Part shown: piece by piece, positions 1 to 40,220 of the stretch
Layout of the letters: every line of letters starts with the position of its first letter
Position numbering within the stretch: position 1 is the stretch's first letter
IMG/VR virus record: IMGVR_UViG_2671181134_000016
Length of the DNA stretch: 40,220 nucleotides
Direction: 5' to 3' (one strand)
Source: a virus
Taxonomy: Duplodnaviria > Heunggongvirae > Uroviricota > Caudoviricetes
Notes under the pieces: model-generated
Told to the model about the DNA's origin: nothing
Database searches by the model: none
What the model saw: the letters and a program-made list of their open reading frames with translations, nothing else
Made by a program: the position numbers and the translations under genes

Positions 1-567
1 ATGATCGAAAAAATTCTTGCAACTCCTGAGTTAACTGCTTTACTTCGTGATGAAGTCGAAGAAAATAATGTGTTTGTCAAATTGGATGCTGATTTTTATC
101 AGGATAACGGAAAACTAGATTGCCAAAAAATAATCAATCTTTCTGTGGATTCATATTATAATTCGCTTCGGTTGCCTATTACACCTCCTTCACCAGATAA
201 TATTTTAGTTATTAAGCGAGGGGATAATCGTTTTGCACTTTACATAATTGAGTTGAAGAATGTTGCAAAAGTTTCCCGATTAGATGAAGAAAATATACGA
301 TGCAAGTATAAGACAGCAGTAGACGATTTCATGCAAGAGCGTTTTTCTGATAGTTTTTTAAAAGAAGATGTGAAAATTACTGATTTTAATATATGGATTG
401 TATGTAATAGATTCTCTTTTTTAGGGAAAGAACTTACTGATGAACAGTATGCAAAAAAAGTAATTAATAATGGGGTTATGGAAAAGTTACTACTATCCAA
501 ACCTTATAGGTTTAGAGGTAAAATATCTCCTATAACTTTCCAGTTAAGTGGCTCTGAAGTGTGTTAA
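1..567 (+). CDS. Hypothetical cargo protein between prophage end and int; possible PD-(D/E)xK nuclease-like motif (PDNILVI ... IIELK). May be N-terminally truncated by the window edge.
   Basis: 188-codon ORF, AT-rich relative to phage core genes; D...ELK spacing reminiscent of restriction-endonuclease-like fold; no family recognised. Confidence 0.5.
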   Translation: MIEKILATPELTALLRDEVEENNVFVKLDADFYQDNGKLDCQKIINLSVDSYYNSLRLPITPPSPDNILVIKRGDNRFALYIIELKNVAKVSRLDEENIRCKYKTAVDDFMQERFSDSFLKEDVKITDFNIWIVCNRFSFLGKELTDEQYAKKVINNGVMEKLLLSKPYRFRGKISPITFQLSGSEVC

Positions 568-570
568 AAA

Positions 571-597
571 GTGAGGGGGAGTTTTCCCCCTCATTTT
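571..597. terminator. Bidirectional rho-independent terminator between the convergent cargo ORF and int
   Basis: Perfect hairpin GAGGGGGA-gttt-TCCCCCTC flanked by an A-run upstream and T-run downstream; overlaps the int stop codon. Confidence 0.6.
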
Positions 598-1721
598 AAT
601 TCTAACTTATTCCAATCTTTTCCCCTGTCATCATGGTAACGATCGGTTTGCTGCTGGGTTTTATGGCCCAGCAGTTTTCTGGTATCTATCCCTTGCTCCT
701 TGTAAAGGCGTTCAGATAAAGATCTTTGTTCATGAAAAGTTGCTGGAGTTCCAGTACCCCAATCAATTTTTGCCAGATCACGCGCCTTGCTAAAGTTCAT
801 CGTTAGTGTATTAGCTTTTACCTGTGCGCCACGTTCAGCCTGTGAGGTTGTGCGAAAAAAATGTACAAGATATGGACTGACAGCATAGTCACGGCAGCGG
901 GCTACTACATCTCGCAAACTCCAGTTAATCGCATTGAGACGCAGGGAAAGCGGGATGGCGATTTTGCTCCCAGTTTTTTCCTGGATGACATGGAGATGAT
1001 CATCCCAAATATCGCTAAATTTCATACGCGAGATATCACCTAACCTCTGACCGGTAACCAGTGCTGACAGCATGGCATTCCCCATATAACGATGACTGGC
1101 ATCTGCGATATCAAAGATTTTTTGCCATTCTTCAAGGCTTAACCGTTGTCGGGTAATTTTTCTTCTGGGCTGTTTGGTCGCTAATGCTGGATTATAGCCA
1201 GGAGGGACCTCCCCATAGTGTTGTGCCTCCTTGAATACATCAATTAGAACGGAGCGGACTACTTGCGCCATCCTCGGTTGCCCAGCAGTGATATACTCGT
1301 CAAGCAATTGTGCTATATCCCTTACATCAACGGATGAAATTAACTTCATTCCTGCTCGTTCCCTGAGCAAGGATACTGGTTTGGCTTTCTGTTTATAGGT
1401 GTTGAGCTTTATATCGCCACTTTTCAGTCTGTCATCCTGGATTGCTTGATAGCGATCTAACCAGGTTGACGTTGTGATTGCTTTTCCTTTGCTGGTTGCG
1501 ATCCTGTCACTGATAGCCAGAATCTGCCGGGTTCTTTGCTCAGCCAGGCGTGTATTGGCCTCAGTGGCAATAGCAATGGCTTCAGCTTCGTTTGTGCCCA
1601 AAGAATGAAACTTCCCGGTCACTGGATGCTTATATCGCCAATAGACTTTATTTACTTTTCTGCTATAGAGCGGATATAAGTTCGGGACTGAAACATTATT
1701 TTTACGTGGTCTGGCTGCCAT
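591..1721 (-). CDS. int: Lambda-family tyrosine integrase
   Basis: 376 aa; alignable by eye to lambda Int (WLDRYQ..., C-terminal LGHK...RYHDDRGKDWNKLELK versus lambda LGHKSDTMASQYRDDRGREWDKIEIK); ATG at 1721. Confidence 0.95.
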   Translation of the reverse strand: MAARPRKNNVSVPNLYPLYSRKVNKVYWRYKHPVTGKFHSLGTNEAEAIAIATEANTRLAEQRTRQILAISDRIATSKGKAITTSTWLDRYQAIQDDRLKSGDIKLNTYKQKAKPVSLLRERAGMKLISSVDVRDIAQLLDEYITAGQPRMAQVVRSVLIDVFKEAQHYGEVPPGYNPALATKQPRRKITRQRLSLEEWQKIFDIADASHRYMGNAMLSALVTGQRLGDISRMKFSDIWDDHLHVIQEKTGSKIAIPLSLRLNAINWSLRDVVARCRDYAVSPYLVHFFRTTSQAERGAQVKANTLTMNFSKARDLAKIDWGTGTPATFHEQRSLSERLYKEQGIDTRKLLGHKTQQQTDRYHDDRGKDWNKLELK

Positions 1722-1947
1722 TACTTAAAATCCTTTGTAGAATAATAGAATCACTTTTCTTGATGACAGGAGTAACTAATTCCCCAACTAACTCTGCGTC
1801 CTCACGCACTCGCCATAGTCGACCTTGTTTCATTGCCGGTGGACAAAATAAATTCTGCTTAGCATAACGACGCAATGTGGACACACTTGGAGGATTACTT
1901 CTGTATTTTTCCGTAGCCCATTCCTCAAGTGTCAGCATTTGAAGCAT
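1702..1947 (-). CDS. xis: Excisionase (Xis); start probably ATG at 1947 or 1938 rather than the track start at 1962
   Basis: MLTLEEW...PPSVSTLRRYAKQNLFCPPAMKQGRLW resembles lambda Xis (MYLTLQEW...VRRWVRECRIFPPPVKDGREY); overlaps the int start as in lambda; GAGG upstream of the 1947 ATG. Confidence 0.8.
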   Translation of the reverse strand: MLQMLTLEEWATEKYRSNPPSVSTLRRYAKQNLFCPPAMKQGRLWRVREDAELVGELVTPVIKKSDSIILQRILSNGSQTT

Positions 1948-1990
1948 TTTTGATAACCTCATTTCTTTTGCTACAAAACTATTTCACTAG

Positions 1991-2539
1991 TTAATTTCGC
2001 TGTCTGGATTGTTTATGTATCTTATGCAGCTCTTTAAAGCGTTCCATAAACATTCCGTAGGCATGGCCCGGTGCCAGTGGAATCACGTTGAACATCTCTG
2101 TTGCCGGGATGCCTTCCAGTACAGGCCAGAAAGAGCCATCATCAAGCCCGAGATCGCGGCGTTCGGTTGCCAGCATGATGAGATCGGCATATTTCACGGG
2201 CGTACTCATAACCGGGGGTAACCCGTATTTCTCACGGATTACGGCGTCTATTTTTTCTTCCATCTGTTTATAGTCAGGAAGAAGGCGTTTCAGTGGAGCG
2301 GGGATGTCCTGGCAATACGCTTCTGTTGCATCATGCATTAACGCTTCAAAAGCAAATTCCTGCGGTACCAGTTGGCTGCAAAGAACCGCATGTTGGGCGA
2401 CGCTGTAGAAGTGTGAAAGATGTCCTGCAAAACGACAGATATTTGAAAGGGAAACCGCGATATCGTTAATAACGATGTCGTCTTTATTTATCCTGTCATA
2501 ATAAAAATGCTTCCCAGAAAAAGTTTTAATAAATAACAT
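1991..2539 (-). CDS. HD-domain phosphohydrolase / 5'-deoxynucleotidase (YfdR-like)
   Basis: HD motif (ALMHDATEAY); about 182 aa from the internal ATG at 2539, similar in size to E. coli YfdR as I recall it. Confidence 0.75.
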   Translation of the reverse strand: MLFIKTFSGKHFYYDRINKDDIVINDIAVSLSNICRFAGHLSHFYSVAQHAVLCSQLVPQEFAFEALMHDATEAYCQDIPAPLKRLLPDYKQMEEKIDAVIREKYGLPPVMSTPVKYADLIMLATERRDLGLDDGSFWPVLEGIPATEMFNVIPLAPGHAYGMFMERFKELHKIHKQSRQRN

Positions 2540-2667
2540 TTTGTTCTCTACGTTATTTGCGCTGCACCGCACTGAATTCTGGTAAAAGGAAGCCCTCACC
2601 ATCCGGCGATTATTGAGTAAATTACGTTTCCATAAATGCCCCCACAGGGGCATTTGCAGTAATGAAA

Positions 2668-3492
2668 TCAGGCGTTGAAAGTACCAATAAAGGTTTTTAC
2701 TTTGCTGTCTTTGAATTTTTCAACAAGCAGATCACGAAATTCGTTAGCCATTTCTTCCTGCACTGCTTCCAGCTGAATAATGCGCAGAACCAGTACAGGG
2801 CGATCACCAGTGATAATGCTGAGTCGTAATTTAAACGGACGTTCTTTCAGGCCTTCAAACGGAACGCATTTAAATTCAAATGCCACTGGCATAATGTCTT
2901 TGGTCTTCGCTTCGACAGACTCCATCAGGGAGCGTTTGCCGCTGAAGTCATTGTCTTCAAAATCAGCAGTCTGGTTCGCTTCAATTGTGATTTTACGGAT
3001 CGCTGCAGCCGCTTTGGTTGCCTGAATGGCGTCACCATTAGCATCAAAGCCCACAAGGTAGTCGGCCCAGTCTTCAATCCATTCTGCCAGTGATTTCTGG
3101 GAGTTACGCTCGCCGTTAACAGACAACAGGGCAGAGAACGGTGCTGTCTTTTTCAGTTTGAGAGTGGCGGTGTTATCTGCGTGACCTGGTTCATCAATAG
3201 TACCCAGGTTAAGCACACTGACGGCACGCATATTATCAGCATCGATAAAGCAGCGGGTGCCTTCATCTGCAAGATCTTTAGAATAACGGGTAAAGTCATC
3301 GATGCTGGCAGTGGAAAGCGCACCACGGAAACGGAAGCGATTTAAATTAAATTTTTCCAGATCATGAATGCGGAAATTCTCAGGCAATGCCACAGCATCG
3401 GCACCAATCTTACTGATAATTTCATTAACACCCTGAGCAGAAATAAGGGCATGGATTTGATTAATTGCGGTTGCGTCTAAGTTCTGAGACAT
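2668..3492 (-). CDS. YfdQ-like protein (DUF2303-type prophage protein)
   Basis: 274 aa; GAGGA Shine-Dalgarno before the ATG at 3492; length and position match remembered yfdQ of CPS-53-type prophages. Confidence 0.65.
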
Positions 3493-3557
3493 AATAAGTC
3501 CTCACTATATTAAGATATTCAGTGATGAGATAAATAATCAGTTAATTAAGAACGATA

Positions 3558-3920
3558 TTAATGACCTGCTGCGCGGAGTTTTCCGTCAGGCTCACCGGCA
3601 AGAGTCAGTAATTGTCCCTGGTCTTCCTGCAGAATAGTCAGGCGACCACCGCGATTGACATACATCGGCGTTTCGGTGGTGTCTTCTTCGGAAATTTTCC
3701 CACGGTTAGTCGGGCGAACATATGAGAGTTTGTGTTTGATTTTCACACGGTTCTCATCAAATGGTTCGATTTCCAGGTTGAGTGAGACCTTACCTTTGGT
3801 TTTCGTGTTCATCACACCGGAAGCGACTTCACTGAGAACTGCGCCGATTTTGGTTTCAAATACGCCGCCGTCCAGCTCCCCGATAAATGCCTGCACATCA
3901 GTACTGCGTTCGCTAGCCAT
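3558..3920 (-). CDS. YfdP-like hypothetical protein (first gene of leftward early operon)
   Basis: Internal ATG at 3920 preceded by GAGGAG; about 120 aa; the long track ORF upstream extension has no RBS. Confidence 0.6.
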   Translation of the reverse strand: MASERSTDVQAFIGELDGGVFETKIGAVLSEVASGVMNTKTKGKVSLNLEIEPFDENRVKIKHKLSYVRPTNRGKISEEDTTETPMYVNRGGRLTILQEDQGQLLTLAGEPDGKLRAAGH

Positions 3921-4528
3921 TTTGCTGCTCCTCATCATATCGACCCTGCAAGGTCGGTTGGTTTCTCCACAAAACAGAGAAGAACACCTGCGGTGACTGC
4001 CGCCCGGATGGATTGGGTTATGAGCCCGTCGTCCGATGATGCTCTTCTCTGTTTTGTAAAAAGAGCGGTACCAGCCGGAAGCAAGGGTACAAACTGGTAC
4101 CGCCAAAGCAGTGGCTGTTGTGGTGGGGTTGTCACTCAGGCGTATGGTCAACCTGACAATCCGGTGTCCTCAACGGGGAAAGAGTAACCCCGCCATACTT
4201 ACCGCCGCGCCATTTCGCGGATTACCACAACGCTGAGAGCACTTAGCCAGTTACGGCACCACACTTTGTCGCGGCTCCATAAATGCCCTCATCGTTGCAC
4301 CCTGGTCTCTTCCCAGGCGTCAAACCGAATCGCCACGCTGGTTAGGCGTCTTATCAGCATCATCATTGACTTGCACATTCCGGCTACCTGGTTTGTTTGC
4401 CCGAGCAAGGAGTGGATTGTCCCCTTTAACGTCCCCAGACCGCTAACGACGCATGTGCCATACGCCGTGTTACAACCAAATTTTGTTAGTACCTTGTTTG
4501 TTTGTCTGGAAAGAAAGATAAAATGAAG

Positions 4529-4567
4529 TTGCGCATCATGCAAGTATTTTTGTTGCGAGATATGCAA
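4529..4567 (-). promoter_or_regulatory. OL-like operator pair (TTGCGCATCATGCAA and TTGCGAGATATGCAA) overlapping a leftward promoter (-35 TTGCAT, -10 TATCTT on the minus strand)
   Basis: Two TTGC-N7-GCAA dyads 24 bp apart, same dyad type as in the cI-cro intergenic region. Confidence 0.5.
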
Positions 4568-4581
4568 TTTAAAGGGTAATG

Positions 4582-4606
4582 AAAAGCCACCTTTGGGTGG
4601 CTAATT
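4582..4606 (-). terminator. Terminator downstream of cI
   Basis: GCCACC-tttg-GGTGGC hairpin followed by a T-run on the minus strand, 17 bp after the cI stop. Confidence 0.55.
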
Positions 4607-4622
4607 GATGAGGAGGTAAGGG

Positions 4623-5315
4623 TTAATTGTGTCGCTTAAGGGTTTGTGACTGGCTGATTAAGACCTTTCCAAAGACCATAAACCGGTGTTCATTTTCGCT
4701 GGTAATTCCCCATTCACGGTAAATCTGGTTATCAGAAATCACCAGTAGTTTGTCAGGTATCATTTGCAGTCGTTTGACATAAATTTTATCATCAAAACCA
4801 AATACATAGATACCATCTCCATCAAACTGATTGATACTGACATCAACGAAGATGAGATCTCCTGGCTCAATGGTTGGACACATACTGTCCCCACGAACGT
4901 TGATAACTTTAATGTGATTGGCTGGCCGTCCGCCAAACATCGATACAGCATTATCAGTTCTGTATTCAATGGCATGAATCACATCAATGACATCACCGCC
5001 CTGGATAAGGCCATTTCCCGCACTGGCACTGACATCCAGCATTTCAATACGGAATACATCCTTCACCTGCGCAACATCCTCACTAATACTGTTTTTACAT
5101 ACAGTATTACTTTTGAAGTCTGAGGTAAAGAGATCAGCAATATCAACACCTAAGCTCTTGGCAATATTACTCAGGGCTTGTTCAGTGAATTGTTTCTGCT
5201 TACCTGTTTCCAGGCGTGAGATATTCGCCGCATCCACTCCTATTGCTTCAGCGAGATCGGCGATTTTCATGTTCTTCGCCTGGCGAAGTTGTCTGACTCG
5301 GTTTCCTATGTTCAT
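4623..5315 (-). CDS. cI: CI-type prophage repressor (N-terminal HTH, C-terminal S24 LexA-like peptidase)
   Basis: XRE-type HTH (KIADLAEAIGVDAANISRLETGK) and S24 motif (VRGDSMCPTIEPGDLIFVD ... KRL); divergent from the cro-like gene. Confidence 0.9.
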   Translation of the reverse strand: MNIGNRVRQLRQAKNMKIADLAEAIGVDAANISRLETGKQKQFTEQALSNIAKSLGVDIADLFTSDFKSNTVCKNSISEDVAQVKDVFRIEMLDVSASAGNGLIQGGDVIDVIHAIEYRTDNAVSMFGGRPANHIKVINVRGDSMCPTIEPGDLIFVDVSINQFDGDGIYVFGFDDKIYVKRLQMIPDKLLVISDNQIYREWGITSENEHRFMVFGKVLISQSQTLKRHN

Positions 5316-5335
5316 GCGTTTATTACATTTCTTTA

Positions 5336-5400
5336 TTGCGCGTTAAGCAAATCAACTTGCGCAAAATATTTGCGTGAAATAATATGCTCATCACGCAATA
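5336..5400. promoter_or_regulatory. OR-like operator / divergent promoter region between cI and cro
   Basis: TTGCGCGTTAAGCAA (TTGC-N7-GCAA dyad), near-palindrome CGCAAAATATTTGCG, further ACGCAA half-site; 97 bp AT-rich intergenic between divergent genes. Confidence 0.65.
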
Positions 5401-5412
5401 TGTGGAGGTCAT

Positions 5413-5673
5413 ATGCAATCACCATTACGGAATGTGCGTAAGGCGCACGGATTTACTTTGCAGCATGTTGCTGCTGGCGTTCAGGTCAATCCAGCGACGC
5501 TGAGTCGTATTGAAAGACTGGAACAAATTCCATCTATCGATCTTGCAGAACGTCTGGCCAATTTTTTTAAGGGTGAAATCAGCGAAATGCAGATTCTTTA
5601 TCCGGCACGTTTTCAATCTAGCCAAAACCAGAATGGGTTTAAACCACAGGAACAGGAGGTAAGCCGTGGGTAA
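5413..5673 (+). CDS. cro: Cro-like HTH regulator
   Basis: HTH (FTLQHVAAGVQVNPATLSRIER); GGAGG before the ATG; first gene of the rightward operon. Confidence 0.75.
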   Translation: MQSPLRNVRKAHGFTLQHVAAGVQVNPATLSRIERLEQIPSIDLAERLANFFKGEISEMQILYPARFQSSQNQNGFKPQEQEVSRG

Positions 5674-6223
5674 TCATCACTGGAAAGTGGAAAAACAGCC
5701 TGAGTGGTACGTGAAAGCTGTCAGAAAAACTATCGCGGCGTTGCCGGGGGGTTACGCTGAAGCTGCTGAGTGGCTGGATGTAACAGAGAACGCATTATTT
5801 AACCGCCTTCGTGCCGATGGCGATCAGATTTTCCCGCTGGGATGGGCAATGATTTTACAACGTGCTGGTGGCACTCACTTCATTGCTGACGCTGTGGCGC
5901 AGTCTGCAAATGGCGTCTTTGTGTCTCTTCCTGACGTCGAGGATGTGGACAATGCCGATATTAACCAGCGTTTACTGGAAGTCATTGAACAGATCGGCAG
6001 TTATTCAAAACAGATTCGTTCGGCAATCGAAGACGGTGTAGTGGAACCGCATGAGAAGACAGCAATTAACGACGAGCTGTACCTCTCAATTTCGAAGCTG
6101 CAGGAGCATGCAGCACTTGTCTACAAAATTTTTTGCGTTTCAGAAAGTAATGACGCCCGCGAGTGTGCAGCTCCGGGCGTCGTGGCGTCGATTGCTTCTG
6201 GTTGTGGAGAAACTAACGCATGA
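5666..6223 (+). CDS. YmfL-like / CII-position regulatory protein
   Basis: 185 aa, GTG start with AGGAGG Shine-Dalgarno; position after cro; size matches remembered e14 YmfL. Confidence 0.55.
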
Positions 6224-6558
6224 ACAGTTTAACAACACACTACCGTCGCTCGCAACTGATTGCGCTTCCTGTACCGGGTGGAAAAGCGAAGGTGGAGTAT
6301 TGCTATGCAGTAAATGTACCAGGTGACAGGGAAATTGTAACCCACAGCTTTGCTGAGTGGGCTGTGGGTGATTTCAACCGGCAGAAGGAGACAGTCCTTT
6401 GCGACAAGTTAACCGCTGGTTCAAAGATCACTACGGAGTGCCCGTCAGAGTCATTCGTTGGGAGCCGGAAACACAACGGGTTATCTACATCCGTGAAGGC
6501 TATGAGCATGAGTGCTTCAGCCCGCTCGAACAGTTTCGTCGTAAATTCAGGGAAATAG
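6220..6558 (+). CDS. YmfM-like hypothetical protein
   Basis: 112 aa; ATGA overlap with the preceding stop (translational coupling). Confidence 0.5.
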
Positions 6559-6567
6559 AGGTCGGTC

Positions 6568-7509
6568 ATGAGCACTAAATTAACCGGCTATGTATGGGAT
6601 GGTTGCGCTGCGTCAGGCATGAAATTATCCAGCGTGGCAATTATGGCCCGCCTGGCTGATTTCAGTAATGACGAAGGTGTGTGCTGGCCATCAATTGAAA
6701 CTATTGCCCGTCAGATTGGCGCGGGGATGAGTACCGTCAGAACGGCTATCGCACGGCTGGAAGTAGAAGGCTGGTTAACGCGTAAGGCGCGTCGCCAGGG
6801 TAACCGCAATGCGTCGAATGTTTATCAGCTTAACGTTGCGAAGCTTCAGGCAGCGGCATTTTCTCAACTGTCAGATTCTGACCCGTCAAAATCTGACGCA
6901 TCAAAATCTGACCCGTCAAAATTTGATGCGTCGAAATCTGGCAAAAAAGCGGGTTTTCACCCGTCAGAATCTGGCGGGGATCCGTCAGTAAAATCAAAAC
7001 ATGATCCGTCAGATAAAAAACCTTCTCGTCCGGACGCTTCGCAACCGGACACGCAGACGGCTGAACAGGATTTTTTAACTCGCCATCCTGATGCGGTTGT
7101 ATTCAGCCCTAAAAAGCGCCAGTGGGGGACGCAGGATGATTTGACCTGCGCACAGTGGCTCTGGAAAAAAATCATCGCCCTGTACGAGCAGGCTGCCGAA
7201 TGTGACGGCGAGGTGGTTCGTCCCAAAGAACCGAACTGGACAGCCTGGGCAAACGAAATTCGCCTGATGTGTGTGCAGGATGGTCGTACTCACAAACAAA
7301 TCTGCGAGATGTACAGCCGCGTCAGCCGCGATCCGTTCTGGTGCCGTAACGTGCTCAGCCCGTCGAAGCTGCGGGAAAAATGGGATGAGCTTTCCCTGCG
7401 CTTATCGCCGTCCGTCAGCACGTACACCGAAAAACGCGAAGACCCGTACTTCAAAGCCAGTTACGACAACGTGGACTACAGCCAGATCCCGGCAGGATTC
7501 AGGGGGTGA
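6568..7509 (+). CDS. Replication initiation protein (O-like, N-terminal winged-helix domain) with an internal iteron-encoded acidic/serine repeat linker
   Basis: N-terminal HTH-like replication-protein segment; internal SDSDPSKSDASKSDPSKFDASKS repeats encoded by DNA iterons; AGAGG before the ATG. Confidence 0.75.
   Translation: MSTKLTGYVWDGCAASGMKLSSVAIMARLADFSNDEGVCWPSIETIARQIGAGMSTVRTAIARLEVEGWLTRKARRQGNRNASNVYQLNVAKLQAAAFSQLSDSDPSKSDASKSDPSKFDASKSGKKAGFHPSESGGDPSVKSKHDPSDKKPSRPDASQPDTQTAEQDFLTRHPDAVVFSPKKRQWGTQDDLTCAQWLWKKIIALYEQAAECDGEVVRPKEPNWTAWANEIRLMCVQDGRTHKQICEMYSRVSRDPFWCRNVLSPSKLREKWDELSLRLSPSVSTYTEKREDPYFKASYDNVDYSQIPAGFRG
6871..7015. repeat. Iteron array (putative origin of replication) inside the replication initiator gene, followed by an A-rich stretch
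   Basis: At least 6 direct repeats of the form CCGTCA(A/G)AATCTG / GCATCAAAATCTG, then aaaatcaaaacatgatccgtcagataaaaaa. Confidence 0.6.
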
Positions 7510-7511
7510 TC

Positions 7512-8000
7512 ATGAGTCTATTAAATGACGTTCAGAAATTCATTGAAGCCCATCCGGGGTGTACTTCCGGAGACATTGCAGATGCTTTTGCTGGTTACTC
7601 ACGGCAGCGCGTTCTGCAGTCAGCAAGCAAGTTACGTCAGAGTGGGCGTGTGGCTCACCGTTGTGAAGGGGATACACGCAGACATTTCCCGCGCCTGACT
7701 GAGAGAGCGCAGGAGCCGGAACCACAACCAGTTCGTGAAACCAGACCTGTGCGCAATTTCTATGTCGGCACTAACGATCCCCAGGTGATTTTGTGCCTGA
7801 CCCGCCAGGCGGAAGAACTGGAGTCCAGGGGCTTATTTCGTCGTGCTGCAACCGTGTGGATGGCGGCATTCCGTGAAAGCCACTCCCAGCCAGAACGAAA
7901 CAATTTTCTGGCGCGTCGTGAGCGGTGCTTACGGAAAAGCAGCAAGCGCGCTGCATCGGGTGAAGAGTGGTATCTGTCAGGGAATTACGTGGGGGCTTAA
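7512..8000 (+). CDS. Hypothetical DNA-binding protein, PerC-like C-terminal motif (AEELESRGLFRRAATVWMAAF)
   Basis: ATG at 7512 preceded by GGGGG; stop overlaps next start (TAATG). Confidence 0.5.
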   Translation: MSLLNDVQKFIEAHPGCTSGDIADAFAGYSRQRVLQSASKLRQSGRVAHRCEGDTRRHFPRLTERAQEPEPQPVRETRPVRNFYVGTNDPQVILCLTRQAEELESRGLFRRAATVWMAAFRESHSQPERNNFLARRERCLRKSSKRAASGEEWYLSGNYVGA

Positions 8001-8653
8001 TGAGTAATAAATATTGCCAGGCGCTGGTGGAGCTGCGGAACAAACCAGCCCATGAACTGAAGGAAGTGGGCGATCAGTGGCGCACGCCGGACAACATTTT
8101 CTGGGGAATTAACACCCTGTTTGGCCCGTTTGTTCTGGATCTGTTTACTGATGGTGATAACGCCAAATGTGCCGCTTATTACACTGCGGAAGACAACGCG
8201 CTGGCGCATGACTGGTCAGAACGTCTTGCGGAGCTTAAAGGTGCTGCCTTTGGTAATCCCCCATACAGCCGCGCCAGTCAGCATGAGGGGCAATACATCA
8301 CCGGCATGCGTTACATCATGAAGCATGCCAGTGCCATGCGTGATAAAGGCGGGCGCTATGTTTTCCTGATCAAAGCTGCCACCAGCGAAGTGTGGTGGCC
8401 GGAAGATGCAGATCATATTGCTTTTATTCGCGGGCGTATTGGTTTTGAACTGCCTGCCTGGTTTATCCCGAAAGATGAGAAGCAGGTGCCGACAGGCGCT
8501 TTCTTCGCTGGTGCTATTGCTGTTTTCGACAAGACCTGGAAGGGACCGGCAATCAGCTACATCGGGCGCGATGAACTTGAGGCATGTGGTGAGGCGTTTC
8601 TGGCGCAGGTTCGCCAGCAGGCGGAAAAACTGGTCAGGGAGATGGCGGCATGA
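8000..8653 (+). CDS. Phage DNA N6-adenine methyltransferase (Dam-type, orphan)
   Basis: NPPY catalytic motif (GNPPYSRAS); ATG at 8000 coupled to upstream stop. Confidence 0.85.
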   Translation: MSNKYCQALVELRNKPAHELKEVGDQWRTPDNIFWGINTLFGPFVLDLFTDGDNAKCAAYYTAEDNALAHDWSERLAELKGAAFGNPPYSRASQHEGQYITGMRYIMKHASAMRDKGGRYVFLIKAATSEVWWPEDADHIAFIRGRIGFELPAWFIPKDEKQVPTGAFFAGAIAVFDKTWKGPAISYIGRDELEACGEAFLAQVRQQAEKLVREMAA

Positions 8654-8976
8654 CGACGTTAACTCAATGCCAGCAGCAGGTGCTGGATATGCTGATTTCT
8701 TATCAGAAAGAACGTGGCTTCCCGCCAACCGATCAGGAGGTGGCAACCATGCTGGGATACCGTTCAGTGAATGCAGCGGTGGAGCATCTTCGCGCACTGG
8801 AGAAAAAAGGCGTCATCACGATAAAGCGTGGTGTGGCCCGGGGGATCACGCTTCATACCGTGGTGAAGGACGACGACAGCGAGGCGGTCGGGATTATCCG
8901 CTCACTGCTTGCCGGTGAGGAAAACGCCAGGCTGCGTGCAGCCCATTGGTTACATGAGAGAGGCCTGAAAGTATGA
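8650..8976 (+). CDS. Small DNA-binding protein resembling the LexA N-terminal winged-helix domain
   Basis: MTTLTQCQQQVLDMLISYQKERGFPPTDQEVATMLGY... resembles the LexA DNA-binding domain; no peptidase domain. Confidence 0.55.
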   Translation: MTTLTQCQQQVLDMLISYQKERGFPPTDQEVATMLGYRSVNAAVEHLRALEKKGVITIKRGVARGITLHTVVKDDDSEAVGIIRSLLAGEENARLRAAHWLHERGLKV

Positions 8977-9362
8977 AGCTGATCCTGCCTTTTCCGCCCA
9001 GCGTGAACACGTACTGGCGACACCCCAACAAAGGGGCGTTTGCTGGTAAGAGCCTGATAAGCGCGGCGGGGCGAAAATTCCAGAGCGCGGCGTGTGCAGC
9101 AATAGTTGAGCAGTTACGTCGTCTGCCGAAACCAACGTCGGCACCTGCTTCAGTGGAGATCGTGTTGTTTCCACCGGATAACCGGATCCGCGATCTGGAC
9201 AACTATAACAAGGCGCTGTTTGACGCCCTGACCCACGCGGGTGTGTGGGAAGACGACAGTCAGGTGAAAAGAATGCTGGTGGAGTGGGGACCGGTTATCC
9301 CGGAAGGGAAGGTCGAGATCACTATCATTAAGTACGAGAAAACGGCGGGTGCAGCCGCCTGA
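8973..9362 (+). CDS. rusA: RusA Holliday-junction resolvase
   Basis: PPSVNTYW ... RDLDNYNKALFDALTHAGVWEDDSQV, characteristic of the RusA family. Confidence 0.9.
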   Translation: MKLILPFPPSVNTYWRHPNKGAFAGKSLISAAGRKFQSAACAAIVEQLRRLPKPTSAPASVEIVLFPPDNRIRDLDNYNKALFDALTHAGVWEDDSQVKRMLVEWGPVIPEGKVEITIIKYEKTAGAAA

Positions 9363-9381
9363 TTAAGAGGAGAAACGAAGT

Positions 9382-10179
9382 ATGAATAATCTGATGGTCA
9401 TTGATGGTATTGAAGTTCGTCGTGATGCTTATGGGCGTTACAGCCTGAACGATCTGCACAGGGCTGCCGGTTCTCTGGATAAGCATAAGCCTGCATTCTG
9501 GCTCCGCAATGAGCAAACTGAACGTTTAATAAGCGAGTTGCAGATTTGCAACTCGGTCAATATAGAGCCAGTTAACGTTATTCGTGGCGGAAATAACCAG
9601 GGGACGTATGTCTGCAAAGAACTGGTGTATGCCTATGCAATGTGGATCAGCCCGTCATTCCATCTGAAGGTGATCCGTACTTTCGATATGGTAACCAGCG
9701 CACCGGAAAAATTATCCGGGCAGGCTGCTGACAAGATGCAGGCTGGTGTGATTCTGCTGGACTTTATGCGCAGGGAGTTAAACCTGTCTAACTCTTCAGT
9801 GCTTGGTGCCTGTCAGAAACTCCAGGAGGCTGTTGGCTTACCGAATCTGGCACCGCGCTATGCCATTGATGCTCCTGCTGACGCGCCTGATGGCTCAAGC
9901 CGCCCCACGCTGTCACTGAGTGCACTGCTGAAGCAGTATGGTATCCGCCTGACAGCTAATCAGGCATATCACCAGATGGTGAAGCTGGGGATCGTCGAGC
10001 AGCGCGAACGATACAGCCGTACCGCGATTAACAACATCAAAAAATTCTGGTCGCTGACGGCGAAAGGCTGCATGTTCGGCAAGAACATCACCAGTCCTGC
10101 AAATCCGCGCGAGACGCAGCCGCATTTCTTCGAATCCCGATTCCCTGAGCTGTTAAAGCTGCTTGATACCGTTCATTGA
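9382..10179 (+). CDS. KilA-N domain protein
   Basis: N-terminal KilA-N-like segment (VIDGIEVRRDAYGRYSLNDLHRAAG...); AGAGGAG Shine-Dalgarno. Confidence 0.75.
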   Translation: MNNLMVIDGIEVRRDAYGRYSLNDLHRAAGSLDKHKPAFWLRNEQTERLISELQICNSVNIEPVNVIRGGNNQGTYVCKELVYAYAMWISPSFHLKVIRTFDMVTSAPEKLSGQAADKMQAGVILLDFMRRELNLSNSSVLGACQKLQEAVGLPNLAPRYAIDAPADAPDGSSRPTLSLSALLKQYGIRLTANQAYHQMVKLGIVEQRERYSRTAINNIKKFWSLTAKGCMFGKNITSPANPRETQPHFFESRFPELLKLLDTVH

Positions 10180-10186
10180 GGTGACT

Positions 10187-11176
10187 GTGAGAGCACTACT
10201 GACCCCTGAAATTGCCCCGCGTATGGGGATCGTATTGTTCAGACCAGGTTCAGAGCTGATGCCCCTGTTTATGCAGGGGCGTGTCCTGCTGGAGCCTGAG
10301 CCGGAACGTTATTCATCTTTCGCCAGTGGTGCCGTTCCGGCGGCATCACAACCGCTGGCGGATGATCCTGCCGTTCGGGCCGTGTTCCGCAATGAGGCAG
10401 TGATCCGTCGTGCTGGTGGCGTGGAATGTCTTGAAAGCTGGTTACTTCGTGAAAAAGGCTGCCAGTGGCTTCATTCCGACTGGCACAGCGAGAACATGAC
10501 CACAATGCGGCACGCTCCGGGAGCAATTCGTCTGTGCTGGCACTGCGATAACCAGCTGCGCGATCAGTTCACGGAACGGCTGGAATCAATGGCAACGGAT
10601 AACTGTGCCCGCTGGGTGTTATCTGTTGTGCGCCGTGATCTCGGTTTTGATGATAGTCACGTTGTGACAATTCCGGAACTGTGCTGGTGGCTGATTCGTA
10701 ATGACCTGGCGGATGCCTTACCGGAAAGTGCAGCCCGTAAGGCACTGAGATTACCGAAGCCTGTTGTGCCGTCTGTCACCCGGGAAAGTGACCTTGTGCC
10801 TTCGGTTCCTGCCACCAGCATCATCCAGGATAAGGCGAAAAAGGTGCTGGCGCTGAAAGTGGATCCGGAGTCGCCGGAGTCTTTTATGTTACGCCCAAAA
10901 CGTCGCCGCTGGGTTAATGAAAAGTACACGCGCTGGGTTAAGACGCAGCCGTGTGCATGTTGTGGAAAGCCTGCTGATGATCCCCACCACCTGATAGGCC
11001 ACGGTCAGGGTGGAATGGGTACAAAAGCGCATGATCTCTTTGTGTTGCCTTTGTGCAGAAAGCATCACGACGAACTGCATGCGGATACCGTGGCATTTGA
11101 AGAGAAGTATGGCTCCCAGCTGGAGCTGATATTTCGTTTTATCGATCGTGCGCTGGCAATTGGCGTGCTGGCCTGA
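10187..11176 (+). CDS. DUF968-type protein (YdfU-like; Cys/His-rich C-terminus CACCGKPADDPHHLIGHGQGG...CRKHHDELH)
   Basis: C-terminal HNH-like Cys/His cluster; probable GTG start at 10187 with GAGG upstream (track start is TTG). Confidence 0.65.
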   Translation: MRALLTPEIAPRMGIVLFRPGSELMPLFMQGRVLLEPEPERYSSFASGAVPAASQPLADDPAVRAVFRNEAVIRRAGGVECLESWLLREKGCQWLHSDWHSENMTTMRHAPGAIRLCWHCDNQLRDQFTERLESMATDNCARWVLSVVRRDLGFDDSHVVTIPELCWWLIRNDLADALPESAARKALRLPKPVVPSVTRESDLVPSVPATSIIQDKAKKVLALKVDPESPESFMLRPKRRRWVNEKYTRWVKTQPCACCGKPADDPHHLIGHGQGGMGTKAHDLFVLPLCRKHHDELHADTVAFEEKYGSQLELIFRFIDRALAIGVLA

Positions 11177-11193
11177 TTTTGTGGAGAAGGTTG

Positions 11194-11544
11194 ATGCGTG
11201 ATATGTATGAAGTATTGGACCGCTGGGGAGCATGGGCTGCAGCAGATAACAGTGGTGTGGACTGGCAGCCTGTTGCTGCAGGGTTTAAAGGTTTACTACC
11301 TCATGGAAAGAAAACACGCCAACAATGCGATGATGATGAAGGAATCATGATTGACAGCTGTGTTGCGCGATTGCGGAAATATAAGCCAGAAGAATATGAA
11401 CTGATCATTGCTCACTTTGTTATCGGTATTTCACTCCGTTCAATAGCAAAGAAACGGAAATGCTCTGACGGGTCAATCAGAAAACAACTTCAAGCAGCAA
11501 TAGGAGTGATTGAAGGTATTTTGTTGATTATTAAGCCCCTGTAG
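11194..11544 (+). CDS. Q: Late-gene antiterminator Q (phage 82 / QuuD type)
   Basis: MRDMYEVLDRWGAWAA...FKGLLP... closely resembles remembered E. coli QuuD (MRDIQQVLERWGAWAA...); GGAGAAGG Shine-Dalgarno. Confidence 0.85.
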   Translation: MRDMYEVLDRWGAWAAADNSGVDWQPVAAGFKGLLPHGKKTRQQCDDDEGIMIDSCVARLRKYKPEEYELIIAHFVIGISLRSIAKKRKCSDGSIRKQLQAAIGVIEGILLIIKPL

Positions 11545-11550
11545 GGCTTA
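11532..11550. terminator. Hairpin at the convergent junction of Q and the reverse cassette (putative bidirectional terminator)
   Basis: TAAGCCC-ctgta-GGGCTTA, overlapping both stop codons; no clean T-run. Confidence 0.4.
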
Positions 11551-12132
11551 ATAATTCATATGAATTCTGTTTCCGAGATAATATAATCCAAAGAAAGTTG
11601 ATACTAAGAGTTGCCAAACGAGGAAAGTAAATACAACAGTATAAACCATTAAAACAATACTGTTTTGATAGACATTGATTAATGGTGAAAATATAGCATT
11701 AAGTATTATTATAACAATGCTTAATGCTGTTAAAAAAGAGAATAGCATGCAAAGAAATAAGCGTCTGGTCAGAACCTCCTCTGAATTTACTACTTTTCCA
11801 TTTTCTTTTGTTACTTTTATTTCAATAGAGGCATTTCTTTCATTGCTAATCAATGGTAAATCAATCTCAGCTCTATTGAAAGTTGCTATGGCGGCCAGAG
11901 CGGCAATATAAAACCCTGGTAGGTTAGAGATAAATGAAACGATTGATTTAATGAAACCATTGTCATCAAATAAATCTTTGACAGGGATTTTTAATAGAAT
12001 GAAAAGTACTGCTGTGATAGAAGTAAGTAGAATTGGTGCTACCCAATCATATGCAGCTTTGCCGCTAATACCTTTAATAAAAAGATATCCAAACGGCTTG
12101 CCTAGATGAGAGAAAACTGAAAGTATTGGCAT
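11548..12132 (-). CDS. Cassette gene C: 4-TM integral membrane protein of unknown family
   Basis: 194 aa with four hydrophobic spans; GAGG before ATG at 12132; AT-rich; last gene of a three-gene operon. Confidence 0.7.
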   Translation of the reverse strand: MPILSVFSHLGKPFGYLFIKGISGKAAYDWVAPILLTSITAVLFILLKIPVKDLFDDNGFIKSIVSFISNLPGFYIAALAAIATFNRAEIDLPLISNERNASIEIKVTKENGKVVNSEEVLTRRLFLCMLFSFLTALSIVIIILNAIFSPLINVYQNSIVLMVYTVVFTFLVWQLLVSTFFGLYYLGNRIHMNY

Positions 12133-12139
12133 AATAACC

Positions 12140-12559
12140 TCACATCAAATCTATCATTTTCACAACAAACTCTAGTTCAATTTTAACATATGAATCCTTC
12201 AGGCGCGAATTAAAGTTATCGATAATGCTTTTCTTAATAAATGTTTTTTCTAAATTATTAAGATTGATGTTTGAGGTTTTGAAATCAACCTGCCTTGGTT
12301 TATTTGTTTCAGGATCTTGGAATTTAACCTTTAATTTATCATAACCACCATTCATTTTTTTATTGAAATGAGATGCTACATTTTTAATCCATCCAATAAC
12401 ATTGTCACCATGATTTGGAAGTAATTTTAATGTACTTTCAGTCGGAATGTAAGGTGAATTAACATCAGGAGCATTAATTGTTCCGAATTGATCCTTGACT
12501 AATATGACATCTGATAATCCTTTTTGGCTTATTTTATTAAAAAGCTCCTTGTCTAACAT
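12140..12559 (-). CDS. Cassette gene B: soluble protein of unknown family
   Basis: 139 aa; ATG overlaps stop of gene A (ATGTTAG), indicating translational coupling. Confidence 0.65.
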   Translation of the reverse strand: MLDKELFNKISQKGLSDVILVKDQFGTINAPDVNSPYIPTESTLKLLPNHGDNVIGWIKNVASHFNKKMNGGYDKLKVKFQDPETNKPRQVDFKTSNINLNNLEKTFIKKSIIDNFNSRLKDSYVKIELEFVVKMIDLM

Positions 12560-13161
12560 TCCTGTAAATTCAAATATTGGTTTGTATCGTATTTTACTTC
12601 TTTTTTTGATGTTGCAGAAATAACGTTAGTTGGATGTTTTGCGGTAAATAAGTCTTCATTGTCTTTCGCCACTTCAAAGAGAATTTTGTCTAAAAAACTA
12701 TTTAACCGGGCCGTAGATACACCTGGGGTAGATGTACAAATCATATCATAGGTTCTTTTATTTCCATTTAATGATATGACAACATAGGTAGAAACTTCAT
12801 AGCCTTCACCTTGTTCATATTTTGGTTGGATTTCAACGCGTTCATTAGTATTTGTATTTTTTACAACGGTAGTACTTCCATTTTTATCAACACTATTAAT
12901 AAGAAGGACAATATGCGTGGGTGAGTTATCTGGAAGTAAAGGATAAAGTTGTACATCTTGGAGAGTAACTACAATATTCCCAGAATCATATGAATGAACG
13001 AGTCCCTTTTGTTTAACAATCAATGGGGCAAGCATGTACATTTCCGGAACAGGACATATACACTGGGCTTTTACCTCTTGTGTTGCCTTGGTTCTAAACT
13101 TTGTGTCAATGGTCAGACTATGATGAGTAACGAGTCTTTCGCTAGCATTTAATTTTGCCAT
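12553..13161 (-). CDS. Cassette gene A: soluble beta-rich protein of unknown family
   Basis: 202 aa; ATG at 13161; AT-rich; first gene of the reverse-oriented operon inserted between Q and the late operon. Confidence 0.65.
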   Translation of the reverse strand: MAKLNASERLVTHHSLTIDTKFRTKATQEVKAQCICPVPEMYMLAPLIVKQKGLVHSYDSGNIVVTLQDVQLYPLLPDNSPTHIVLLINSVDKNGSTTVVKNTNTNERVEIQPKYEQGEGYEVSTYVVISLNGNKRTYDMICTSTPGVSTARLNSFLDKILFEVAKDNEDLFTAKHPTNVISATSKKEVKYDTNQYLNLQEC

Positions 13162-13189
13162 GAAATCATCCGATTATGATTTTTCGATT

Positions 13190-13300
13190 TATTTGTTAAT
13201 CTTACAAAAACGCTAACGCGTACGCAAAAATTATTGTATCGTGTTAAGAGTGGTTACTTCGCCACACAGCTTAAACCCGCCGTCGAGCGGGTTTTGTCGT
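13190..13300 (+). promoter_or_regulatory. Probable late promoter (pR'-like) region with Q-utilisation site and short terminated leader
   Basis: AT-rich region upstream of the holin ending in the hairpin ACCCGC-cgtcga-GCGGGT + TTTT at 13274-13300; exact -35/-10 not resolved. Confidence 0.4.
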
Positions 13301-13446
13301 TTCTGGGGCTGGGGATTCGTTGGTCCTGGTCTATTCCGCAGTTATCCATTGGTTCGGCTTCTTTGACGTTTCCGCTTCTAATTTGCTGTACATGATGTTC
13401 CCTCAATTTGCACCTGCTGTATCAGCGAGGTGAGAGATAACTACAA

Positions 13447-13773
13447 ATGCCTCATAACCCAAATACCTGGCTGGAGTTGTTCCAGAGCTGGTGGCGTGGA
13501 GACACACCGCTGGGCGCAGTGATTATGTCGATCGTTATGGCTGGCTTGCGCATTGCCTATTTTGGCGGTGGTGGTGGCTGGAAACGAAAAACGCTCGAGA
13601 TTTTGCTCTGTGGTGCTCTGACGCTGACTTTTGCATCCGCTCTTGAGTATGTCGGATGGCCTAAATCTCTTTCTGTTGCCATTGGTGGCGGCGTTGGGCT
13701 GATCGGGGTCGATGCTATTCGTGGGGCTGCAATGAGAGTAATCGGTAATAAGTTTGGTGGCTCTAAGGAGTAA
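13447..13773 (+). CDS. Holin, lambda S-like class I (3 TM)
   Basis: Three hydrophobic segments, charged C-terminal tail; immediately upstream of the endolysin. Confidence 0.8.
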   Translation: MPHNPNTWLELFQSWWRGDTPLGAVIMSIVMAGLRIAYFGGGGGWKRKTLEILLCGALTLTFASALEYVGWPKSLSVAIGGGVGLIGVDAIRGAAMRVIGNKFGGSKE

Positions 13774-13776
13774 TTT

Positions 13777-14253
13777 ATGCAGGTACTAAATTCCCAGCGT
13801 AAAGCTTTCCTGGATATGGTGGCATGGTCAGAGGGAACGGATAACGGGCGACAACCGACACGTAACCACGGTTATGACGTTATTGTCGGTGGAGAACTCT
13901 TCACTGATTACTCCGATCACCCTCGCAAGCTTGTCACGCTAAACCCGAAACTCAAATCAACAGCTGCAGGCCGTTATCAACTTCTTTCGCGCTGGTGGGA
14001 TGCTTACCGCAAGCAGTTAGGGCTGACAGACTTCTCTCCTAAAAGCCAGGATGCTGTTGCATTACAGCAGATTAAAGAGCGTGGCGCTTTACCGATGATT
14101 GATCGCGGCGATATTCGTCAGGCTATCGATCGTTGCAGCAATATCTGGGCGTCGTTACCTGGTGCAGGTTACGGTCAGTATGAACATAAAATCGGTGACC
14201 TGATTTCCCGGTTTAAAGAGGCTGGTGGGGTGGTAAATGAAGTTGAGCTATAA
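13777..14253 (+). CDS. R: Endolysin, lambda R-type lytic transglycosylase
   Basis: Near-identical over most of its length to remembered lambda R (NQRKAFLDM.AWSEGTDNGRQ.TRNHGYDVIVGGELFTDYSDHPRKLVTLNPKLKS...). Confidence 0.95.
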   Translation: MQVLNSQRKAFLDMVAWSEGTDNGRQPTRNHGYDVIVGGELFTDYSDHPRKLVTLNPKLKSTAAGRYQLLSRWWDAYRKQLGLTDFSPKSQDAVALQQIKERGALPMIDRGDIRQAIDRCSNIWASLPGAGYGQYEHKIGDLISRFKEAGGVVNEVEL

Positions 14254-14629
14254 GCTGGTTATCGCTGCATTCTTCTTTACTGTCATCGGTTCTTTCATCT
14301 GGTCTGCCAACCACTACTACAGCAAATATCAGCACGAAAAGAAACGTGCTGATGAGGCTGTACAAAATGCTGAATCTGCAACAGCCATTACCCGTAACGT
14401 CCTGCAATCACTGCAAATCGTCAATACAGTTATAGAGGTTAACCAGCATGCAAAACAGCAGATCGCACTGGAGTCACAGAGAACCCAGAAAGATATCAAA
14501 GTGGCTGTTGCGGATGATGATTGTGCTGCACGCCTTGTGCCTGCTGCCGCTGCTGAGCGGTTGCGGAAGTACGCGGACAGTTTACGTACAAGTTCCGGCA
14601 GTACCACTCCCGACGAATCTGATCGCTGA
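14237..14629 (+). CDS. Rz: Rz-like i-spanin
   Basis: N-terminal TM anchor followed by coiled-coil-like periplasmic domain; overlaps end of R. Confidence 0.7.
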   Translation: MKLSYKLVIAAFFFTVIGSFIWSANHYYSKYQHEKKRADEAVQNAESATAITRNVLQSLQIVNTVIEVNQHAKQQIALESQRTQKDIKVAVADDDCAARLVPAAAAERLRKYADSLRTSSGSTTPDESDR

Positions 14630-14771
14630 AACCTCGCAACCAGTTATTCCTGAGCCGCTGACTTTTGAGGGCAGCCTAGATTTGAACGTTAGTCTGTTAT
14701 CGGCGTTGGGTCAATGTAACCTTGACAAGGCTAGCATCAGACGGATTGAACAATCACGATTCTCACAATAG
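14514..14771 (+). CDS. Rz1: Rz1-like o-spanin lipoprotein in the +1 frame, overlapping and extending beyond Rz
   Basis: MMIVLHALCLLPLLSGC lipobox, proline-rich mature region. Confidence 0.65.
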   Translation: MMIVLHALCLLPLLSGCGSTRTVYVQVPAVPLPTNLIAETSQPVIPEPLTFEGSLDLNVSLLSALGQCNLDKASIRRIEQSRFSQ

Positions 14772-14947
14772 CGAGTTTTTATCATAAGAAAGGTGCTTTT
14801 CACTAAATCCCTGCATTTGAAGCTGAAGATGGAAAGAAACGCTACTGGGTATACTACTACTGGTCGCTTATTCTGAATCAGAAGAGAACGGCGTCCTTCA
14901 GCTCGAAGAGTCGGCTATAAACAGGCACTTTGGGTGCCTGTTAATGA

Positions 14948-15289
14948 TTAGTCCTGCATGAATCTCTCTCTTTCTATTTCATAACCGTCGCTTTCTTCTC
15001 GGCAGTTTTGACATAAGAGATCTCCATAGTAACCTTGTAAGTTATAAGCTTCTTCTAGCTCATAGCCAGAGATAACCTTAGAGCAACCGTTATGGTGCCC
15101 GCCTGGATTTCTAACACCACCACATGGGTGAGAAAGGAAAGGTTGCAATACCCTCTTTTGCGGTGCAGAAAGACTATCAAATCCTTTGGTTACAGCTAAC
15201 TTAGCGATTCCACTAACTTTACCATCTTCATGATAAAATGCGTCACAATTAAGCATTGTATTGAGTAATGATTCTACTTCGTCAGACAC
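14948..15289 (-). CDS. Cys/His-rich hypothetical protein (moron at the bor position); start uncertain (GTG 15289 with AGAGAGG, or ATG 15256)
   Basis: C..HPCGG..HHNGC..CQNC pattern suggests a zinc-binding fold; reverse orientation downstream of lysis genes. Confidence 0.5.
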   Translation of the reverse strand: MSDEVESLLNTMLNCDAFYHEDGKVSGIAKLAVTKGFDSLSAPQKRVLQPFLSHPCGGVRNPGGHHNGCSKVISGYELEEAYNLQGYYGDLLCQNCREESDGYEIERERFMQD

Positions 15290-15461
15290 TGGAAATACCT
15301 CTCTATAAACAAAAGTAATAGCTATCACACAAAGCTTAAGCACATAAACTAAAATAAATCAAAATGTTAATGATAATCGTATAGTAAAAAGAAAAGGCTG
15401 AAGTAGCCGAGAGGTAGCAATAGCAGGTTAAGGCAGGCACTTAGTAAGTGCCTGCCACTGG

Positions 15462-15671
15462 TTAGTAACAAGATGGTGTATTGTTGAATCTGTAAGAGAG
15501 GCGAACTATTTCAGAAACCCCTTTTCGGTTTAACAATCGCCTTATATTCTCTGGATTTTTGTAAATAAAAGGATTCCTTAGATCCTCGAACACTCCTCCT
15601 GCAATGCAAATCAAATATTCCAGATCTTCTTGTGTTGGTAAGGTTGAAAGTTTGTTATTTGCATTATTCAT
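15462..15671 (-). CDS. Small hypothetical protein (69 aa)
   Basis: ATG at 15671 with strong AGGAG Shine-Dalgarno; perfect palindrome GGCAGGCACTTA/TAAGTGCCTGCC just downstream. Confidence 0.5.
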   Translation of the reverse strand: MNNANNKLSTLPTQEDLEYLICIAGGVFEDLRNPFIYKNPENIRRLLNRKGVSEIVRLSYRFNNTPSCY

Positions 15672-15792
15672 TTTACAGCTCCTAATTATTGCCGTTATTG
15701 GCGTGGTGCATGATAGGAAGTTTGTGATTTTTAACGGTAGCTGGGGCAAGCTTTTTGTGAATCCTATGCACATCATCAAATCGAGTTTTTTA

Positions 15793-16143
15793 ATGCCACA
15801 ACGAACCCCAAAAGCCTGCCGTGTTCGCGGCTGCCGCCATACCACTACTGACCCGTCAGGCTACTGCGAAAGCCACAAAAGCGAAGGCTGGAAGCAATAC
15901 AAGCCAGGCCAGTCCCGACACCAGCGCGGTTATGGTTCGAAATGGGATGTTATCCGTGAACGTGTGCTCAAGCGTGACAAAGGCCTGTGTCAGTTGTGCC
16001 TGCGTGTCGGTGTGGTGCGTGAGGCGAAAACCGTTGACCACATCATCCCTAAAGCGCATGGCGGCACTGATGCAGACTGCAATCTGCAGAGCCTGTGCTG
16101 GCCGTGTCATAAGGCGAAGACGGCCCGTGAACGGCTAAAGTGA
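15793..16143 (+). CDS. HNH endonuclease (terminase-associated)
   Basis: Cys/His motifs CRVRGCRHTT...CESH ... DHIIPKAHGGTDADCNLQSLCWPCHKAKT. Confidence 0.85.
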   Translation: MPQRTPKACRVRGCRHTTTDPSGYCESHKSEGWKQYKPGQSRHQRGYGSKWDVIRERVLKRDKGLCQLCLRVGVVREAKTVDHIIPKAHGGTDADCNLQSLCWPCHKAKTARERLK

Positions 16144-16167
16144 TAATAATTCTCAACTGCCAGTGGG

Positions 16168-16226
16168 GAGGGGCGGGTCAAATCCCTGTGACCTGACGTC
16201 TTCCGGACTGCCCGCCCCATCGTTTT
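16168..16226 (+). terminator. GC-rich hairpin with T-run between HNH and small terminase genes (terminator; possibly part of the cos region)
   Basis: GGGGCGGG ... CCCGCCCC stem followed by atcgttttttt. Confidence 0.45.
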
Positions 16227-16268
16227 TTTATACCCGCGAAAAATGAAATTTAACCAGGAGTGCCGCAT

Positions 16269-16763
16269 ATGGCTGGAACGGCGGGGCGTTCCGGGCGTCG
16301 CCCCAAGCCAACGGCGCGCAAGGCGCTGGCCGGAAACCCCGGCAAGCGAGCCCTGAACAAAGATGAACCTGTTTTTACGCCCATCAAAGGTGTTGAGCCA
16401 CCGGAGTGGTTCGCTGAAGAAGATCTCCCTCTCGCCACGATCATGTGGCAACTGACAACCAAAGAACTCTGCGGTCAGGGCCTGTTGTGCGTGACTGACC
16501 TGGCGGTACTTGAGCTGTGGTGCGTGGCCTATGAGTTCTGGCGACGTGCCGTGAAAAATATTGCCAGCCAGGGCAACACCATCACCGGTGCAATGGGCGG
16601 TATGGTCAAAAATCCGGAGCTGACCGCCAAAAAAGAACAGGAGTCCGAGATGAGCAGTACGGGGGCAATGCTCGGACTCGACCCCAGCAGCCGCCAGCGT
16701 CTGATTGGCCTGGCGGGGAAGAAGAAAGCCACTAACCCGTTTCTGAAAATCATCGAATCATGA
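16269..16763 (+). CDS. Terminase small subunit (P27 family)
   Basis: [14 protein letters not shown]... typical P27-family N-terminus; CAGGAG Shine-Dalgarno. Confidence 0.8.
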
Positions 16764-18493
16764 GCCGGAAATCTTACCCTAACGTAAATGCTGCCAATCA
16801 GTATGCCCGGGATGTCGTGCGCGGGAAGATTGTGGCCTGCCAGTTTGTGATTCAGGCCTGCCAGCGCCATCTTGATGACCTGATGGCGGAAAAAAGTAAG
16901 TCGTTTCGTTACCGCTTCGACAAGGACCTGGCTGAACGGGCCGCCAAATTTATTCAGCTGTTGCCGCACACCAAGGGTGAGTGGGCATTCAAGAGGATGC
17001 CCATCACGCTGGAGCCGTGGCAGCTATTTGTGATCTGCTGTGCGTTTGGCTGGGTCAATAAAGGCACCCGGTTGCGCCGCTTCCGGGAGGTGTATACCGA
17101 AATTCCCCGTAAGAACGGCAAATCGGCAATCTCTGCCGGTGTTGCCCTGTATTGTTTTGCCTGTGATAACGAGTTCGGCGCGGAAGTGTATTCCGGTGCC
17201 ACGACGGAGAAACAGGCATGGGAAGTCTTTCGTCCGGCACGACTGATGTGTAAACGCACACCCATGCTGACGGAAGCGTTCGGGATTGAGGTTAACGCCT
17301 CAAACATGAACCGTCCGGAGGATGGCGCGCGGTTTGAACCGCTGATCGGTAACCCCGGTGATGGATCATCACCCCACTGTGCGGTGGTGGATGAATATCA
17401 CGAGCACGCCACCGATGCGCTTTACACCACGATGCTTACCGGGATGGGGGCGCGACGTCAGCCACTGATGTGGGCCATTACTACTGCCGGGTACAACATT
17501 GAGGGGCCGTGCTACGACAAACGGCGGGAAGTTATCGAGATGCTCAACGGTTCGGTACCCAACGATGAACTGTTCGGGATCATCTATACCGTTGACGAAG
17601 GTGACGACTGGACCAACCCACAGGTGCTGGAAAAAGCCAACCCGAATATCGGGGTGTCGGTTTACCGTGAGTTTTTGTTAAGTCAGCAACAGCGTGCGAA
17701 AAATAACGCCCGTCTGGCAAACGTCTTTAAAACAAAACACCTCAATATCTGGGTGTCGGCGCGTTCGGCGTATTTCAACCTGGTGAGCTGGCAGAGCTGC
17801 GAGGATAAATCACTGACTCTTGAGCAATTCGAGGGGCAGCCGTGCATTCTGGCCTTTGACCTGGCGCGTAAACTGGATATGAACAGCATGGCGCGACTTT
17901 ATACCCGCGAGATTGACGGTAAAACGCATTACTACAGTGTGGCCCCGCGTTTCTGGGTACCGTATGACACGGTGTACAGCGTCGAGAAAAATGAAGATCG
18001 CCGCACAGCCGAACGCTTTCAGAAATGGGTGGAAATGGGCGTCCTGACCGTTACCGATGGTGCAGAGGTGGATTATCGCTACATCCTCGAAGAGGCCAAA
18101 GCGGCGAACAAAATCAGCCCGGTCAGCGAGTCACCCATCGACCCCTTCGGGGCGACCGGGCTGTCACATGACCTTGCTGATGAAGACCTGAATCCCGTCA
18201 CTATCTTCCAGAACTTCACCAATATGTCCGATCCGATGAAAGAGCTGGAAGCAGCGATTGAATCGGGACGTTTTCATCATGACGGCAATCCCATCATGAC
18301 CTGGTGTATCGGCAACGTGGTCGGCAAAAACATGCCGGGTAACGATGATGTGGTGAAGCCCGTCAAGGAGCAGGCGGAAAACAAAATTGACGGTGCAGTT
18401 GCGCTGATTATGGCGGTTGGCAGAGCCATGCTGTACGAGAAAGAAGACACGCTGTCTGACCACATTGAGTCCTATGGGATCCGCTCGCTTTAA
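16760..18493 (+). CDS. Terminase large subunit
   Basis: 577 aa with ATPase and nuclease-type segments; coupled to the small subunit stop. Confidence 0.9.
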
Positions 18494-18504
18494 CTGAGGT
18501 AATT

Positions 18505-18687
18505 ATGATCATGCTGATTCTCGCGCCTCTGGTGGGCGTGCTGGGGGCGCTTTTGCTGGCGTATGGTGCCTGGCTGATTTATCCCCCGGCGGGGTTTGTT
18601 GTTGCCGGGGCGTTGTGCCTGTTCTGGTCGTGGCTGGTGGCGCGATATCTCGACCGTACACAGTCGTCTGTCGGCGGAGGTAAATAG
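18505..18687 (+). CDS. Small hydrophobic protein (60 aa) between terminase and portal
   Basis: ATG with TGAGG Shine-Dalgarno; two hydrophobic spans. Confidence 0.4.
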
Positions 18688-19928
18688 TGTTCTTTTCGGG
18701 ATTATTTCAACGAAAAAGTGACGCACCGGTGACCACGCCAGCAGAGCTGGCGGATGCTATCGGGTTGTCCTACGACACCTATACCGGAAAGCAGATCAGC
18801 AGCCAGCGGGCCATGCGACTGACGGCGGTTTTTTCCTGTGTCAGGGTGCTGGCGGAGTCGGTCGGGATGTTGCCCTGCAACCTGTATCACCTGAACGGCA
18901 GCCTGAAGCAGAGAGCCACTGGCGAACGTCTGCATAAGCTGATCTCCACGCATCCCAATGGTTATATGACGCCGCAGGAGTTCTGGGAGCTGGTGGTCAC
19001 CTGTCTGTGCCTGCGGGGAAACTTTTACGCCTACAAAGTGAAAGCATTTGGCGAAGTGGCTGAACTGCTGCCCGTCGATCCCGGCAGTGTGGTACCGAAG
19101 CTTAACAGTAGCTGGGAGCCGGTCTATCAGGTCACATTCCCGGATGGCTCCACGGATGTACTGAGCCAGGAGGATATCTGGCATGTGCGCACGCTGACGC
19201 TGGACGGACTGGTGGGGCTGAATCCCATCGCCTATGCCCGCGAGGCAATATCGCTGGCGGCAGCGACCGAAGAGCACGGGGCCAGACTGTTCAGCAATGG
19301 CGCGGTGACGTCGGGTGTGTTGCGTACAGAGCAGACGCTGTCAGATCAGGCTTATGAGCGCCTGAAGAAAGATTTTGAGGAGCGTCACACCGGGCTTGGC
19401 AATGCTCACCGCCCGATGATCCTTGAGATGGGGCTGGACTGGAAGTCGATGGCGCTGAACGCCGAGGACAGCCAGTTCCTGGAAACCCGCAAGTTTCAGC
19501 TTGAAGAAATCTGTCGTCTGTTCCGGGTGCCGTTGCACATGGTGCAGAACACCGATCGCGCCACCTTCAACAATATCGAAGAGCTGGGGCTGGGATTTAT
19601 CAACTATTCACTGGTGCCGTATCTGACCCGCATCGAACAGCGGATCAACACCGGACTGGTACGAAAAAGTAAGCAGGGCGTTTATTACGCCAAATTTAAC
19701 GCCGGGGCGTTACTGCGCGGGGATATGAAGTCCCGTTTTGAAGCCTACGCCACCGGGATCAACTGGGGAATTTACTCTCCCAATGACTGCCGCGACCTGG
19801 AAGATATGAATCCGCGTCCCGGTGGTGATGTCTATCTCACACCGATGAACATGACCACGAAACCCTCCGATGGTAGTAAAGCCGGTAAGCAGAAGGATAA
19901 CGCCAATGCAGACGAAACAACGTCTTGA
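18687..19928 (+). CDS. Portal protein (HK97 family)
   Basis: 413 aa; GTG start with GGAGG upstream; typical position. Confidence 0.85.
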   Translation: MFFSGLFQRKSDAPVTTPAELADAIGLSYDTYTGKQISSQRAMRLTAVFSCVRVLAESVGMLPCNLYHLNGSLKQRATGERLHKLISTHPNGYMTPQEFWELVVTCLCLRGNFYAYKVKAFGEVAELLPVDPGSVVPKLNSSWEPVYQVTFPDGSTDVLSQEDIWHVRTLTLDGLVGLNPIAYAREAISLAAATEEHGARLFSNGAVTSGVLRTEQTLSDQAYERLKKDFEERHTGLGNAHRPMILEMGLDWKSMALNAEDSQFLETRKFQLEEICRLFRVPLHMVQNTDRATFNNIEELGLGFINYSLVPYLTRIEQRINTGLVRKSKQGVYYAKFNAGALLRGDMKSRFEAYATGINWGIYSPNDCRDLEDMNPRPGGDVYLTPMNMTTKPSDGSKAGKQKDNANADETTS

Positions 19929-20556
19929 TGTACCGCTGAGTCTGAAATCTGTCAGTGACTCCGGTGAGTTTGAAGGGTATGGCTCCGTCTTTGGTGTAAA
20001 GGACAGCCACGATGATGTGGTGATGTCCGGGGCATTTGCTGCTTCCCTGCGGGCGTGGAGTGACAGAAAAGCGTTACCTGCGCTGCTCTGGCAGCACCGC
20101 ATGGATGAACCCATCGGTGTTTATACCGAAATGAAGGAAGACGATGTCGGGCTTTACGTCAGGGGACGGTTGCTTATTGATGATGATCCCCTCGCAAAAC
20201 GCGCACATGCACACATGAAGGCCGGTTCGTTAACCGGCCTTTCTATTGGGTACGTCCTGAAAGACTGGGAATACGACCGGAGCAAAGAAGCCTTTCTGCT
20301 GAAAGAAATCGACCTCTGGGAAGTCAGCCTGGTGACGTTCCCGTCTAACGACGAGGCGCGGATCAGCGACGTCAAGAACGCACTGGCCCGCGGGGAAATC
20401 CCCGAACAGAAAAAAATCGAAAGAGTCCTGCGTGATGTCGGACTCTCCCGTACCCAGGCCAAAGCATTCATGGCCGGGGGCTATGGCGCACTGTCCCTGC
20501 GCGACGCTGAGGATGTGGGCTCTGCACTGAATGCACTGAAAAATCTGAACTTCTAA
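19906..20556 (+). CDS. Prohead protease (HK97 family)
   Basis: Position between portal and capsid; ATG at 19906 with AAGGA. Confidence 0.8.
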   Translation: MQTKQRLDVPLSLKSVSDSGEFEGYGSVFGVKDSHDDVVMSGAFAASLRAWSDRKALPALLWQHRMDEPIGVYTEMKEDDVGLYVRGRLLIDDDPLAKRAHAHMKAGSLTGLSIGYVLKDWEYDRSKEAFLLKEIDLWEVSLVTFPSNDEARISDVKNALARGEIPEQKKIERVLRDVGLSRTQAKAFMAGGYGALSLRDAEDVGSALNALKNLNF

Positions 20557-20570
20557 TCAGGAGAAATACG

Positions 20571-21776
20571 ATGGCGGTAGATATTAAAGATGTCGAACAG
20601 GTCGCGCAGGAGCTGCAGCAGAAGTTTGACGACTTCAAAGCAAAGAACGACAAGCGCGTGGATGCGATTGAGCAGGAAAAAGGCAAGCTTGCCGGGCAGG
20701 TGGAAACCCTGAACGGAAAACTCAGCGAGCTGGAAAATCTCAAAAGCGACCTTGAAAAAGAGCTGCTTGAGCTGAAACGTCCGGCAGGTGGTGCGCAAAA
20801 TAAACTGGCCACCGAGCATAAAGAAGCGTTTGTGGGCTTCCTGCGTAAAGGCCGTGAAGATGGTCTGCGCGATCTGGAGCGCAAGGCATTACAGGTGGGC
20901 ACCGATGAAGACGGTGGCTATGCCGTGCCGGAAGAGCTGGATCGCAACATTCTGACCCTGCTGAAAGATGAAGTGGTGATGCGTCAGGAAGCCACGGTGA
21001 TCACCGTTGGCGGTTCCGACTACAAAAAACTGGTGAATCTGGGCGGTACGGCTTCCGGATGGGTGGGGGAAACGGATACGCGATCCAAGACTGCCACCTC
21101 CAGACTGGAGCTGATTGAACCTCTCATGGGGGAAATCTACGGCAACCCGCAGGCTACCCAGAAAATGCTGGACGATGCCTTCTTCAACGTGGAGGCCTGG
21201 ATCAACAGCGAGCTGGCAACCGAATTTGCCGAACAGGAAGAAATTGCCTTTACCTCAGGCGATGGCACCAAGAAGCCGAAAGGGTTCCTGGCGTATGAAT
21301 CCACTGATGAAACCGACAAGGTCCGGGCGTTCGGCAAACTTCAGCATATTGTATCCGGCGAAGCGACCGCGGTGACCGCAGACGCCATTATCAAACTGAT
21401 TTACACGCTGCGTAAGGCACACCGCACTGGCGCGAAGTTCATGATGAACAACAACAGCCTGTTTGCCATCCGTCTGCTGAAAGACACCGAGGGTAACTAT
21501 CTGTGGCGTCCGGGGCTGGAACTGGGGCAGCCGTCCTCTCTGGCGGGTTACGGTATCGCTGAAAACGAACAGATGCCGGATATCGCCGCTGATGCGAAAG
21601 CCATTGCATTTGGTAACTTCAAGCGGGGTTACACCATCGTTGACCGTATCGGTACCCGCATTCTGCGTGATCCGTACACCAATAAACCATTTGTCGGTTT
21701 TTATACCACCAAGCGCACCGGCGGCATGCTGGTCGATTCGCAGGCCATCAAACTGCTGAAGATTGCAGCGGCGTAA
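20571..21776 (+). CDS. Major capsid protein (HK97 fold)
   Basis: 401 aa with N-terminal coiled-coil delta domain; AGGAG Shine-Dalgarno. Confidence 0.9.
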   Translation: MAVDIKDVEQVAQELQQKFDDFKAKNDKRVDAIEQEKGKLAGQVETLNGKLSELENLKSDLEKELLELKRPAGGAQNKLATEHKEAFVGFLRKGREDGLRDLERKALQVGTDEDGGYAVPEELDRNILTLLKDEVVMRQEATVITVGGSDYKKLVNLGGTASGWVGETDTRSKTATSRLELIEPLMGEIYGNPQATQKMLDDAFFNVEAWINSELATEFAEQEEIAFTSGDGTKKPKGFLAYESTDETDKVRAFGKLQHIVSGEATAVTADAIIKLIYTLRKAHRTGAKFMMNNNSLFAIRLLKDTEGNYLWRPGLELGQPSSLAGYGIAENEQMPDIAADAKAIAFGNFKRGYTIVDRIGTRILRDPYTNKPFVGFYTTKRTGGMLVDSQAIKLLKIAAA

Positions 21777-21825
21777 TCATTCATGGGCGCGGAACCGCGC
21801 CCCCTGTTCTGACGGGTGAAGAATC

Positions 21826-22026
21826 ATGATCCTGAAACAAGATCTGAAATGGTCACCGGACGGTATGCGTGTTGAGGTCATTCGGGCCGGTGAGTATGAC
21901 GACGGGGCGCTTCCTGCCCGTGTGCAGGAGATTGCACTTCAGGCCGGGTTAGCAGAGCGCGGAATCAGTGCAAAAAGCAGTAAAGCGGCAAAAGAGAAAA
22001 AAGCCACGACCAGTAAAGAGGGCTGA
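21826..22026 (+). CDS. Small hypothetical head-associated protein
   Basis: 66-codon ORF directly after the capsid gene; no family assigned. Confidence 0.4.
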   Translation: MILKQDLKWSPDGMRVEVIRAGEYDDGALPARVQEIALQAGLAERGISAKSSKAAKEKKATTSKEG

Positions 22027-22028
22027 GC

Positions 22029-22352
22029 ATGCTTCTGACAATGGAAGAGATTAAAGCCCAACTCCGGCTGGATGAGGATTTCGATACTGATGACCGCCAT
22101 CTGCAACTGCTGGCCTGTGCGGCACAAAAGCGGACGGAAACGTATCTGAACCGGAAGCTCTATGCACCGGATGAAACCATTCCGGACAGCGATCCGGACG
22201 GGCTGCACCTGCCGGATGATATTCGTCTGGGGATGCTGATGCTTATCAGCCATTTTTACGAAAACCGCTCGTCGGTTACGGAAGTGGAGAAACTCGACAT
22301 GCCGCAGAGTTTTGGCTGGCTTGTTGGCCCGTACAGGTACTTTCCGCAATGA
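22029..22352 (+). CDS. Head-tail connector (gp6-like)
   Basis: Size and position; conserved-looking LGMLMLISHFYENR segment. Confidence 0.65.
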   Translation: MLLTMEEIKAQLRLDEDFDTDDRHLQLLACAAQKRTETYLNRKLYAPDETIPDSDPDGLHLPDDIRLGMLMLISHFYENRSSVTEVEKLDMPQSFGWLVGPYRYFPQ

Positions 22353-22759
22353 AAATTCGTCAGGCGCAGACCAGCGCAACCTACATTCTGCCGGACCCCG
22401 GTGAACTGAATAAACGCGTCCTGATCCGCCAGCGGGTGGATATGCCCGCGGATAACTTTGGCGTGGAGTCTCAATACCCGGTTACGTTCCGGACATGGGC
22501 GAAGGTTATCCAGACCAGTGCCACCACCTGGCAGGAAACCGCGCAGACCGGGGACGCCATCACCCATTACATCACCATTCGCTACCGCCGGGGGATCACC
22601 GCTGATTATGAGGTGGTCTGCGGTGACAGTGTGTACCGGGTGAAACGTCAGCGCGATCTGAACGGGGCGCGGCGCTTTCTGCTGCTGGAGTGTACGGAAC
22701 TGGGCGAATTTACGCAGAGTCACGGAGGCAGCAATGGCGACTTCCTTTTTTCACGTTGA
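22349..22759 (+). CDS. Head-tail adaptor / head closure protein
   Basis: Position and size in HK97-type head module. Confidence 0.6.
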   Translation: MKIRQAQTSATYILPDPGELNKRVLIRQRVDMPADNFGVESQYPVTFRTWAKVIQTSATTWQETAQTGDAITHYITIRYRRGITADYEVVCGDSVYRVKRQRDLNGARRFLLLECTELGEFTQSHGGSNGDFLFSR

Positions 22760-23240
22760 TTTTCAGCAGCCCGCGGAGATGCGCTTTAACCGCGCCCGTG
22801 TCCGGCGGGCGTTTGTCACGATTGGTCAGCGTCATATGCGTGATGCCCGTCGGCTGGTGATGCGCCGTGCGCGGTCGGCACCGGGTGAAAACCCCGGTTA
22901 TCAGACCGGACGCCTGGCACGTTCGATTGGTTATATGGTACCCAGAGCCAGTAAACATCGCCCCGGTTTTATGGCACGTATAGCCCCTAACCAGCGCAAC
23001 GGGAAGGGGAACCGGATGATCTCTGGTGACTTCTATCCGGCGTTTCTGTTTTTTGGTGTCCGGGGAGGAGCAAAACGTCGTCGTAGTCATCATCGTGGTG
23101 CATCCGGTGGCAGCGGCTGGCGACTGGCTCCACGTAATAACTTCATGGTGGAAACTCTTGAAAAGAACCGCAGCTGGACACGCTATTTTCTGGCGCGGGA
23201 ATTGCGTAAATCACTGAAGCCGGAGCGACGACACAGATGA
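22734..23240 (+). CDS. HK97 gp10-like virion protein
   Basis: Position and size; basic protein. Confidence 0.55.
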   Translation: MATSFFHVDFQQPAEMRFNRARVRRAFVTIGQRHMRDARRLVMRRARSAPGENPGYQTGRLARSIGYMVPRASKHRPGFMARIAPNQRNGKGNRMISGDFYPAFLFFGVRGGAKRRRSHHRGASGGSGWRLAPRNNFMVETLEKNRSWTRYFLARELRKSLKPERRHR

Positions 23241-23797
23241 AACTGACGCCTGTTATTGCTGCGCTGCGTGCCCGCTGCCCGTATTTTGAAAACCGGGTGG
23301 CAGGCGCGGCACAGTTCAAAAATCTGCCGGAGGTCGGAAAGCTGAGACTCCCGGCGGCGTATGTGGTACCGGGTGATGACTCTCCGGGAGAAAACAAAAG
23401 CCAGACCGACTACTGGCAGGAGCTGAAAGAAGGCTTCTCCGTGGTTGTCATACTGAGTAACGGGCGTGATGAGCGCGGTCAGTTTGCCTCGTATGATGTG
23501 GTGGACGATGTCCGGCAGATGCTCTTTAAGGCCCTGCTGGGCTGGAACCCGGAAGCGTGCGGTAACCCGATTACCTATGACGGCGGCACGCTGCTGGATC
23601 TGAATCGTCATGAGCTGATTTATCAGTTCGATTTTTCGGTCATCAGCGAGCTGACTGAAGACGATACCCGCCAGCAGGATGATCTGAACAGTCTGGATGA
23701 ACTGCAAACGCTGGCGATTGATGTTGATTATCTCGAGCCCGGTAACGGGCCTGACGGCGATATCGAACATCACACCGAAATAACCCTTCCTTCCTGA
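23237..23797 (+). CDS. Tail-associated protein (tail completion / terminator-like)
   Basis: Position immediately upstream of the sheath module. Confidence 0.5.
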   Translation: MKLTPVIAALRARCPYFENRVAGAAQFKNLPEVGKLRLPAAYVVPGDDSPGENKSQTDYWQELKEGFSVVVILSNGRDERGQFASYDVVDDVRQMLFKALLGWNPEACGNPITYDGGTLLDLNRHELIYQFDFSVISELTEDDTRQQDDLNSLDELQTLAIDVDYLEPGNGPDGDIEHHTEITLPS

Positions 23798-23805
23798 GGA
23801 TCCTC

Positions 23806-23976
23806 ATGTTTGTCAAACCTGTTAAAGGGCGGTCAGTTCCTGACCCTGCCCGCGGCGACCTTTTGCCCGCCGAAGGGCGAAATGTTGACGAGAACAACTA
23901 CTGGCTGCGCCGTGAAGCAGCGGGTGATATCCGGCGCGTGAATAAAAAGGTGAACACCGATGACGATAAGCTTTAA
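23806..23976 (+). CDS. Small protein (56 aa) preceding tail sheath, not in the ORF track
   Basis: ATG at 23806, stop at 23974-23976, overlaps the sheath start; Mu-like tails carry a small gene here. Confidence 0.4.
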   Translation: MFVKPVKGRSVPDPARGDLLPAEGRNVDENNYWLRREAAGDIRRVNKKVNTDDDKL

Positions 23977-25456
23977 CACCATTCCGTCGAATACGCTGGT
24001 TCCGTTGTTTTATGCGGAAATGGATAACCAGGCGGCGAATACTGCACAGGACAGCGGAGCATCGCTGCTGATTGGTCATGCCAATAACGGTGCAGAGATT
24101 GTTGCCAACAGTCTGGTACTGATGCCGTCGGCAGACTATGCACGCCAGATTTGTGGTGCGGGAAGTCAGCTGGCGCGTATGGTCGAGGCTTATCGCCAGA
24201 CTGACCCGTTTGGCGAGCTGTATGTGATTGCCGTTCCGGAAGCCACAGGCGCGGCGGCAACGGTTACGCTGACGGTGACCGGGGCGGCAACCGAAACCGG
24301 CACGGTGAATGTTTATGTGGGACGTACCCGCGTGCAGGCACCGGTGACCAATGGCGATAACGTCGCGACGATTGCCGGCAGTATCCAGGATGCCATCAAT
24401 GCCGTTCCGGCCCTGCCGTTTACGGCTTCATCTTCGGCAGGCGTGGTCACACTGACCGCGCGTCATAAGGGGCTTTGCGGGAATGAAATTCCTGTCAGCC
24501 TCAATTACTACGGCTTTGGTGGGGGCGAAGTGCTGCCTGCGGGCGTACAGATTGCCGTGGCGACGGGTACCGCCGGAACGGGTGCTCCGGTTCTCACCGG
24601 CGCGGTGGCTGCAATGGCGGATGAGCCGTTTGATTATATCGGCCTGCCGTTCAACGACACGGCCTCCGTTAACACGCTGGTGACCGAGATGAACGATACC
24701 AGCGGTCGCTGGAGCTATGCGCGTCAGCTGTATGGTCATGTGTATACGGCAAAGATCGGCACGCTGTCAGAACTGGTGACCGCAGGTGACCAGTTTAACC
24801 AGCAGCACATTACCCTGGCGGGGTACGAAAAAGAGACCCAGACGCCTGCCGACGAACTGGCGGCAAGCCGTACCGCCCGCGCAGCGGTGTTTATTCGCAA
24901 CGATCCGGCACGTCCCACGCAGACCGGTGAGCTGGTGGGTATGCTGCCTGCGCCGAAGGGGAAACGGTTCACGATGACCGAACAACAGACCCTGCTGTCT
25001 CATGGCGTGGCAACGGCGTATGTCGAAAGCGGGGTACTGCGCATTCAGCGTGATGTCACCACGTACAGGAAAAACGCTTACGGGGTTGCGGATAACAGCT
25101 ACCTAGACAGTGAGACTCTGCATACCAGCGCGTATGTACTGCGCAAACTGAAATCCGTCATTACCAGTAAGTACGGGCGTCACAAGCTTGCCAGTGACGG
25201 TACCCGCTTTGGTCCCGGTCAGGCGATTGTCACCCCGGCGGTGATCAAAGGAGAACTGCTGGCAACCTACCGTCAGCTTGAGCGTGCGGGGATCGTGGAA
25301 AACTACGCACTGTTTAAGCAGTACCTGGTTGTGGAGCGTGATGCCAGCGATCCGAACCGCCTGAACACGCTGTTCCCGCCTGACTATGTTAACCAGTTGC
25401 GTGTCTTTGCCGTGGTTAACCAGTTCCGTCTTCAGTATTCAGAGGAGTCCGCATAA
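23960..25456 (+). CDS. Contractile tail sheath protein (Mu gpL-like)
   Basis: 498 aa; followed by tube and chaperone genes. Confidence 0.85.
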   Translation: MTISFNTIPSNTLVPLFYAEMDNQAANTAQDSGASLLIGHANNGAEIVANSLVLMPSADYARQICGAGSQLARMVEAYRQTDPFGELYVIAVPEATGAAATVTLTVTGAATETGTVNVYVGRTRVQAPVTNGDNVATIAGSIQDAINAVPALPFTASSSAGVVTLTARHKGLCGNEIPVSLNYYGFGGGEVLPAGVQIAVATGTAGTGAPVLTGAVAAMADEPFDYIGLPFNDTASVNTLVTEMNDTSGRWSYARQLYGHVYTAKIGTLSELVTAGDQFNQQHITLAGYEKETQTPADELAASRTARAAVFIRNDPARPTQTGELVGMLPAPKGKRFTMTEQQTLLSHGVATAYVESGVLRIQRDVTTYRKNAYGVADNSYLDSETLHTSAYVLRKLKSVITSKYGRHKLASDGTRFGPGQAIVTPAVIKGELLATYRQLERAGIVENYALFKQYLVVERDASDPNRLNTLFPPDYVNQLRVFAVVNQFRLQYSEESA

Positions 25457-25812
25457 TGGCCCGTATCGGGGGAACCTGTTATTTCAAAATTGACGGTCAG
25501 CAGCTATCGCTGACCGGCGGCATTGAGGTGCCCATGAACAGGACGGTCAATGATGACATCATCGGCCTGGACGGTTCAGTGGACCGCAAGGAAACTCACC
25601 GTGCGCCTTATGTCAAAGGGACCTTCAAGGTGCCGAAGAATTTTCCGGTGAGCAAAATCACCTCGTCTGATGAGATGACCATCACTGCCGAGCTGGCGAA
25701 CGGTCAGGTCTATGTACTGTCGTCTGCCTGGCTGCACGGCGAAGCGAACCATAATGCCGAAGAAGGCACGGTCGATCTTGAGTTCCACGGTGAAGAAGGG
25801 GATTACCAGTAA
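25456..25812 (+). CDS. Tail tube protein (Mu gpM-like)
   Basis: 118 aa directly after the sheath. Confidence 0.8.
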   Translation: MARIGGTCYFKIDGQQLSLTGGIEVPMNRTVNDDIIGLDGSVDRKETHRAPYVKGTFKVPKNFPVSKITSSDEMTITAELANGQVYVLSSAWLHGEANHNAEEGTVDLEFHGEEGDYQ

Positions 25813-26081
25813 TGAAAGAGCTTGAGTTAAAGAAACCGATTACCGCTCATGGCGAGACACTCTCCGTACTGGAGTTTGATGAGCCCACCGGGAAAGATGT
25901 CCGCGAGCTGGGGTATCCCTACCAGATGAATCAGGATGAGTCCGTCAGACTTCTGGCGCATGTGGTGTCGAAATACATTGTGCGGCTGGCGAAAGTGCCG
26001 CAAAGCTCTGTCGACCAGATGTCTCCGGCAGACCTGAATGCAGCGGCGTGGCTTGTGGCTGGTTTTTTCCTCCAGGCCTGA
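25812..26081 (+). CDS. Tail assembly chaperone (short form)
   Basis: 89 aa upstream of tape measure; contains slippery heptamer T TTT TTC at 26063-26069. Confidence 0.7.
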   Translation: MKELELKKPITAHGETLSVLEFDEPTGKDVRELGYPYQMNQDESVRLLAHVVSKYIVRLAKVPQSSVDQMSPADLNAAAWLVAGFFLQA

Positions 26082-26230
26082 CGGCTGAATACCTCACTGA
26101 TCGCTTCTTTGACTGCGCCAGCTACTGGCGCATTAATCCCTTCGAATTGCTGAATATGCCGATCAGTGAAATTCCCTTGCTGGTCAGTCAGGCAAACAGG
26201 ATAGAGCAGGAGAAACGCACACATGGCTGA
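25812..26230 (+). CDS. Tail assembly chaperone, long form via programmed -1 frameshift at 26063-26069
   Basis: -1 frame is open from the slippery site to 26230 and overlaps the tape-measure start. Confidence 0.55.
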
Positions 26231-28055
26231 ATTTGAGCTTAAGGCGTTGATCACCGGTGTCGACAGGCTTTCTCCCGCGCTGTCGAAAATGCAAAAGAAA
26301 ATCCGGGGATTTAAACGCCAGGCGGAAGAAGCGTCACAGGGTGGGCTGGCGCTTGGTGGAGGACTGGCAGCGGGGCTGACGCTTTCCCTGAAATCTTATG
26401 CCGATCAGGAAAACGCCGCTACCGGGCTGAAAGTCGCCATGATGGATGCGAACGGCGAGGTTGGAAAGAGCTTTCAGGACATCAATAAACTGGCTATTGG
26501 CCTGGGTAACCAGCTACCCGGTACAACGGCTGATTTCCAGAACATGATGCAGATGCTGGTGCGTCAGGGGATCCCGGCAGAAAACATTCTGGGTGGTGTG
26601 GGTAAAGCGACAGCTTATCTTGCGGTACAACTGAAAAAAACACCGGAAGCGGCTGCTGAGTTTGCTGCAAAGATGCAGGATGCTACCGGAACGGCGTCAG
26701 AAGACATGATGGGGCTGTTCGACACTATCCAGAAGGCGTTTTATCTGGGCGTTGACGATACCAACATGTTGTCCTTCTTCACTAAAACCAGTTCTGTTCT
26801 GAAGATGGTGAACAAGGACGGTCTTCAGGCTGCACAGAGCCTTGCCCCCATCAGCGTCATGATGGATCAGATGGGGATGAACGGGGAGTCGGCAGGTAAT
26901 GCCCTGCGAAAAGTTATCCAGTCCGGATTAAGTGTTAAGAAAATCAGGGACGTCAATAAAGTCATGGCCCGCCAGAAACTCGGGGTACAGCTCGATTTTA
27001 CTGACGGCAAAGGAAGTTTTGGCGGTCTTGATAACATGTTCAGGCAACTGGCAAAGTTGCGAAAACTGACCGACGTTAAGCGAACAGGCGTACTTAAGGC
27101 AATATTTGGTGATGATGCCGAAACCCTTCAGGTGGTCAATGCCCTGATCGATAAAGGAAAGGATGGCTACGATCAGATCCAGCAGAAGATGAATAAACAG
27201 GCCAGCCTGAATAAACGTGTTCAGGCTCAGCTTGGTACGCTGTCCAACCTGTGGGAGGCAATGACGGGGACCGCAACTAACGGTCTTGCAGCTATTGGCG
27301 GCGCATTTTCTGGTGACGCTAAAAATATCACGCAATGGCTGGGGGAGTTGGGGGAAAAATTCACGAAGTTTGCGGATGAAAATCCCCGGGTTATTCGCGG
27401 CGTCGTCGGGCTTGCTGCCGGTCTTGCGATTCTGAAACTGGGATTGATGGGCGTTGGCGGTGCCATCAGTATTGTCAGCAGGATCATGTCGATGACGCCG
27501 ATTGGCATGATTGCGACGGCGATAGCCCTGGCTGCGGGATTAATTATCACTAACTGGGATGTTGTCGGACCTTATTTTAAGAAACTCTGGGAAACCATTG
27601 GTCCTTATTTTGAGGCTGGCTGGGAACTCCTTAAGAAAGTTTTTGCCTGGTCGCCGCTGGGGATGGTGATCAATAACTGGGGGCCGGTTGTTAAGTGGTT
27701 TCAGGATATGTGGGACAAGCTGAAGCCAATTATTGAGTGGTTTACCGACAGTTCCGGTGACACGGTCGATGCCATTAACTCTGCGCAGTGGGGCGCGGGT
27801 GCTTATGATGCTTATGGGACGGGAATACCGACGCGGGGATACACACCTTATCCGGCGGTGGATCCGGCTCAGTCAAACAACGCCTCCGATGCCACAGGCC
27901 CGAATCCCTTCATGATTAACAAAGCTATCGCGCCAAAAGTTGATGGCGAGATCAAGGTTTCATTTATGAATATGCCACCAGGTATGCGGGTTACGGAAAC
28001 ACGTTCCAGTGGCATTGATATTAATCACGATGTTGGGTACACCAGATTTAGGTAA
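26223..28055 (+). CDS. Tail tape measure protein
   Basis: 610 aa, Ala/Gly-rich with hydrophobic C-terminal segments. Confidence 0.85.
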   Translation: MAEFELKALITGVDRLSPALSKMQKKIRGFKRQAEEASQGGLALGGGLAAGLTLSLKSYADQENAATGLKVAMMDANGEVGKSFQDINKLAIGLGNQLPGTTADFQNMMQMLVRQGIPAENILGGVGKATAYLAVQLKKTPEAAAEFAAKMQDATGTASEDMMGLFDTIQKAFYLGVDDTNMLSFFTKTSSVLKMVNKDGLQAAQSLAPISVMMDQMGMNGESAGNALRKVIQSGLSVKKIRDVNKVMARQKLGVQLDFTDGKGSFGGLDNMFRQLAKLRKLTDVKRTGVLKAIFGDDAETLQVVNALIDKGKDGYDQIQQKMNKQASLNKRVQAQLGTLSNLWEAMTGTATNGLAAIGGAFSGDAKNITQWLGELGEKFTKFADENPRVIRGVVGLAAGLAILKLGLMGVGGAISIVSRIMSMTPIGMIATAIALAAGLIITNWDVVGPYFKKLWETIGPYFEAGWELLKKVFAWSPLGMVINNWGPVVKWFQDMWDKLKPIIEWFTDSSGDTVDAINSAQWGAGAYDAYGTGIPTRGYTPYPAVDPAQSNNASDATGPNPFMINKAIAPKVDGEIKVSFMNMPPGMRVTETRSSGIDINHDVGYTRFR

Positions 28056-28061
28056 AGACGA

Positions 28062-28083
28062 ACAGGGAGGGCCGTCCCTCCCT
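28062..28083. terminator. Bidirectional hairpin between tape measure gene and the convergent moron
   Basis: AGGGAGGG-ccgt-CCCTCCCT. Confidence 0.5.
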
Positions 28084-28087
28084 GAAC

Positions 28088-28534
28088 TTACTGTGCGAAC
28101 ACGCAATTTCGGCCTGATGGGGAGCCGACAATTCTGGACATTTTTTCGCAAATAACAGTTACTTGTTCTCCTTTTTTAAGAGCAGCAGCTGTTGATTTTT
28201 CAGAGTCTTGCATCTCCATTCTTGCTGGCATGAATTCATTTTCAGTTCTGAATTTAATAATTATAGAGTCAGTAAAGTCCTTATCAATGGATTGTACGAT
28301 ACCTCTAACGGCGATTAATTTACCTTTTAACTGTTCATCGGTAGCGACTTCATTTTCTTCATACTCTTTAAACAGCTGTCGAGCAGTAGTGTTGTAGATT
28401 TCTTTTTGCGGTGCCGCAGCTTCCGTATCGGATGAGTATGAAGAATTAGAGCCTTTATCGTTATTGCCTGCAAAATATCCAATAATCACCAACCCGATGA
28501 AAATATATAAAATCCATTTTAATAATTTCTTCAT
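28088..28534 (-). CDS. Moron: N-terminally membrane-anchored protein with OB-fold-like (tRNA_anti-like) C-terminal domain
   Basis: MKKLLKWILYIFIGLVIIGYFAG signal-anchor; AT-rich; opposite strand inside the tail operon. Confidence 0.6.
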   Translation of the reverse strand: MKKLLKWILYIFIGLVIIGYFAGNNDKGSNSSYSSDTEAAAPQKEIYNTTARQLFKEYEENEVATDEQLKGKLIAVRGIVQSIDKDFTDSIIIKFRTENEFMPARMEMQDSEKSTAAALKKGEQVTVICEKMSRIVGSPSGRNCVFAQ

Positions 28535-28644
28535 GTTATCACCTTAATGCTAATAATTTATATGGTTACAAATGGTAATGGCTACCACTACAAATTATGG
28601 CATTACCAGTAAATATTACTACTGATAATAAATATGGGACTTAT

Positions 28645-29973
28645 ATGACGTGGAAAGACAGGCTTCAGGATGCGTCATTTCGCAGCGTGCCGTTTAAGGT
28701 TGAAGAAGAAAGTGCGGGAACCGGTCGCCGTGTGGAAACACATGAATACCCGAACCGCGACAAGCCCTATACCGAAGATCTGGGAAAAGTCACTTTCCGC
28801 CCGTCCATCACAGCTTATGTGGTGGGAGATGACTGCTTTGACCAGCGCGATCGCCTGATTGAAGCGCTGAATAAACCCGGTCCCGGCACGCTTGTCCACC
28901 CGACATATGGTGAGCTGAAAGTCTGTGTTGACGGGGAAGTTCGGGTCAGCACATCGAAAAGTGAAGGGCGTATTGTCCGCTTTGACCTGAAGTTTGTCGA
29001 AGCAGGAGAACTCTCTTACCCCACATCAGGTGCGGCGACGGCGCAGACGCTGATGTCATCCTGTTCTGCACTGGATGACTGCATCAGTGACAGCTTCAGC
29101 GGTTTCAGTATCGATGGTGTGGCGGATTTCGTGCAGAACGACGTTATCGGTAATGCCAGCACAATGCTTGGGTATGTTTCTGATGCGATGAAAGTGGTGG
29201 ATTCTGCCGTATCGGATGCCGCCAGGCTGTTGCAGGGGGATATCTCGGTACTTCTGCCGCCGCCATCCTCAGGCAAAAATTTCGTTGAGCAGGTGCAGAA
29301 AATGTGGCGTACCGGGAAACGCCTTTATGGTAACGCCAGCGACCTGGTCACCATGATCAAAACGCTTTCCGGTGTCAGCCTCGGCAGCGATCTGCAACCG
29401 CGCGGCGTCTGGAAAACGGACAGTAAAACCACCGCCACGGCGACGCAGCAGCGTAACGTGGTTGCCAGCACCCTTCGTACGACCGCAATCAGCGAAGCGG
29501 CGTATGCCGTCACCCGATTGCCTGCGCCAACAACTTCCGCGGTGATGCAGAATTCCGCAGTGGGGCAGGCAACAACACCCGCGCAGAGCACTGGCTGGCC
29601 TTCCGTCACGCATCCGGCACTGAACAATGCACCGGCGGTGAAAAACACGGTTGACCTGCCGACGTGGGAAGAACTGACTGACATTCGCGACACACTGAAT
29701 ACGGCAATTGATAAGGAGTTGTCCCGTACAACCAGTGATGCGCTGTTTCTGGCGCTGCGCCGGGTGAAAGCAGATCTGAATGCGGATATCAACACGCGCC
29801 TTGAACAGTCTGCACGGATCATTCAGCGCACACCGGATGAGGTTTTACCCGCGCTGGTGCTGGCGGCGACCTGGTTTGATAACGCGGCGCGTGACGCGGA
29901 CATTATCCGGCGTAATGCCATTACGCATCCCGGCTTTGTGCCGGTGATCCCTCTGAAGGTGCCAGTGCAATGA
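28645..29973 (+). CDS. DNA circulation protein (Mu gpN/gp43-like); start uncertain (28597 or 28645)
   Basis: Position after tape measure in Mu-like order. Confidence 0.75.
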   Translation: MTWKDRLQDASFRSVPFKVEEESAGTGRRVETHEYPNRDKPYTEDLGKVTFRPSITAYVVGDDCFDQRDRLIEALNKPGPGTLVHPTYGELKVCVDGEVRVSTSKSEGRIVRFDLKFVEAGELSYPTSGAATAQTLMSSCSALDDCISDSFSGFSIDGVADFVQNDVIGNASTMLGYVSDAMKVVDSAVSDAARLLQGDISVLLPPPSSGKNFVEQVQKMWRTGKRLYGNASDLVTMIKTLSGVSLGSDLQPRGVWKTDSKTTATATQQRNVVASTLRTTAISEAAYAVTRLPAPTTSAVMQNSAVGQATTPAQSTGWPSVTHPALNNAPAVKNTVDLPTWEELTDIRDTLNTAIDKELSRTTSDALFLALRRVKADLNADINTRLEQSARIIQRTPDEVLPALVLAATWFDNAARDADIIRRNAITHPGFVPVIPLKVPVQ

Positions 29974-31049
29974 ACGACAATGTCACGCTACGGGTAAATG
30001 GCCGGGAGTGGAATGGCTGGACATCGGTGCGCATCGGTGCCGGTATTGAACGGCTGGCGCGGGATTTCAGTGTGGAGATTACTCGCCAGTGGCCGGGAGA
30101 TGAGGGTATCACCACGCTTCAGCCGCGCATTAAAAACGGTTCAAAAGTGGAAGTGCTGATTGGTGATGAGCTGGTGATCACCGGCTGGGTGGAGGCGACT
30201 CCCGTTCGTTACGATGCCCGTTCGGTCAGCACCGGTATTGCCGGACGTAGTCTGACGGCTGACCTGATTGACTGTGCAGCCGAACCGACACAGTTTAACG
30301 GACGCTCGCTGGTGCAGATTGCGCAGGCGCTTGCTGCGCCTTTCGGCATTGAGGTGGTGAACAGCGGTGCGCCATCGGGTGTTATTCCTGATGTTCAGCC
30401 TGATCACGGTGAAACGGTGATTGAGGTAATCAACAAAATACTCGGTCAGCAGCAGGCGCTGGCTTACGACGACCCGCACGGCAGGCTGGTGATTGGCGGT
30501 ATTGGCTCAACGCGGGCACATACCGCGCTGGTACTTGGGGAAAACATCCTTTCCTGTGATACGGAGAAGAGTATCCGGGAGCGGTTTTCTGTTTACCAGG
30601 TGGCGGGGCAGCGTGCCGGAAACGACGATGATTTCGGTGAGGCCACCACCACCGCGCTGCGGGCCCGCACAGAGGACGCATTTATTGCCCGTTACCGTCC
30701 GATGTATATCAGGCAGACAGGGCAGGCCACGGGGGCAGGTTGTATTGCGCGTGCTGACTTTGAAGCCCGACAACGGGCGGCGCGGACGGATGAAACCACC
30801 TATGTGGTGCAGGGCTGGCGACAGGGTAACGGTACGCTGTGGCAGCCCAACCAGCGGGTGATTGTCTTCGATCCGGTCTGTGGTTTCGACAATACCGAAC
30901 TGCTTGTCTCGGAAGTCACGTTTACTCAGGACCAGAACGGCACCCTGACGGAAATCCGTGTCGGCCCACCTGATGCTTATCTGCCTGAACCCGAAGCCCC
31001 CGGCGCGCGGAAAAAGAAAAAAGCCAGAGTACAGGAGGACCCGTTCTGA
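29970..31049 (+). CDS. Baseplate hub protein (Mu gpP/gp44-like)
   Basis: 359 aa in conserved order. Confidence 0.8.
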   Translation: MNDNVTLRVNGREWNGWTSVRIGAGIERLARDFSVEITRQWPGDEGITTLQPRIKNGSKVEVLIGDELVITGWVEATPVRYDARSVSTGIAGRSLTADLIDCAAEPTQFNGRSLVQIAQALAAPFGIEVVNSGAPSGVIPDVQPDHGETVIEVINKILGQQQALAYDDPHGRLVIGGIGSTRAHTALVLGENILSCDTEKSIRERFSVYQVAGQRAGNDDDFGEATTTALRARTEDAFIARYRPMYIRQTGQATGAGCIARADFEARQRAARTDETTYVVQGWRQGNGTLWQPNQRVIVFDPVCGFDNTELLVSEVTFTQDQNGTLTEIRVGPPDAYLPEPEAPGARKKKKARVQEDPF

Positions 31050-31597
31050 TGAGGACGATTGAAGCCATGCAGCGACAACTTCTCGGCCTGATTGGGCGGG
31101 CAGTGGTGAAAAGCATCAGTGCCGCCACGAAATGTCAGACTGTGGATGTGTCCCTGATTGCCGGTGAACCCAAAGCCGGGGTTGAACATCTTGAACCCTA
31201 CGGTTTTACCGCAAGGGCAAACAGCGGTGCGGAAGCGGTGGTGTTGTTTCCGGATGGCGACCGTTCTCATGCGGTGGTTGTTACGGTGTCGGACCGGCGC
31301 TACCGCCTGAAAGGGCTGCAGACGGGTGAGGTGGCTGTCTATGACGATCAGGGGCAGTCTGTGACGCTGACCCGGGAGGGGATCGTGGTGGACGGTGCAG
31401 GTAAAACGATCACGTTTCGCAATGCGCCCAGAGCACGTTTTGAAATGGACCTGGAAGTGACCGGACAGGTGAAAGACCTGTGCGACTCCGGCGGTACCAC
31501 CATGTCAGCGATGCGGCTTGCCTATAACGGGCATCGTCACAGAGAGAACGGTCAGGGCAGTAACACCGACAAACCTGATAAAGCGATGGAGGCATGA
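31049..31597 (+). CDS. Baseplate assembly/spike protein (Mu gp45-like)
   Basis: 182 aa, conserved order. Confidence 0.75.
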   Translation: MRTIEAMQRQLLGLIGRAVVKSISAATKCQTVDVSLIAGEPKAGVEHLEPYGFTARANSGAEAVVLFPDGDRSHAVVVTVSDRRYRLKGLQTGEVAVYDDQGQSVTLTREGIVVDGAGKTITFRNAPRARFEMDLEVTGQVKDLCDSGGTTMSAMRLAYNGHRHRENGQGSNTDKPDKAMEA

Positions 31598-32022
31598 TGG
31601 AACTGTGGCTGACGGTGAACGGTAAACGCACCTGCGCCAGCGCACAGCTGGATCCGCTGACCCGCGCCGTGGTGATTTCCCTGTTTACCTGGCGGCGGTC
31701 GGAGCCTGATGACAACGCCGATGTCCCGATGGGATGGTGGGGGGATACCTGGCCTGCGGTACAGAATGACCGTTACGGCTCCCGACTGTGGCTGCTTCAG
31801 CGCAGCAAACTGACCAATCAACTGGTGCAGACGGTAAGGGGGTATATCCGCGAATGCCTGCAATGGATGATTGATGACGGCGTGGTGTTCCGTATTGATC
31901 TGGATATCCGCCGTACCGGGATTAATGAACTGGGTAACAGTATCACTCTCTGGCGTCGTGACGGACCGGTAATGATTTCTTTTGATGATCTGTGGAGTGC
32001 GATAACGCATGGCGGACAGTGA
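31594..32022 (+). CDS. Baseplate protein (Mu gp46-like)
   Basis: 142 aa, conserved order. Confidence 0.7.
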   Translation: MMELWLTVNGKRTCASAQLDPLTRAVVISLFTWRRSEPDDNADVPMGWWGDTWPAVQNDRYGSRLWLLQRSKLTNQLVQTVRGYIRECLQWMIDDGVVFRIDLDIRRTGINELGNSITLWRRDGPVMISFDDLWSAITHGGQ

Positions 32023-33067
32023 ATTTCAGCGCCCGACGCTGGCAGAAAATATCAGTATGCTCCGTAACGATTTATTCGCCAGGCTGGACGTCAGCGACAC
32101 GCTCCGGCGCATGGATGAAGACGTGCGGGCAAAGGTGTATGCGGCGGCGCTGCATACGGTCTACGGGTACATCGATTATCTGGCAATGAATATGCTGCCT
32201 GACCTGTGCGATGAGTCCTGGCTGGCGCGACATGCTGCGATGAAACGGTGTCCGCGCAAGGGGGCCACGGCTGCCAGCGGGTATATGCGCTGGGAAGGTG
32301 TCAGCGATGGCCTGAAGGTGACTGCCGGGAGCGTGATTCAGCGCGATGACCTGGTTCAGTACACGGCAACTGCCGATGCAACCAGCTCCGGTGGTGTCCT
32401 GCGTGTGCCGATCACTTGCTCAACTACAGGCGCGGTCGGTAACGCTGACGACGGTACGGCATTAATCCTGGTCACGCCGGTGAATGGTCTGCCGTCTTCC
32501 GGTGTTGCAGATACCCTGACTGGCGGATTCGATACTGAAGATCTGGAAACGTGGCGCGCCCGCGTCATTGAGCGGTATTACTGGACGCCGCAGGGCGGGG
32601 CTGACGGGGACTATGTCGTCTGGGCTAAAGAAGTGCCCGGCATTACCCGCGCATGGACATACCGTCACTGGATGGGAACGGGAACTGTCGGTGTGATGAT
32701 TGCCAGCAGTGACCTGATTAATCCCATTCCGGAAGAATCAACGGAAACGGCGGCAAGACAACATATCGGGCCACTGGCCCCGGTGGCAGGCTCTGACTTG
32801 TATGTGTTCAGGCCGGTGGCACATACGGTGGATTTTCATATCCGCGTGACGCCGGATACACCGGAAATACGGGCTGCCATCACCGCGGAGTTGCGTTCGT
32901 TCCTGCTGCGTGATGGTTATCCGCAGGGAGAACTGAAGGTGTCGCGTATCAGTGAGGCGATTTCCGGTGCGAACGGGGAATACAGCCATCAGTTGCTTGC
33001 ACCGGCAGACAATATCTCCATTGCAAAAAATGAACTGGCGGTTCTGGGGACGATTTCATGGACGTGA
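32009..33067 (+). CDS. Baseplate J-like protein (Mu gp47-like)
   Basis: 352 aa, conserved order. Confidence 0.8.
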
Positions 33068-33642
33068 CAAACGATGATTACATCCGTCTGTTATCTGCAC
33101 TGTTGCCCCCCGGTCCGGCGTGGTCAGCCAGCGATCCGGCGATTGCCGGTGCGGCACCGTCATTAACCCGCGTTCATCAGCGTGCTGATGCCCTGATGCG
33201 GGAGCTGGATCCGCGCACCACCACCGAACTGATAAACCGCTGGGAGCGTCTGTGCGGCCTGCCGGATGAATGTATTCCCGCAGGGACACAGACCCTTCGC
33301 CAGCGTCAGCAACGACTGGATGCGAAGGTTAACCTGGCGGGCGGCATCAATGAGGATTTTTACCTTGCACAGCTTGCTGCCCTGGGCAGACCAGACGCTA
33401 CCATCACGCGATACGACAAAAGCACGTTCACCTGCTCATCAGCCTGCACTGACGCTGTGAATGCGCCGGAATGGCGGTATTACTGGCAGGTCAACATGCC
33501 AGCCGCCACCAACACCACCTGGATGACATGTGGCGATCCCTGTGATTCCGCACTGCGTATCTGGGGCGACACCGTTGTCGAGTGTGTGCTTAACAAACTC
33601 TGCCCGTCGCATACCTACGTAATTTTTAAATATCCGGAGTAA
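33058..33642 (+). CDS. Tail protein (Mu gp48-like / YmfQ-like, DUF2313)
   Basis: 194 aa, same size as remembered e14 YmfQ; directly upstream of the tail fibre. Confidence 0.75.
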
Positions 33643-33645
33643 TCC

Positions 33646-34308
33646 ATGCATCGTATAGACACGAAAACCGCGCAGAAGGATAAGTTCGGCGCGGGTAAGA
33701 ACGGTTTTACCCGTGGTAACCCCCAGACTGGCACACCTGCCACCGATCTGGATGATGACTACTTTGATATGTTGCAGGAAGAACTCTGCAGCGTGGTGGA
33801 GGCATCCGGTGCCAGCCTGGAGAAGGGGCGAAACGACCAGTTGCTTACCGCGCTTCGTGCTCTGCTGTTAAGCCGCAAGAATCCGTTTGGTGATATCAAA
33901 TCGGATGGCACGGTGAAAACGGCTCTCGAAAACCTTGGTTTGGGAGAAGCGGCAAGACGGGGGGTGGGAACAGGGGAAAATCAGATACCGGACATGGCTT
34001 CATTTAGTGGGGTGAGGGATTATTACGGAAAACAACTTTTGCCAGGAGGGTTGATACTTCAGTGGCTGACGATTCCATCAAGTGCAGCAGCTAAAGCTGT
34101 AACACTGAATAATGGTAATTATCAGCTGTCAGGCTATAAATGGCCCCAGTCATTTGGTGTCCTGTTTGCTGTGTTTGCCACAAAAGTTTCTGGCTCGACT
34201 AACGAAGCATATGCAATCTCAGTTAATCGTCACTCTACCGATGTAATTGTCACCTGGAATGCCCGTAAGGCTGATGATGTCCACATTTTAGGAATTGGGA
34301 AATTATGA
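33646..34308 (+). CDS. Tail fibre protein: constant N-terminal part (to about 33948) fused to the currently expressed variable C-terminal part
   Basis: GGAG Shine-Dalgarno; the inversion crossover site lies inside the gene at codons 97-101. Confidence 0.8.
33935..33949. repeat. Left inversion crossover site (TTGGTTTGGGAGAAG)
   Basis: Perfect 15-bp inverted repeat with the right site; embedded in the tail fibre gene. Confidence 0.65.
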
Positions 34309-34724
34309 AAATGAAATGGTCCCCATCTGTTCAGGGATTTTTCTCTGAAAATAACAGCGATATTCCCGATGATGCTTTCGATATTGAAGATGCTCTTTAT
34401 TATGAACTTATGAATGGTCAGAGTACGGGGAAAATTATTATCAATAACCCGGATAACTACCCTGTACTTACTGAATATCCAGCGAAGACACAGGAACAGG
34501 AAATAGCTGAAGCGGAGGGAATGAAAAGTATACTTATTGAACAGGCCAACGAATACATGAACAGTAAGCAATGGCCTGGTAAAGCCGCTATTGGTCGTCT
34601 GAAAGGTGAGGAACTGGCGCAATATAATTTGTGGCTGGATTATCTGGACGCACTGGAACTGGTTGATACCTCCAGTGCGCCAGATATTGAATGGCCTACG
34701 CCTCCGGCAGTTCAGGCCAGATGA
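34305..34724 (+). CDS. Tail fibre assembly protein (Tfa, expressed orientation)
   Basis: C-terminal conserved Tfa motif (...WPTPP...); coupled to the tail fibre stop. Confidence 0.8.
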
Positions 34725-35298
34725 CATCCGGCGCGGTGCTGGTATCTGTTGCCGTCACCGAGTCAATGTAATCCAGCACAGCGTTAAGTCGGGTGTTTTC
34801 TGTCTGCGTCAGCTTCCGCCCGGCCTGTAATTTCAGTTGAATCAGACTGATGGAAGCCATTGCAGCATCAATCAGCGACTGGCGCTGTGCTTCTGCCGCT
34901 TCTACTGCGGCGCTATGCTGTGCCTCAGTATCGGTCACCCATTTCTCACCATCCCATTCATCGTATGGCGTTAACGGGGCGATAGTGGTTGTATTTTCAG
35001 GATAATCACCCGGAGTTGTGATTTCTTTCGATTCTCCTGTTTCGGTGCTATAGATGATTTCACCGCGATGATCTGGTACATATTCCCATGAGTTAAAATC
35101 TGCAGAGCGGCAGATTGCATAACCAGCTTTGTAGGTGCCTGGAGCATCTAAACAGGAATATGCCGGAATGCCGACACCAACAGCAAGATATTCAGTTGAA
35201 GCTGAAATATACTCCCGACTCATGACGTCAAAGTTATAAACAGTAATTTCTCCTGCCATAGTGGCAATTAATTCACTGTTTAATTCTGCGTTATTCAT
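34696..35298 (-). CDS. Alternative tail fibre assembly protein (Tfa', silent orientation)
   Basis: C-terminus ...[12 protein letters not shown] is Tfa-like; convergent with Tfa. Confidence 0.75.
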   Translation of the reverse strand: MNNAELNSELIATMAGEITVYNFDVMSREYISASTEYLAVGVGIPAYSCLDAPGTYKAGYAICRSADFNSWEYVPDHRGEIIYSTETGESKEITTPGDYPENTTTIAPLTPYDEWDGEKWVTDTEAQHSAAVEAAEAQRQSLIDAAMASISLIQLKLQAGRKLTQTENTRLNAVLDYIDSVTATDTSTAPDVIWPELPEA

Positions 35299-35783
35299 TA
35301 TGCAGCCCTCACAATATAGTTAAAAGCGACATTTCGTGGGCGTGTTTCATTCGCACCTGCAGGTTTAGTCGTTGCCGCAACAACACCACCCTCTGTAATA
35401 GCCGGGTTGGGAATTGGGTAATTATCGAAGTCAATGGCTGGAGACAGGGGCGTGATTTGTTTTAAAATCGTGGTGCCTGTAAAACTTCCCAGAGTCTGGT
35501 CGTTAGTTCGTGAAGTCCAGATTCCCCAATAGTGGTTATGACTGACAATCGCACCGTCCTGAAGCGTTAATAATCCCCTTCCGTTATCCACTCCACGTCC
35601 GTCATCCCAGCCACGAATAAACTCACCGCGTAAATCAGGTAATTTATTTGTCGGATAAGCCTTTGCCAGTTCCGGGTATTCTTCAGCAGAAAAAGCTGCT
35701 CCGTTGCATTTCAGCCAGCCTGTTGGCGGAGTGGCTGAAGGCCACGGAACAGGCACACCAACGGGTAATGCTGAGCCTTCTCC
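35298..35783 (-). CDS. Alternative tail-fibre variable C-terminal segment (Sv'), lacking its own start; fused to the constant part upon inversion
   Basis: The frame continues from the crossover repeat (GLGE) with no ATG; the track's 'M' at 35786 is a TTG. Confidence 0.7.
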   Translation of the reverse strand, partial: GEGSALPVGVPVPWPSATPPTGWLKCNGAAFSAEEYPELAKAYPTNKLPDLRGEFIRGWDDGRGVDNGRGLLTLQDGAIVSHNHYWGIWTSRTNDQTLGSFTGTTILKQITPLSPAIDFDNYPIPNPAITEGGVVAATTKPAGANETRPRNVAFNYIVRAA

Positions 35784-35791
35784 CAAACCAA
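35777..35791. repeat. Right inversion crossover site (reverse complement of TTGGTTTGGGAGAAG)
   Basis: Inverted copy immediately upstream of the invertase gene. Confidence 0.65.
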
Positions 35792-35857
35792 CCTTTTAGA
35801 AAATGCAGTTGTTTCGTTCAGGTGGCATGATTCCGGCTTTTTACAGGGCTATTTATC

Positions 35858-36406
35858 ATGCTTATCGGCTATGTACGCGTGTCAACAAATGACCAGAACA
35901 CGGCATTGCAGCGAAACGCGCTGGATTGCGTAGGATGTGAACTGATATTCGAAGATAAGATCAGCGGCAGAAGTCTGACAGACCGGGACTGAAGAAGGTG
36001 CTCAGGACGCTATCAGAAGGCGATACGCTGGTGGTCTGGAAACCGGATCGTCTCGGTCGCAGCATGCGGCATCTTGTCGTTCTGGTGGAGGATACGGGAA
36101 AGAGGGATTAACTTTCGCAGCCTGACCGACAGCATAGACACATCTTCGCCAATGGGGCGTTTTTTCTTTCACGTTATGGGCGCTCTGGCTGAAATGGAGC
36201 GAGAACTGATTGTCGAACGCACTAGGGCGGGCCTTGCCGCGGCTCGTGAAGAAGGGCGGATCGGTGGGCGTCGTCCAAGGCTAACAGATGAGCAATGGGT
36301 GCAGGCAGGAAGATTGATAGCTGCTGGGGAATCACGGCAGCGCATAGCGATCATCTATGATGTTGGCGTATCGACGCTGTATAAAAAATTCCCGGTTAAT
36401 TGTTAA
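35858..36406 (+). pseudogene. pin: Pin/Gin/Hin-family serine DNA invertase disrupted by two compensating frameshifts (-1 near 35969-35977, +1 near 36091-36094)
   Basis: N-terminus MLIGYVRVSTNDQNT and C-terminus RERGINFRSLTDSIDTSSPMGRFFFHVMGALAEMERELI are in the same frame; the middle (DRPGLKKVLRTLSEGDTLVVWKPDRLGRSM) is in another frame; stop at 35990 in the start frame. Confidence 0.8.
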
Positions 36407-36560
36407 CAGATGCCGCAGTCTCGCCATATGCAAGAGCGGACTGCGGCAGGCAACAGAGTGTTCATGCCCACATTGCCGACAGAAAGGATAGCAGAGAAAA
36501 GAGAAGGTGGAATTGTCAGGTGTTTCACCATTAATTCACCATCGGCAAATTGCAGGTATA

Positions 36561-36590
36561 AAAAAACCAGCCTTAAGAGGTTGGTTTTAT
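36561..36590. terminator. Putative bidirectional terminator after the invertase region
   Basis: A-run, imperfect stem CCAGCC/GGTTGG, T-run. Confidence 0.4.
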
Positions 36591-36720
36591 TGGGGAATTT
36601 TGGTCGCACGAGAGAATTTGAACCTCCGCCCCCTGACACCCCATGACAACAAGCAATAATATGTATAACATGGGTTTTTACATGACATATAATAAATTAA
36701 TTTTTGTAAAGGGAAATCTT

Positions 36721-37681
36721 ATGGATTCAAGAAGATATTTGCATACTGTAATATTAATTGCTGGTATAGTATTTATATGTATATTGGTTATATACTTAAT
36801 TTATCCAAAGGTGATATTTACTATCAGTGATAACTATTTAAATCCATTGGTTTTAATAGCGATGGTTTTGTCGTTTTCCTCAGTAGTGCTGTTATTTATA
36901 AAGTATTTAAATAAGGATATTGGCAATGATCATTCTAAAAAAGAAACAGCACAGAATTATGCCATTGAACTGAAGAAAGAACTAGAAAGAATAAATGGGA
37001 GACTTGAGGCAATAGATAGGCCCATTGCTGGAAAATCCAGTGATATCATACTAAGTGATGCGGAGAGAGCAGATTTTATTGAAAGGGCGAAAAAGAAAAT
37101 TGCAGGTGAAATGATAATTAATGCATCAGAAAGTTTAAAAAAAGAGATGCAACACATTAAAGAACAGTTAAGTATTAATGAGCATTATGAAGATATGGTT
37201 TACAGAATCAAAAAAGAAATAGATAGACTTAACAGGCGAGGTGGAGCTAACCTTGGCATTGGTGCTTCAATCGCTTTTTTTGGAATAGCGTATCTGGGTT
37301 ATGTTGTTTCAAAACAAACTGTCACGACCGATGTAATTAATTATCTGATTCATATGTTACCTCGAATTTCTTTTGTATTAGTTATAGAGGTTTTTGCATA
37401 TTTTTTTTCTAAAGTTATATAAAAATGGTTTTGATGAGGTAAAATATTTTCAAAATGAATTGACAAATATTGAGGCAAAAGTATTGGCCATTAAATTTTT
37501 AAAAGATGTTAAAAATGAAGATTTAATGGCTGAAGTTATAAAAAATCTAATGACAACAGAGAGGAATTTTATATTATCAAAAGGACAGACGACTGTGGCA
37601 TTAGAAAAAGAAAAAATCAAGGGGCTTGAAGATAAAAATGCTTTATCTATTATAAAGGAGTTAATTAAGTTAAAAAGTTAG
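36721..37681 (+). pseudogene. AT-rich membrane / coiled-coil protein of unknown family, interrupted by a +1 frame change in a T8 homopolymer (37401-37408)
   Basis: ATG at 36721 with AAGGGA upstream; 2 TM + coiled coil + 2 TM; deleting one T in the T8 run joins both ORFs into about 320 codons. Confidence 0.5.
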
Positions 37682-37985
37682 CGGGGATATTAAGTGAGGT
37701 TGGTTGTACGTTGCAGGTGCTTGTGCATCTGCATTTAAATAATGAGGTTTAATTAAACAGCACGTGAATAATAAAATAAATAGGCTGTTTAATTTTTTTA
37801 ATAGGGAGGGAAGGTAGCTCATGATTTTTACTGGGTAGGTGATATAGCTTATTGTAGTATCGTTCATGCTTGTTGAACTTAAGGTTTGATACTCCGCCAT
37901 ATATACCGGTCCGCTGAGAATGTAAGATACAAAAGTCTTTTATAGTATCAAGTTATACTTCACGAGCAAAATATGAGGAGTGTTT

Positions 37986-38198
37986 ATGAAGGGAAGAACC
38001 ATTGCTGACTATGCAAAGTTAGCGCAAGAATCTGCCAAACGTAACGTATTAAGAACTGAGTTTAGTGAGTATCTCAAGGTAAATGGCCTGGAGAGGAGTG
38101 AAGAGAATGCTCATACTTTTGCCTTTGGGAAAACAAACAATCATGACGATAGAGTTAATCTTGTACATATGCTGATGTCAGGTGTATGGGGTGGCTAA
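37986..38198 (+). CDS. Small hypothetical protein (70 aa)
   Basis: ATG at 37986 with GAGGAG Shine-Dalgarno 5 nt upstream. Confidence 0.4.
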   Translation: MKGRTIADYAKLAQESAKRNVLRTEFSEYLKVNGLERSEENAHTFAFGKTNNHDDRVNLVHMLMSGVWGG

Positions 38199-38529
38199 AT
38201 CATCATTAAGGCTGGAAAATTTTCACCAATGAAGGTTGCTGTTTTCTGTAAGCTTTTGAGGGTACAGCAATGAGAATTATGAAGTATTGGAGAAAAATAA
38301 ATTCAACTAATTGATTACACTATATAAAATGCATGATTTAAATTCTCTCTTTAGAGTGAACCTACTGAATAGTGTTAGCTGTCGATTTTGACCAAAAAAG
38401 GGTTATCAAAACCCAAAAACATATATTGATAATCAGTGGGTTAGGGGAATGCCGATAGTCAGTTGGTTAAGTGTGAATTGGTGGAATTATACTTACATAT
38501 CAAATTGTTGGTATTAGTCTTTCTAAATA

Positions 38530-38694
38530 ATGTTACGCCATATGGGCTGGACTGAAGCCGCAGACCTGATTGTTAAAGGTATGGAAGGCGCAATCAATGC
38601 GAAGACCGTAACCTATGACTTCGAGCGTCTGATGGAAGGCGCTAAACTGCTGAAATGTTCAGAATTTGGTGACGCGATCATCAAGAACATGTAA
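38530..38694 (+). pseudogene. icd: 3' fragment of isocitrate dehydrogenase gene (icdC-like attachment-site remnant)
   Basis: Encodes [54 protein letters not shown], the remembered C-terminus of E. coli Icd; in-frame stop immediately upstream shows it is a detached fragment. Confidence 0.85.
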
Positions 38695-38717
38695 TCACTA
38701 CATGTGTTTAATATTGC

Positions 38718-38745
38718 AACGGGCGTATAACACGCCCGTTGTTTT
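38718..38745 (+). terminator. icd rho-independent terminator
   Basis: AACGGGCGT-ataac-ACGCCCGTT followed by gtttt. Confidence 0.7.
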
Positions 38746-38796
38746 ATTTATGTAGGTATTATTAATAGCATATCGAGCATATTTATATAAAACCCT

Positions 38797-39120
38797 TTAC
38801 TTGAGCCCATATGGGCATATTTTTATAATGCAACTATTATGCAAACATTTATTTGTTATTTTGCTTTCTCCTGGAGGACACTCTTGACTGCTTTTGAGTA
38901 GACTCCATAAATCCTTGTTGAATGGTGCGATGTTATAAATAGTAATAGGATATTCTTTATCTTTAAGGATAATTCCAGATTTAACCGGTGTAAATATACT
39001 GCCAGGAGGGAGAAATATAGTAGATTGATACCAGATGATCATTTTCATATTACCCCATATGGCTGAAAAAGATATGCCGCATGAAGGTTGAATTATCGTG
39101 TCAATTACTATCCACTTCAT
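38797..39120 (-). CDS. iraM: IraM-like anti-adaptor protein (host gene)
   Basis: 107 aa starting MKWIVIDT..., matching remembered E. coli IraM; expected position after icdC. Confidence 0.7.
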
Positions 39121-39577
39121 TTGTTATGTCTTATCCCACGGTATTTAATATAGTTCATTTGGATGTTCATTTCTTTATTTTGCATATGAGTATATTACCC
39201 CTTCAAAAAATAAATTAATTAAAACGATTGCTTATATAAAACAAAATTTAAAGCAAGGAATCTCAATGGATGTTAAACAAAATGAGATTTAGTGAAAACA
39301 ATAAATTATTCACTTCGTTTTAGATTTGTTTAGCTATAATGTTATACATTCAAATGACTGAACATCCTGTAATTAAAACATAGCCTTTATGCTACTTTGT
39401 GCCAATTTGCTAAACATTATGGTTGCCTTTTTATATAACGATAATAATGAATGTAAGCATGACATGAGAATAAGGTTTCAATTTTTGAGTTATATAGGAA
39501 AGGTTTAACCTGTTCCTGGCTAAAATACATATAACTGGATGATGACTAAACCAAAACACATGTGCGTTAAGTATTGA

Positions 39578-39605
39578 AACGGGCGTATGGCACACCCGTT
39601 GTTTT
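39578..39605 (+). repeat. Second, diverged copy of the icd-terminator hairpin element
   Basis: catgtgcgttaagtattgaAACGGGcgtatggcacaCCCGTTgttttt, about 85% identical to 38701-38750. Confidence 0.5.
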
Positions 39606-39815
39606 TATAAATATATTAACCGTTATAAAATAACGTATAGAAAGTCAAGTGATCACATTTCAAATATCAATTTGATAGTATTGGCATGGTGATTATTTAT
39701 GGGTAGCAATAAAAGGACAGTATTTATCATCCATAGGGATAGTCTCTGTACTTTTATTCCCATTATGCTAATGCCTTACTGAATTATGAAGCATTTCTTA
39801 AGCATCCAACTTTAG

Positions 39816-40220
39816 CTAGATTAATGGTTTATTATTTTCTACATCTTCAATATATAAAAGCGTATTATCAATGGCGTAGTAACTGCGTTTGTTATGATTA
39901 ACATCAGTAACCCACCGGAAAACGCCCGCGCCTGCTAGTGTTGAACAGTATTCCCGAAATGTAGATTTTCCGCAAATATGAAGCAATGCGGCCTCTTTTA
40001 TTTTAGCAGGGTTCTTGGTCGTACTAACTTTTAACAGGTTCCTGGTTCCTCTTAATAACAAAACCGTGTCATCGTGAGTAATAATTCTGATGTTATCCGT
40101 AGCCAGATAATAAATGTAATGTGCAATACGGTGATGTTTTAATTCTGAATAAAACCAGGAGAAGTTTTGCTCTTTTCTCACTTGCTCAAACATCTTTTGA
40201 AAAACAACGACCTGATCCAT
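39816..40220 (-). CDS. Hypothetical host protein (ycgX-like position); ATG coincides with the window end
   Basis: 134-codon ORF; gene order icd-fragment, iraM, then this gene matches remembered E. coli K-12 context. Confidence 0.5.
   Translation of the reverse strand: MDQVVVFQKMFEQVRKEQNFSWFYSELKHHRIAHYIYYLATDNIRIITHDDTVLLLRGTRNLLKVSTTKNPAKIKEAALLHICGKSTFREYCSTLAGAGVFRWVTDVNHNKRSYYAIDNTLLYIEDVENNKPLI

What the first reader, a model, noticed from the sequence alone, without database searches (positions are those of the whole stretch)
28088..28534. Reverse-strand moron inside the tail operon encoding a membrane-anchored OB-fold-like protein
A 148-aa AT-rich gene with its own promoter region sits on the opposite strand between the tape measure gene and the DNA-circulation gene, with a hairpin separating it from the tape measure gene. 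It has an N-terminal signal-anchor and a C-terminal domain whose pattern (...KEYEENEVATDEQLKGKLIAVRGIVQSI...) resembles small OB-fold 'tRNA_anti-like' proteins. A gene in this position is unlikely to be structural and is likely expressed from the lysogen.
Basis: partly seen in the sequence, partly recalled or inferred. Interest (0 to 1): 0.55.

Follow-up and report, generated by a model that had tools for sequence, protein, structure and literature searches.

The report
Prophage Sie2009-like membrane OB-fold exclusion gene
A small gene inserted backwards in the tail operon of an E. coli prophage encodes a membrane-tethered, periplasm-facing OB-fold protein that is a distant relative of Sie2009, a lactococcal phage protein known to block DNA injection by other phages, so it is most likely a prophage defence gene, untested in Gram-negative bacteria.

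Summary
Window 28088-28534 (-) is a real 148-aa gene. It is AT-rich (GC about 0.35, flanks about 0.55) and lies convergent with the tape measure gene and divergent from the DNA-circulation gene of an SfV-like E. coli prophage.

Phages SfV, SfII and SfI have only about 45 bp at this site. Only 75 of about 1093 E. coli genomes with this junction carry the gene, so it is not a tail component.

The new result is homology to Sie2009 of lactococcal phage Tuc2009. Both fall in phrog_8545, and profile-profile comparison gives 98.5% probability (E 3e-15). In P2/186-like prophages, homologs sit directly downstream of the immunity repressor.

The best reading is a lysogen-expressed block of phage genome entry (confidence 0.58). 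Expression, topology and function are inferred, not shown. It is a new member of a known kind.

The parts
28088..28534 (-). Gene for the 148-aa membrane-tethered OB-fold protein (RefSeq WP_000734912.1, 'OB-fold protein'); the stop codon is 28088-28090.
   Evidence: ORF; PF12869 E 2.9e-19; phrog_8545 E 1.5e-49; RefSeq annotation; whole-gene dN/dS about 0.03-0.10 between alleles where dS could be estimated.
28469..28534 (-). Codons 1-22: MKKLLK followed by a hydrophobic helix. This is an N-in signal-anchor with no cysteine, so it is not a lipoprotein signal.
   Evidence: Hydropathy maximum at residues 4-22 and charge +2.5 on the N-terminal segment; helix at residues 2-21 of the model; homologs P0064 and P0067 have an ISGC lipobox instead.
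28406..28468 (-). Codons 23-43: Ser/Thr/Asn-rich flexible linker, the most variable part of the protein.
   Evidence: pLDDT below 50 for model residues 23-35; variable length and sequence in alignment A2; dN 0.64-0.68 against alleles L003 and L010 and 0.23 against L038, compared with 0.12-0.14 for the domain.
28091..28405 (-). Codons 44-148: OB-fold domain with the conserved motifs YxxNEVATDE, QSIDKDF and TxNEFMPA, and two invariant cysteines (C128, C143).
28540..28545 (-). Shine-Dalgarno sequence AAGGTG, 5 nt upstream of the ATG.
   Evidence: Read directly from the sequence; AGGTGAT is shared by the window, L003, L041 and L038, whereas L010 has GAGGATG at that position.
28594..28602 (-). Candidate extended -10 promoter element TGC-CATAAT. 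The predicted transcription start is near 28587.
   Evidence: TGC-N-ATAA-(T/A)-TT is invariant in four alleles whose surrounding intergenic DNA has diverged. It is not picked up by the strict two-hexamer scan.
28053..28084 (-). Hairpin CAGGGAGGG-ACGG-CCCTCCCTG (28063-28084) followed by TTCGTCTTTA (28053-28062). This is a candidate one-directional terminator for the OB transcript. It has no T-run on the + strand, so late tail transcription should read through.
   Evidence: Terminator scan; dG -19.5 kcal/mol, z -3.0; the same GGGAGGG/CCCTCCC core is present in the L010 allele but absent in L003.
28056..28636 (.). DNA that is extra relative to SfV, SfII and SfI, which have about 45 bp with their own hairpin plus T-run here. 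It comprises the OB gene with its regulatory flanks.
   Evidence: Megablast gaps and three-way alignment; span of 975 bp in empty-slot genomes against 1501 bp in the window.
27680..28700 (.). Recombination cassette: the block that differs between otherwise near-identical E. coli prophages. It covers the last ~120 codons of the tape measure gene, the OB gene, the intergenic DNA and the first codons of the DNA-circulation gene.
   Evidence: Sliding identity against L003 is 54-79% inside the block and 94-100% outside it. dS is 1.7 or saturated inside and about 0.06-0.07 outside.
26223..28055 (+). Tail tape measure gene (flank), convergent with the OB gene.
   Evidence: phrog_28/17727; PF10145 in homologous loci.
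28645..29973 (+). DNA-circulation / baseplate hub gene (Mu gpN-like; flank), divergent from the OB gene.
   Evidence: phrog_184/17109; start as in SfV orf15 and in RefSeq annotation.

Best explanation
The gene encodes a Sie2009-type superinfection-exclusion protein adapted to a Gram-negative envelope.

Proposed mechanism:
1. In the lysogen, the gene is transcribed from its own extended -10 promoter on the strand opposite to the silent tail operon. The transcript stops at the hairpin just before the tape measure gene.
2. The protein inserts into the inner membrane with a short N-in anchor.
3. It displays a disulfide-stabilised OB-fold domain in the periplasm on a flexible linker of about 20 residues.
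4. There it interferes with genome delivery by incoming phages after adsorption. It does so either by binding the emerging tail tip or tape measure complex, or by masking a membrane component that triggers or conducts DNA entry.
5. During lytic growth, late transcription runs antisense through the gene and should silence it.

Shown here: the gene, its insertion, purifying selection between alleles, the family and fold, the homology to Sie2009, and the repressor-operon position of homologs.

Inferred: transcription in lysogens, topology, the disulfide, the exclusion phenotype and the target.
For: - Homology to a characterised exclusion protein. Sie2009 (Tuc2009 orf2, encoded between int and the repressor) falls in the same phrog_8545 (E 1.7e-79; the window protein scores 1.5e-49). 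It passes the PF12869 threshold (43.3 bits against 23.5).
- The family profile against Sie2009 gives 97.7% probability, E 1.3e-12. With the OB domains alone it gives 95.8%, E 6.8e-9, and 20 shuffled controls all score below 1%. Family against family gives 98.5%, E 3.2e-15.
- Lysogeny-module context. Of 80 IMG/VR loci, 26 have the gene in the Mu-tail slot and 29 have it downstream of a recognisable immunity repressor on the same strand (13 adjacent, 16 with one gene between). Examples are a Yersinia ruckeri P2/186-like prophage with CI, then OB 31 bp later, then int, and Burkholderia phage Carl1 with repressor, membrane protein, OB, terminator.
- Periplasmic display. The anchor follows the positive-inside rule. 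Two cysteines are invariant in all 37 sequences of alignment A2, which include the named Enterobacterales homologs, and are absent from Sie2009. Lipobox variants and variants with a cytoplasmic zinc ribbon, a TM helix and the OB domain also exist. The OB domain of the related TcdC was shown experimentally to be extracellular (bioRxiv 10.1101/872283).
- Accessory rather than structural.
- Own expression signals.
- Positional precedent. The HK97 gp15 moron lies next to the tape measure gene and encodes an inner-membrane exclusion protein (PMC3594210).
Against: - No Gram-negative member has been tested, and none turned up in the literature searches.
- Identity to Sie2009 is only about 26%, so function may have diverged. 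TcdC, another relative, has been assigned a different and disputed role.
- There is no PADLOC hit.
- Some close homologs are chromosomal and not in prophages, for example in Pantoea and in locus L096.
- The canonical OB ligand face is the most conserved part across very different phages and hosts. That fits a conserved ligand better than a fast-evolving phage protein.
- About a fifth to a quarter of allele-A copies are inactivated by a 5' deletion, a lost start codon or a frameshift.
- No canonical promoter was found and no transcript data exist.
Confidence: 0.58

Rival explanations
1. It is a prophage-borne envelope fitness factor unrelated to phage exclusion. The periplasmic OB domain would bind a host envelope ligand, such as an oligosaccharide, peptidoglycan or a porin, and alter stress, antimicrobial-peptide or serum resistance, as the periplasmic OB-fold proteins YdeI and YgiW do.
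For: - Chromosomal, non-prophage homologs exist in Pantoea and other Enterobacterales.
- The OB binding face is strongly conserved across hosts.
- The domain is slightly acidic (pI 5.6).
- Extracellular ligands of this kind have been proposed for TcdC.
Against: - There is no Pfam match to the BOF family.
- The gene is strongly associated with prophage lysogeny modules.
- It is homologous to Sie2009, whose phenotype is phage exclusion.
Confidence: 0.17
2. It is an immunity or shield protein against periplasm-acting weapons other than phages, such as tailocins, bacteriocins or secreted effectors. Exclusion of contractile devices would be the selected trait.
For: - Every Gram-negative carrier whose tail type I could identify has a contractile tail: Mu-like, P2/186-like, Burkholderia P2-like, Klebsiella and Serratia baseplate-J phages, and Bordetella vB_BaM.
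- In Pantoea the gene lies in a variable island next to a WapI-like immunity gene.
- Some homologs are tethered by a TM helix and others by a lipobox, which suggests a target that spans or floats in the periplasm.
Against: - This is purely circumstantial, and no known immunity family matched.
- Sie2009 is carried by siphoviruses and acts against siphoviruses.
Confidence: 0.1
3. It is a sensor or regulator of the TcdC type, or a true nucleic-acid binder as the Pfam name implies. It would bind extracellular or incoming DNA, or signal across the membrane.
For: - The TcdC profile hits PF12869, and TcdC binds G-quadruplex DNA in vitro (PMC3575817).
- Zinc-ribbon variants have a cytoplasmic module.
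Against: - The window protein has only 6 cytoplasmic residues, so it cannot signal inward.
- The domain has net charge -1 and is not basic.
- It lacks the TcdC coiled-coil dimerisation segment; the linker is disordered.
- A periplasmic location is far from the cell's own nucleic acids.
Confidence: 0.08
4. It is a tail-assembly accessory, a decaying remnant or a non-functional ORF.
For: - It lies inside the tail operon.
- Several copies are inactivated.
Against: - It is absent from the isolated phages SfV, SfII, SfI and SKA5, which have the same tail.
- It is on the opposite strand and has a periplasmic topology.
- Whole-gene dN/dS is about 0.03-0.10 between anciently diverged alleles that kept the same slot in E. 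coli and Buttiauxella phages.
Confidence: 0.03

Closest known systems
Sie2009 (orf2 of Lactococcus phage Tuc2009) and related lactococcal Sie proteins
   Same: - Same PHROG (8545) and the same Pfam family (PF12869).
- Profile-profile homology of 98.5%.
- Same architecture: N-terminal membrane anchor, Ser/Thr/Gly-rich linker and OB domain.
- Both are prophage-encoded accessory genes, and homologs of the window gene occupy the same repressor-integrase position.
- Shared motifs: Y-x2-N-x2-A-x-D-x3-KGK and T-x-N-[EQ]-F.
   Different: - Only about 26% identity.
- The host is Gram-negative, so the domain is periplasmic rather than surface-exposed, and it carries two invariant cysteines that Sie2009 lacks.
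- The carrier is a myovirus-tailed prophage rather than a P335 siphovirus.
- Here the gene is a reverse-strand insert in the tail operon rather than part of the lysogeny module.
- The phenotype is untested.
TcdC of Clostridioides difficile and its homologues in Lactobacillus and Leuconostoc phages
   Same: - Membrane anchor followed by a C-terminal OB fold related to PF12869 (HHpred 98.3% in PMC3575817).
- The OB domain was shown to be outside the cell.
- The phage homologues lie between cI and int.
   Different: - TcdC has a coiled-coil dimerisation segment between anchor and OB; here the linker is disordered.
- The TcdC-like ORF22 of phage A2 did not reach PF12869 in my scan.
- I made no direct comparison with the TcdC sequence.
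- TcdC is discussed as a toxin regulator.
HK97 gp15 moron
   Same: - A moron adjacent to the tape measure gene in a tail operon, expressed from the prophage.
- An inner-membrane protein that blocks genome entry without masking the outer-membrane receptor.
- It has chromosomal homologs in Enterobacteriaceae (PMC3594210).
   Different: - An unrelated protein (YebO-like, with no OB domain).
- It lies before the tape measure gene.
- I did not check its strand.
PDB 3F1Z, 'putative nucleic acid-binding lipoprotein' of Klebsiella pneumoniae
   Different: - Only 16% identity.
- It has a lipoprotein anchor rather than a TM helix.
- Its function is unknown, so it adds nothing on mechanism.
Other entry-blocking prophage proteins: Ltp (TP-J34), P22 SieA, T4 Imm/Sp, Cor and T5 Llp
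   Same: Small envelope-anchored proteins made by the resident phage that stop infection at or just after adsorption. Ltp and gp15 depend on the incoming tail or tape measure protein.
   Different: - No sequence or fold relationship was detected.
- Cor and Llp act on the outer-membrane receptor FhuA.

Membership tests
Pfam PF12869 (tRNA_anti-like OB fold) | Score above the curated gathering threshold of the family HMM | tested here: met
   69.5 bits against a cutoff of 23.5, E 2.9e-19, covering residues 2-130.
Pfam PF12869 (tRNA_anti-like OB fold) | Five-stranded OB barrel like the founding structure 3F1Z | tested here: met
Sie2009-type superinfection exclusion proteins (phrog_8545) | Sequence homology to Sie2009 extending over the extracytoplasmic domain | tested here: met
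   Both proteins fall in phrog_8545. hhalign gives 97.7%, 95.8% with the domains alone and shuffled controls below 1%, and 98.5%, E 3.2e-15, family against family.
Sie2009-type superinfection exclusion proteins (phrog_8545) | Small protein with a hydrophobic N-terminus that anchors it in the membrane | tested here: met
   148 aa; Kyte-Doolittle maximum of 2.16 at residues 4-22; helix at residues 2-21 of the model. Membrane association itself is predicted, not measured.
Sie2009-type superinfection exclusion proteins (phrog_8545) | Encoded by a temperate phage and expressed from the prophage (lysogeny module or own promoter) | tested here: inconclusive
   The window prophage has int and a CI-like repressor. 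An extended -10 element is conserved. In 29 of 80 phage loci homologs lie in the repressor operon position. No expression data are available.
Sie2009-type superinfection exclusion proteins (phrog_8545) | Blocks DNA injection of superinfecting phages while adsorption stays normal | not testable with these tools
   This needs plating, adsorption and DNA-entry assays.
TcdC family | Coiled-coil dimerisation segment between the membrane anchor and the OB fold | tested here: not met
   Residues 23-43 are Ser/Thr-rich, have pLDDT below 50 and no predicted helix.
TcdC family | OB domain outside the cytoplasmic membrane | not testable with these tools
   Predicted from the positive-inside rule, the invariant cysteine pair, and the lipobox and zinc-ribbon variants. 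It was shown experimentally only for TcdC.
Moron (Juhala/Hendrix sense) | Extra DNA relative to close relatives, with deviant base composition and its own promoter and terminator | tested here: met
   The insert is absent from SfV, SfII and SfI. GC is 0.35 against 0.55. There is a candidate extended -10 and a hairpin plus T-tract. The promoter and terminator are candidates only.
Bacterial lipoprotein ('OB-fold putative lipoprotein' in some annotations) | Lipobox with an invariant cysteine at the end of the signal peptide | tested here: not met
   There is no cysteine in residues 1-127 of the window protein. Only some homologs (P0064, P0067) have ISGC.
Ltp-type Sie lipoproteins | Lipoprotein with Ltp repeat domains | tested here: not met
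   No such Pfam or PHROG match.
Known anti-phage defence systems (PADLOC-DB 2.0) | Match to a PADLOC model | tested here: not met
   0 families at E <= 1.

The most novel reading that the evidence does not exclude
Sie2009, TcdC and this E. coli protein would be one ancient, cross-phylum family of externally displayed OB-fold proteins that temperate phages use to close the door behind them.

The conserved canonical OB face would bind a universal feature of the injection process, such as the emerging tape measure or tail-tip conduit, or the DNA itself. The exchangeable cassette that couples the OB allele to the tape measure C-terminus (27680-28700) would encode matched specificity.

If so, the 20-year-old question of how Sie2009 blocks injection, and the puzzle of what the extracellular TcdC domain does, would become testable with E. 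coli genetics.
Probability: 0.2. Interest if true: 0.72.

Novelty: new member of a known kind. Interest (0 to 1): 0.47.

Why it matters
How phage genomes cross the periplasm and inner membrane, and how resident prophages block that step, is still poorly understood. The mechanism of the prototype Sie2009 is unknown (PMC7693887).

A Gram-negative homolog in E. coli prophages offers a tractable system, with known phages, genetics, and PhoA and Dsb tools. It is present in 75 of 5426 complete genomes and is recurrent in P2/186-like repressor operons.

The link also suggests that many proteins annotated only as "OB-fold protein" or "tRNA_anti-like" in prophages are entry-blocking defences. These are missed by current defence-finder models and are relevant to predicting phage host range and phage-therapy failure.

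Tried and rejected
- Sequence search of the PDB found only noise.
- NCBIfam and PADLOC found nothing.
- Rfam on 27700-28900 gave only a sub-threshold eukaryotic lncRNA match, which is spurious.
- The strict sigma-70 scan found no promoter upstream. It did find an 11/12 match inside the ORF (28287..28260). That match is produced by the conserved codons for SIDKDF...SIII and recurs in L010, so I treat it as a coding by-product.
- I suspected a third OB allele in E. coli (H124). It turned out to be allele A with a 140-bp 5' deletion.
- I tested for rapid positive selection as the cause of the 72% identity between E. coli alleles and rejected it. dS is saturated, so this is replacement by an old allele.
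- I looked for strict coupling of the OB allele with the tape measure C-terminus type and did not find it. The type-1 C-terminus occurs with an empty slot, with other cargos or with OB allele A. Type-2-like C-termini occur with OB allele B or with an unrelated 2-TM protein.
- Phage A2 ORF22, called TcdC-like in the literature, did not reach PF12869 by hmmscan.
- Literature searches for tRNA_anti-like with phage, Sie-like, OB-fold with superinfection exclusion, the 3F1Z name and the RefSeq accession found no functional study of this subfamily.
- I could not obtain model coordinates, so the C128-C143 distance and surface conservation were not measured.
Full report
**1. Observation**

The ORF at 28088-28534 on the minus strand encodes 148 aa starting MKKLLKW. 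It is preceded by AAGGTG five bases before the ATG. GC falls to 0.345-0.41 over the gene, against 0.50-0.60 in the tail genes on either side.

The left neighbour (26223-28055, +) is a tape measure protein. The right neighbour is the Mu gpN-like DNA-circulation / baseplate hub protein. Its true start is most likely ATG 28645, as in SfV orf15 and in RefSeq annotation of the same prophage.

A 9-bp GC-rich hairpin (28063-28084) fills the 32-bp spacer between the two convergent stop codons. Its dG is -19.5 kcal/mol and its z-score is -3.0. It is followed by TTCGTCTTTA on the minus strand only.

**2. What the surrounding element is**

The window matches E. coli S19-651 at 100% identity over the 1501-base segment tested (27500-29000). 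It is an SfV/SfII/SfI-like temperate prophage with a Mu-type contractile tail, an integrase (591-1721) and a CI-like HTH/S24 repressor (4623-5315).

In SfV, SfII and SfI the tape measure and DNA-circulation genes are separated by about 45 bp that form a hairpin plus T-run. The window has an insert of about 580 bp (28056-28636) there instead, a net gain of about 526 bp.

About 1093 of 5426 complete E. coli genomes contain this junction. Only 75 of them have the OB gene. An evenly spaced sample of 60 records gave the following slot contents:

| Slot content | Records of 60 | Share |
|---|---|---|
| Empty (975-bp span) | 27 | about 45% |
| Forward-strand secreted-looking ORF, SKA5 type (phrog_8976) | 13 | about 22% |
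| OB gene | 4 | about 7% |
| 225-aa protein (phrog_1353) | 3 | about 5% |
| bPH_1 protein | 1 | about 2% |
| Other hypothetical protein | 1 | about 2% |
| Only one flank aligned | 11 | about 18% |

Prophages with a different tape measure C-terminus carry either a second OB allele or an unrelated reverse-strand protein with two TM helices. The site is therefore a cargo hotspot, and the OB gene is one optional cargo. It cannot be a required tail component.

**3. The protein**

- **Family.** Pfam PF12869 (tRNA_anti-like) matches at E 2.9e-19, well above threshold.
- **Topology (inferred).** The N-terminal segment carries +2.5 charge before a strongly hydrophobic 19-mer. The only two cysteines, C128 and C143, are invariant in all 37 sequences of the alignment and are missing from the Gram-positive relative Sie2009. 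Some homologs replace the TM helix with an ISGC lipobox. Others add a cytoplasmic zinc ribbon before the TM helix. Together these indicate an N-in, C-out orientation with a disulfide-bonded periplasmic domain.
- **Charge.** The domain is slightly acidic (pI 5.6, net charge -1). That argues against the non-specific nucleic-acid binding implied by the family name.
- **Conservation.** The most conserved segments are YxxNEVATDE in the helices, QSIDKDF at the end of the first strand and into the following loop, TxNEFMPA in the loop before the third strand, and RxVGxPxGxxC across the last two strands.

**4. Evolution**

The same slot, in the same reverse orientation, holds 71-73% identical alleles in another E. 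coli prophage (L003), in a Buttiauxella prophage (L010) and in metagenomic phages (L038-L041).

- Between the window and L003, the flanking tail proteins are 98-99% identical (dS about 0.07), but the OB protein is only 72% identical.
- Divergence is confined to about 27680-28700. That block also includes the last ~120 codons of the tape measure gene.
- Inside the block dS is 1.7 or saturated, while dN for the OB domain is only 0.12. Whole-gene dN/dS is about 0.03-0.10 where dS could be estimated.

The alleles are therefore old and under purifying selection. The difference between the E. coli prophages is a cassette exchange, not fast evolution in place.

The coupling of OB allele and tape measure C-terminus is not strict. 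The SfV-type C-terminus also occurs with an empty slot and with other cargos.

Within allele A there is visible decay. A 140-bp deletion removes the promoter, ribosome-binding site and anchor in L099 and L033-L037. The start codon is ATA in L017 and L032. A frameshifted form (P0002) also exists. From the coverage figures, I estimate that about a fifth of allele-A copies in complete genomes carry the deletion.

**5. Expression signals**

The strict two-hexamer scan finds no promoter between the gene and the DNA-circulation gene. Aligning the upstream regions of four diverged alleles shows one invariant block, TGC-N-ATAA-(T/A)-TT. In the window this is TGC-CATAAT at 28602..28594, and it reads as an extended -10 element. 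The intergenic sequence around it has drifted, apart from the start of the DNA-circulation gene and the Shine-Dalgarno region near the OB start codon.

The hairpin core GGGAGGG/CCCTCCC recurs downstream of the L010 allele but not the L003 allele. On the + strand the hairpin lacks a T-run, so late tail transcription should pass through it.

These are candidate signals. Transcription in lysogens is inferred.

**6. Where relatives sit in other phages**

I classified 80 IMG/VR loci encoding relatives:

| Position of the OB gene | Loci |
|---|---|
| Mu-tail slot | 26 |
| Downstream of a recognisable immunity repressor, same strand, adjacent | 13 |
| Downstream of a recognisable immunity repressor, same strand, one gene between | 16 |
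| Not classifiable with my small reference panel | 25 |

Clear examples:
- A Yersinia ruckeri P2/186-like prophage has CI, then the OB gene 31 bp later, then the integrase.
- Burkholderia phage Carl1 has the repressor, a membrane protein, the OB gene and a terminator, converging on tail gene D.
- A Klebsiella phage carries a zinc-ribbon version as a reverse-strand gene in its baseplate module.
- A Serratia prophage carries the gene at its end, after the tail fibres.
- Pantoea homologs and one other are chromosomal.

The position next to the repressor is the strongest indirect evidence that this family is made in lysogens.

**7. The link to a characterised protein**

The PHROG that best matches the window protein, phrog_8545, is labelled "superinfection exclusion Sie-like". 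I traced the label to orf2 of Lactococcus phage Tuc2009, which is Sie2009 and lies between int and the repressor.

- Sie2009 scores E 1.7e-79 against phrog_8545.
- It passes the PF12869 threshold at 43.3 bits.
- Its own cluster is named "OB-fold protein" by NCBI.
- My family profile aligns to Sie2009 with 97.7% probability.
- With the anchors and linkers removed, the probability is 95.8% (E 6.8e-9), and 20 shuffled controls score below 1%.
- Family against family it is 98.5% (E 3.2e-15), over the OB domain only.

[quoted passage not shown] Its mechanism is unknown. Proposals are contact with the distal tail, or masking of the injection trigger (PMC7693887, PMC4737114).

A second relative is TcdC of C. 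difficile:
- Its profile hits PF12869.
- Its homologues in Lactobacillus and Leuconostoc phages lie between cI and int (PMC3575817).
- Its OB domain was shown to be outside the cell (bioRxiv 10.1101/872283).

**8. Most likely mechanism**

The prophage makes the protein constitutively from its own promoter. The protein sits in the inner membrane with its OB domain tethered a few nanometres into the periplasm. After a superinfecting phage adsorbs, the domain prevents the step in which the tail tip and tape measure open a path for DNA.

The reverse orientation means that late transcription of the tail operon is antisense to the gene. It would therefore be silenced during the phage's own lytic growth.

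Confidence that the main function is phage exclusion at entry is 0.58. The target is unknown.

**9. Rivals**

- An envelope fitness factor with a host ligand (0.17).
- A shield against tailocins or other periplasm-acting weapons (0.10). This was suggested because every Gram-negative carrier I could type has a contractile tail.
- A TcdC-like sensor or a true nucleic-acid binder (0.08). This is unlikely because the protein has only six cytoplasmic residues and a non-basic domain.
- A tail accessory or junk ORF (0.03).

**10. Comparison and novelty**

By sequence and fold the gene is a member of PF12869/phrog_8545. By position and predicted action it resembles the HK97 gp15 moron, which lies beside the tape measure gene and encodes an inner-membrane exclusion protein (PMC3594210).

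The gene is already annotated as "OB-fold protein", and the PHROG carries a Sie-like label. No functional study of a Gram-negative member turned up. A 2024 review of superinfection exclusion mentions neither Sie2009 nor OB folds.

I therefore rate it a new member of a known kind, of moderate interest. Its value is as a tractable E. coli entry point to an unsolved mechanism.

Noticed in passing
window 11548-13161 (-): A second AT-rich reverse-strand cassette (GC 0.32-0.39) matches the PADLOC candidate defence system PDC-M53. M53B is 11548-12132 (E 1.8e-54). M53A appears split into two ORFs, 12553-13161 and 12140-12559, which cover profile positions 4-165 and 225-318 of 320. This may be a frameshift.
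   Followed up: partly
window 33646-36406: Mu G-segment-like arrangement. A tail fibre gene and its assembly gene lie on the + strand (33646-34724). They face an inverted tail-fibre-assembly gene (34696-35298 -) and a tail-collar fragment (35298-35786 -). These are followed by a truncated DNA invertase (36074-36406, covering profile positions 99-202 of 254).
   Followed up: partly
L001 1838-2350; L013 912-1289; L014 947-1624; L104 1533-1970: The junction between the tape measure and DNA-circulation genes is a polymorphic cargo slot in E. coli SfV-like prophages. Alternative cargos are a secreted-looking 170-aa protein (phrog_8976, about 22% of junctions), a bPH_1 domain protein, a 225-aa phrog_1353 protein, and a reverse-strand 145-aa protein with two TM helices. 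All are of unknown function.
   Followed up: partly
L099 2005-2391; L033-L037; L017, L032; P0002: Inactivated copies of the same allele. One recurrent 140-bp deletion removes the promoter, RBS and anchor. Two loci have the start codon changed from ATG to ATA. One form is frameshifted at the C-terminus.
   Followed up: yes
window 27680-28055 (tape measure C-terminus): The last ~120 residues of the tape measure protein are an exchangeable module. They are 62% identical between E. coli prophages whose remaining tape measure sequence is 99% identical, and in that pair they were swapped together with the OB allele. Whether this reflects matched specificity or only recombination breakpoints is open.
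   Followed up: partly
L009 4001-4351 (+) (Bordetella phage vB_BaM-IFTN4): The OB homolog is not annotated. The record instead annotates an ORF on the opposite strand (3850-4326). The homolog lies downstream of the repressor gene and in the same direction.
   Followed up: no
P0160-P0251 (Lactococcus lactis proteins of 163-166 aa): Many lactococcal proteins share a short stretch of Sie2009, about 20% of its length, at 94-100% identity and otherwise do not align to it. A minority are annotated with DUF3862 (PF12978) and most carry no Pfam domain; none has the OB domain. I did not check which part of Sie2009 is shared. If it is the N-terminal anchor and linker, extracellular domains would have been shuffled on a common anchor.
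   Followed up: no
L002 1760-1804 (SfV) compared with window 28535-28644: SfV, SfII, SKA5 and the Buttiauxella phage have a hairpin plus T-run on the tail-operon strand just before the DNA-circulation gene (annotated as a terminator in SfII). The window allele has lost it, and its Shine-Dalgarno sequence for the DNA-circulation gene is weaker (GGGA instead of GGAG).
   Followed up: no
window 28260-28287 (-): A near-consensus promoter-like match (TTGATA-16-TATAAT, 11 of 12) lies inside the OB gene. It coincides with the conserved codons for SIDKDF...SIII, and a weaker version is present at the same place in L010. It is probably a by-product of coding.
   Followed up: partly
L003, L007, L008, L010, L011, L098: Every Gram-negative phage carrier whose tail I could identify has a contractile tail (Mu-like, P2/186-like, or baseplate-J/sheath-initiator types). 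Sie2009, by contrast, is in a siphovirus. This was not tested statistically.
   Followed up: no
window 37000-40220: The right end of the window is strongly AT-rich (GC about 0.32). Its ORFs match only PHROGs of unknown function (phrog_5157, phrog_4407). It could be further cargo or the prophage border.
   Followed up: no

Follow-up and report, generated by a model that had tools for sequence, protein, structure and literature searches.

The closest described relatives of the locus analysed here are the P segment of the Escherichia coli K-12 element e14 with its invertase PinE (Plasterk & van de Putte 1985; Mehta et al. 2004, both as cited in PMC4272514), the G segment of phage Mu with Gin and the C segment of phage P1 with Cin. 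The e14 repeat has been published as TTGGTTTGGGAGAAGG, which is the 15-mer TTGGTTTGGGAGAAG of the present locus plus one G, and experiments have shown that PinQ, encoded by prophage Qin, inverts the e14 P segment in trans (PMC12529663). In K-12 from which pinE had been deleted, the P segment stayed locked in the laboratory except when PinQ was overproduced (PMC12529663), so flipping in trans may be very rare. Our locus lies in the window, by which we mean the whole 40,220-bp stretch of DNA that was analysed, and belongs to a prophage that occupies icd in E. coli strain STEC17-183. The genes follow one another in the order ymfQ-fibre-tfa-tfa'-Sv'-pin, and an icd' remnant is followed by iraM/ymgK/bluR. 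With its full morphogenesis gene set, terminase through baseplate genes, the prophage is apparently a complete e14/SfV-like myovirus. The sequence marks the locus as an orthologue of the K-12 e14 P segment, and for this reason the sequence-only reading, which had recognised a Mu G-segment/e14 P-region architecture, is right: the sites, the paired cassettes, the in-frame fusion and the orthology to e14 P all hold. The switch is of a type already known from the e14 family, and only its cassettes, which differ from those of K-12, and its dead cis invertase set the locus apart.

The segment had been described as bounded by a perfect 15-bp inverted repeat, and TTGGTTTGGGAGAAG indeed occurs exactly at 33935-33949 on the plus strand and as its reverse complement at 35777-35791 on the minus strand. 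Two matches to this 15-mer were reached in 0 of 100 dinucleotide-preserving shuffles (mean 0.14), and the repeat is exact and non-random. Allowing for imperfect pairing, its arms lengthen to 24 nt (33926-33949 and 35777-35800) that are 88% complementary, and 1827 nt separate them. According to the ORF list and translation, the left 15-mer lies inside the tail-fibre gene and encodes L-G-L-G-E, as first read. No third copy was found elsewhere in the 40,220-bp window at up to two mismatches, on which ground further crossover sites, as in a multi-site, shufflon-like or Min-like system, were rejected.

Around the repeats we delineated two inverted sites of 26 bp, each consisting of two 12-bp imperfectly symmetric half-sites with an identical 2-bp core. 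The left site, of the pixL type (33923-33948), reads CTCTCGAAAACC-TT-GGTTTGGGAGAA with its core at 33935-33936, and is identical to the left site of K-12 e14 at 26 of 26 positions. The right site (35778-35803) reads TTCTCCCAAACC-AA-CCTTTTAGAAAA with its core at 35790-35791, or TTTTCTAAAAGG-TT-GGTTTGGGAGAA as the reverse complement. Core and inner half-site are shared with the right site of K-12 e14, TTCTCCCAAACC-AA-CGTTTATGAAAA; the outer half-site in the window is degenerate and holds a TAA on the minus strand (35796-35798), closing the frame that enters the segment from the pin side. Both sites align in the same 12-2-12 layout with the Mu gix and P1 cix sites, for which boundaries and crossover points were taken from the annotation of the respective records. 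The 15-bp repeats comprise the core and the inner half-sites of two crossover sites of the Gin/Hin/Cin/Pin type. Another candidate at 36574-36587 was rejected as a crossover site, as it belongs to a hairpin that follows the invertase gene and matches the inner half-site at only ~6 of 12 positions.

The invertible segment itself spans 33937-35789, i.e. 1853 bp between the cores and 1827 bp between the 15-bp repeats. Outside it lies the constant tail-fibre part Sc (33646-33936, plus strand; from the ATG in the ORF list to the crossover core), which gives the start codon and the N-terminal ~97 aa to both fibre forms. Sc is 92.7% identical to K-12 StfP over residues 1-109, and it is identical in strains S19-651 and ARS-C101, where it is joined to the other cassette. 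In the present orientation the full fibre gene covers 33646-34308 on the plus strand and encodes 220 aa. Its expressed variable C-terminal part Sv (33950-34308, plus strand; ORF list) has a weak Gp53-like_C match below the Pfam cut-off (E=0.0065) and is unrelated to the variable part of K-12 StfP, the alignment ending at residue 109. The start of tfa, encoding the chaperone paired with Sv (34305-34724, plus strand; 139 aa; PF02413 Caudo_TAP, E=5.7e-24), overlaps the fibre stop codon, and its product is 49.6% identical to K-12 TfaP. Convergent with tfa and overlapping it by 29 bp is tfa' (34696-35298, minus strand; 200 aa; PF02413, E=8.4e-32), which encodes the chaperone paired with the silent cassette and is 87% identical to K-12 TfaE in its product. 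The silent alternative variable part Sv' (35298-35776, minus strand) matches the Collar domain (PF07484, E=7.6e-16) and is 58% identical to K-12 StfE; its ORF of 162 codons (35298-35786, minus strand) has no ATG, and the frame runs through the right repeat.

ORFs and Pfam matches agree with the original assignment of an expressed C-terminus and Tfa to the plus strand and of a startless alternative segment with an alternative Tfa to the minus strand. Inversion in silico bore out the proposed in-frame fusion, a 260-aa protein in which ...ENLGLGE is joined to GSALPVG...; the TAA stop of this protein and the start codon (ATG) of the alternative Tfa overlap. A promoter and terminator consensus scan of 33400-36700 did not rise above shuffles (7 promoters against 4.9±1.9; 3 terminators against 3.2±1.9). 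In the PGAP annotation of the window, the expressed fibre is a 'hypothetical protein', the invertase appears as two fragments, and the silent cassette is treated as a gene of its own, a 'phage tail protein' that begins at a TTG within the repeat.

An invertase had also been placed beside the right repeat. A gene of the Gin/Pin family of serine invertases is found there (35858-36409, plus strand), its start 67 bp beyond the repeat, but it is not intact: alignment to intact pinE genes and the Chris1 invertase reveals two frameshifting deletions, of 1 nt at ~35969-35972 and of 2 nt at ~36091-36093, in keeping with its three-frame translation and the PGAP note 'frameshifted; incomplete'. A premature TGA at 35990-35992 leaves a reading frame of 44 codons, and as the deletions total 3 nt the frame is restored downstream. 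The repaired protein matches PF00239 and PF02796 as well as the Gin structures 3UJ3 (E=1.2e-87) and 4M6F (E=1e-87), and is 79% identical to P1 Cin and 74% identical to Mu Gin. At the DNA level the gene shares ~80-85% identity with pinE and belongs to a different allele lineage. The adjacent invertase is a pseudogene, so that the switch in STEC17-183 cannot be run by its own enzyme; this dead invertase changes how the switch works here, not what the locus is. Near the start of the gene, 35876-35947 is homologous to the recombinational (Fis-dependent) enhancer, the P1 equivalent of which occupies nt 19-90 of cin. Identity is 57/72 to the P1 enhancer and 56/72 to both Mu gin and K-12 pinE, the P1 reference being the record annotation 'enhancer of Cin-mediated C-segment inversion'. 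Since it lies upstream of both deletions, this putative enhancer is undamaged.

The identical frameshifted allele is present in the complete genomes of S19-651 and ARS-C101 (100% over 629 nt). This bears on the possibility that the frameshifts are sequencing or assembly errors, in which case the invertase would be intact and the switch would work in cis as in K-12 e14. Indel errors are common in long-read assemblies, and deletions that sum to 3 nt and restore the downstream frame would suit such an explanation; we nevertheless consider it very improbable, as both deletions recur at 100% identity in three assemblies (STEC17-183, S19-651 and ARS-C101) from two different laboratories, in Switzerland and the USA, neither falls within a long homopolymer, and PGAP flags the invertase as frameshifted in all three records.

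Both S19-651 and ARS-C101 match the in-silico-inverted junction at 100%. From 33900 to 36420, S19-651 equals the window with exactly 33937-35789 reverse-complemented (0 mismatches), and it equals the inverted window across 7.8 kb with 1 SNP, which lies outside the segment. ARS-C101 shows the same exact flip with 3 SNPs, within the segment, over the window-equivalent of 33900 to 36420. The PGAP annotation of both strains lists the 260-aa form under WP_032331726.1, as a 'tail fiber protein'. At the level of the assemblies of three genomes, both orientations of the segment occur, and the breakpoints coincide with the crossover cores. S19-651 diverges from the window at 36615, and recombination beside pin was rejected as the cause; S19-651 has an insertion of ~9.8 kb there, beyond which the cargo genes continue as in the window. 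In Pfam and PADLOC scans, none of the three cargo ORFs that follow pin gave a match above threshold.

Because an identical broken invertase accompanies an exact flip in S19-651 and ARS-C101, we infer that at least one inversion took place later than the loss of the invertase, most likely caused by a related invertase acting in trans. Alternatively, inversion might have ended when the invertase was lost, the strains having come to differ in orientation by homologous exchange with a related phage carrying the flipped segment or by gene conversion spreading the dead pin allele. A dead cis invertase is what such a frozen relic would have, the segment of K-12 without pinE is locked under laboratory conditions (PMC12529663), and prophages of the e14 type are mosaics that abound in E. 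coli, with 3466 of 5426 genomes matching the 4-kb region. This explanation nonetheless appears unlikely to us. Segment and pseudogene of STEC17-183 and S19-651 are base-for-base identical save for the flip, whose breakpoints lie exactly at the cores, and an exchange that uncoupled orientation from the dead allele would have to resolve within the <200 bp separating the first deletion (~35970) from the right core (35790-35791). Furthermore, none of the 5426 complete E. coli genomes contains an intact copy of the window's invertase allele, the next best being 86.5% identical.

We therefore favour, with a probability of about 0.75, an e14-type P switch with a dead cis invertase that is mostly locked and occasionally flipped in trans by a related invertase. 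The fibre promoter would, like the start codon and the first ~97 codons, sit outside the segment, which comprises two convergent cassettes, each pairing a variable fibre C-terminus with a Tfa chaperone of its own. By recombining at their 2-bp cores, the inverted 26-bp sites would flip the 1853-bp segment and join the constant head in frame to either cassette, yielding the 220-aa fibre in the present orientation and a 260-aa Collar-domain fibre in the flipped one, and this swap would presumably change the receptor bound by the phage. Up to the fibre swap, the steps are shown by the sequence or follow from homology to the Gin/G system of Mu, the Cin/C system of P1 and the Pin/P system of e14. 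With both sites and the enhancer-equivalent region apparently intact and the cis invertase dead, the segment may be locked most of the time; the same dead allele with both orientations in near-identical prophages suggests occasional flips in trans by a putative related invertase elsewhere in the genome. Searches with blastn indicate 1-2 further invertase-like places in each of the three chromosomes, and for STEC17-183 invertase-like places number 2 by megablast and 3 by blastn (all counts per record). By megablast STEC17-183 exceeds its near-twin S19-651 by one such locus, which is the first candidate for a source of the putative trans-acting invertase. That Gin, Cin, Hin and Pin can complement one another is well established, reportedly since Plasterk and colleagues in 1983 and van de Putte and colleagues in 1984. 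The narrower proposal that this is an orphaned host-range switch, which has lost its own invertase, kept its sites and enhancer and is flipped by the invertase of a co-resident prophage, seems to us slightly better than an even bet. If it is true, host-range variation or a host-side phenotype depends on which prophages share the lysogen, and the three-genome comparison provides natural-population evidence for inter-prophage dependence.

The segment could also serve the host in the lysogen, inversion producing a chimeric fibre-derived protein that blocks the adsorption of other phages. According to Kirigo et al. 2025 (PMC12529663), inversion of the orthologous K-12 segment gives rise to such a protein, StfE2, and the adsorption of T2 is inhibited by it. 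The StfE/StfE2 frame of K-12, however, begins before the segment is reached from the pin side (leader MPFACYFFIFINV). In the window the TAA at 35796-35798 closes this frame, so that the segment is not entered by any ORF from the pin side. In addition, the variable part that would form the StfE2 C-terminus is unrelated to its K-12 counterpart, and with the full morphogenesis gene set a host-range role in the virion is available. We give a host service of this kind only slim odds.

For the e14-type switch flipped in trans that we favour, the main value of the analysis is correct annotation, as a P-type switch accounts for the PGAP labels of the fibre, the silent cassette and the invertase. The locus is also a clean natural case of a segment that occurs in both orientations even though every copy has a dead cis invertase, in agreement with the recent experiments on inversion of e14 DNA in trans by the PinQ of another prophage, and it identifies three sequenced strains where inversion in trans is directly testable. 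As the prophage looks complete, it could be used to reveal what the fibre alternatives of the e14 family recognise, the e14 of K-12 being defective.

With the Mu G segment and Gin, the locus shares the Sc, Sv-U/U'-Sv', gin layout, the invertase directly beyond the segment, and 26-bp sites in a 12-2-12 arrangement. The G segment differs in its size of ~3 kb, in repeats that measure 34 bp, in its TC/GA core and in fibres that are much longer; gin is intact, and the Mu fibre proteins are not orthologous to those of the window. The P1 C segment and Cin have the cassette logic and the TT core in common with the locus, and the P1 inner half-site GGTTTAAGAGAA is of the same type as GGTTTGGGAGAA in the window. 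The P1 enhancer lies inside the 5' part of cin, the stretch along which the window is identical at 57 of 72 positions. However, the C segment measures 4.2 kb with inverted repeats of ~0.6 kb, and cin is intact and, unlike the window's invertase, on the other side relative to Sc. With the P segment of K-12 e14 the locus shares the icd site, the icd' remnant followed by iraM, the order ymfQ-stfP-tfaP-tfaE-stfE-pinE, convergent tfa genes overlapping by 29 bp in both, a constant fibre part that is 93% identical and a TfaE that is 87% identical. In contrast, e14 is a 15-kb remnant, whereas the prophage here is seemingly complete; Sv is unrelated beyond residue 109, while Sv' is 58% and Tfa 50% identical, and the invertase pseudogene of the window belongs to another allele lineage than pinE. 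K-12 e14 further has a pin-side StfE/StfE2 leader ORF, which in the window is closed by a stop codon, and mcrA after pin, where the window has low-GC unknown genes.

The invertible tail-fibre segment of the E. coli STEC17-183 prophage is a textbook system at a textbook locus and as such already known: direct measurements of e14 phase variation exist for MG1655 (PMC4272514), and P-segment inversions have been reported for 33% of 562 E. coli genomes (PMC12529663). Our only additions, both read from sequence, are that the invertase in cis is dead and that the segment nonetheless seems to have been flipped among natural isolates.

The 15-bp inverted repeat claimed in the sequence-only reading was borne out, with TTGGTTTGGGAGAAG at 33935-33949 (plus strand) and its reverse complement at 35777-35791. 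Allowing up to two mismatches, no third copy occurs in the 40,220-bp window, and 100 dinucleotide-preserving shuffles never yielded two matches to the 15-mer. With 88% complementarity the inverted repeat can be followed over 24 nt, its arms separated by 1827 nt. An ORF list and a Pfam domain search recovered the gene arrangement described in that reading: a fibre gene (33646-34308, plus strand, 220 aa) and a Tfa chaperone (34305-34724, plus strand, PF02413) converge with a second chaperone, Tfa' (34696-35298, minus strand, PF02413), which is accompanied by a silent cassette, a reading frame lacking an ATG that carries the phage tail Collar domain PF07484 (35298-35786, minus strand). The convergent tfa genes share 29 bp at their 3' ends (34696-34724), as do K-12 tfaP and tfaE, so that each strand of this stretch encodes the C-terminal residues of one of the two chaperones. 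RefSeq labels are misleading at this locus: the expressed fibre (33646-34308, plus strand) is named 'hypothetical protein', and the silent cassette (35786-35298, minus strand) is entered as a 'phage tail protein' in its own right, WP_016236591.1, with a TTG start inside the inverted repeat. The constant head of the fibre lies outside the segment and two cassette-plus-chaperone modules lie inside it. We inverted the segment in silico by reverse-complementing 33937-35789, the stretch bounded by the two 2-bp cores, the earlier reading having named an in-frame fusion as its check. The constant head then reads in frame into the silent cassette (...ENLGLGE joined to GSALPVGVPVPWP...), so both fusions are in frame, and the inverted form encodes a fibre of 260 aa, its TAA stop codon overlapping the ATG with which the second chaperone starts.

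Three-frame translation of 35858-36409 revealed no full-length invertase ORF. The product is split into MLIGYVRVSTNDQ...ISGR in one frame and SDRPGLKKVLRTL...EDTGKR in a second, with a third piece, GINFRSLTD...VNC and stop, back in the first. Alignment with intact pinE of K-12, IZSBS22 and 81EVA and with the invertase of Citrobacter phage Chris1, the closest intact relative (89.6% amino acid identity), identified two deletions, of 1 nt at about 35969-35972 and of 2 nt at about 36091-36093, neither at a long homopolymer. After the first deletion, translation runs into a TGA at 35990-35992, and the remaining reading frame has 44 codons. PGAP labels the gene 'frameshifted; incomplete', and in RefSeq it is broken up, one part being a pseudogene and the other a 'helix-turn-helix domain-containing protein'. 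Once repaired, the product is clearly an invertase of the Gin family: it contains PF00239 and PF02796, matches the Gin structure 3UJ3 (E=1.2e-87) and shares 79% identity with P1 Cin and 74% with Mu Gin. The adjacent invertase of the sequence-only reading thus stands as a Gin-family gene beside the segment but not as an intact one, given the two deletions and the premature TGA. The P1 record places the recombinational enhancer at cin nt 19-90; the equivalent stretch here (35876-35947) is identical to it at 57 of 72 positions and lies upstream of both deletions. The cis-acting DNA elements, including the putative enhancer, therefore look intact, while the enzyme gene is dead. A hairpin 3' of the invertase gene (36566-36600; AACCAGCC-TTAAGA-GGTTGGTT, then TTTATT), not called in a terminator scan, includes GGTTGGTTT, a stretch similar to the crossover sites across their core and inner half-site.

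Among 5426 complete E. coli genomes the invertase allele is found in only three, STEC17-183 and S19-651 from the same Swiss collection and ARS-C101 from US cattle, and is 100% identical over 629 nt in all three, both deletions included; no other match exceeds 86.5% identity. Sequencing error as the source of the frameshifts is unlikely because the same two deletions recur in three genomes, and the lesion is ancestral to all of them. The junction predicted by in silico inversion is present in S19-651 and ARS-C101 (100% over 441 nt), where PGAP names the 260-aa fusion 'tail fiber protein'. Compared base by base over 28766-36614, S19-651 departs from the inverted window only by one SNP outside the segment, at 29871; in ARS-C101 there are three SNPs within the segment and a SNP cluster further upstream. 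Neither genome shows any difference in the crossover sites or the pseudogene. Taken together, the shared dead allele, the differing orientation and the breakpoints exactly at the cores lead us to infer from the three assemblies that at least one site-specific inversion followed inactivation of the cis invertase.

S19-651 departs from the window after 36615, where an element of about 9.8 kb encoding an integrase and a primase intervenes before the same cargo genes resume, and we therefore rejected a recombinant junction at this point in favour of an insertion. The element (NZ_CP075852.1, ~550,700-560,770) adjoins the invertase pseudogene at window-equivalent 36615, starting about 15 bp downstream of the hairpin. 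It carries genes for an integrase, an HTH regulator, an Ash-family fragment, Icd-like proteins, a DNA primase, SSB and PerC, which together suggest a phage satellite or a P4-like element, and is absent from STEC17-183 and ARS-C101.

In the Gin, Cin, Hin and Pin systems, a serine invertase dimer occupies each site, the sites synapse with the Fis-bound enhancer, and cleavage staggered by 2 bp at the core is followed by subunit rotation and religation. In the STEC17-183 lineage the inverting enzyme would have to come from elsewhere in the genome; blastn counted one or two further invertase-like places per chromosome in each of the three genomes. In 1984 van de Putte et al. reportedly found e14 Pin by complementation of Mu gin mutants. 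The K-12 P segment can be inverted in trans by the PinQ enzyme of prophage Qin and is locked in normal laboratory conditions when pinE is deleted (PMC12529663), so the switch here would be expected to stay locked most of the time and to flip rarely.

The window matches the STEC17-183 chromosome (NZ_CP075652.1) at 100% identity and consists entirely of one prophage. It starts at intE/xisE beside icd; genes for regulation and lysis come next, then those for terminase, portal, capsid, sheath, tube, tape measure and baseplate. At the right end stand ymfQ and the fibre switch, then the invertase with a small set of cargo genes, and after these an icd' remnant and iraM/ymgK/ymgL/ycgX/bluR. It is apparently an SfV-like myovirus prophage, complete rather than remnant. 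Within the tail module, a single gene annotated 'OB-fold protein' (~28090-28536; record 563532-563978) stands between those for the tape measure and DNA circularization, on the opposite strand to the tail genes, and has the look of a moron-type insertion. The cargo slot at 36640-38200, which separates the invertase pseudogene from the icd' remnant and is where K-12 e14 has mcrA, contains three small ORFs, one of 259 aa (36643-37422), with a G+C of 0.32 versus 0.49 for the window and no significant Pfam or PADLOC match. Because relatives hold different genes there, such as those for an HNH endonuclease and an AAA ATPase in 81EVA, the slot behaves as a hotspot for variable accessory or defence genes. 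The icd-intE interval (NZ_CP075652.1 591,500-593,586, the window start and just past its left edge) may be another such slot, encoding an AAA-family ATPase and a hypothetical gene where K-12 e14 has ymfD/ymfE/lit.

The attachment site and right-end context match those of K-12 e14, and the e14 order ymfQ-stfP(ycfK)-tfaP-tfaE(-)-stfE(-)-pinE-mcrA-icdC is that of the window; judged by this shared site and gene order, the locus is the orthologue of the e14 P region. The variable part of StfP is unrelated to the expressed variable fibre C-terminus of the window, the alignment stopping at residue 109, whereas the silent counterpart is 58% identical to StfE, Tfa 50% to TfaP and Tfa' 87% to TfaE. In K-12 the pin-side ORF (MPFACYFFIFINV) runs into the segment to give StfE and, after inversion, the StfE2 chimera, which has been linked to T2 resistance (Kirigo et al., PMC12529663). 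In the window a TAA at 35796-35798, within the outer half-site, closes the pin-side frame, so a StfE2-type product is not expected. The published e14 repeats, 5'-TTGGTTTGGGAGAAGG-3' with 1797 bp between them (Kirigo et al., NAR 2025, PMC12529663), equal the window 15-mer plus one G. Each 15-mer comprises the 2-bp core, the 12-bp inner half-site and one extra base of a 26-bp site. Written as outer-core-inner, the window sites are CTCTCGAAAACC-TT-GGTTTGGGAGAA (left, 33923-33948) and TTTTCTAAAAGG-TT-GGTTTGGGAGAA (right, 35778-35803, reverse complement). The e14 left site, CTCTCGAAAACC-TT-GGTTTGGGAGAA, is identical at 26 of 26 positions, and the right one, TTTTCATAAACG-TT-GGTTTGGGAGAA (reverse complement), shares core and inner half-site, its outer half-site being degenerate as in the window. 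Mu gix (TTATCCAAAACC-TC-GGTTTACAGGAA) and P1 cixL (CAATCCTAAACC-TT-GGTTTAAGAGAA) and cixR (TTATCCAATACC-TT-GGTTTAAGAGAA, reverse complement), with boundaries and crossover points taken from the annotation in the phage records, are likewise laid out as 12-2-12. The orthologous locus, the Gin-type sites, the in-frame fusions and the exact flip found in nature support the Mu G-segment and e14 P-region architecture that had been proposed from the sequence.

Follow-up and report, generated by a model that had tools for sequence, protein, structure and literature searches.

Does a prophage whose own DNA invertase has been destroyed also lose the ability to exchange its tail fibres? The question is raised by a stretch of 40,220 nucleotides from a tailed virus of the Caudoviricetes (IMG/VR record IMGVR_UViG_2671181134_000016), which we refer to in full as the window. 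Near its right end, at positions 35858–36406 on the plus strand, lies a Pin/Gin-type serine invertase pseudogene, recognized from its ORF layout, Pfam matches, homologue alignments, and NCBI annotation, and next to it lies an invertible segment that carries alternative tail-fibre ends. A preliminary description of this locus proposed that two compensating frameshifts had inactivated the enzyme and had probably locked the phage in one host-range state. That the pseudogene is frameshifted is already known, since NCBI flags it as such, and the kind of system to which it belongs is well known. We therefore ask here whether the lesions are real and disabling, and whether the death of the gene has in fact frozen the switch.

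Results and Discussion

The start frame of the invertase gene, which begins MLIGYVRVSTNDQNT, extends from 35858 to 35992 and ends in a TGA stop at 35990–35992. The middle part of the protein, DRPGLKKVLRTLSEGDTLVVWKPDRLGRSM, is found in a second frame (ORF 35998–36111), and the start frame is open again in an ORF at 36074–36406, being used from approximately 36093 to the stop at 36406. Against the Pfam Resolvase profile (145 positions), the three pieces match successive parts (2–49, 46–91, and 87–144); their E-values lie between 1e-8 and 5e-18, all scores are well over the curated thresholds, and the last piece also matches HTH_7. These matches are far above chance. The ORF layout and the succession of profile parts agree with one another and bear out the description of a gene split over two frames with a stop at 35990. 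When the pieces are joined conceptually, the repaired invertase aligns without gaps over residues 1–181 to the Mu Gin structures 3UJ3 and 4M6F (E = 1.6e-89 and 4e-88), and the YVRVSTNDQ motif falls within this alignment. By homology, the locus has the composition of a small serine recombinase, that is, a Resolvase catalytic domain with an N-terminal catalytic Ser and a C-terminal HTH_7 domain, and the gapless Gin alignment together with the two Pfam matches supports its assignment to the Pin/Gin family. The Q..RL motif of the DNA-binding domain is also common to Mu Gin and the repaired invertase; we take its residues to be the counterparts of Hin Gln151, Arg154, and Leu155. These three Hin residues have been called unique to invertases (PMC3798978). 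What the locus does not contain is an uninterrupted, translatable invertase ORF.

The lesions were placed by reference to the closest intact gene, that of strain APEC20/16 (L003), which is 86% identical at the nucleotide level. The first is a 1-nt deletion between 35972 and 35973, within the interval near 35969–35977 where it had been expected. The second, initially read as a 1-nt insertion near 36091–36094, is actually a 2-nt deletion between 36092 and 36093. Alignment to intact relatives thus upholds the split gene but replaces the −1/+1 reading with −1 and −2. The net change is −3 rather than zero, giving 182 codons instead of 183, and the deletions are functionally uncompensated because the start frame meets its stop 17 nt after the first one. 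All 120 intact homologues that we aligned are single-frame, and none has a gap at either deletion site. In addition, the gene carries a Leu63Pro substitution (CCG, 36043–36045) in the conserved WKLDRLGRS stretch of the catalytic domain, at a position where Leu is invariant in 120 of 120 homologues; Lys142Arg likewise deviates from an invariant column of this alignment. A premature stop, a frameshift at each of two deletions, and a proline in place of an invariant leucine together leave the gene, as judged from its sequence, inactivated, and in this respect the preliminary description was right. The locus reads as the non-working relic of a member of the Gin/Cin/Pin/Hin family.

Single-base indels are common as sequencing or assembly errors, which would leave the gene intact in the organism. 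The same allele, however, is present with 100% identity over 651 nt in three complete E. coli chromosomes, those of strains S19-651, STEC17-183, and ARS-C101, and in all three the NCBI RefSeq annotation is a "frameshifted" recombinase pseudogene. NCBI draft assemblies, ENA metagenome assemblies, and Logan assemblies supplied 19 further loci with the dead allele. Together with the three complete chromosomes, these 19 assemblies give 22 loci other than the window, every one of which has both deletions. Twenty of these loci cover the 549-nt gene in full, with 0 mismatches; the other two begin at 35872 and are free of variants over the portion that they cover. The appearance of the same two deletions in 22 independent loci from varied laboratories, sources, and assemblers leaves the error reading with practically no probability, and it bears out the earlier judgment that random sequencing error was an unlikely cause. 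Many strains have the dead allele by common descent. C-terminal ORF fragments of the allele occur on 54, 26, and 17 contigs, counts that may overlap.

No intact version of the allele was found, the closest gene in complete E. coli genomes having 86.5% nucleotide identity. At the protein level, a search of 5.8 billion clusters listed representatives of which the best intact one is 91% identical; the 90%-identity clusters were judged by these representatives, and their members were inspected in part. Eight guessed repairs of the invertase were looked up, and none is on record. The phage collection contains no near-identical phage; the P2-like phage pro483 comes closest, matching 68% of the query (segment plus invertase) at ~90%.

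The middle segment of the gene keeps an open, family-like frame, and the gene is 100% conserved across loci, both of which would be expected if active invertase were still made, either through two programmed recoding events or as a split protein. Such a scheme requires two independent shifts, −1 and then +1 or −2. Inspection of 35966–35976 and 36085–36096 revealed no slippery heptamer, which leaves both shift sites without the element by which we would recognize a programmed frameshift. The early stop and the proline at an invariant position count against this reading as well. As for the conservation, the 100% identity of the invertase block extends into ~2 kb of downstream DNA, which argues for a young shared block rather than for selection on the invertase gene. 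On these grounds we consider recoding extremely improbable.

The surroundings of the gene identify the window as a full-length relative of the K-12 prophage e14. It encodes an integrase, large terminase, portal, and major head protein, and also a tail sheath, tape measure, baseplate, and tail fibre. RefSeq annotation of the identical loci places the integration at icd, with an icd' copy followed by iraM, ymgK, and bluR downstream, and the right arm has the order ymfQ, fibre, chaperone, chaperone', fibre', pin; the integration site and this gene order are those of the e14 family. K-12 e14 shares this site and this order. Its crossover sites are near-identical to those described below, its segment measures 1.80 kb compared with ~1.86 kb here, and its orientation in the MG1655 reference is that of the window. 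The two elements differ in that e14 is a 15-kb remnant in K-12, whereas the prophage here is full length; in that pin here is a pseudogene, with ~80% nucleotide identity over the pin region; in cassette A; and in an ORF of 332 aa and no known function that here replaces mcrA.

Several further features were noted along the prophage. At the e14 mcrA position, an extra T at 37401 of the window, relative to most related loci, splits the 332–345-aa ORF (phrog_5157) into ORFs of 259 aa and 95 aa (36643–37422 and 37394–37681), for which neither Pfam nor PADLOC gave a match. Just downstream of the invertase, 36558–36647 contains the 3' ~48 nt of a tRNA-Pro-like gene on the minus strand; a tRNA scan found no full tRNA gene in the window. 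Exactly at this place S19-651 carries an inserted P4-like element of ~9.8 kb (primase, SSB, PerC, Icd-like; L001 from 6816), and the sequence of window positions 36599–36614 is present on both sides of it. At the left end, between icd and the integrase (window 1–567 and upstream in L025/L026), an AAA-family ATPase is encoded together with a 188-aa protein that matched no family, and the two may form a cargo or defence pair.

The invertible segment itself spans ~1.86 kb, from core dinucleotide to core dinucleotide at 33935–35791. The expressed tail-fibre gene (33646–34308, plus strand) encodes 220 aa, with PHROG tail fibre matches over residues 1–104, and consists of a constant N-terminal part that extends to the left crossover site and a variable C-terminal cassette A; the exact 220-aa protein is on record on 43 contigs. 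It is followed by the 139-aa tail-fibre assembly chaperone of cassette A (34305–34724, plus strand; Pfam Caudo_TAP, E = 5.7e-24). On the minus strand lie the 200-aa, TfaE-like chaperone of cassette B (34696–35298; Caudo_TAP, E = 8.4e-32) and the silent, StfE-like C-terminal fibre cassette B, an ORF of 162 aa (35298–35786; Pfam Collar, E = 7.6e-16). The cassette B chaperone region, which is silent in the window orientation, has 87% nucleotide identity to the K-12 tfaE region on the same strand. Inversion of the segment yields a fibre of 260 aa, as seen in S19-651 and ARS-C101, and in inverted loci cassette B forms its C-terminus. Both alternative sets of fibre and chaperone are intact ORFs with the expected domains.

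The crossover sites were recognized as the arms of an inverted repeat. The left, pixL-like site, CTCTCGAAAACC TT GGTTTGGGAGAA (33923–33948), is with its immediate context identical to the K-12 e14 left site at 27 of 28 bases, and it contains the published inverted repeat of the e14 P segment with a 15/16 match (PMC12529663). At the right, pixR-like site, TTCTCCCAAACC AA CCTTTTAGAAAA (35778–35803), the stretch CCTTCTCCCAAACCAA (35776–35791) is identical to the published e14 right repeat (PMC12529663). The repeat 33926–33949/35777–35800 contains both 26-bp sites and shows a perfect 15-nt stretch within 24 nt and 88% complementarity. The core dinucleotides TT and AA match in the inverted orientation, as they do at the ~26-bp sites of Gin/Cin/Pin/Hin systems. 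The locus thus resembles Mu Gin/G, P1 Cin/C, and Salmonella Hin/H in its Resolvase and HTH_7 domains, its 26-bp sites, and its 2-bp core, and resembles Mu and P1 also in that the switch controls alternative tail-fibre ends. Unlike in those systems, the enzyme here is non-functional, and the phage backbone is a different one.

A third cis element of such systems, the recombinational enhancer, may be present as well. Homology suggests a putative enhancer at 35879–35942, inside the 5' end of the invertase gene; its placement follows the hin enhancer sequence. The stretch is bounded by two Fis-like 15-bp cores of the form G-N13-C, GTGTCAACAAATGAC (35879–35893) and GCGTAGGATGTGAAC (35928–35942), of which the proximal one is ~90 bp from pixR. 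For comparison, the 65-bp Hin enhancer has Fis sites at both of its ends and lies ~100 bp from the near hix site (PMC3798978). Relative to intact L003 and K-12 pinE, the putative enhancer region has no indel, and the first deletion in the gene is 30 nt downstream of it. We infer that the element could still work.

With a dead enzyme and apparently intact cis elements, the state of the switch was read from the orientation of the segment, which was scored in 18 loci besides the window, each assembly reporting one orientation. In STEC17-183 (L004), the segment 33935–35800 is collinear with the window. In S19-651 and ARS-C101 (L001 and L002), it is exactly inverted between the crossover sites, with flanks that are 99.98–100% identical. 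Both orientations are thus represented, with breakpoints at the crossover sites (within the left site at that end), as is characteristic of Gin/Cin/Pin/Hin systems. In total, the window orientation is found in nine loci (the window, L004, L006, L009, L010, L019, L020, L022, and L024) and the inverted one in ten (L001, L002, L011, L015, L016, and L018, together with the sub-lineage L005, L007, L017, and L021). Both states recur on a shared background. Haplotype 1 is non-inverted in the window, L004, and L019 and inverted in L001, L011, and L015; haplotype 2, marked by 34179T, 34264A, 34732T, and a deletion at 37401, is non-inverted in L006 and inverted in L002, L016, and L018. At the level of strains, the inverted S19-651 and the non-inverted STEC17-183 are near-clonal: 2 SNPs separate them over the 12.9 kb of core genes from icd to potB, and each of the two is ~100 SNPs from ARS-C101 over the same stretch. 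Both deletions and Leu63Pro must have arisen on a single molecule, in which the segment had one orientation; it follows that the segment has inverted at least twice after the death of the invertase. For the lineage as a whole, the proposal of a locked tail-fibre switch is therefore not supported, nine and ten loci with an identical dead allele being in opposite states.

Contig ends were also tried as a sign of mixed orientation. One metagenome contig starts at exactly 35777, and several others start nearby, but the sign is ambiguous, as short-k assemblies also break for other reasons. In L016, the expressed tail-fibre gene is split into ORFs of 151 aa and 201 aa (263–1253). The sub-lineage comprising L005, L007, L017, and L021, which we term B', joins the identical dead-invertase block to tail genes that are 3–4% diverged. 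It has a different silent cassette (e.g., L017 649–2616), which encodes a 149-aa fibre end and a 147-aa chaperone, and an in-silico flip of a segment of this type gives an intact fibre of 247 aa. All four of its loci were seen in one orientation.

The switch could nonetheless be locked if the differences in orientation are older than the inactivation, or if they were recombined in from relatives with a live invertase. Recombination near the segment does occur, as the junction of the dead block with diverged tail genes in the B' loci indicates, and the single orientation of these four loci, the K-12 reference orientation of the window, and a resident gene that is certainly dead all fit a locked state. 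An older origin of the two orientations is difficult to reconcile with the identical two deletions and Leu63Pro in 22 of 22 loci, which imply a single origin on one molecule in one orientation. Introduction from relatives, in turn, has to account for both orientations sharing flank and segment haplotype, which they do twice, and for their occurrence between near-clonal strains. The dead block would have to have moved more than once into live prophages that were identical in all other respects; no such prophages are on record, and no live version of the allele or haplotype that could have served as recombination partner was found in complete genomes or among the cluster representatives listed. 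The silent cassette, moreover, is undecayed. A locked switch is on this evidence unlikely, and the intact state of both crossover sites and both cassettes likewise speaks against the argument from which it was first proposed. The strain of the window is itself in the K-12 reference (non-inverted) state and may be static if it has no helper enzyme.

If the segment has flipped without its own invertase, what flips it? No second recombinase is encoded within the 40-kb window, and because the resident invertase is dead, the enzyme must come from elsewhere. A search for a trans-acting invertase elsewhere in the genome, which had been suggested earlier as a check, gave candidates in two of the complete genomes. 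We reached the Qin-site recombinases of these chromosomes by synteny with K-12. ARS-C101, in which the segment is inverted, has an intact pinQ whose protein is 100% identical to K-12 PinQ. S19-651, also inverted, has an intact PinQ homologue of 196 aa that is 85% identical to K-12 PinQ and lies in a Qin-like prophage at ydfJ (L032 27366–27956). In STEC17-183, which is not inverted, ydfJ is occupied by another, Stx-phage-like prophage with tRNA-Ile/Arg/Arg and a SASA esterase (L033); this prophage contains no recombinase, and megablast found no pinQ-like place in the STEC17-183 genome. Besides the places located, there is one additional Pin-like place in STEC17-183 and two in ARS-C101; in S19-651, the sole other Pin-like place found by blastn is, from the matching place counts, most probably a pinH relic. 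S19-651 also has an additional lambdoid prophage, which replaces potC–potD. The inverted state is thus found in the two PinQ-bearing complete genomes and the ground state in the near-clonal one without PinQ, a link between PinQ and orientation that is drawn from three complete chromosomes (n = 3). Cross-complementation among members of the Gin/Cin/Pin/Hin family has long been established.

Trans-inversion of this very kind of segment has recently been described by Kirigo et al. (NAR 2025; PMC12529663), who report inversion of the e14 P segment in trans by PinQ, a recombinase of prophage Qin, and activity of all three of PinR, PinE, and PinQ on this segment. As in their system, the recombinase considered here would belong to another prophage and act on the same kind of segment, and two of the three complete dead-allele genomes combine intact PinQ-type genes with the inverted state. 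The difference is that PinE is intact in K-12 and dead here, in natural isolates, so that flipping would take place wholly in trans. Among the parallels that PMC12529663 cites are the action of Fin on the Hin segment and of PinE on the Salmonella H and Mu G segments; a precedent cited there, in which the invertase of one prophage controls a segment elsewhere in the chromosome, concerns flagellar phase variation, unlike the tail fibres of the present case. Our literature search for a citable statement on the interchangeability of Gin, Cin, Pin, and Hin returned nothing beyond this paper. In the same study, PCR showed a locked P segment in K-12 from which pinE had been deleted, although pinQ and pinR were still on the chromosome, and the unaided activity of PinQ and PinR may be very low without induction.

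An inversion that uses no invertase at all also has to be weighed. RecA-dependent recombination between short inverted repeats would give a product that looks like site-specific inversion, and the two crossover sites do offer a perfect 15-nt stretch within 24 nt and 88% complementarity. Repeats of 15–24 bp, however, barely reach or fall short of the length required for efficient homologous recombination. The near-equal frequency of the two states among near-identical prophages, in turn, suggests flips that are frequent relative to point mutations. Finally, no flipping was detectable in K-12 without PinE (PMC12529663). We regard the RecA route as very unlikely.

The reading that we prefer is that the window carries an orphaned P-segment switch of the e14 type, with a dead resident invertase, surviving cis parts, and occasional inversion by a heterologous recombinase in trans, and we think it probable that this is correct. 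In this scheme, the resident Pin-type invertase, which would have depended on Fis and the enhancer, was lost through the 1-nt deletion and the stop that follows it, the 2-nt deletion, and Leu63Pro. The crossover sites with their matching cores, the presumed Fis enhancer, and both cassettes would have survived, and with these parts in place the segment would remain a substrate for recombination. A heterologous serine recombinase from elsewhere in the cell would then invert it now and then. Foremost among the candidates is a recombinase of the PinQ/PinR type from a lambdoid prophage resembling Qin or Rac, and other co-resident Pin/Gin-type invertases are conceivable as alternative helpers. That PinQ-type enzymes did the flipping, and how frequently, we infer from the comparisons above.

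Conclusions

The frameshifts described for this invertase are real, widely inherited, and, to judge by what they do to the reading frame, fatal to the gene; the switch beside it has moved since. What is new, to a modest degree, is that a natural switch of the e14 type still flips although its resident invertase is dead, which agrees with the published trans-acting recombinases. A more far-reaching possibility, which we put forward tentatively, is that the state of the fibre segment in these strains is set only by a PinQ-type recombinase of another prophage. The strains would then represent a natural "pinE-null" experiment and a two-prophage circuit, possibly serving the host as a defence switch, as has been proposed for K-12, instead of the phage as a host-range device. 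In K-12, the anti-phage role has been assigned to StfE2, which blocks T2 adsorption (PMC12529663). Without the PinQ link, the locus would be an ordinary prophage pseudogene. If the link is true, wild STEC and commensal E. coli would provide independent genetic support for the recently reported control of the e14 P segment across prophages. In either case, a dead invertase beside an invertible segment should not be equated with a frozen switch, as related enzymes elsewhere in the genome can serve in its place.

What the first reader, a model, noticed from the sequence alone, without database searches (positions are those of the whole stretch)
36721..37681. Right-end cargo at the mcrA-equivalent position: membrane/coiled-coil protein split by a T8 homopolymer frameshift
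Between the invertase and the icd fragment, where e14 carries the McrA restriction endonuclease as I recall, this prophage has a very AT-rich gene encoding two N-terminal TM helices, a long coiled-coil, two more TM helices and a soluble tail. The reading frame breaks exactly in a T8 run (37401-37408); deleting a single T yields one continuous ORF of about 320 codons. That could be a sequencing error, an inactivating mutation, or slipped-strand phase variation.
Basis: partly seen in the sequence, partly recalled or inferred. Interest (0 to 1): 0.6.

Follow-up and report, generated by a model that had tools for sequence, protein, structure and literature searches.

The report
Frameshifted prophage membrane-protein cargo gene
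A one-base insertion has knocked out a prophage-carried gene for an uncharacterised four-helix inner-membrane protein that sits where the related prophage e14 keeps a restriction enzyme. The break is an ordinary inherited mutation, but the intact family is widespread, unstudied, and may protect cells against phages.

Summary
One gene (36721-37681) is split by a T8 run at 37401-37408, and removing one T gives a 319-codon ORF. E. coli ARS-C101 carries the same 1.2 kb with T7 and an intact gene.

- **Not a sequencing error.** The truncated product is recorded on 79 contigs, the intact one on 45.
- **No sign of phase variation.** Only T7 and T8 exist. T8 appears on one flanking haplotype, and sublineages that later diverged all keep it. 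A paralogue with the same T7 shows no length variants.
- **Origin of the run.** T7 is simply invariant Tyr-Phe-Phe written in AT-rich codons.
- **Effect.** The shift truncates TM4 and removes the conserved C-terminal domain, so this is probably a null allele in a decaying prophage.

The protein belongs to PHROG 5157 (about 2,900 clusters at 50% identity, many phyla). It has no Pfam, PADLOC or NCBIfam assignment, no PDB fold match and no conserved neighbouring gene. Relatives sit at prophage ends and accessory-gene (moron) slots, three times next to icd. The same slot elsewhere holds McrA, HNH and GIY-YIG nucleases, or gtrABC. I infer, without a direct test, a stand-alone membrane protein for phage exclusion or abortive infection.

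The parts
36385..38372 (+). Variable cargo cassette of the e14-like prophage, lying between the conserved pin region and the conserved prophage right end next to icd'.
   Evidence: BLASTN against K-12 e14: homology runs to window 36384 (78%) and resumes at 38373 (84%). K-12 has mcrA in between.
36566..36589 (+). Stem-loop plus T-run just after pin, read by eye as a terminator (ACCAGCC...GGTTGGTTTT).
   Evidence: Read directly from the sequence. The terminator scan did not list it.
36601..36647 (-). Degenerate 3' half of a tRNA-Pro (proL-like) gene. It serves as a secondary attachment site.
   Evidence: ARAGORN and Rfam call no tRNA. In strain S19-651 a 9,797-bp satellite is inserted exactly here, flanked by TGGTCG(G)CACGAGAG.
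36665..36693 (+). Promoter-like site: ATAACA, 17-nt spacer, TATAAT.
   Evidence: 10 of 12 consensus matches. The number of such sites in this AT-rich stretch does not exceed shuffled controls, so the evidence is weak.
36709..36714 (+). Shine-Dalgarno-like AAGGGA, 6 nt before the ATG at 36721.
   Evidence: Read from the sequence. The N-termini of homologues align with MDSRR, which favours 36721 over the annotated 36682 start.
36721..37422 (+). 5' part of the broken gene (frame 1). It encodes residues 1-229 plus four out-of-frame residues (SKVI) and a stop. It covers TM1, TM2, the cytoplasmic helical region, TM3 and most of TM4.
36742..36903 (+). N-terminal hairpin of TM1 (about residues 8-27) and TM2 (about 42-61).
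   Evidence: Kyte-Doolittle hydropathy; AlphaFold helices.
36904..37251 (+). Cytoplasmic helical, coiled-coil-like region of about 115 residues (62-177), ending in the invariant R..E......RG..NL motif.
   Evidence: Weak sequence hits to coiled-coil proteins.
37252..37417 (+). TM3-loop-TM4 hairpin (residues 178-232) with invariant G181, G188, P214, E223 and the FAYFFLKLY motif.
   Evidence: Alignments A1 and A6; hydropathy.
37401..37408 (+). T8 run. This is a +1 insertion relative to the in-frame T7 (TAT TTT TTT = Tyr-Phe-Phe).
   Evidence: The only difference from ARS-C101 across 1,201 bases. T7 is in frame in three diverged homologue groups.
37409..37681 (+). 3' part of the broken gene (frame 2). 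It encodes residues 230-319: the end of TM4 and the conserved cytoplasmic C-terminal domain (KYFQNELTN, TERN, KGQTT), then a stop at 37679-37681.
   Evidence: It carries 13 of the 28 invariant positions.
37986..38198 (+). Orphan 70-aa ORF in the same cassette. It is not a conserved partner of the family.
   Evidence: Annotated as hypothetical. No hit in Pfam, PADLOC, PHROGs or NCBIfam. Absent next to homologues elsewhere.
38530..38694 (+). icd' fragment: the displaced 3' end of isocitrate dehydrogenase, on the chromosomal side of attR.
   Evidence: ORF translation; annotation in related genomes; icdC in K-12.

Best explanation
**What it is.** A single accessory (moron-type) gene of an e14-like cryptic prophage. 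It sits in the variable slot between the Pin invertase and the icd attachment end.

**The intact protein (shown).**
- The intact allele has T7 and encodes 319 aa.
- It belongs to a large uncharacterised family, PHROG 5157.
- Its predicted topology is N-in/C-in in the inner membrane: a TM1-TM2 hairpin, a cytoplasmic helical region of about 115 residues, a TM3-TM4 hairpin with an invariant glutamate, and a conserved cytoplasmic tail of about 87 residues.

**The mutation (shown).**
- A replication-slippage insertion of one T in the codons for the invariant Tyr-Phe-Phe motif shifts the frame inside TM4.
- The product ends four residues later and loses the whole conserved tail.
- This T8 allele is inherited in a sublineage of E. 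coli.
- The neighbouring pin gene is also broken by two indels, so the allele is one of several lesions in a decaying prophage.

**Function (inferred, not shown).**
- The truncated product is non-functional, or at best a weak hypomorph.
- The intact protein acts alone, as an oligomer in the inner membrane, to protect the lysogen against other phages.
- It would do this either by blocking genome entry (like P22 SieA or T4 Imm) or by permeabilising the membrane on infection (an abortive-infection effector).
For: **The mutation**
- T7 versus T8 is the sole difference across 1,201 bases between the window and ARS-C101, where the gene is annotated intact.
- The truncated product is on 79 contigs and the C-terminal fragment on 75. 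The intact protein is on 45 contigs, plus a 319-aa call on 22.
- In the loci sampled, T7 occurs on both flanking haplotypes (38673 C and T). T8 occurs only on C.
- T8 persists in sublineages that have since diverged by a private SNP, by a second SNP plus a satellite insertion, and by segment inversion.
- T6 and T9 products of this gene are absent from the protein collection. So are T6 and T8 products of the paralogue P0072.
- The pin indels are not in homopolymers.

**Family and architecture**
- PHROG 5157, E = 1.4e-71, spanning the break.
- 2,876 clusters at 50% identity, all full-length at about 320-370 aa, with no fusions among the 150 best listed.
- 28 invariant residues, 13 of them downstream of the shift.
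- AlphaFold model with pLDDT 86 and pTM 0.69.

**Stand-alone gene**
- Immediate neighbours in 53 genomes share no family; the commonest family occurs 3 times among 105 proteins.

**Context pointing to defence or exclusion**
- Relatives lie between the antiterminator Q region and the lysis genes on the opposite strand, shown in Klebsiella; the Citrobacter relative sits in a similar late-region/endolysin slot.
- One lies next to a prophage integrase in E. coli.
- Three lie at icd-adjacent ends: Escherichia, Enterobacter and Proteus.
- One lies beside an E2/ThiF/JAB gene cluster.
- In IMG/VR viral contigs of 25 kb or more, 17 of 44 copies lie within 3 kb of an end, against 6.7 expected (P about 2e-4).
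- The same icd' slot in other strains holds McrA, an HNH endonuclease, a GIY-YIG nuclease, or gtrABC.
- Small serine recombinases such as Pin are reported markers of adjacent defence genes (PMC13552941).
Against: **Against the functional inference**
- No experiment and no homology to any characterised protein support the defence function.
- No PADLOC model matches.
- tblastn against 50,697 deposited phage genomes found nothing, so carriage by active phages is not shown.
- Defence-type neighbours are few: a handful of OLD/GajA/AriA-like and KAP ATPases among 105. Many neighbours are housekeeping genes.

**Against a single-origin null allele**
- Single origin of T8 rests on nine sequenced loci and three variable sites.
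- A run of 8 U can give some transcriptional slippage. PMC1088944 cites about 10% frame restoration at an A8 run in a human gene. The allele may therefore be leaky rather than null.
Confidence: 0.6

Rival explanations
1. The T-run is a contingency locus. Slipped-strand mispairing switches the gene ON (T7) and OFF (T8) at high frequency, giving phase-variable expression of a costly membrane protein.
For: Both alleles are common: 45 or more contigs against 79. The flanking DNA is nearly identical between them. T7 is retained in homologues at 41-62% identity although synonymous TTC codons would break it.
Against: - Only two lengths are seen, and T6 and T9 products are absent.
- The paralogue with the same T7, on 153 contigs, has no T6 or T8 product in the collection.
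- T8 is confined to one haplotype and kept through later divergence.
- The tract is short for a contingency locus.
- The TTT preference fits a 29% GC gene, and the Klebsiella homologue interrupts the run.
Confidence: 0.07
2. The extra T is a homopolymer sequencing or assembly error, and the gene is intact in the organism.
For: Homopolymer indels are the typical error of long-read assemblies. The difference from ARS-C101 is a single base.
Against: - The exact truncated proteins are recorded on 75-79 contigs from many independent assemblies.
- Three further loci read here, including two complete genomes, have T8.
- No other homopolymer frameshift is evident, and the pin lesions are not in homopolymers.
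Confidence: 0.02
3. The T8 allele still yields some full-length protein. RNA polymerase slippage on the U8 run (loss of one U), or a +1 ribosomal slip on UUU UUU U, would restore the frame. T8 would then be a low-expression allele rather than a null.
For: Runs of 8-9 A or T support transcriptional slippage in some systems. PMC1088944 reports about one tenth full-length product at an A8 run in a human apoB mutant, 8A sites in IS elements, and selection against runs that becomes visible at 9 in many bacteria. A single-nucleotide deletion in the transcript would recreate the wild-type sequence exactly.
Against: - No homologue keeps an out-of-frame arrangement; all are in frame. It is therefore not a conserved programmed event.
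- Efficiency at 8 T in E. coli is unknown and probably low.
- No stimulatory element was looked for or found.
Confidence: 0.12
4. The protein is a MotA/TolQ/ExbB-type proton-channel stator subunit, as one UniRef name for a homologue suggests. It would use proton flow to power a process at the envelope.
For: - It shares MotA's topology: four TM helices, N-in/C-in, with a large cytoplasmic loop between TM2 and TM3.
- UniRef names one homologue 'MotA/TolQ/ExbB proton channel domain-containing'.
- hhalign finds a local match of R..E...RGN..L..G to the segment before ExbB TM2.
- It has an invariant membrane-embedded Glu.
Against: - PF01618 is hit by only 2 of 52 members, best E = 0.039.
- hhalign probabilities are 0.4% against MotA, 6% against ExbB, and 0.5% against an ExbB+TolQ alignment.
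- No MotB/ExbD/TolR-like partner gene lies next to any homologue.
Confidence: 0.04
5. The intact gene is prophage cargo with a role unrelated to phage defence. Examples would be a lysogenic-conversion membrane protein affecting host envelope physiology, or a lysis-timing factor.
For: - No defence model matches it.
- Two homologues sit beside lysis genes.
- Weak PHROG similarity to a holin/anti-holin family, E = 0.11.
- Many chromosomal copies lie among housekeeping genes.
Against: - In the lysis-region cases the gene is on the opposite strand to the late operon, so it is not part of it.
- Its recurrent att-end position, and the nuclease or gtr cargo in the same slot, fit defence or exclusion better.
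Confidence: 0.25

Closest known systems
PHROG 5157 (phage protein family of unknown function)
   Same: Full-length profile match, E = 1.4e-71, profile positions 62-329 of 331. Same length and architecture.
   Different: Nothing is known about the family. It carries no functional annotation, and I found no paper that mentions it.
McrA (EcoKMcrA), the cargo of K-12 e14 at the same position
   Same: Same slot between pinE and icd' in a related prophage, with conserved flanks. Both are single accessory genes at the prophage end.
   Different: No sequence or domain relationship. McrA is a soluble HNH type IV restriction enzyme. This is an integral membrane protein with no nuclease domain.
P22 SieA and similar prophage-encoded inner-membrane superinfection-exclusion proteins (T4 Imm, HK97 gp15)
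   Same: A single prophage gene for a small multi-pass inner-membrane protein that acts alone. [quoted passage not shown]
   Different: SieA is 162-164 aa with three TM helices and no long cytoplasmic helical region. There is no sequence similarity, and no exclusion phenotype has been tested here.
MotA/TolQ/ExbB proton-channel family (PF01618)
   Same: Four-TM N-in/C-in topology with a large cytoplasmic insert. A short local motif resembles the segment before ExbB TM2.
   Different: Sequence-profile and fold tests fail, and there is no partner subunit gene.
Coiled-coil-plus-hydrophobic-hairpin pore formers (IpaB, YaxB, colicin Ia)
Homopolymer contingency loci (phase-variable genes of Neisseria, Haemophilus, Campylobacter)
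   Same: A frameshift in a coding homopolymer that separates ON and OFF alleles in a population.
   Different: The tract is short (7 or 8). Only two lengths exist, T8 looks single-origin, and a paralogous T7 tract is stable.

Membership tests
PHROG 5157 | Significant full-length match to the family profile | tested here: met
   E = 1.4e-71, 242.5 bits; protein residues 46-318 against profile 62-329 of 331.
MotA/TolQ/ExbB (PF01618) | Match to the Pfam profile at or above the gathering score | tested here: not met
   No hit for the repaired protein. 2 of 52 homologues hit, best E = 0.039.
MotA/TolQ/ExbB (PF01618) | Profile-profile similarity to MotA, ExbB or TolQ | tested here: not met
   hhalign probability 0.4% (MotA), 6% (ExbB), 0.5% (ExbB+TolQ alignment).
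MotA/TolQ/ExbB (PF01618) | Adjacent partner gene of MotB/ExbD/TolR type | tested here: not met
   No conserved neighbour in eight inspected contexts or among 105 immediate neighbours in 53 genomes.
MotA/TolQ/ExbB (PF01618) | Fold similarity to solved stator subunits | tested here: inconclusive
Known anti-phage defence systems (PADLOC-DB v2.0.0) | Match to any defence-protein model | tested here: not met
   No family matched at E up to 10.
SLATT 2-TM effector domain | Pfam SLATT profile match or significant fold match | tested here: not met
   No SLATT family in the Pfam hits listed (all hits for the repaired protein; the 25 commonest families for the 52 members). SLATT proteins appear only at Foldseek E = 0.2-0.7 in BFVD.
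McrA-type type IV restriction endonuclease | HNH nuclease domain | tested here: not met
   No nuclease domain in Pfam or NCBIfam. No DNA homology to K-12 mcrA.
Phase-variable contingency locus | Several tract lengths segregating in the population | tested here: not met
   Only T7 and T8 products are in the collection; T6 and T9 are absent.
Phase-variable contingency locus | Repeated independent ON/OFF switches on a phylogeny | tested here: inconclusive
   Nine loci. T8 occurs only on the 38673-C haplotype and T7 on both, which fits one event, but the sample is small.
Programmed frameshift / transcriptional-slippage gene | Out-of-frame arrangement conserved among homologues | tested here: not met
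   Homologues are single in-frame ORFs, and T7 is in frame in three diverged groups.
Prophage superinfection-exclusion membrane proteins (SieA/Imm type) | Integral inner-membrane protein encoded by a single prophage gene | tested here: met
   Four predicted TM helices. A stand-alone gene in prophages.
Prophage superinfection-exclusion membrane proteins (SieA/Imm type) | Blocks infection or DNA entry of a superinfecting phage | not testable with these tools
   Requires plating and DNA-entry assays with the T7 allele.

The most novel reading that the evidence does not exclude
The intact gene represents a widespread, uncatalogued, single-protein anti-phage or exclusion system that works at the inner membrane. 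It spans about 2,900 clusters at 50% identity in Proteobacteria, Bacteroidota, Acidobacteriota, Planctomycetota and other phyla. Its fold matches nothing solved. The T8 allele in this lineage would be a naturally occurring knock-out, giving a near-isogenic pair (ARS-C101 against the STEC strains) for testing.
Probability: 0.4. Interest if true: 0.6.

Novelty: new variant of a known kind. Interest (0 to 1): 0.4.

Why it matters
The frameshift is routine prophage decay and matters little. The gene it hits is more useful. It belongs to a large, phylogenetically broad family with no annotation, no structural relative and no partner gene. It recurs in the prophage slots where restriction enzymes, nucleases and O-antigen modification genes sit. 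If the intact allele protects against phages, it would add a single-gene, membrane-acting mechanism that current defence catalogues do not contain. Natural T7 and T8 alleles with almost identical flanks make the test simple.

Separately, the pseudo-tRNA-Pro fragment beside the gene has captured a P4-like satellite in one strain. This shows that a prophage's cargo region can serve as a landing site for a satellite.

Tried and rejected
- **Library scans.** Pfam, NCBIfam and PADLOC scans of the repaired protein and the small neighbouring ORF gave nothing above threshold.
- **Solved structures by sequence.** Only coiled-coil noise.
- **Deposited phage genomes.** tblastn found no match.
- **MotA/ExbB hypothesis.** Tested with hhalign and rejected. 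The ExbB homologue search returned only sequences at least 85% identical to ExbB among those listed, so it added little.
- **Structure prediction input.** I modelled homologues instead: P0005 at 62% identity and P0111 at 30%.
- **tRNA fragment.** Rfam and ARAGORN do not call it. Its identity rests on an alignment to proL recalled from memory and on the satellite insertion.
- **Literature.** Searches by PHROG id, sequence motif and accession found nothing, including in the supplements of two defence-discovery papers. One paper had no supplements held and one was not held at all.

Full report
**1. The observation**

The window is the right end of an e14-like prophage of E. coli integrated at icd.
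- A frameshifted pin invertase lies at 35858-36406.
- An icd' fragment lies at 38530-38694, followed by iraM and ycgX.
- A T8 run lies exactly at 37401-37408 and is the only A/T run of 8 or more in the window.
- Frame 1 from ATG 36721 stops at 37420-37422. Frame 2 continues to the stop at 37679-37681.
- Deleting one T gives a 319-aa protein.
- GC is 29.4% against 49.1% for the window.

The start at 36721 is preferred over the annotated 36682 for three reasons. It has an AAGGGA ribosome-binding site 6 nt upstream. A TATAAT-type promoter-like site ends at 36693 (weak evidence in AT-rich DNA). Homologue N-termini align to MDSRR.

**2. One gene, broken**

- PHROG 5157 matches the repaired protein across the junction, E = 1.4e-71.
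- All 314 homologues found are single proteins of about 320-360 aa.
- An exhaustive profile search finds 2,876 clusters at 50% identity (1,632 at E of 1e-30 or better). The 150 best listed are all about 220-440 aa with full-length or near-full-length matches, and none is a fusion.
- The shift falls in the most conserved stretch, IEVFAYFFLKLYK..E(V/I)KYFQNELTN.
- 13 of the 28 invariant positions lie downstream of the shift.

**3. Nature of the T8 allele**

Only 3 of 5,426 complete E. coli genomes carry the gene. ARS-C101 has the same 1.2 kb with T7 and an intact annotated gene. STEC17-183 and S19-651 have T8.

In the large protein collection:

| Product | Allele | Contigs |
|---|---|---|
| 246-aa truncation | T8 | 79 |
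| 65-aa C-terminal fragment | T8 | 75 |
| 332-aa intact protein | T7 | 45 |
| 319-aa call of the same protein | T7 | 22 |

. A sequencing error is therefore excluded.

Nine loci were compared:
- T7 occurs with both C and T at 38673. T8 occurs only with C.
- T8 is retained in lines that later diverged: a private G at 38454 in the window, and T at 38071 plus a satellite insertion in S19-651.

Predicted T6 and T9 products of this gene are absent from the collection. So are T6 and T8 products of the E. coli paralogue P0072, which has the same T7 tract and is seen on 153 contigs.

T7 is TAT TTT TTT, coding the invariant YFF motif. It is in frame in the ARS-C101 allele, in a Kosakonia homologue (62% identity) and in the paralogue (41%). 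The Klebsiella homologue interrupts the run.

The adjacent pin gene carries a 1-nt and a 2-nt deletion outside homopolymers. In S19-651 the capsid gene has an internal stop.

Conclusion: a single heritable +1 slippage mutation in a decaying prophage. Some frame restoration by transcriptional slippage on U8 cannot be excluded (PMC1088944).

**4. The protein**

- Hydropathy gives TM helices at about 8-27, 42-61, 178-197 and 211-232. Positive charges at the N-terminus and after TM2 suggest an N-in/C-in topology.
- The AlphaFold model of a 62% homologue reached pLDDT 72.
- A model built on 149 diverse sequences reached pLDDT 86 and pTM 0.69. It is all-helical. A helix of about 90 residues runs into TM3, and one of about 59 residues runs out of TM4.
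- Pfam, NCBIfam and PADLOC give no assignment.
- The MotA/TolQ/ExbB label on one UniRef entry is not reproduced. hhalign probabilities are 0.4-6%, there is no partner gene, and MotA is not a top fold match.

**5. Context**

K-12 e14 has pinE-mcrA-icdC. Homology with the window stops at 36384 and resumes at 38373, so this is a cassette swap at the mcrA position.

The same slot before icd' holds other cargo in other strains:

| Strain | Cargo before icd' |
|---|---|
| K-12 | McrA |
| GPEC617 | McrA |
| STEC388 | frameshifted GIY-YIG nuclease |
| CDF6 | 322-aa HNH endonuclease |
| PCP07014 | gtrA/gtrB/glucosyltransferase plus humD |

Family members elsewhere are always single genes:
- next to the integrase of a lambdoid prophage in E. 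coli;
- between antiterminator Q and the holin, on the opposite strand, in Klebsiella, and between late-region genes (YbcO, DUF1367) and the endolysin, also on the opposite strand, in a Citrobacter prophage remnant;
- directly after an intact icd, beside int/xis, in Enterobacter;
- between tail-fibre genes and an icd' fragment in Proteus;
- beside an E2/ThiF/JAB cluster in a metagenome genome.

In IMG/VR, 70 viral contigs carry the family. In contigs of 25 kb or more, 17 of 44 copies lie within 3 kb of an end, against 6.7 expected. Redundancy among contigs is a caveat.

Pattern scanning found the family in 112 GTDB species from many phyla. Their 105 immediate neighbours share no family. They include three integrases, two transposases and a few OLD/GajA/AriA-like and KAP ATPases.

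Small serine recombinases are reported as markers of adjacent defence genes (PMC13552941). Against this, no deposited phage genome carries a homologue.

**6. Mechanism**

Shown: the lesion, its inheritance, the family, the predicted topology and the stand-alone cargo status.

Inferred: loss of function of the T8 allele, and a phage-exclusion or abortive-infection role at the inner membrane for the intact protein. The analogy is with single-gene inner-membrane exclusion proteins such as P22 SieA (PMC10883804). The invariant membrane glutamate and the conserved cytoplasmic tail would be the functional core.

I put the mutation account at about 0.9 and the defence or exclusion role at about 0.45.

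**7. Verdict**

The frameshift is an ordinary fixed mutation. The interest lies in the uncharacterised family and in the natural T7/T8 pair available for testing.

Noticed in passing
window 36601-36647 (minus strand); L019 (NZ_CP075852.1, S19-651): A 47-nt pseudo-tRNA-Pro (proL-like) 3' half lies just left of the cargo gene. In strain S19-651 a 9,797-bp P4-like/PICI-like satellite is inserted exactly there, flanked by TGGTCG(G)CACGAGAG. The satellite carries an integrase, Ash, Icd-like proteins, DUF4222, a D5-type primase, SSB and PerC. A prophage cargo region is thus acting as a satellite attachment site. The proL sequence used for the alignment was recalled from memory.
   Followed up: partly
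window 35858-36406: The pin invertase is a pseudogene, with a 1-nt deletion near 35969 and a 2-nt deletion near 36092 relative to K-12 pinE. Neither is in a homopolymer. It is annotated as frameshifted in all three complete genomes that carry this prophage variant.
   Followed up: partly
window about 34696-35800; L001, L002, L016, L018: The invertible tail-fibre segment is in opposite orientation in ARS-C101 and L016 compared with STEC17-183, L018 and the window, although pin is broken in all of them. This implies inversion in trans by another invertase, or inversion before pin decayed.
   Followed up: no
window 37986-38198: An orphan 70-aa ORF in the same cassette, annotated hypothetical. It has no hit in Pfam, PADLOC, PHROGs or NCBIfam and is not found next to homologues of the membrane protein.
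   Followed up: partly
L185-L188 and L031 (slot upstream of icd' in other E. coli): The slot next to icd' is a variable cargo position. It holds McrA, a 322-aa HNH endonuclease, a frameshifted LEM-3-like GIY-YIG nuclease, or gtrA/gtrB/glucosyltransferase with humD.
   Followed up: partly
L024/L025 (Enterobacter cloacae), L026 (Proteus hauseri): Homologues at 41-45% identity also sit at the very ends of unrelated icd-integrated elements in two other genera. One lies right after intact icd and one right before an icd' fragment.
   Followed up: partly
window 38454; L001 near window 38766: The window has a private G at 38454 where all eight related loci have A, so it comes from a strain not among the complete genomes searched. 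ARS-C101 has a 17-18-bp insertion near 38766 relative to the other loci.
   Followed up: no
protein cluster (P0001, P0126-P0134): Many draft assemblies end a contig inside this gene, producing 'partial' proteins of 200-292 aa. The likely cause is poor coverage of 29% GC DNA.
   Followed up: no
L012-L015 (Klebsiella prophage): The Klebsiella prophages carrying a homologue also carry Kiwa (KwaA/KwaB) and Acb2/Tad1-like anti-defence genes; three of the four loci also carry Tad2-like and Sequestin genes. This is a dense mix of defence and counter-defence cargo.
   Followed up: no

Follow-up and report, generated by a model that had tools for sequence, protein, structure and literature searches.

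That e14 and phage 21 integrate into icd and bring along a replacement 3′ end for the gene has been known since the late 1980s. The mechanism was reportedly described for both elements by Brody and Hill in 1988, Hill et al. in 1989, and Wang et al. in 1997. The last of these are also said to have found that attB is common to 21 and e14 whereas their specificities differ, that attP measures approximately 370-420 bp, and that Int and Xis of 21 and e14 are not efficiently interchangeable. The icd integration mechanism of both elements has been summarised since (PMC6379469, PMC13626634, PMC12803456). Phage 21 (OL657228) belongs with the lambda-like siphoviruses that integrate in icd. The Sf phages (SfV, SfI, SfII, and SfIV), which infect Shigella and convert its serotype, differ by integrating at tRNA-thrW and by having a different integrase and gtr O-antigen genes (PMC3636060). 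The closest relative of SfI was described as a prophage of E. coli S88, a full-length 'e14' (Sun et al. 2013, PMC3636060).

The window—the whole stretch of 40,220 nucleotides that was analysed—carries a junction of the e14 type at the right end of its phage part. Positions 38530-38750 are almost certainly the attR of a temperate prophage of 40.4 kb that has inserted itself into E. coli icd at the 3′ end of the gene. The e14-type integration of the original prediction thus stands: icd residues 363-416 lie at attR, a full icd lies at attL, an empty site is available for comparison, and int and xis are of the e14 type. The junction is a textbook icd integration scar, already known and nothing new in kind. 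It fixes the right end of the prophage at 38529/38530 and places iraM outside of it; beyond correct annotation, its significance is small. The features are collected in Table 1.

Table 1. Positions of the prophage, its recombination genes, and the elements of the right junction in the window
Feature	Position	Strand or arm	Evidence and remarks
Prophage portion inside the window	1-38529		40,381-bp prophage; lambdoid early region, HK97-type head, Mu-type contractile tail
intE-type tyrosine integrase	591-1721	-	PF09003 arm-binding (E 2e-37) and PF00589 catalytic domains
xisE-type excisionase	1702-1947	-	PF07825; 93.8% amino acid identity to K-12 XisE
Invertible tail-fibre segment	33926-35800		24-nt inverted repeats 33926-33949 and 35777-35800
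pin-type DNA invertase pseudogene	35858-36394	+	tblastn with K-12 PinE
Phage-derived non-coding P arm of attR	38199-38529		attP reconstruction, motif comparison
Candidate integrase arm-type site GGTTATCAAAAC	38401-38412	P arm	Repetition and positional conservation
In-frame TAA, phage side	38524-38526	+	Read from the sequence
icdC, detached native icd 3′ end, host-derived half of attR	38530-38694	+	Icd residues 363-416 plus stop
attL/attR/attB all-identical block holding the strand exchange	38530-38600		Three-way alignment
Native icd intrinsic terminator: 11-bp stem, 5-nt loop, T-rich tail	38716-38750	+	Hairpin prediction, RNA folding
iraM, first host gene right of attR, outside the prophage	38797-39120	-	97% amino acid identity to K-12 IraM

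Detached icd 3′ end and the left junction

The right end of the prophage, distal to int, features the last approximately 54 codons of icd together with a terminator, identical to the unoccupied alleles. The open reading frame consists of 54 codons plus TAA—hence the 55 codons that had been read as the C-terminus of isocitrate dehydrogenase. Its product matches positions 363-416 of 416 of the NCBIfam NADP-isocitrate dehydrogenase model end to end (E 5e-25) as well as the last 48 positions of Pfam Iso_dh (301-348 of 348, E 1.5e-6, above the gathering score), and it is 96% identical to the product of the icdC pseudogene of K-12. In four single-copy strains, the 3′ end of the intact icd is 100% identical to the fragment. 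The frame ahead of it reads TAA ATA ATG; the in-frame stop that was expected immediately upstream exists but is not adjacent, since a single sense codon, ATA, separates it from the ATG. No Shine-Dalgarno-like sequence precedes this ATG, as judged by direct inspection, and the open reading frame is, hence, a gene fragment and unlikely to be a gene. The 54-codon frame should be treated as a pseudogene fragment and should not be annotated as a gene. A further candidate, an intact gene to which the fragment would belong, is ruled out by the in-frame stop and by the sequence comparison, which found no icd similarity left of 38527.

The terminator reported after the fragment is borne out by a G+C-rich hairpin at 38716-38742, 21 bases past the fragment stop, which is followed by a T-rich tail and has the layout of a Rho-independent terminator. 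The RNA fold has an energy of -27.3 kcal/mol (z = -6.2), and none of 200 shuffled sequences was equally stable. The same terminator sequence occurs in the empty-site strain 2012EL-2448. A Rfam gathering scan and ARAGORN yielded no RNA family and no tRNA in the whole window; hence, no known sRNA or tRNA is involved at the junction.

The attL and the full icd lie outside of the window and were taken from the complete genome of E. coli STEC17-183 (NZ_CP075652.1), which matches all 40,220 nt at 99.985% identity and differs at six positions, namely five substitutions and one indel. Leftward of the window, a full-length icd (416 aa) is present in this genome and terminates 1,688 bp left of window position 1, as the reading of the fragment as an attR had implied. 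Its 3′ end is slightly divergent and of phage type, and is followed by a terminator of its own; over its last 166 nt, this icd shares 95.9% identity with window 38530-38695. Measured from one homology start to the other, the prophage is 40,381 bp long, and its left end lies outside of the window, 1,852 bp from position 1. The RefSeq gene order of STEC17-183 begins with rluE, icd, an AAA-family ATPase, a 188-aa hypothetical protein (window 1-567), intE, and xisE. It continues with a lambdoid early region, lysis genes, HNH/terminase/portal/protease/capsid, a contractile tail, and tail fibres, and ends with a frameshifted recombinase, three hypothetical genes, a partial icd, iraM, ymgK, ymgL, ycgX, and bluR. 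RefSeq thus already annotates intE, xisE, and the fragment pseudogene in this genome, the last as 'isocitrate/isopropylmalate family dehydrogenase, incomplete, missing N-terminus'.

Prophage body and its integrity

The head is of the HK97 type and comprises a two-domain TerL, a portal (PF04860), an S78 prohead protease, and a PF05065 capsid protein, as judged by Pfam; the module also holds a P27-type TerS with the TerL and an HNH protein. The tail is of the contractile Mu type and features, again by Pfam, a sheath, a tube, DNA_circ_N (DNA circularisation), a Mu GpP-like hub, and Baseplate_J. Both parts of the predicted virion are, hence, in place. The repressor is cI-like with an S24/UmuD-like C-terminus, which makes SOS induction of the prophage plausible.

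The prophage had been called intact. By sequence, the essential phage genes are free of visible damage and may be functional, but pin is a pseudogene, and two accessory genes are frameshifted. The noted resemblance to pin is real, as the sequence aligns to residues 1-180 of K-12 PinE, but the window copy is out of frame and carries a stop between approximately 35969 and 36080. What remains as an open reading frame is the C-terminal Resolvase and HTH_7 part, and RefSeq notes the gene as 'frameshifted'. The invertible segment next to it contains matches to tail-fibre and assembly genes. In contrast to a working Pin/Gin/Cin switch, where an intact serine invertase lies beside inverted crossover sites, the repeats are kept here while the invertase is broken. 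Since the invertase is frameshifted with an internal stop, the tail-fibre and host-range switch is probably frozen in its present orientation.

The second damaged gene is cargo near attR (36643-37681, +; GC approximately 32%) and occupies the slot of mcrA in K-12 e14. It is split by a frameshift near 37394-37422 into open reading frames of 259 and 95 aa, which match parts 62-242 and 238-329 of the 331 positions of phrog_5157, a phage family of unknown function. The last open reading frame ahead of the P arm of attR encodes 72 aa (37980-38198, +), for which Pfam, PADLOC, PHROGs, and NCBIfam gave no match; full coverage of the right-end stretch around it is seen in only 4 of 5,426 complete E. 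coli genomes. The third damaged gene belongs to a low-GC pair (32-39%) at 11548-13161 (-), in the moron slot between Q and holin, that matches the PADLOC candidate system PDC-M53 (B with E 2e-54, A with E 2e-32). A 1-nt deletion at 12591, found in the window only and not in STEC17-183, splits the PDC-M53A-like gene into open reading frames of 202 and 139 aa. A Sie-like gene of 148 aa (28088-28534, -) matches the superinfection-exclusion family phrog_8545 (E 1.5e-49); it lies on the opposite strand, flanked by the tape-measure and DNA-circularisation genes, and is an OB-fold protein in RefSeq. At the other end, the cargo between attL and int pairs a 507-aa AAA_15 ATPase, encoded just beyond the left edge of the window (extracted-locus coordinates 43064-44587), with the 188-aa protein encoded on the + strand. 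The best PADLOC matches of the ATPase are AriA, PD-T4-4_A, and NsnB. The 188-aa protein was matched by nothing in Pfam, PADLOC, PHROGs, NCBIfam, or the PDB sequences but shows, by eye, a PD(65-66)...E84-L-K86 motif resembling PD-(D/E)xK nucleases. The two proteins may form an undescribed ATPase-plus-nuclease defence pair.

These lesions bear on the one alternative of some weight, namely that the prophage is functionally not intact, grounded like K-12 e14 and yielding no infectious particles, so that the attR scar flanks a defective element. The pin pseudogene, the split phrog_5157 gene, and the deletion in the PDC-M53A-like gene speak for it, but all three defects are confined to accessory genes. 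Integrase, excisionase, the S24-type cI repressor, an O-like replication protein, Q, and the lysis genes are open, as are HNH, TerS/TerL, portal, protease, capsid, sheath, tube, tape measure, baseplate, and fibre genes. In addition, the structural region is 97% identical to and contiguous with those of the propagated phages SfI and SfV (PMC3636060), and the att sites are undamaged. A grounded prophage is, hence, rather unlikely, although it deserves to be taken seriously.

Integrase, strand exchange, and the iraM flank

The integrase of the window is of the lambda type with an arm-binding domain and lies with its excisionase adjacent to attL. It belongs to the e14 clade, with 94.9% amino acid identity to K-12 IntE against 59% to phage 21 Int; together with the identity of the excisionase (Table 1), this confirms the resemblance to e14 int/xis that had been noted. 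The attP was reconstructed by joining the left side of attR to the right side of attL. In this attP, the P arm holds a single copy of the motif GGTTATCAAAA, 127 bp to the left of the core, and the P′ arm holds three tandem copies just past the terminator that the phage brings along. K-12 e14 has the motif at the same positions, although the flanking sequence has diverged. The 9-mer at the heart of the motif, GTTATCAAA, occurs six times in the 49-kb locus, as opposed to 0.41 expected, and three of the six lie in the arms. Repetition and positional conservation mark the GGTTATCAAAA copies as candidate arm-type sites. One further exact copy of GTTATCAAA is found at 1949-1957 (-), directly upstream of the xis start codon, where it may bind Int for regulation or may have arisen by chance. 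The record of vB_EcoM-689R6 was considered as an isolated phage with a true attP and rejected; it is a prophage extraction with host flanks (mnmA-icd) and, hence, provides another attL.

The 166-nt fragment is common in the species. Among the complete E. coli genomes, it was found at 7,317 places in 5,421 genomes with up to four copies per genome, and, on these counts, approximately one-third of the genomes have at least one extra copy. Multiple copies indicate that tandem occupancy exists, and a P-arm stretch of approximately 157 nt left of the fragment recurs in many genomes with other elements. Both facts would suit a fragment left behind by an earlier, different icd-targeting element, with the present prophage having arrived independently, in tandem or as a replacement. 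However, STEC17-183 holds only two copies, and these bracket exactly one prophage with one e14-type int/xis pair, while the same arm-site motif is found in both arms. Such a relic is very improbable.

The 2012EL-2448 genome is one of the four with a single copy of the 166 nt, which is 100% identical and located inside an intact icd. Since this icd runs straight into the same terminator and iraM, the site is empty and represents attB. In the three-way alignment, attB equals attL leftward and as far as window-equivalent 38600, and equals attR from 38530 rightward, through the terminator and past 38900. Across mnmA-icd, STEC17-183 and 2012EL-2448 differ by six mismatches in 2,666 nt, all of them inside the phage-replaced segment (38601, 38607, 38625, 38664, 38683, and 38685). 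Four are synonymous, and two alter one codon from AAG to GAA, turning IIKNM into IIENM. The terminator past the stop codon is a different one in attL and is shared with K-12 e14 and vB_EcoM-689R6. This comparison identifies the fragment of the window and everything rightward of it as the native icd 3′ end and the attL copy as supplied by the phage, in line with the replacement 3′ end that had been anticipated at the other junction. The 166-nt fragment is present in 30 phage records; 28 of these belong to Escherichia phages, phage 21 among them. A copy of this kind in attP is a feature of this phage group, but a reversal of the junction roles, with the window fragment being the phage-borne copy, is scarcely credible, given that the fragment and at least 200 nt downstream, with the host-type terminator and iraM, are identical to the unoccupied icd locus and that the attL copy bears the substitutions and the terminator of e14 and vB_EcoM-689R6.

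With the fragment as the native 3′ end of the host gene, the alignment of phage-borne and host-borne icd ends, proposed for delimiting the core, confines the strand exchange to 71 nt, 38530-38600. By analogy to K-12 e14, the crossover probably falls within the first 11 nt, 38530-38540 (ATGTTACGCCA). In K-12, attL and attR are identical for the first 11 nt of the homology and differ for the first time at the 12th nt, and e14 excision changes this 12th nt (K-12 position 1196220) to the icdC base (PMC13626634, Table 1 therein). The 11-nt segment varies by strain, as seen from a comparison of the window with K-12 extracted-locus positions 1710-1720 and 16914-16924: it is ATGTTACGCCA in the window and in 2012EL-2448 and ATGCTGCGCCA in K-12 and vB_EcoM-689R6. 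The two versions differ by two synonymous changes in Leu codons, and the attL and attR versions match within each lysogen. This polymorphism might constrain the pairing of phage variant and icd allele.

Integration would proceed as follows. The attP would carry its own copy of the last approximately 166 nt of icd plus a terminator, and the integrase would be directed by the putative arm-type sites, one approximately 127 bp left of the core and three past the phage-borne terminator. Strands would be exchanged at the very start of the icd homology—within the identical block and probably within its first 11 nt. The outcome is seen in the comparison of the junctions: the body of the host icd has received the phage 3′ end at attL, so that Icd remains full-length with one K-to-E and four synonymous changes. 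The original 54 codons of the host and their terminator are stranded at the right end of the prophage, promoterless and devoid of a ribosome-binding site. Int plus Xis should reverse integration and restore the native allele.

The right-hand 2.3 kb of the window match every complete E. coli genome but are fully covered in only four. The iraM gene has been described as 'on the e14 prophage' (PMC4045071). This placement is imprecise; iraM follows the intact icd in 2012EL-2448 and, hence, lies outside of the prophage. A second copy of the host icd terminator is found 860 nt downstream (39563-39605, 84% identical over 43 nt to 38703-38745), so that iraM and ymgK are enclosed by a terminator copy on either side. 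K-12 has this second copy as well, with three mismatches (extracted K-12 locus 17966-17993). Ahead of the second copy, icd coding homology was not detected, with a Smith-Waterman score of 10 against 8.8 ± 1.3 for shuffled sequences and 124 of 500 shuffles being as good. IraM matches the phage family phrog_4407 (E 4e-52), and an IraM homologue of E. albertii (extracted locus 3001-3336) lies in a lambdoid late region, where its neighbours are a holin, a phrog_143 protein, and a methyltransferase of phage type. The bracketing terminators, the phrog_4407 match, and the E. albertii context suggest, but do not prove, an origin of iraM from an older element at this site. That the low-GC iraM-ymgK segment is the fossil of such an element, inserted at the icd 3′ end, is a doubtful idea. 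If true, IraM, the anti-adaptor of RssB, would have been domesticated from a prophage moron, and icd would have served for integration repeatedly, layer upon layer.

Comparison with e14, phage 21, and the Sf phages

The e14 element of K-12 uses the same attB in icd and is likewise followed by a 54-codon icdC pseudogene and then by iraM-ymgK-ymgL-ycgX. The candidate arm-site motif, too, is the same. Eight collinear blocks of homology with 80-96% nucleotide identity connect e14 to the prophage: int/xis (87%); a short ymfH-region block (83%); ymfL-ymfM-oweE (96.5%); the 3′ half of the terminase, ymfR, and the 5′ end of the portal (96.4%); the 3′ end of baseplate-J, ymfQ, and stfP (95.8%); tfa (87%); stfE/pin (80%); and the last 157 nt of the P arm with the host flank (96%). 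The collinearity of the blocks points to K-12 e14 as a deletion derivative of an SfV/SfI-like phage of the type of this 40.4-kb prophage. At 15.2 kb, e14 has lost most replication, head, and tail genes via fusing deletions (oweE::aaaE, beeE::jayE), whereas the 40.4-kb element of the window has all of them; the prediction of a fuller relative of the defective e14 is, hence, well founded. Such a full-length counterpart provides a handy reference for reconstructing the e14 deletions. Further differences concern PinE, which is intact in K-12 and broken in the window element, and the identical attL/attR block, which measures 11 nt in K-12 and 71 nt in the window element. The cargo differs at both ends: by attL, K-12 carries ymfD/ymfE/lit and the window element the AAA_15 ATPase and the 188-aa open reading frame; by attR, K-12 carries mcrA and the window element the split phrog_5157 gene and the 72-aa open reading frame.

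Phage 21 shares attB and features an attP of the same layout, with an arm site approximately 130 bp left, a 165-nt icd fragment, a terminator, three tandem arm sites, int, and xis. In contrast, its arm dodecamer is YYTTCCCCAAAA (annotated P1P2P3), as opposed to GGTTATCAAAA in the window element. A shared layout with differing dodecamers fits the reported combination of a common attB with different specificity. Int is just 59% identical, and the virion genes of phage 21 are of the lambda-like siphovirus type.

Nucleotide identities of 94-98% over long stretches of the early, head, and tail regions connect the window element to SfV, SfI, SfII, and SfIV and to two predicted prophages, vB_EcoM-689R6 and 720R4. 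The vB_EcoM-689R6 prophage also resides at icd with int/xis of the e14 type, but its cargo between icd and int consists of a DUF262 protein and a hypothetical protein. The attL-proximal slot is, hence, filled differently in K-12, in vB_EcoM-689R6, and in the window element, and the two att-proximal slots show the swapping of accessory, probably anti-phage, genes at the prophage ends.
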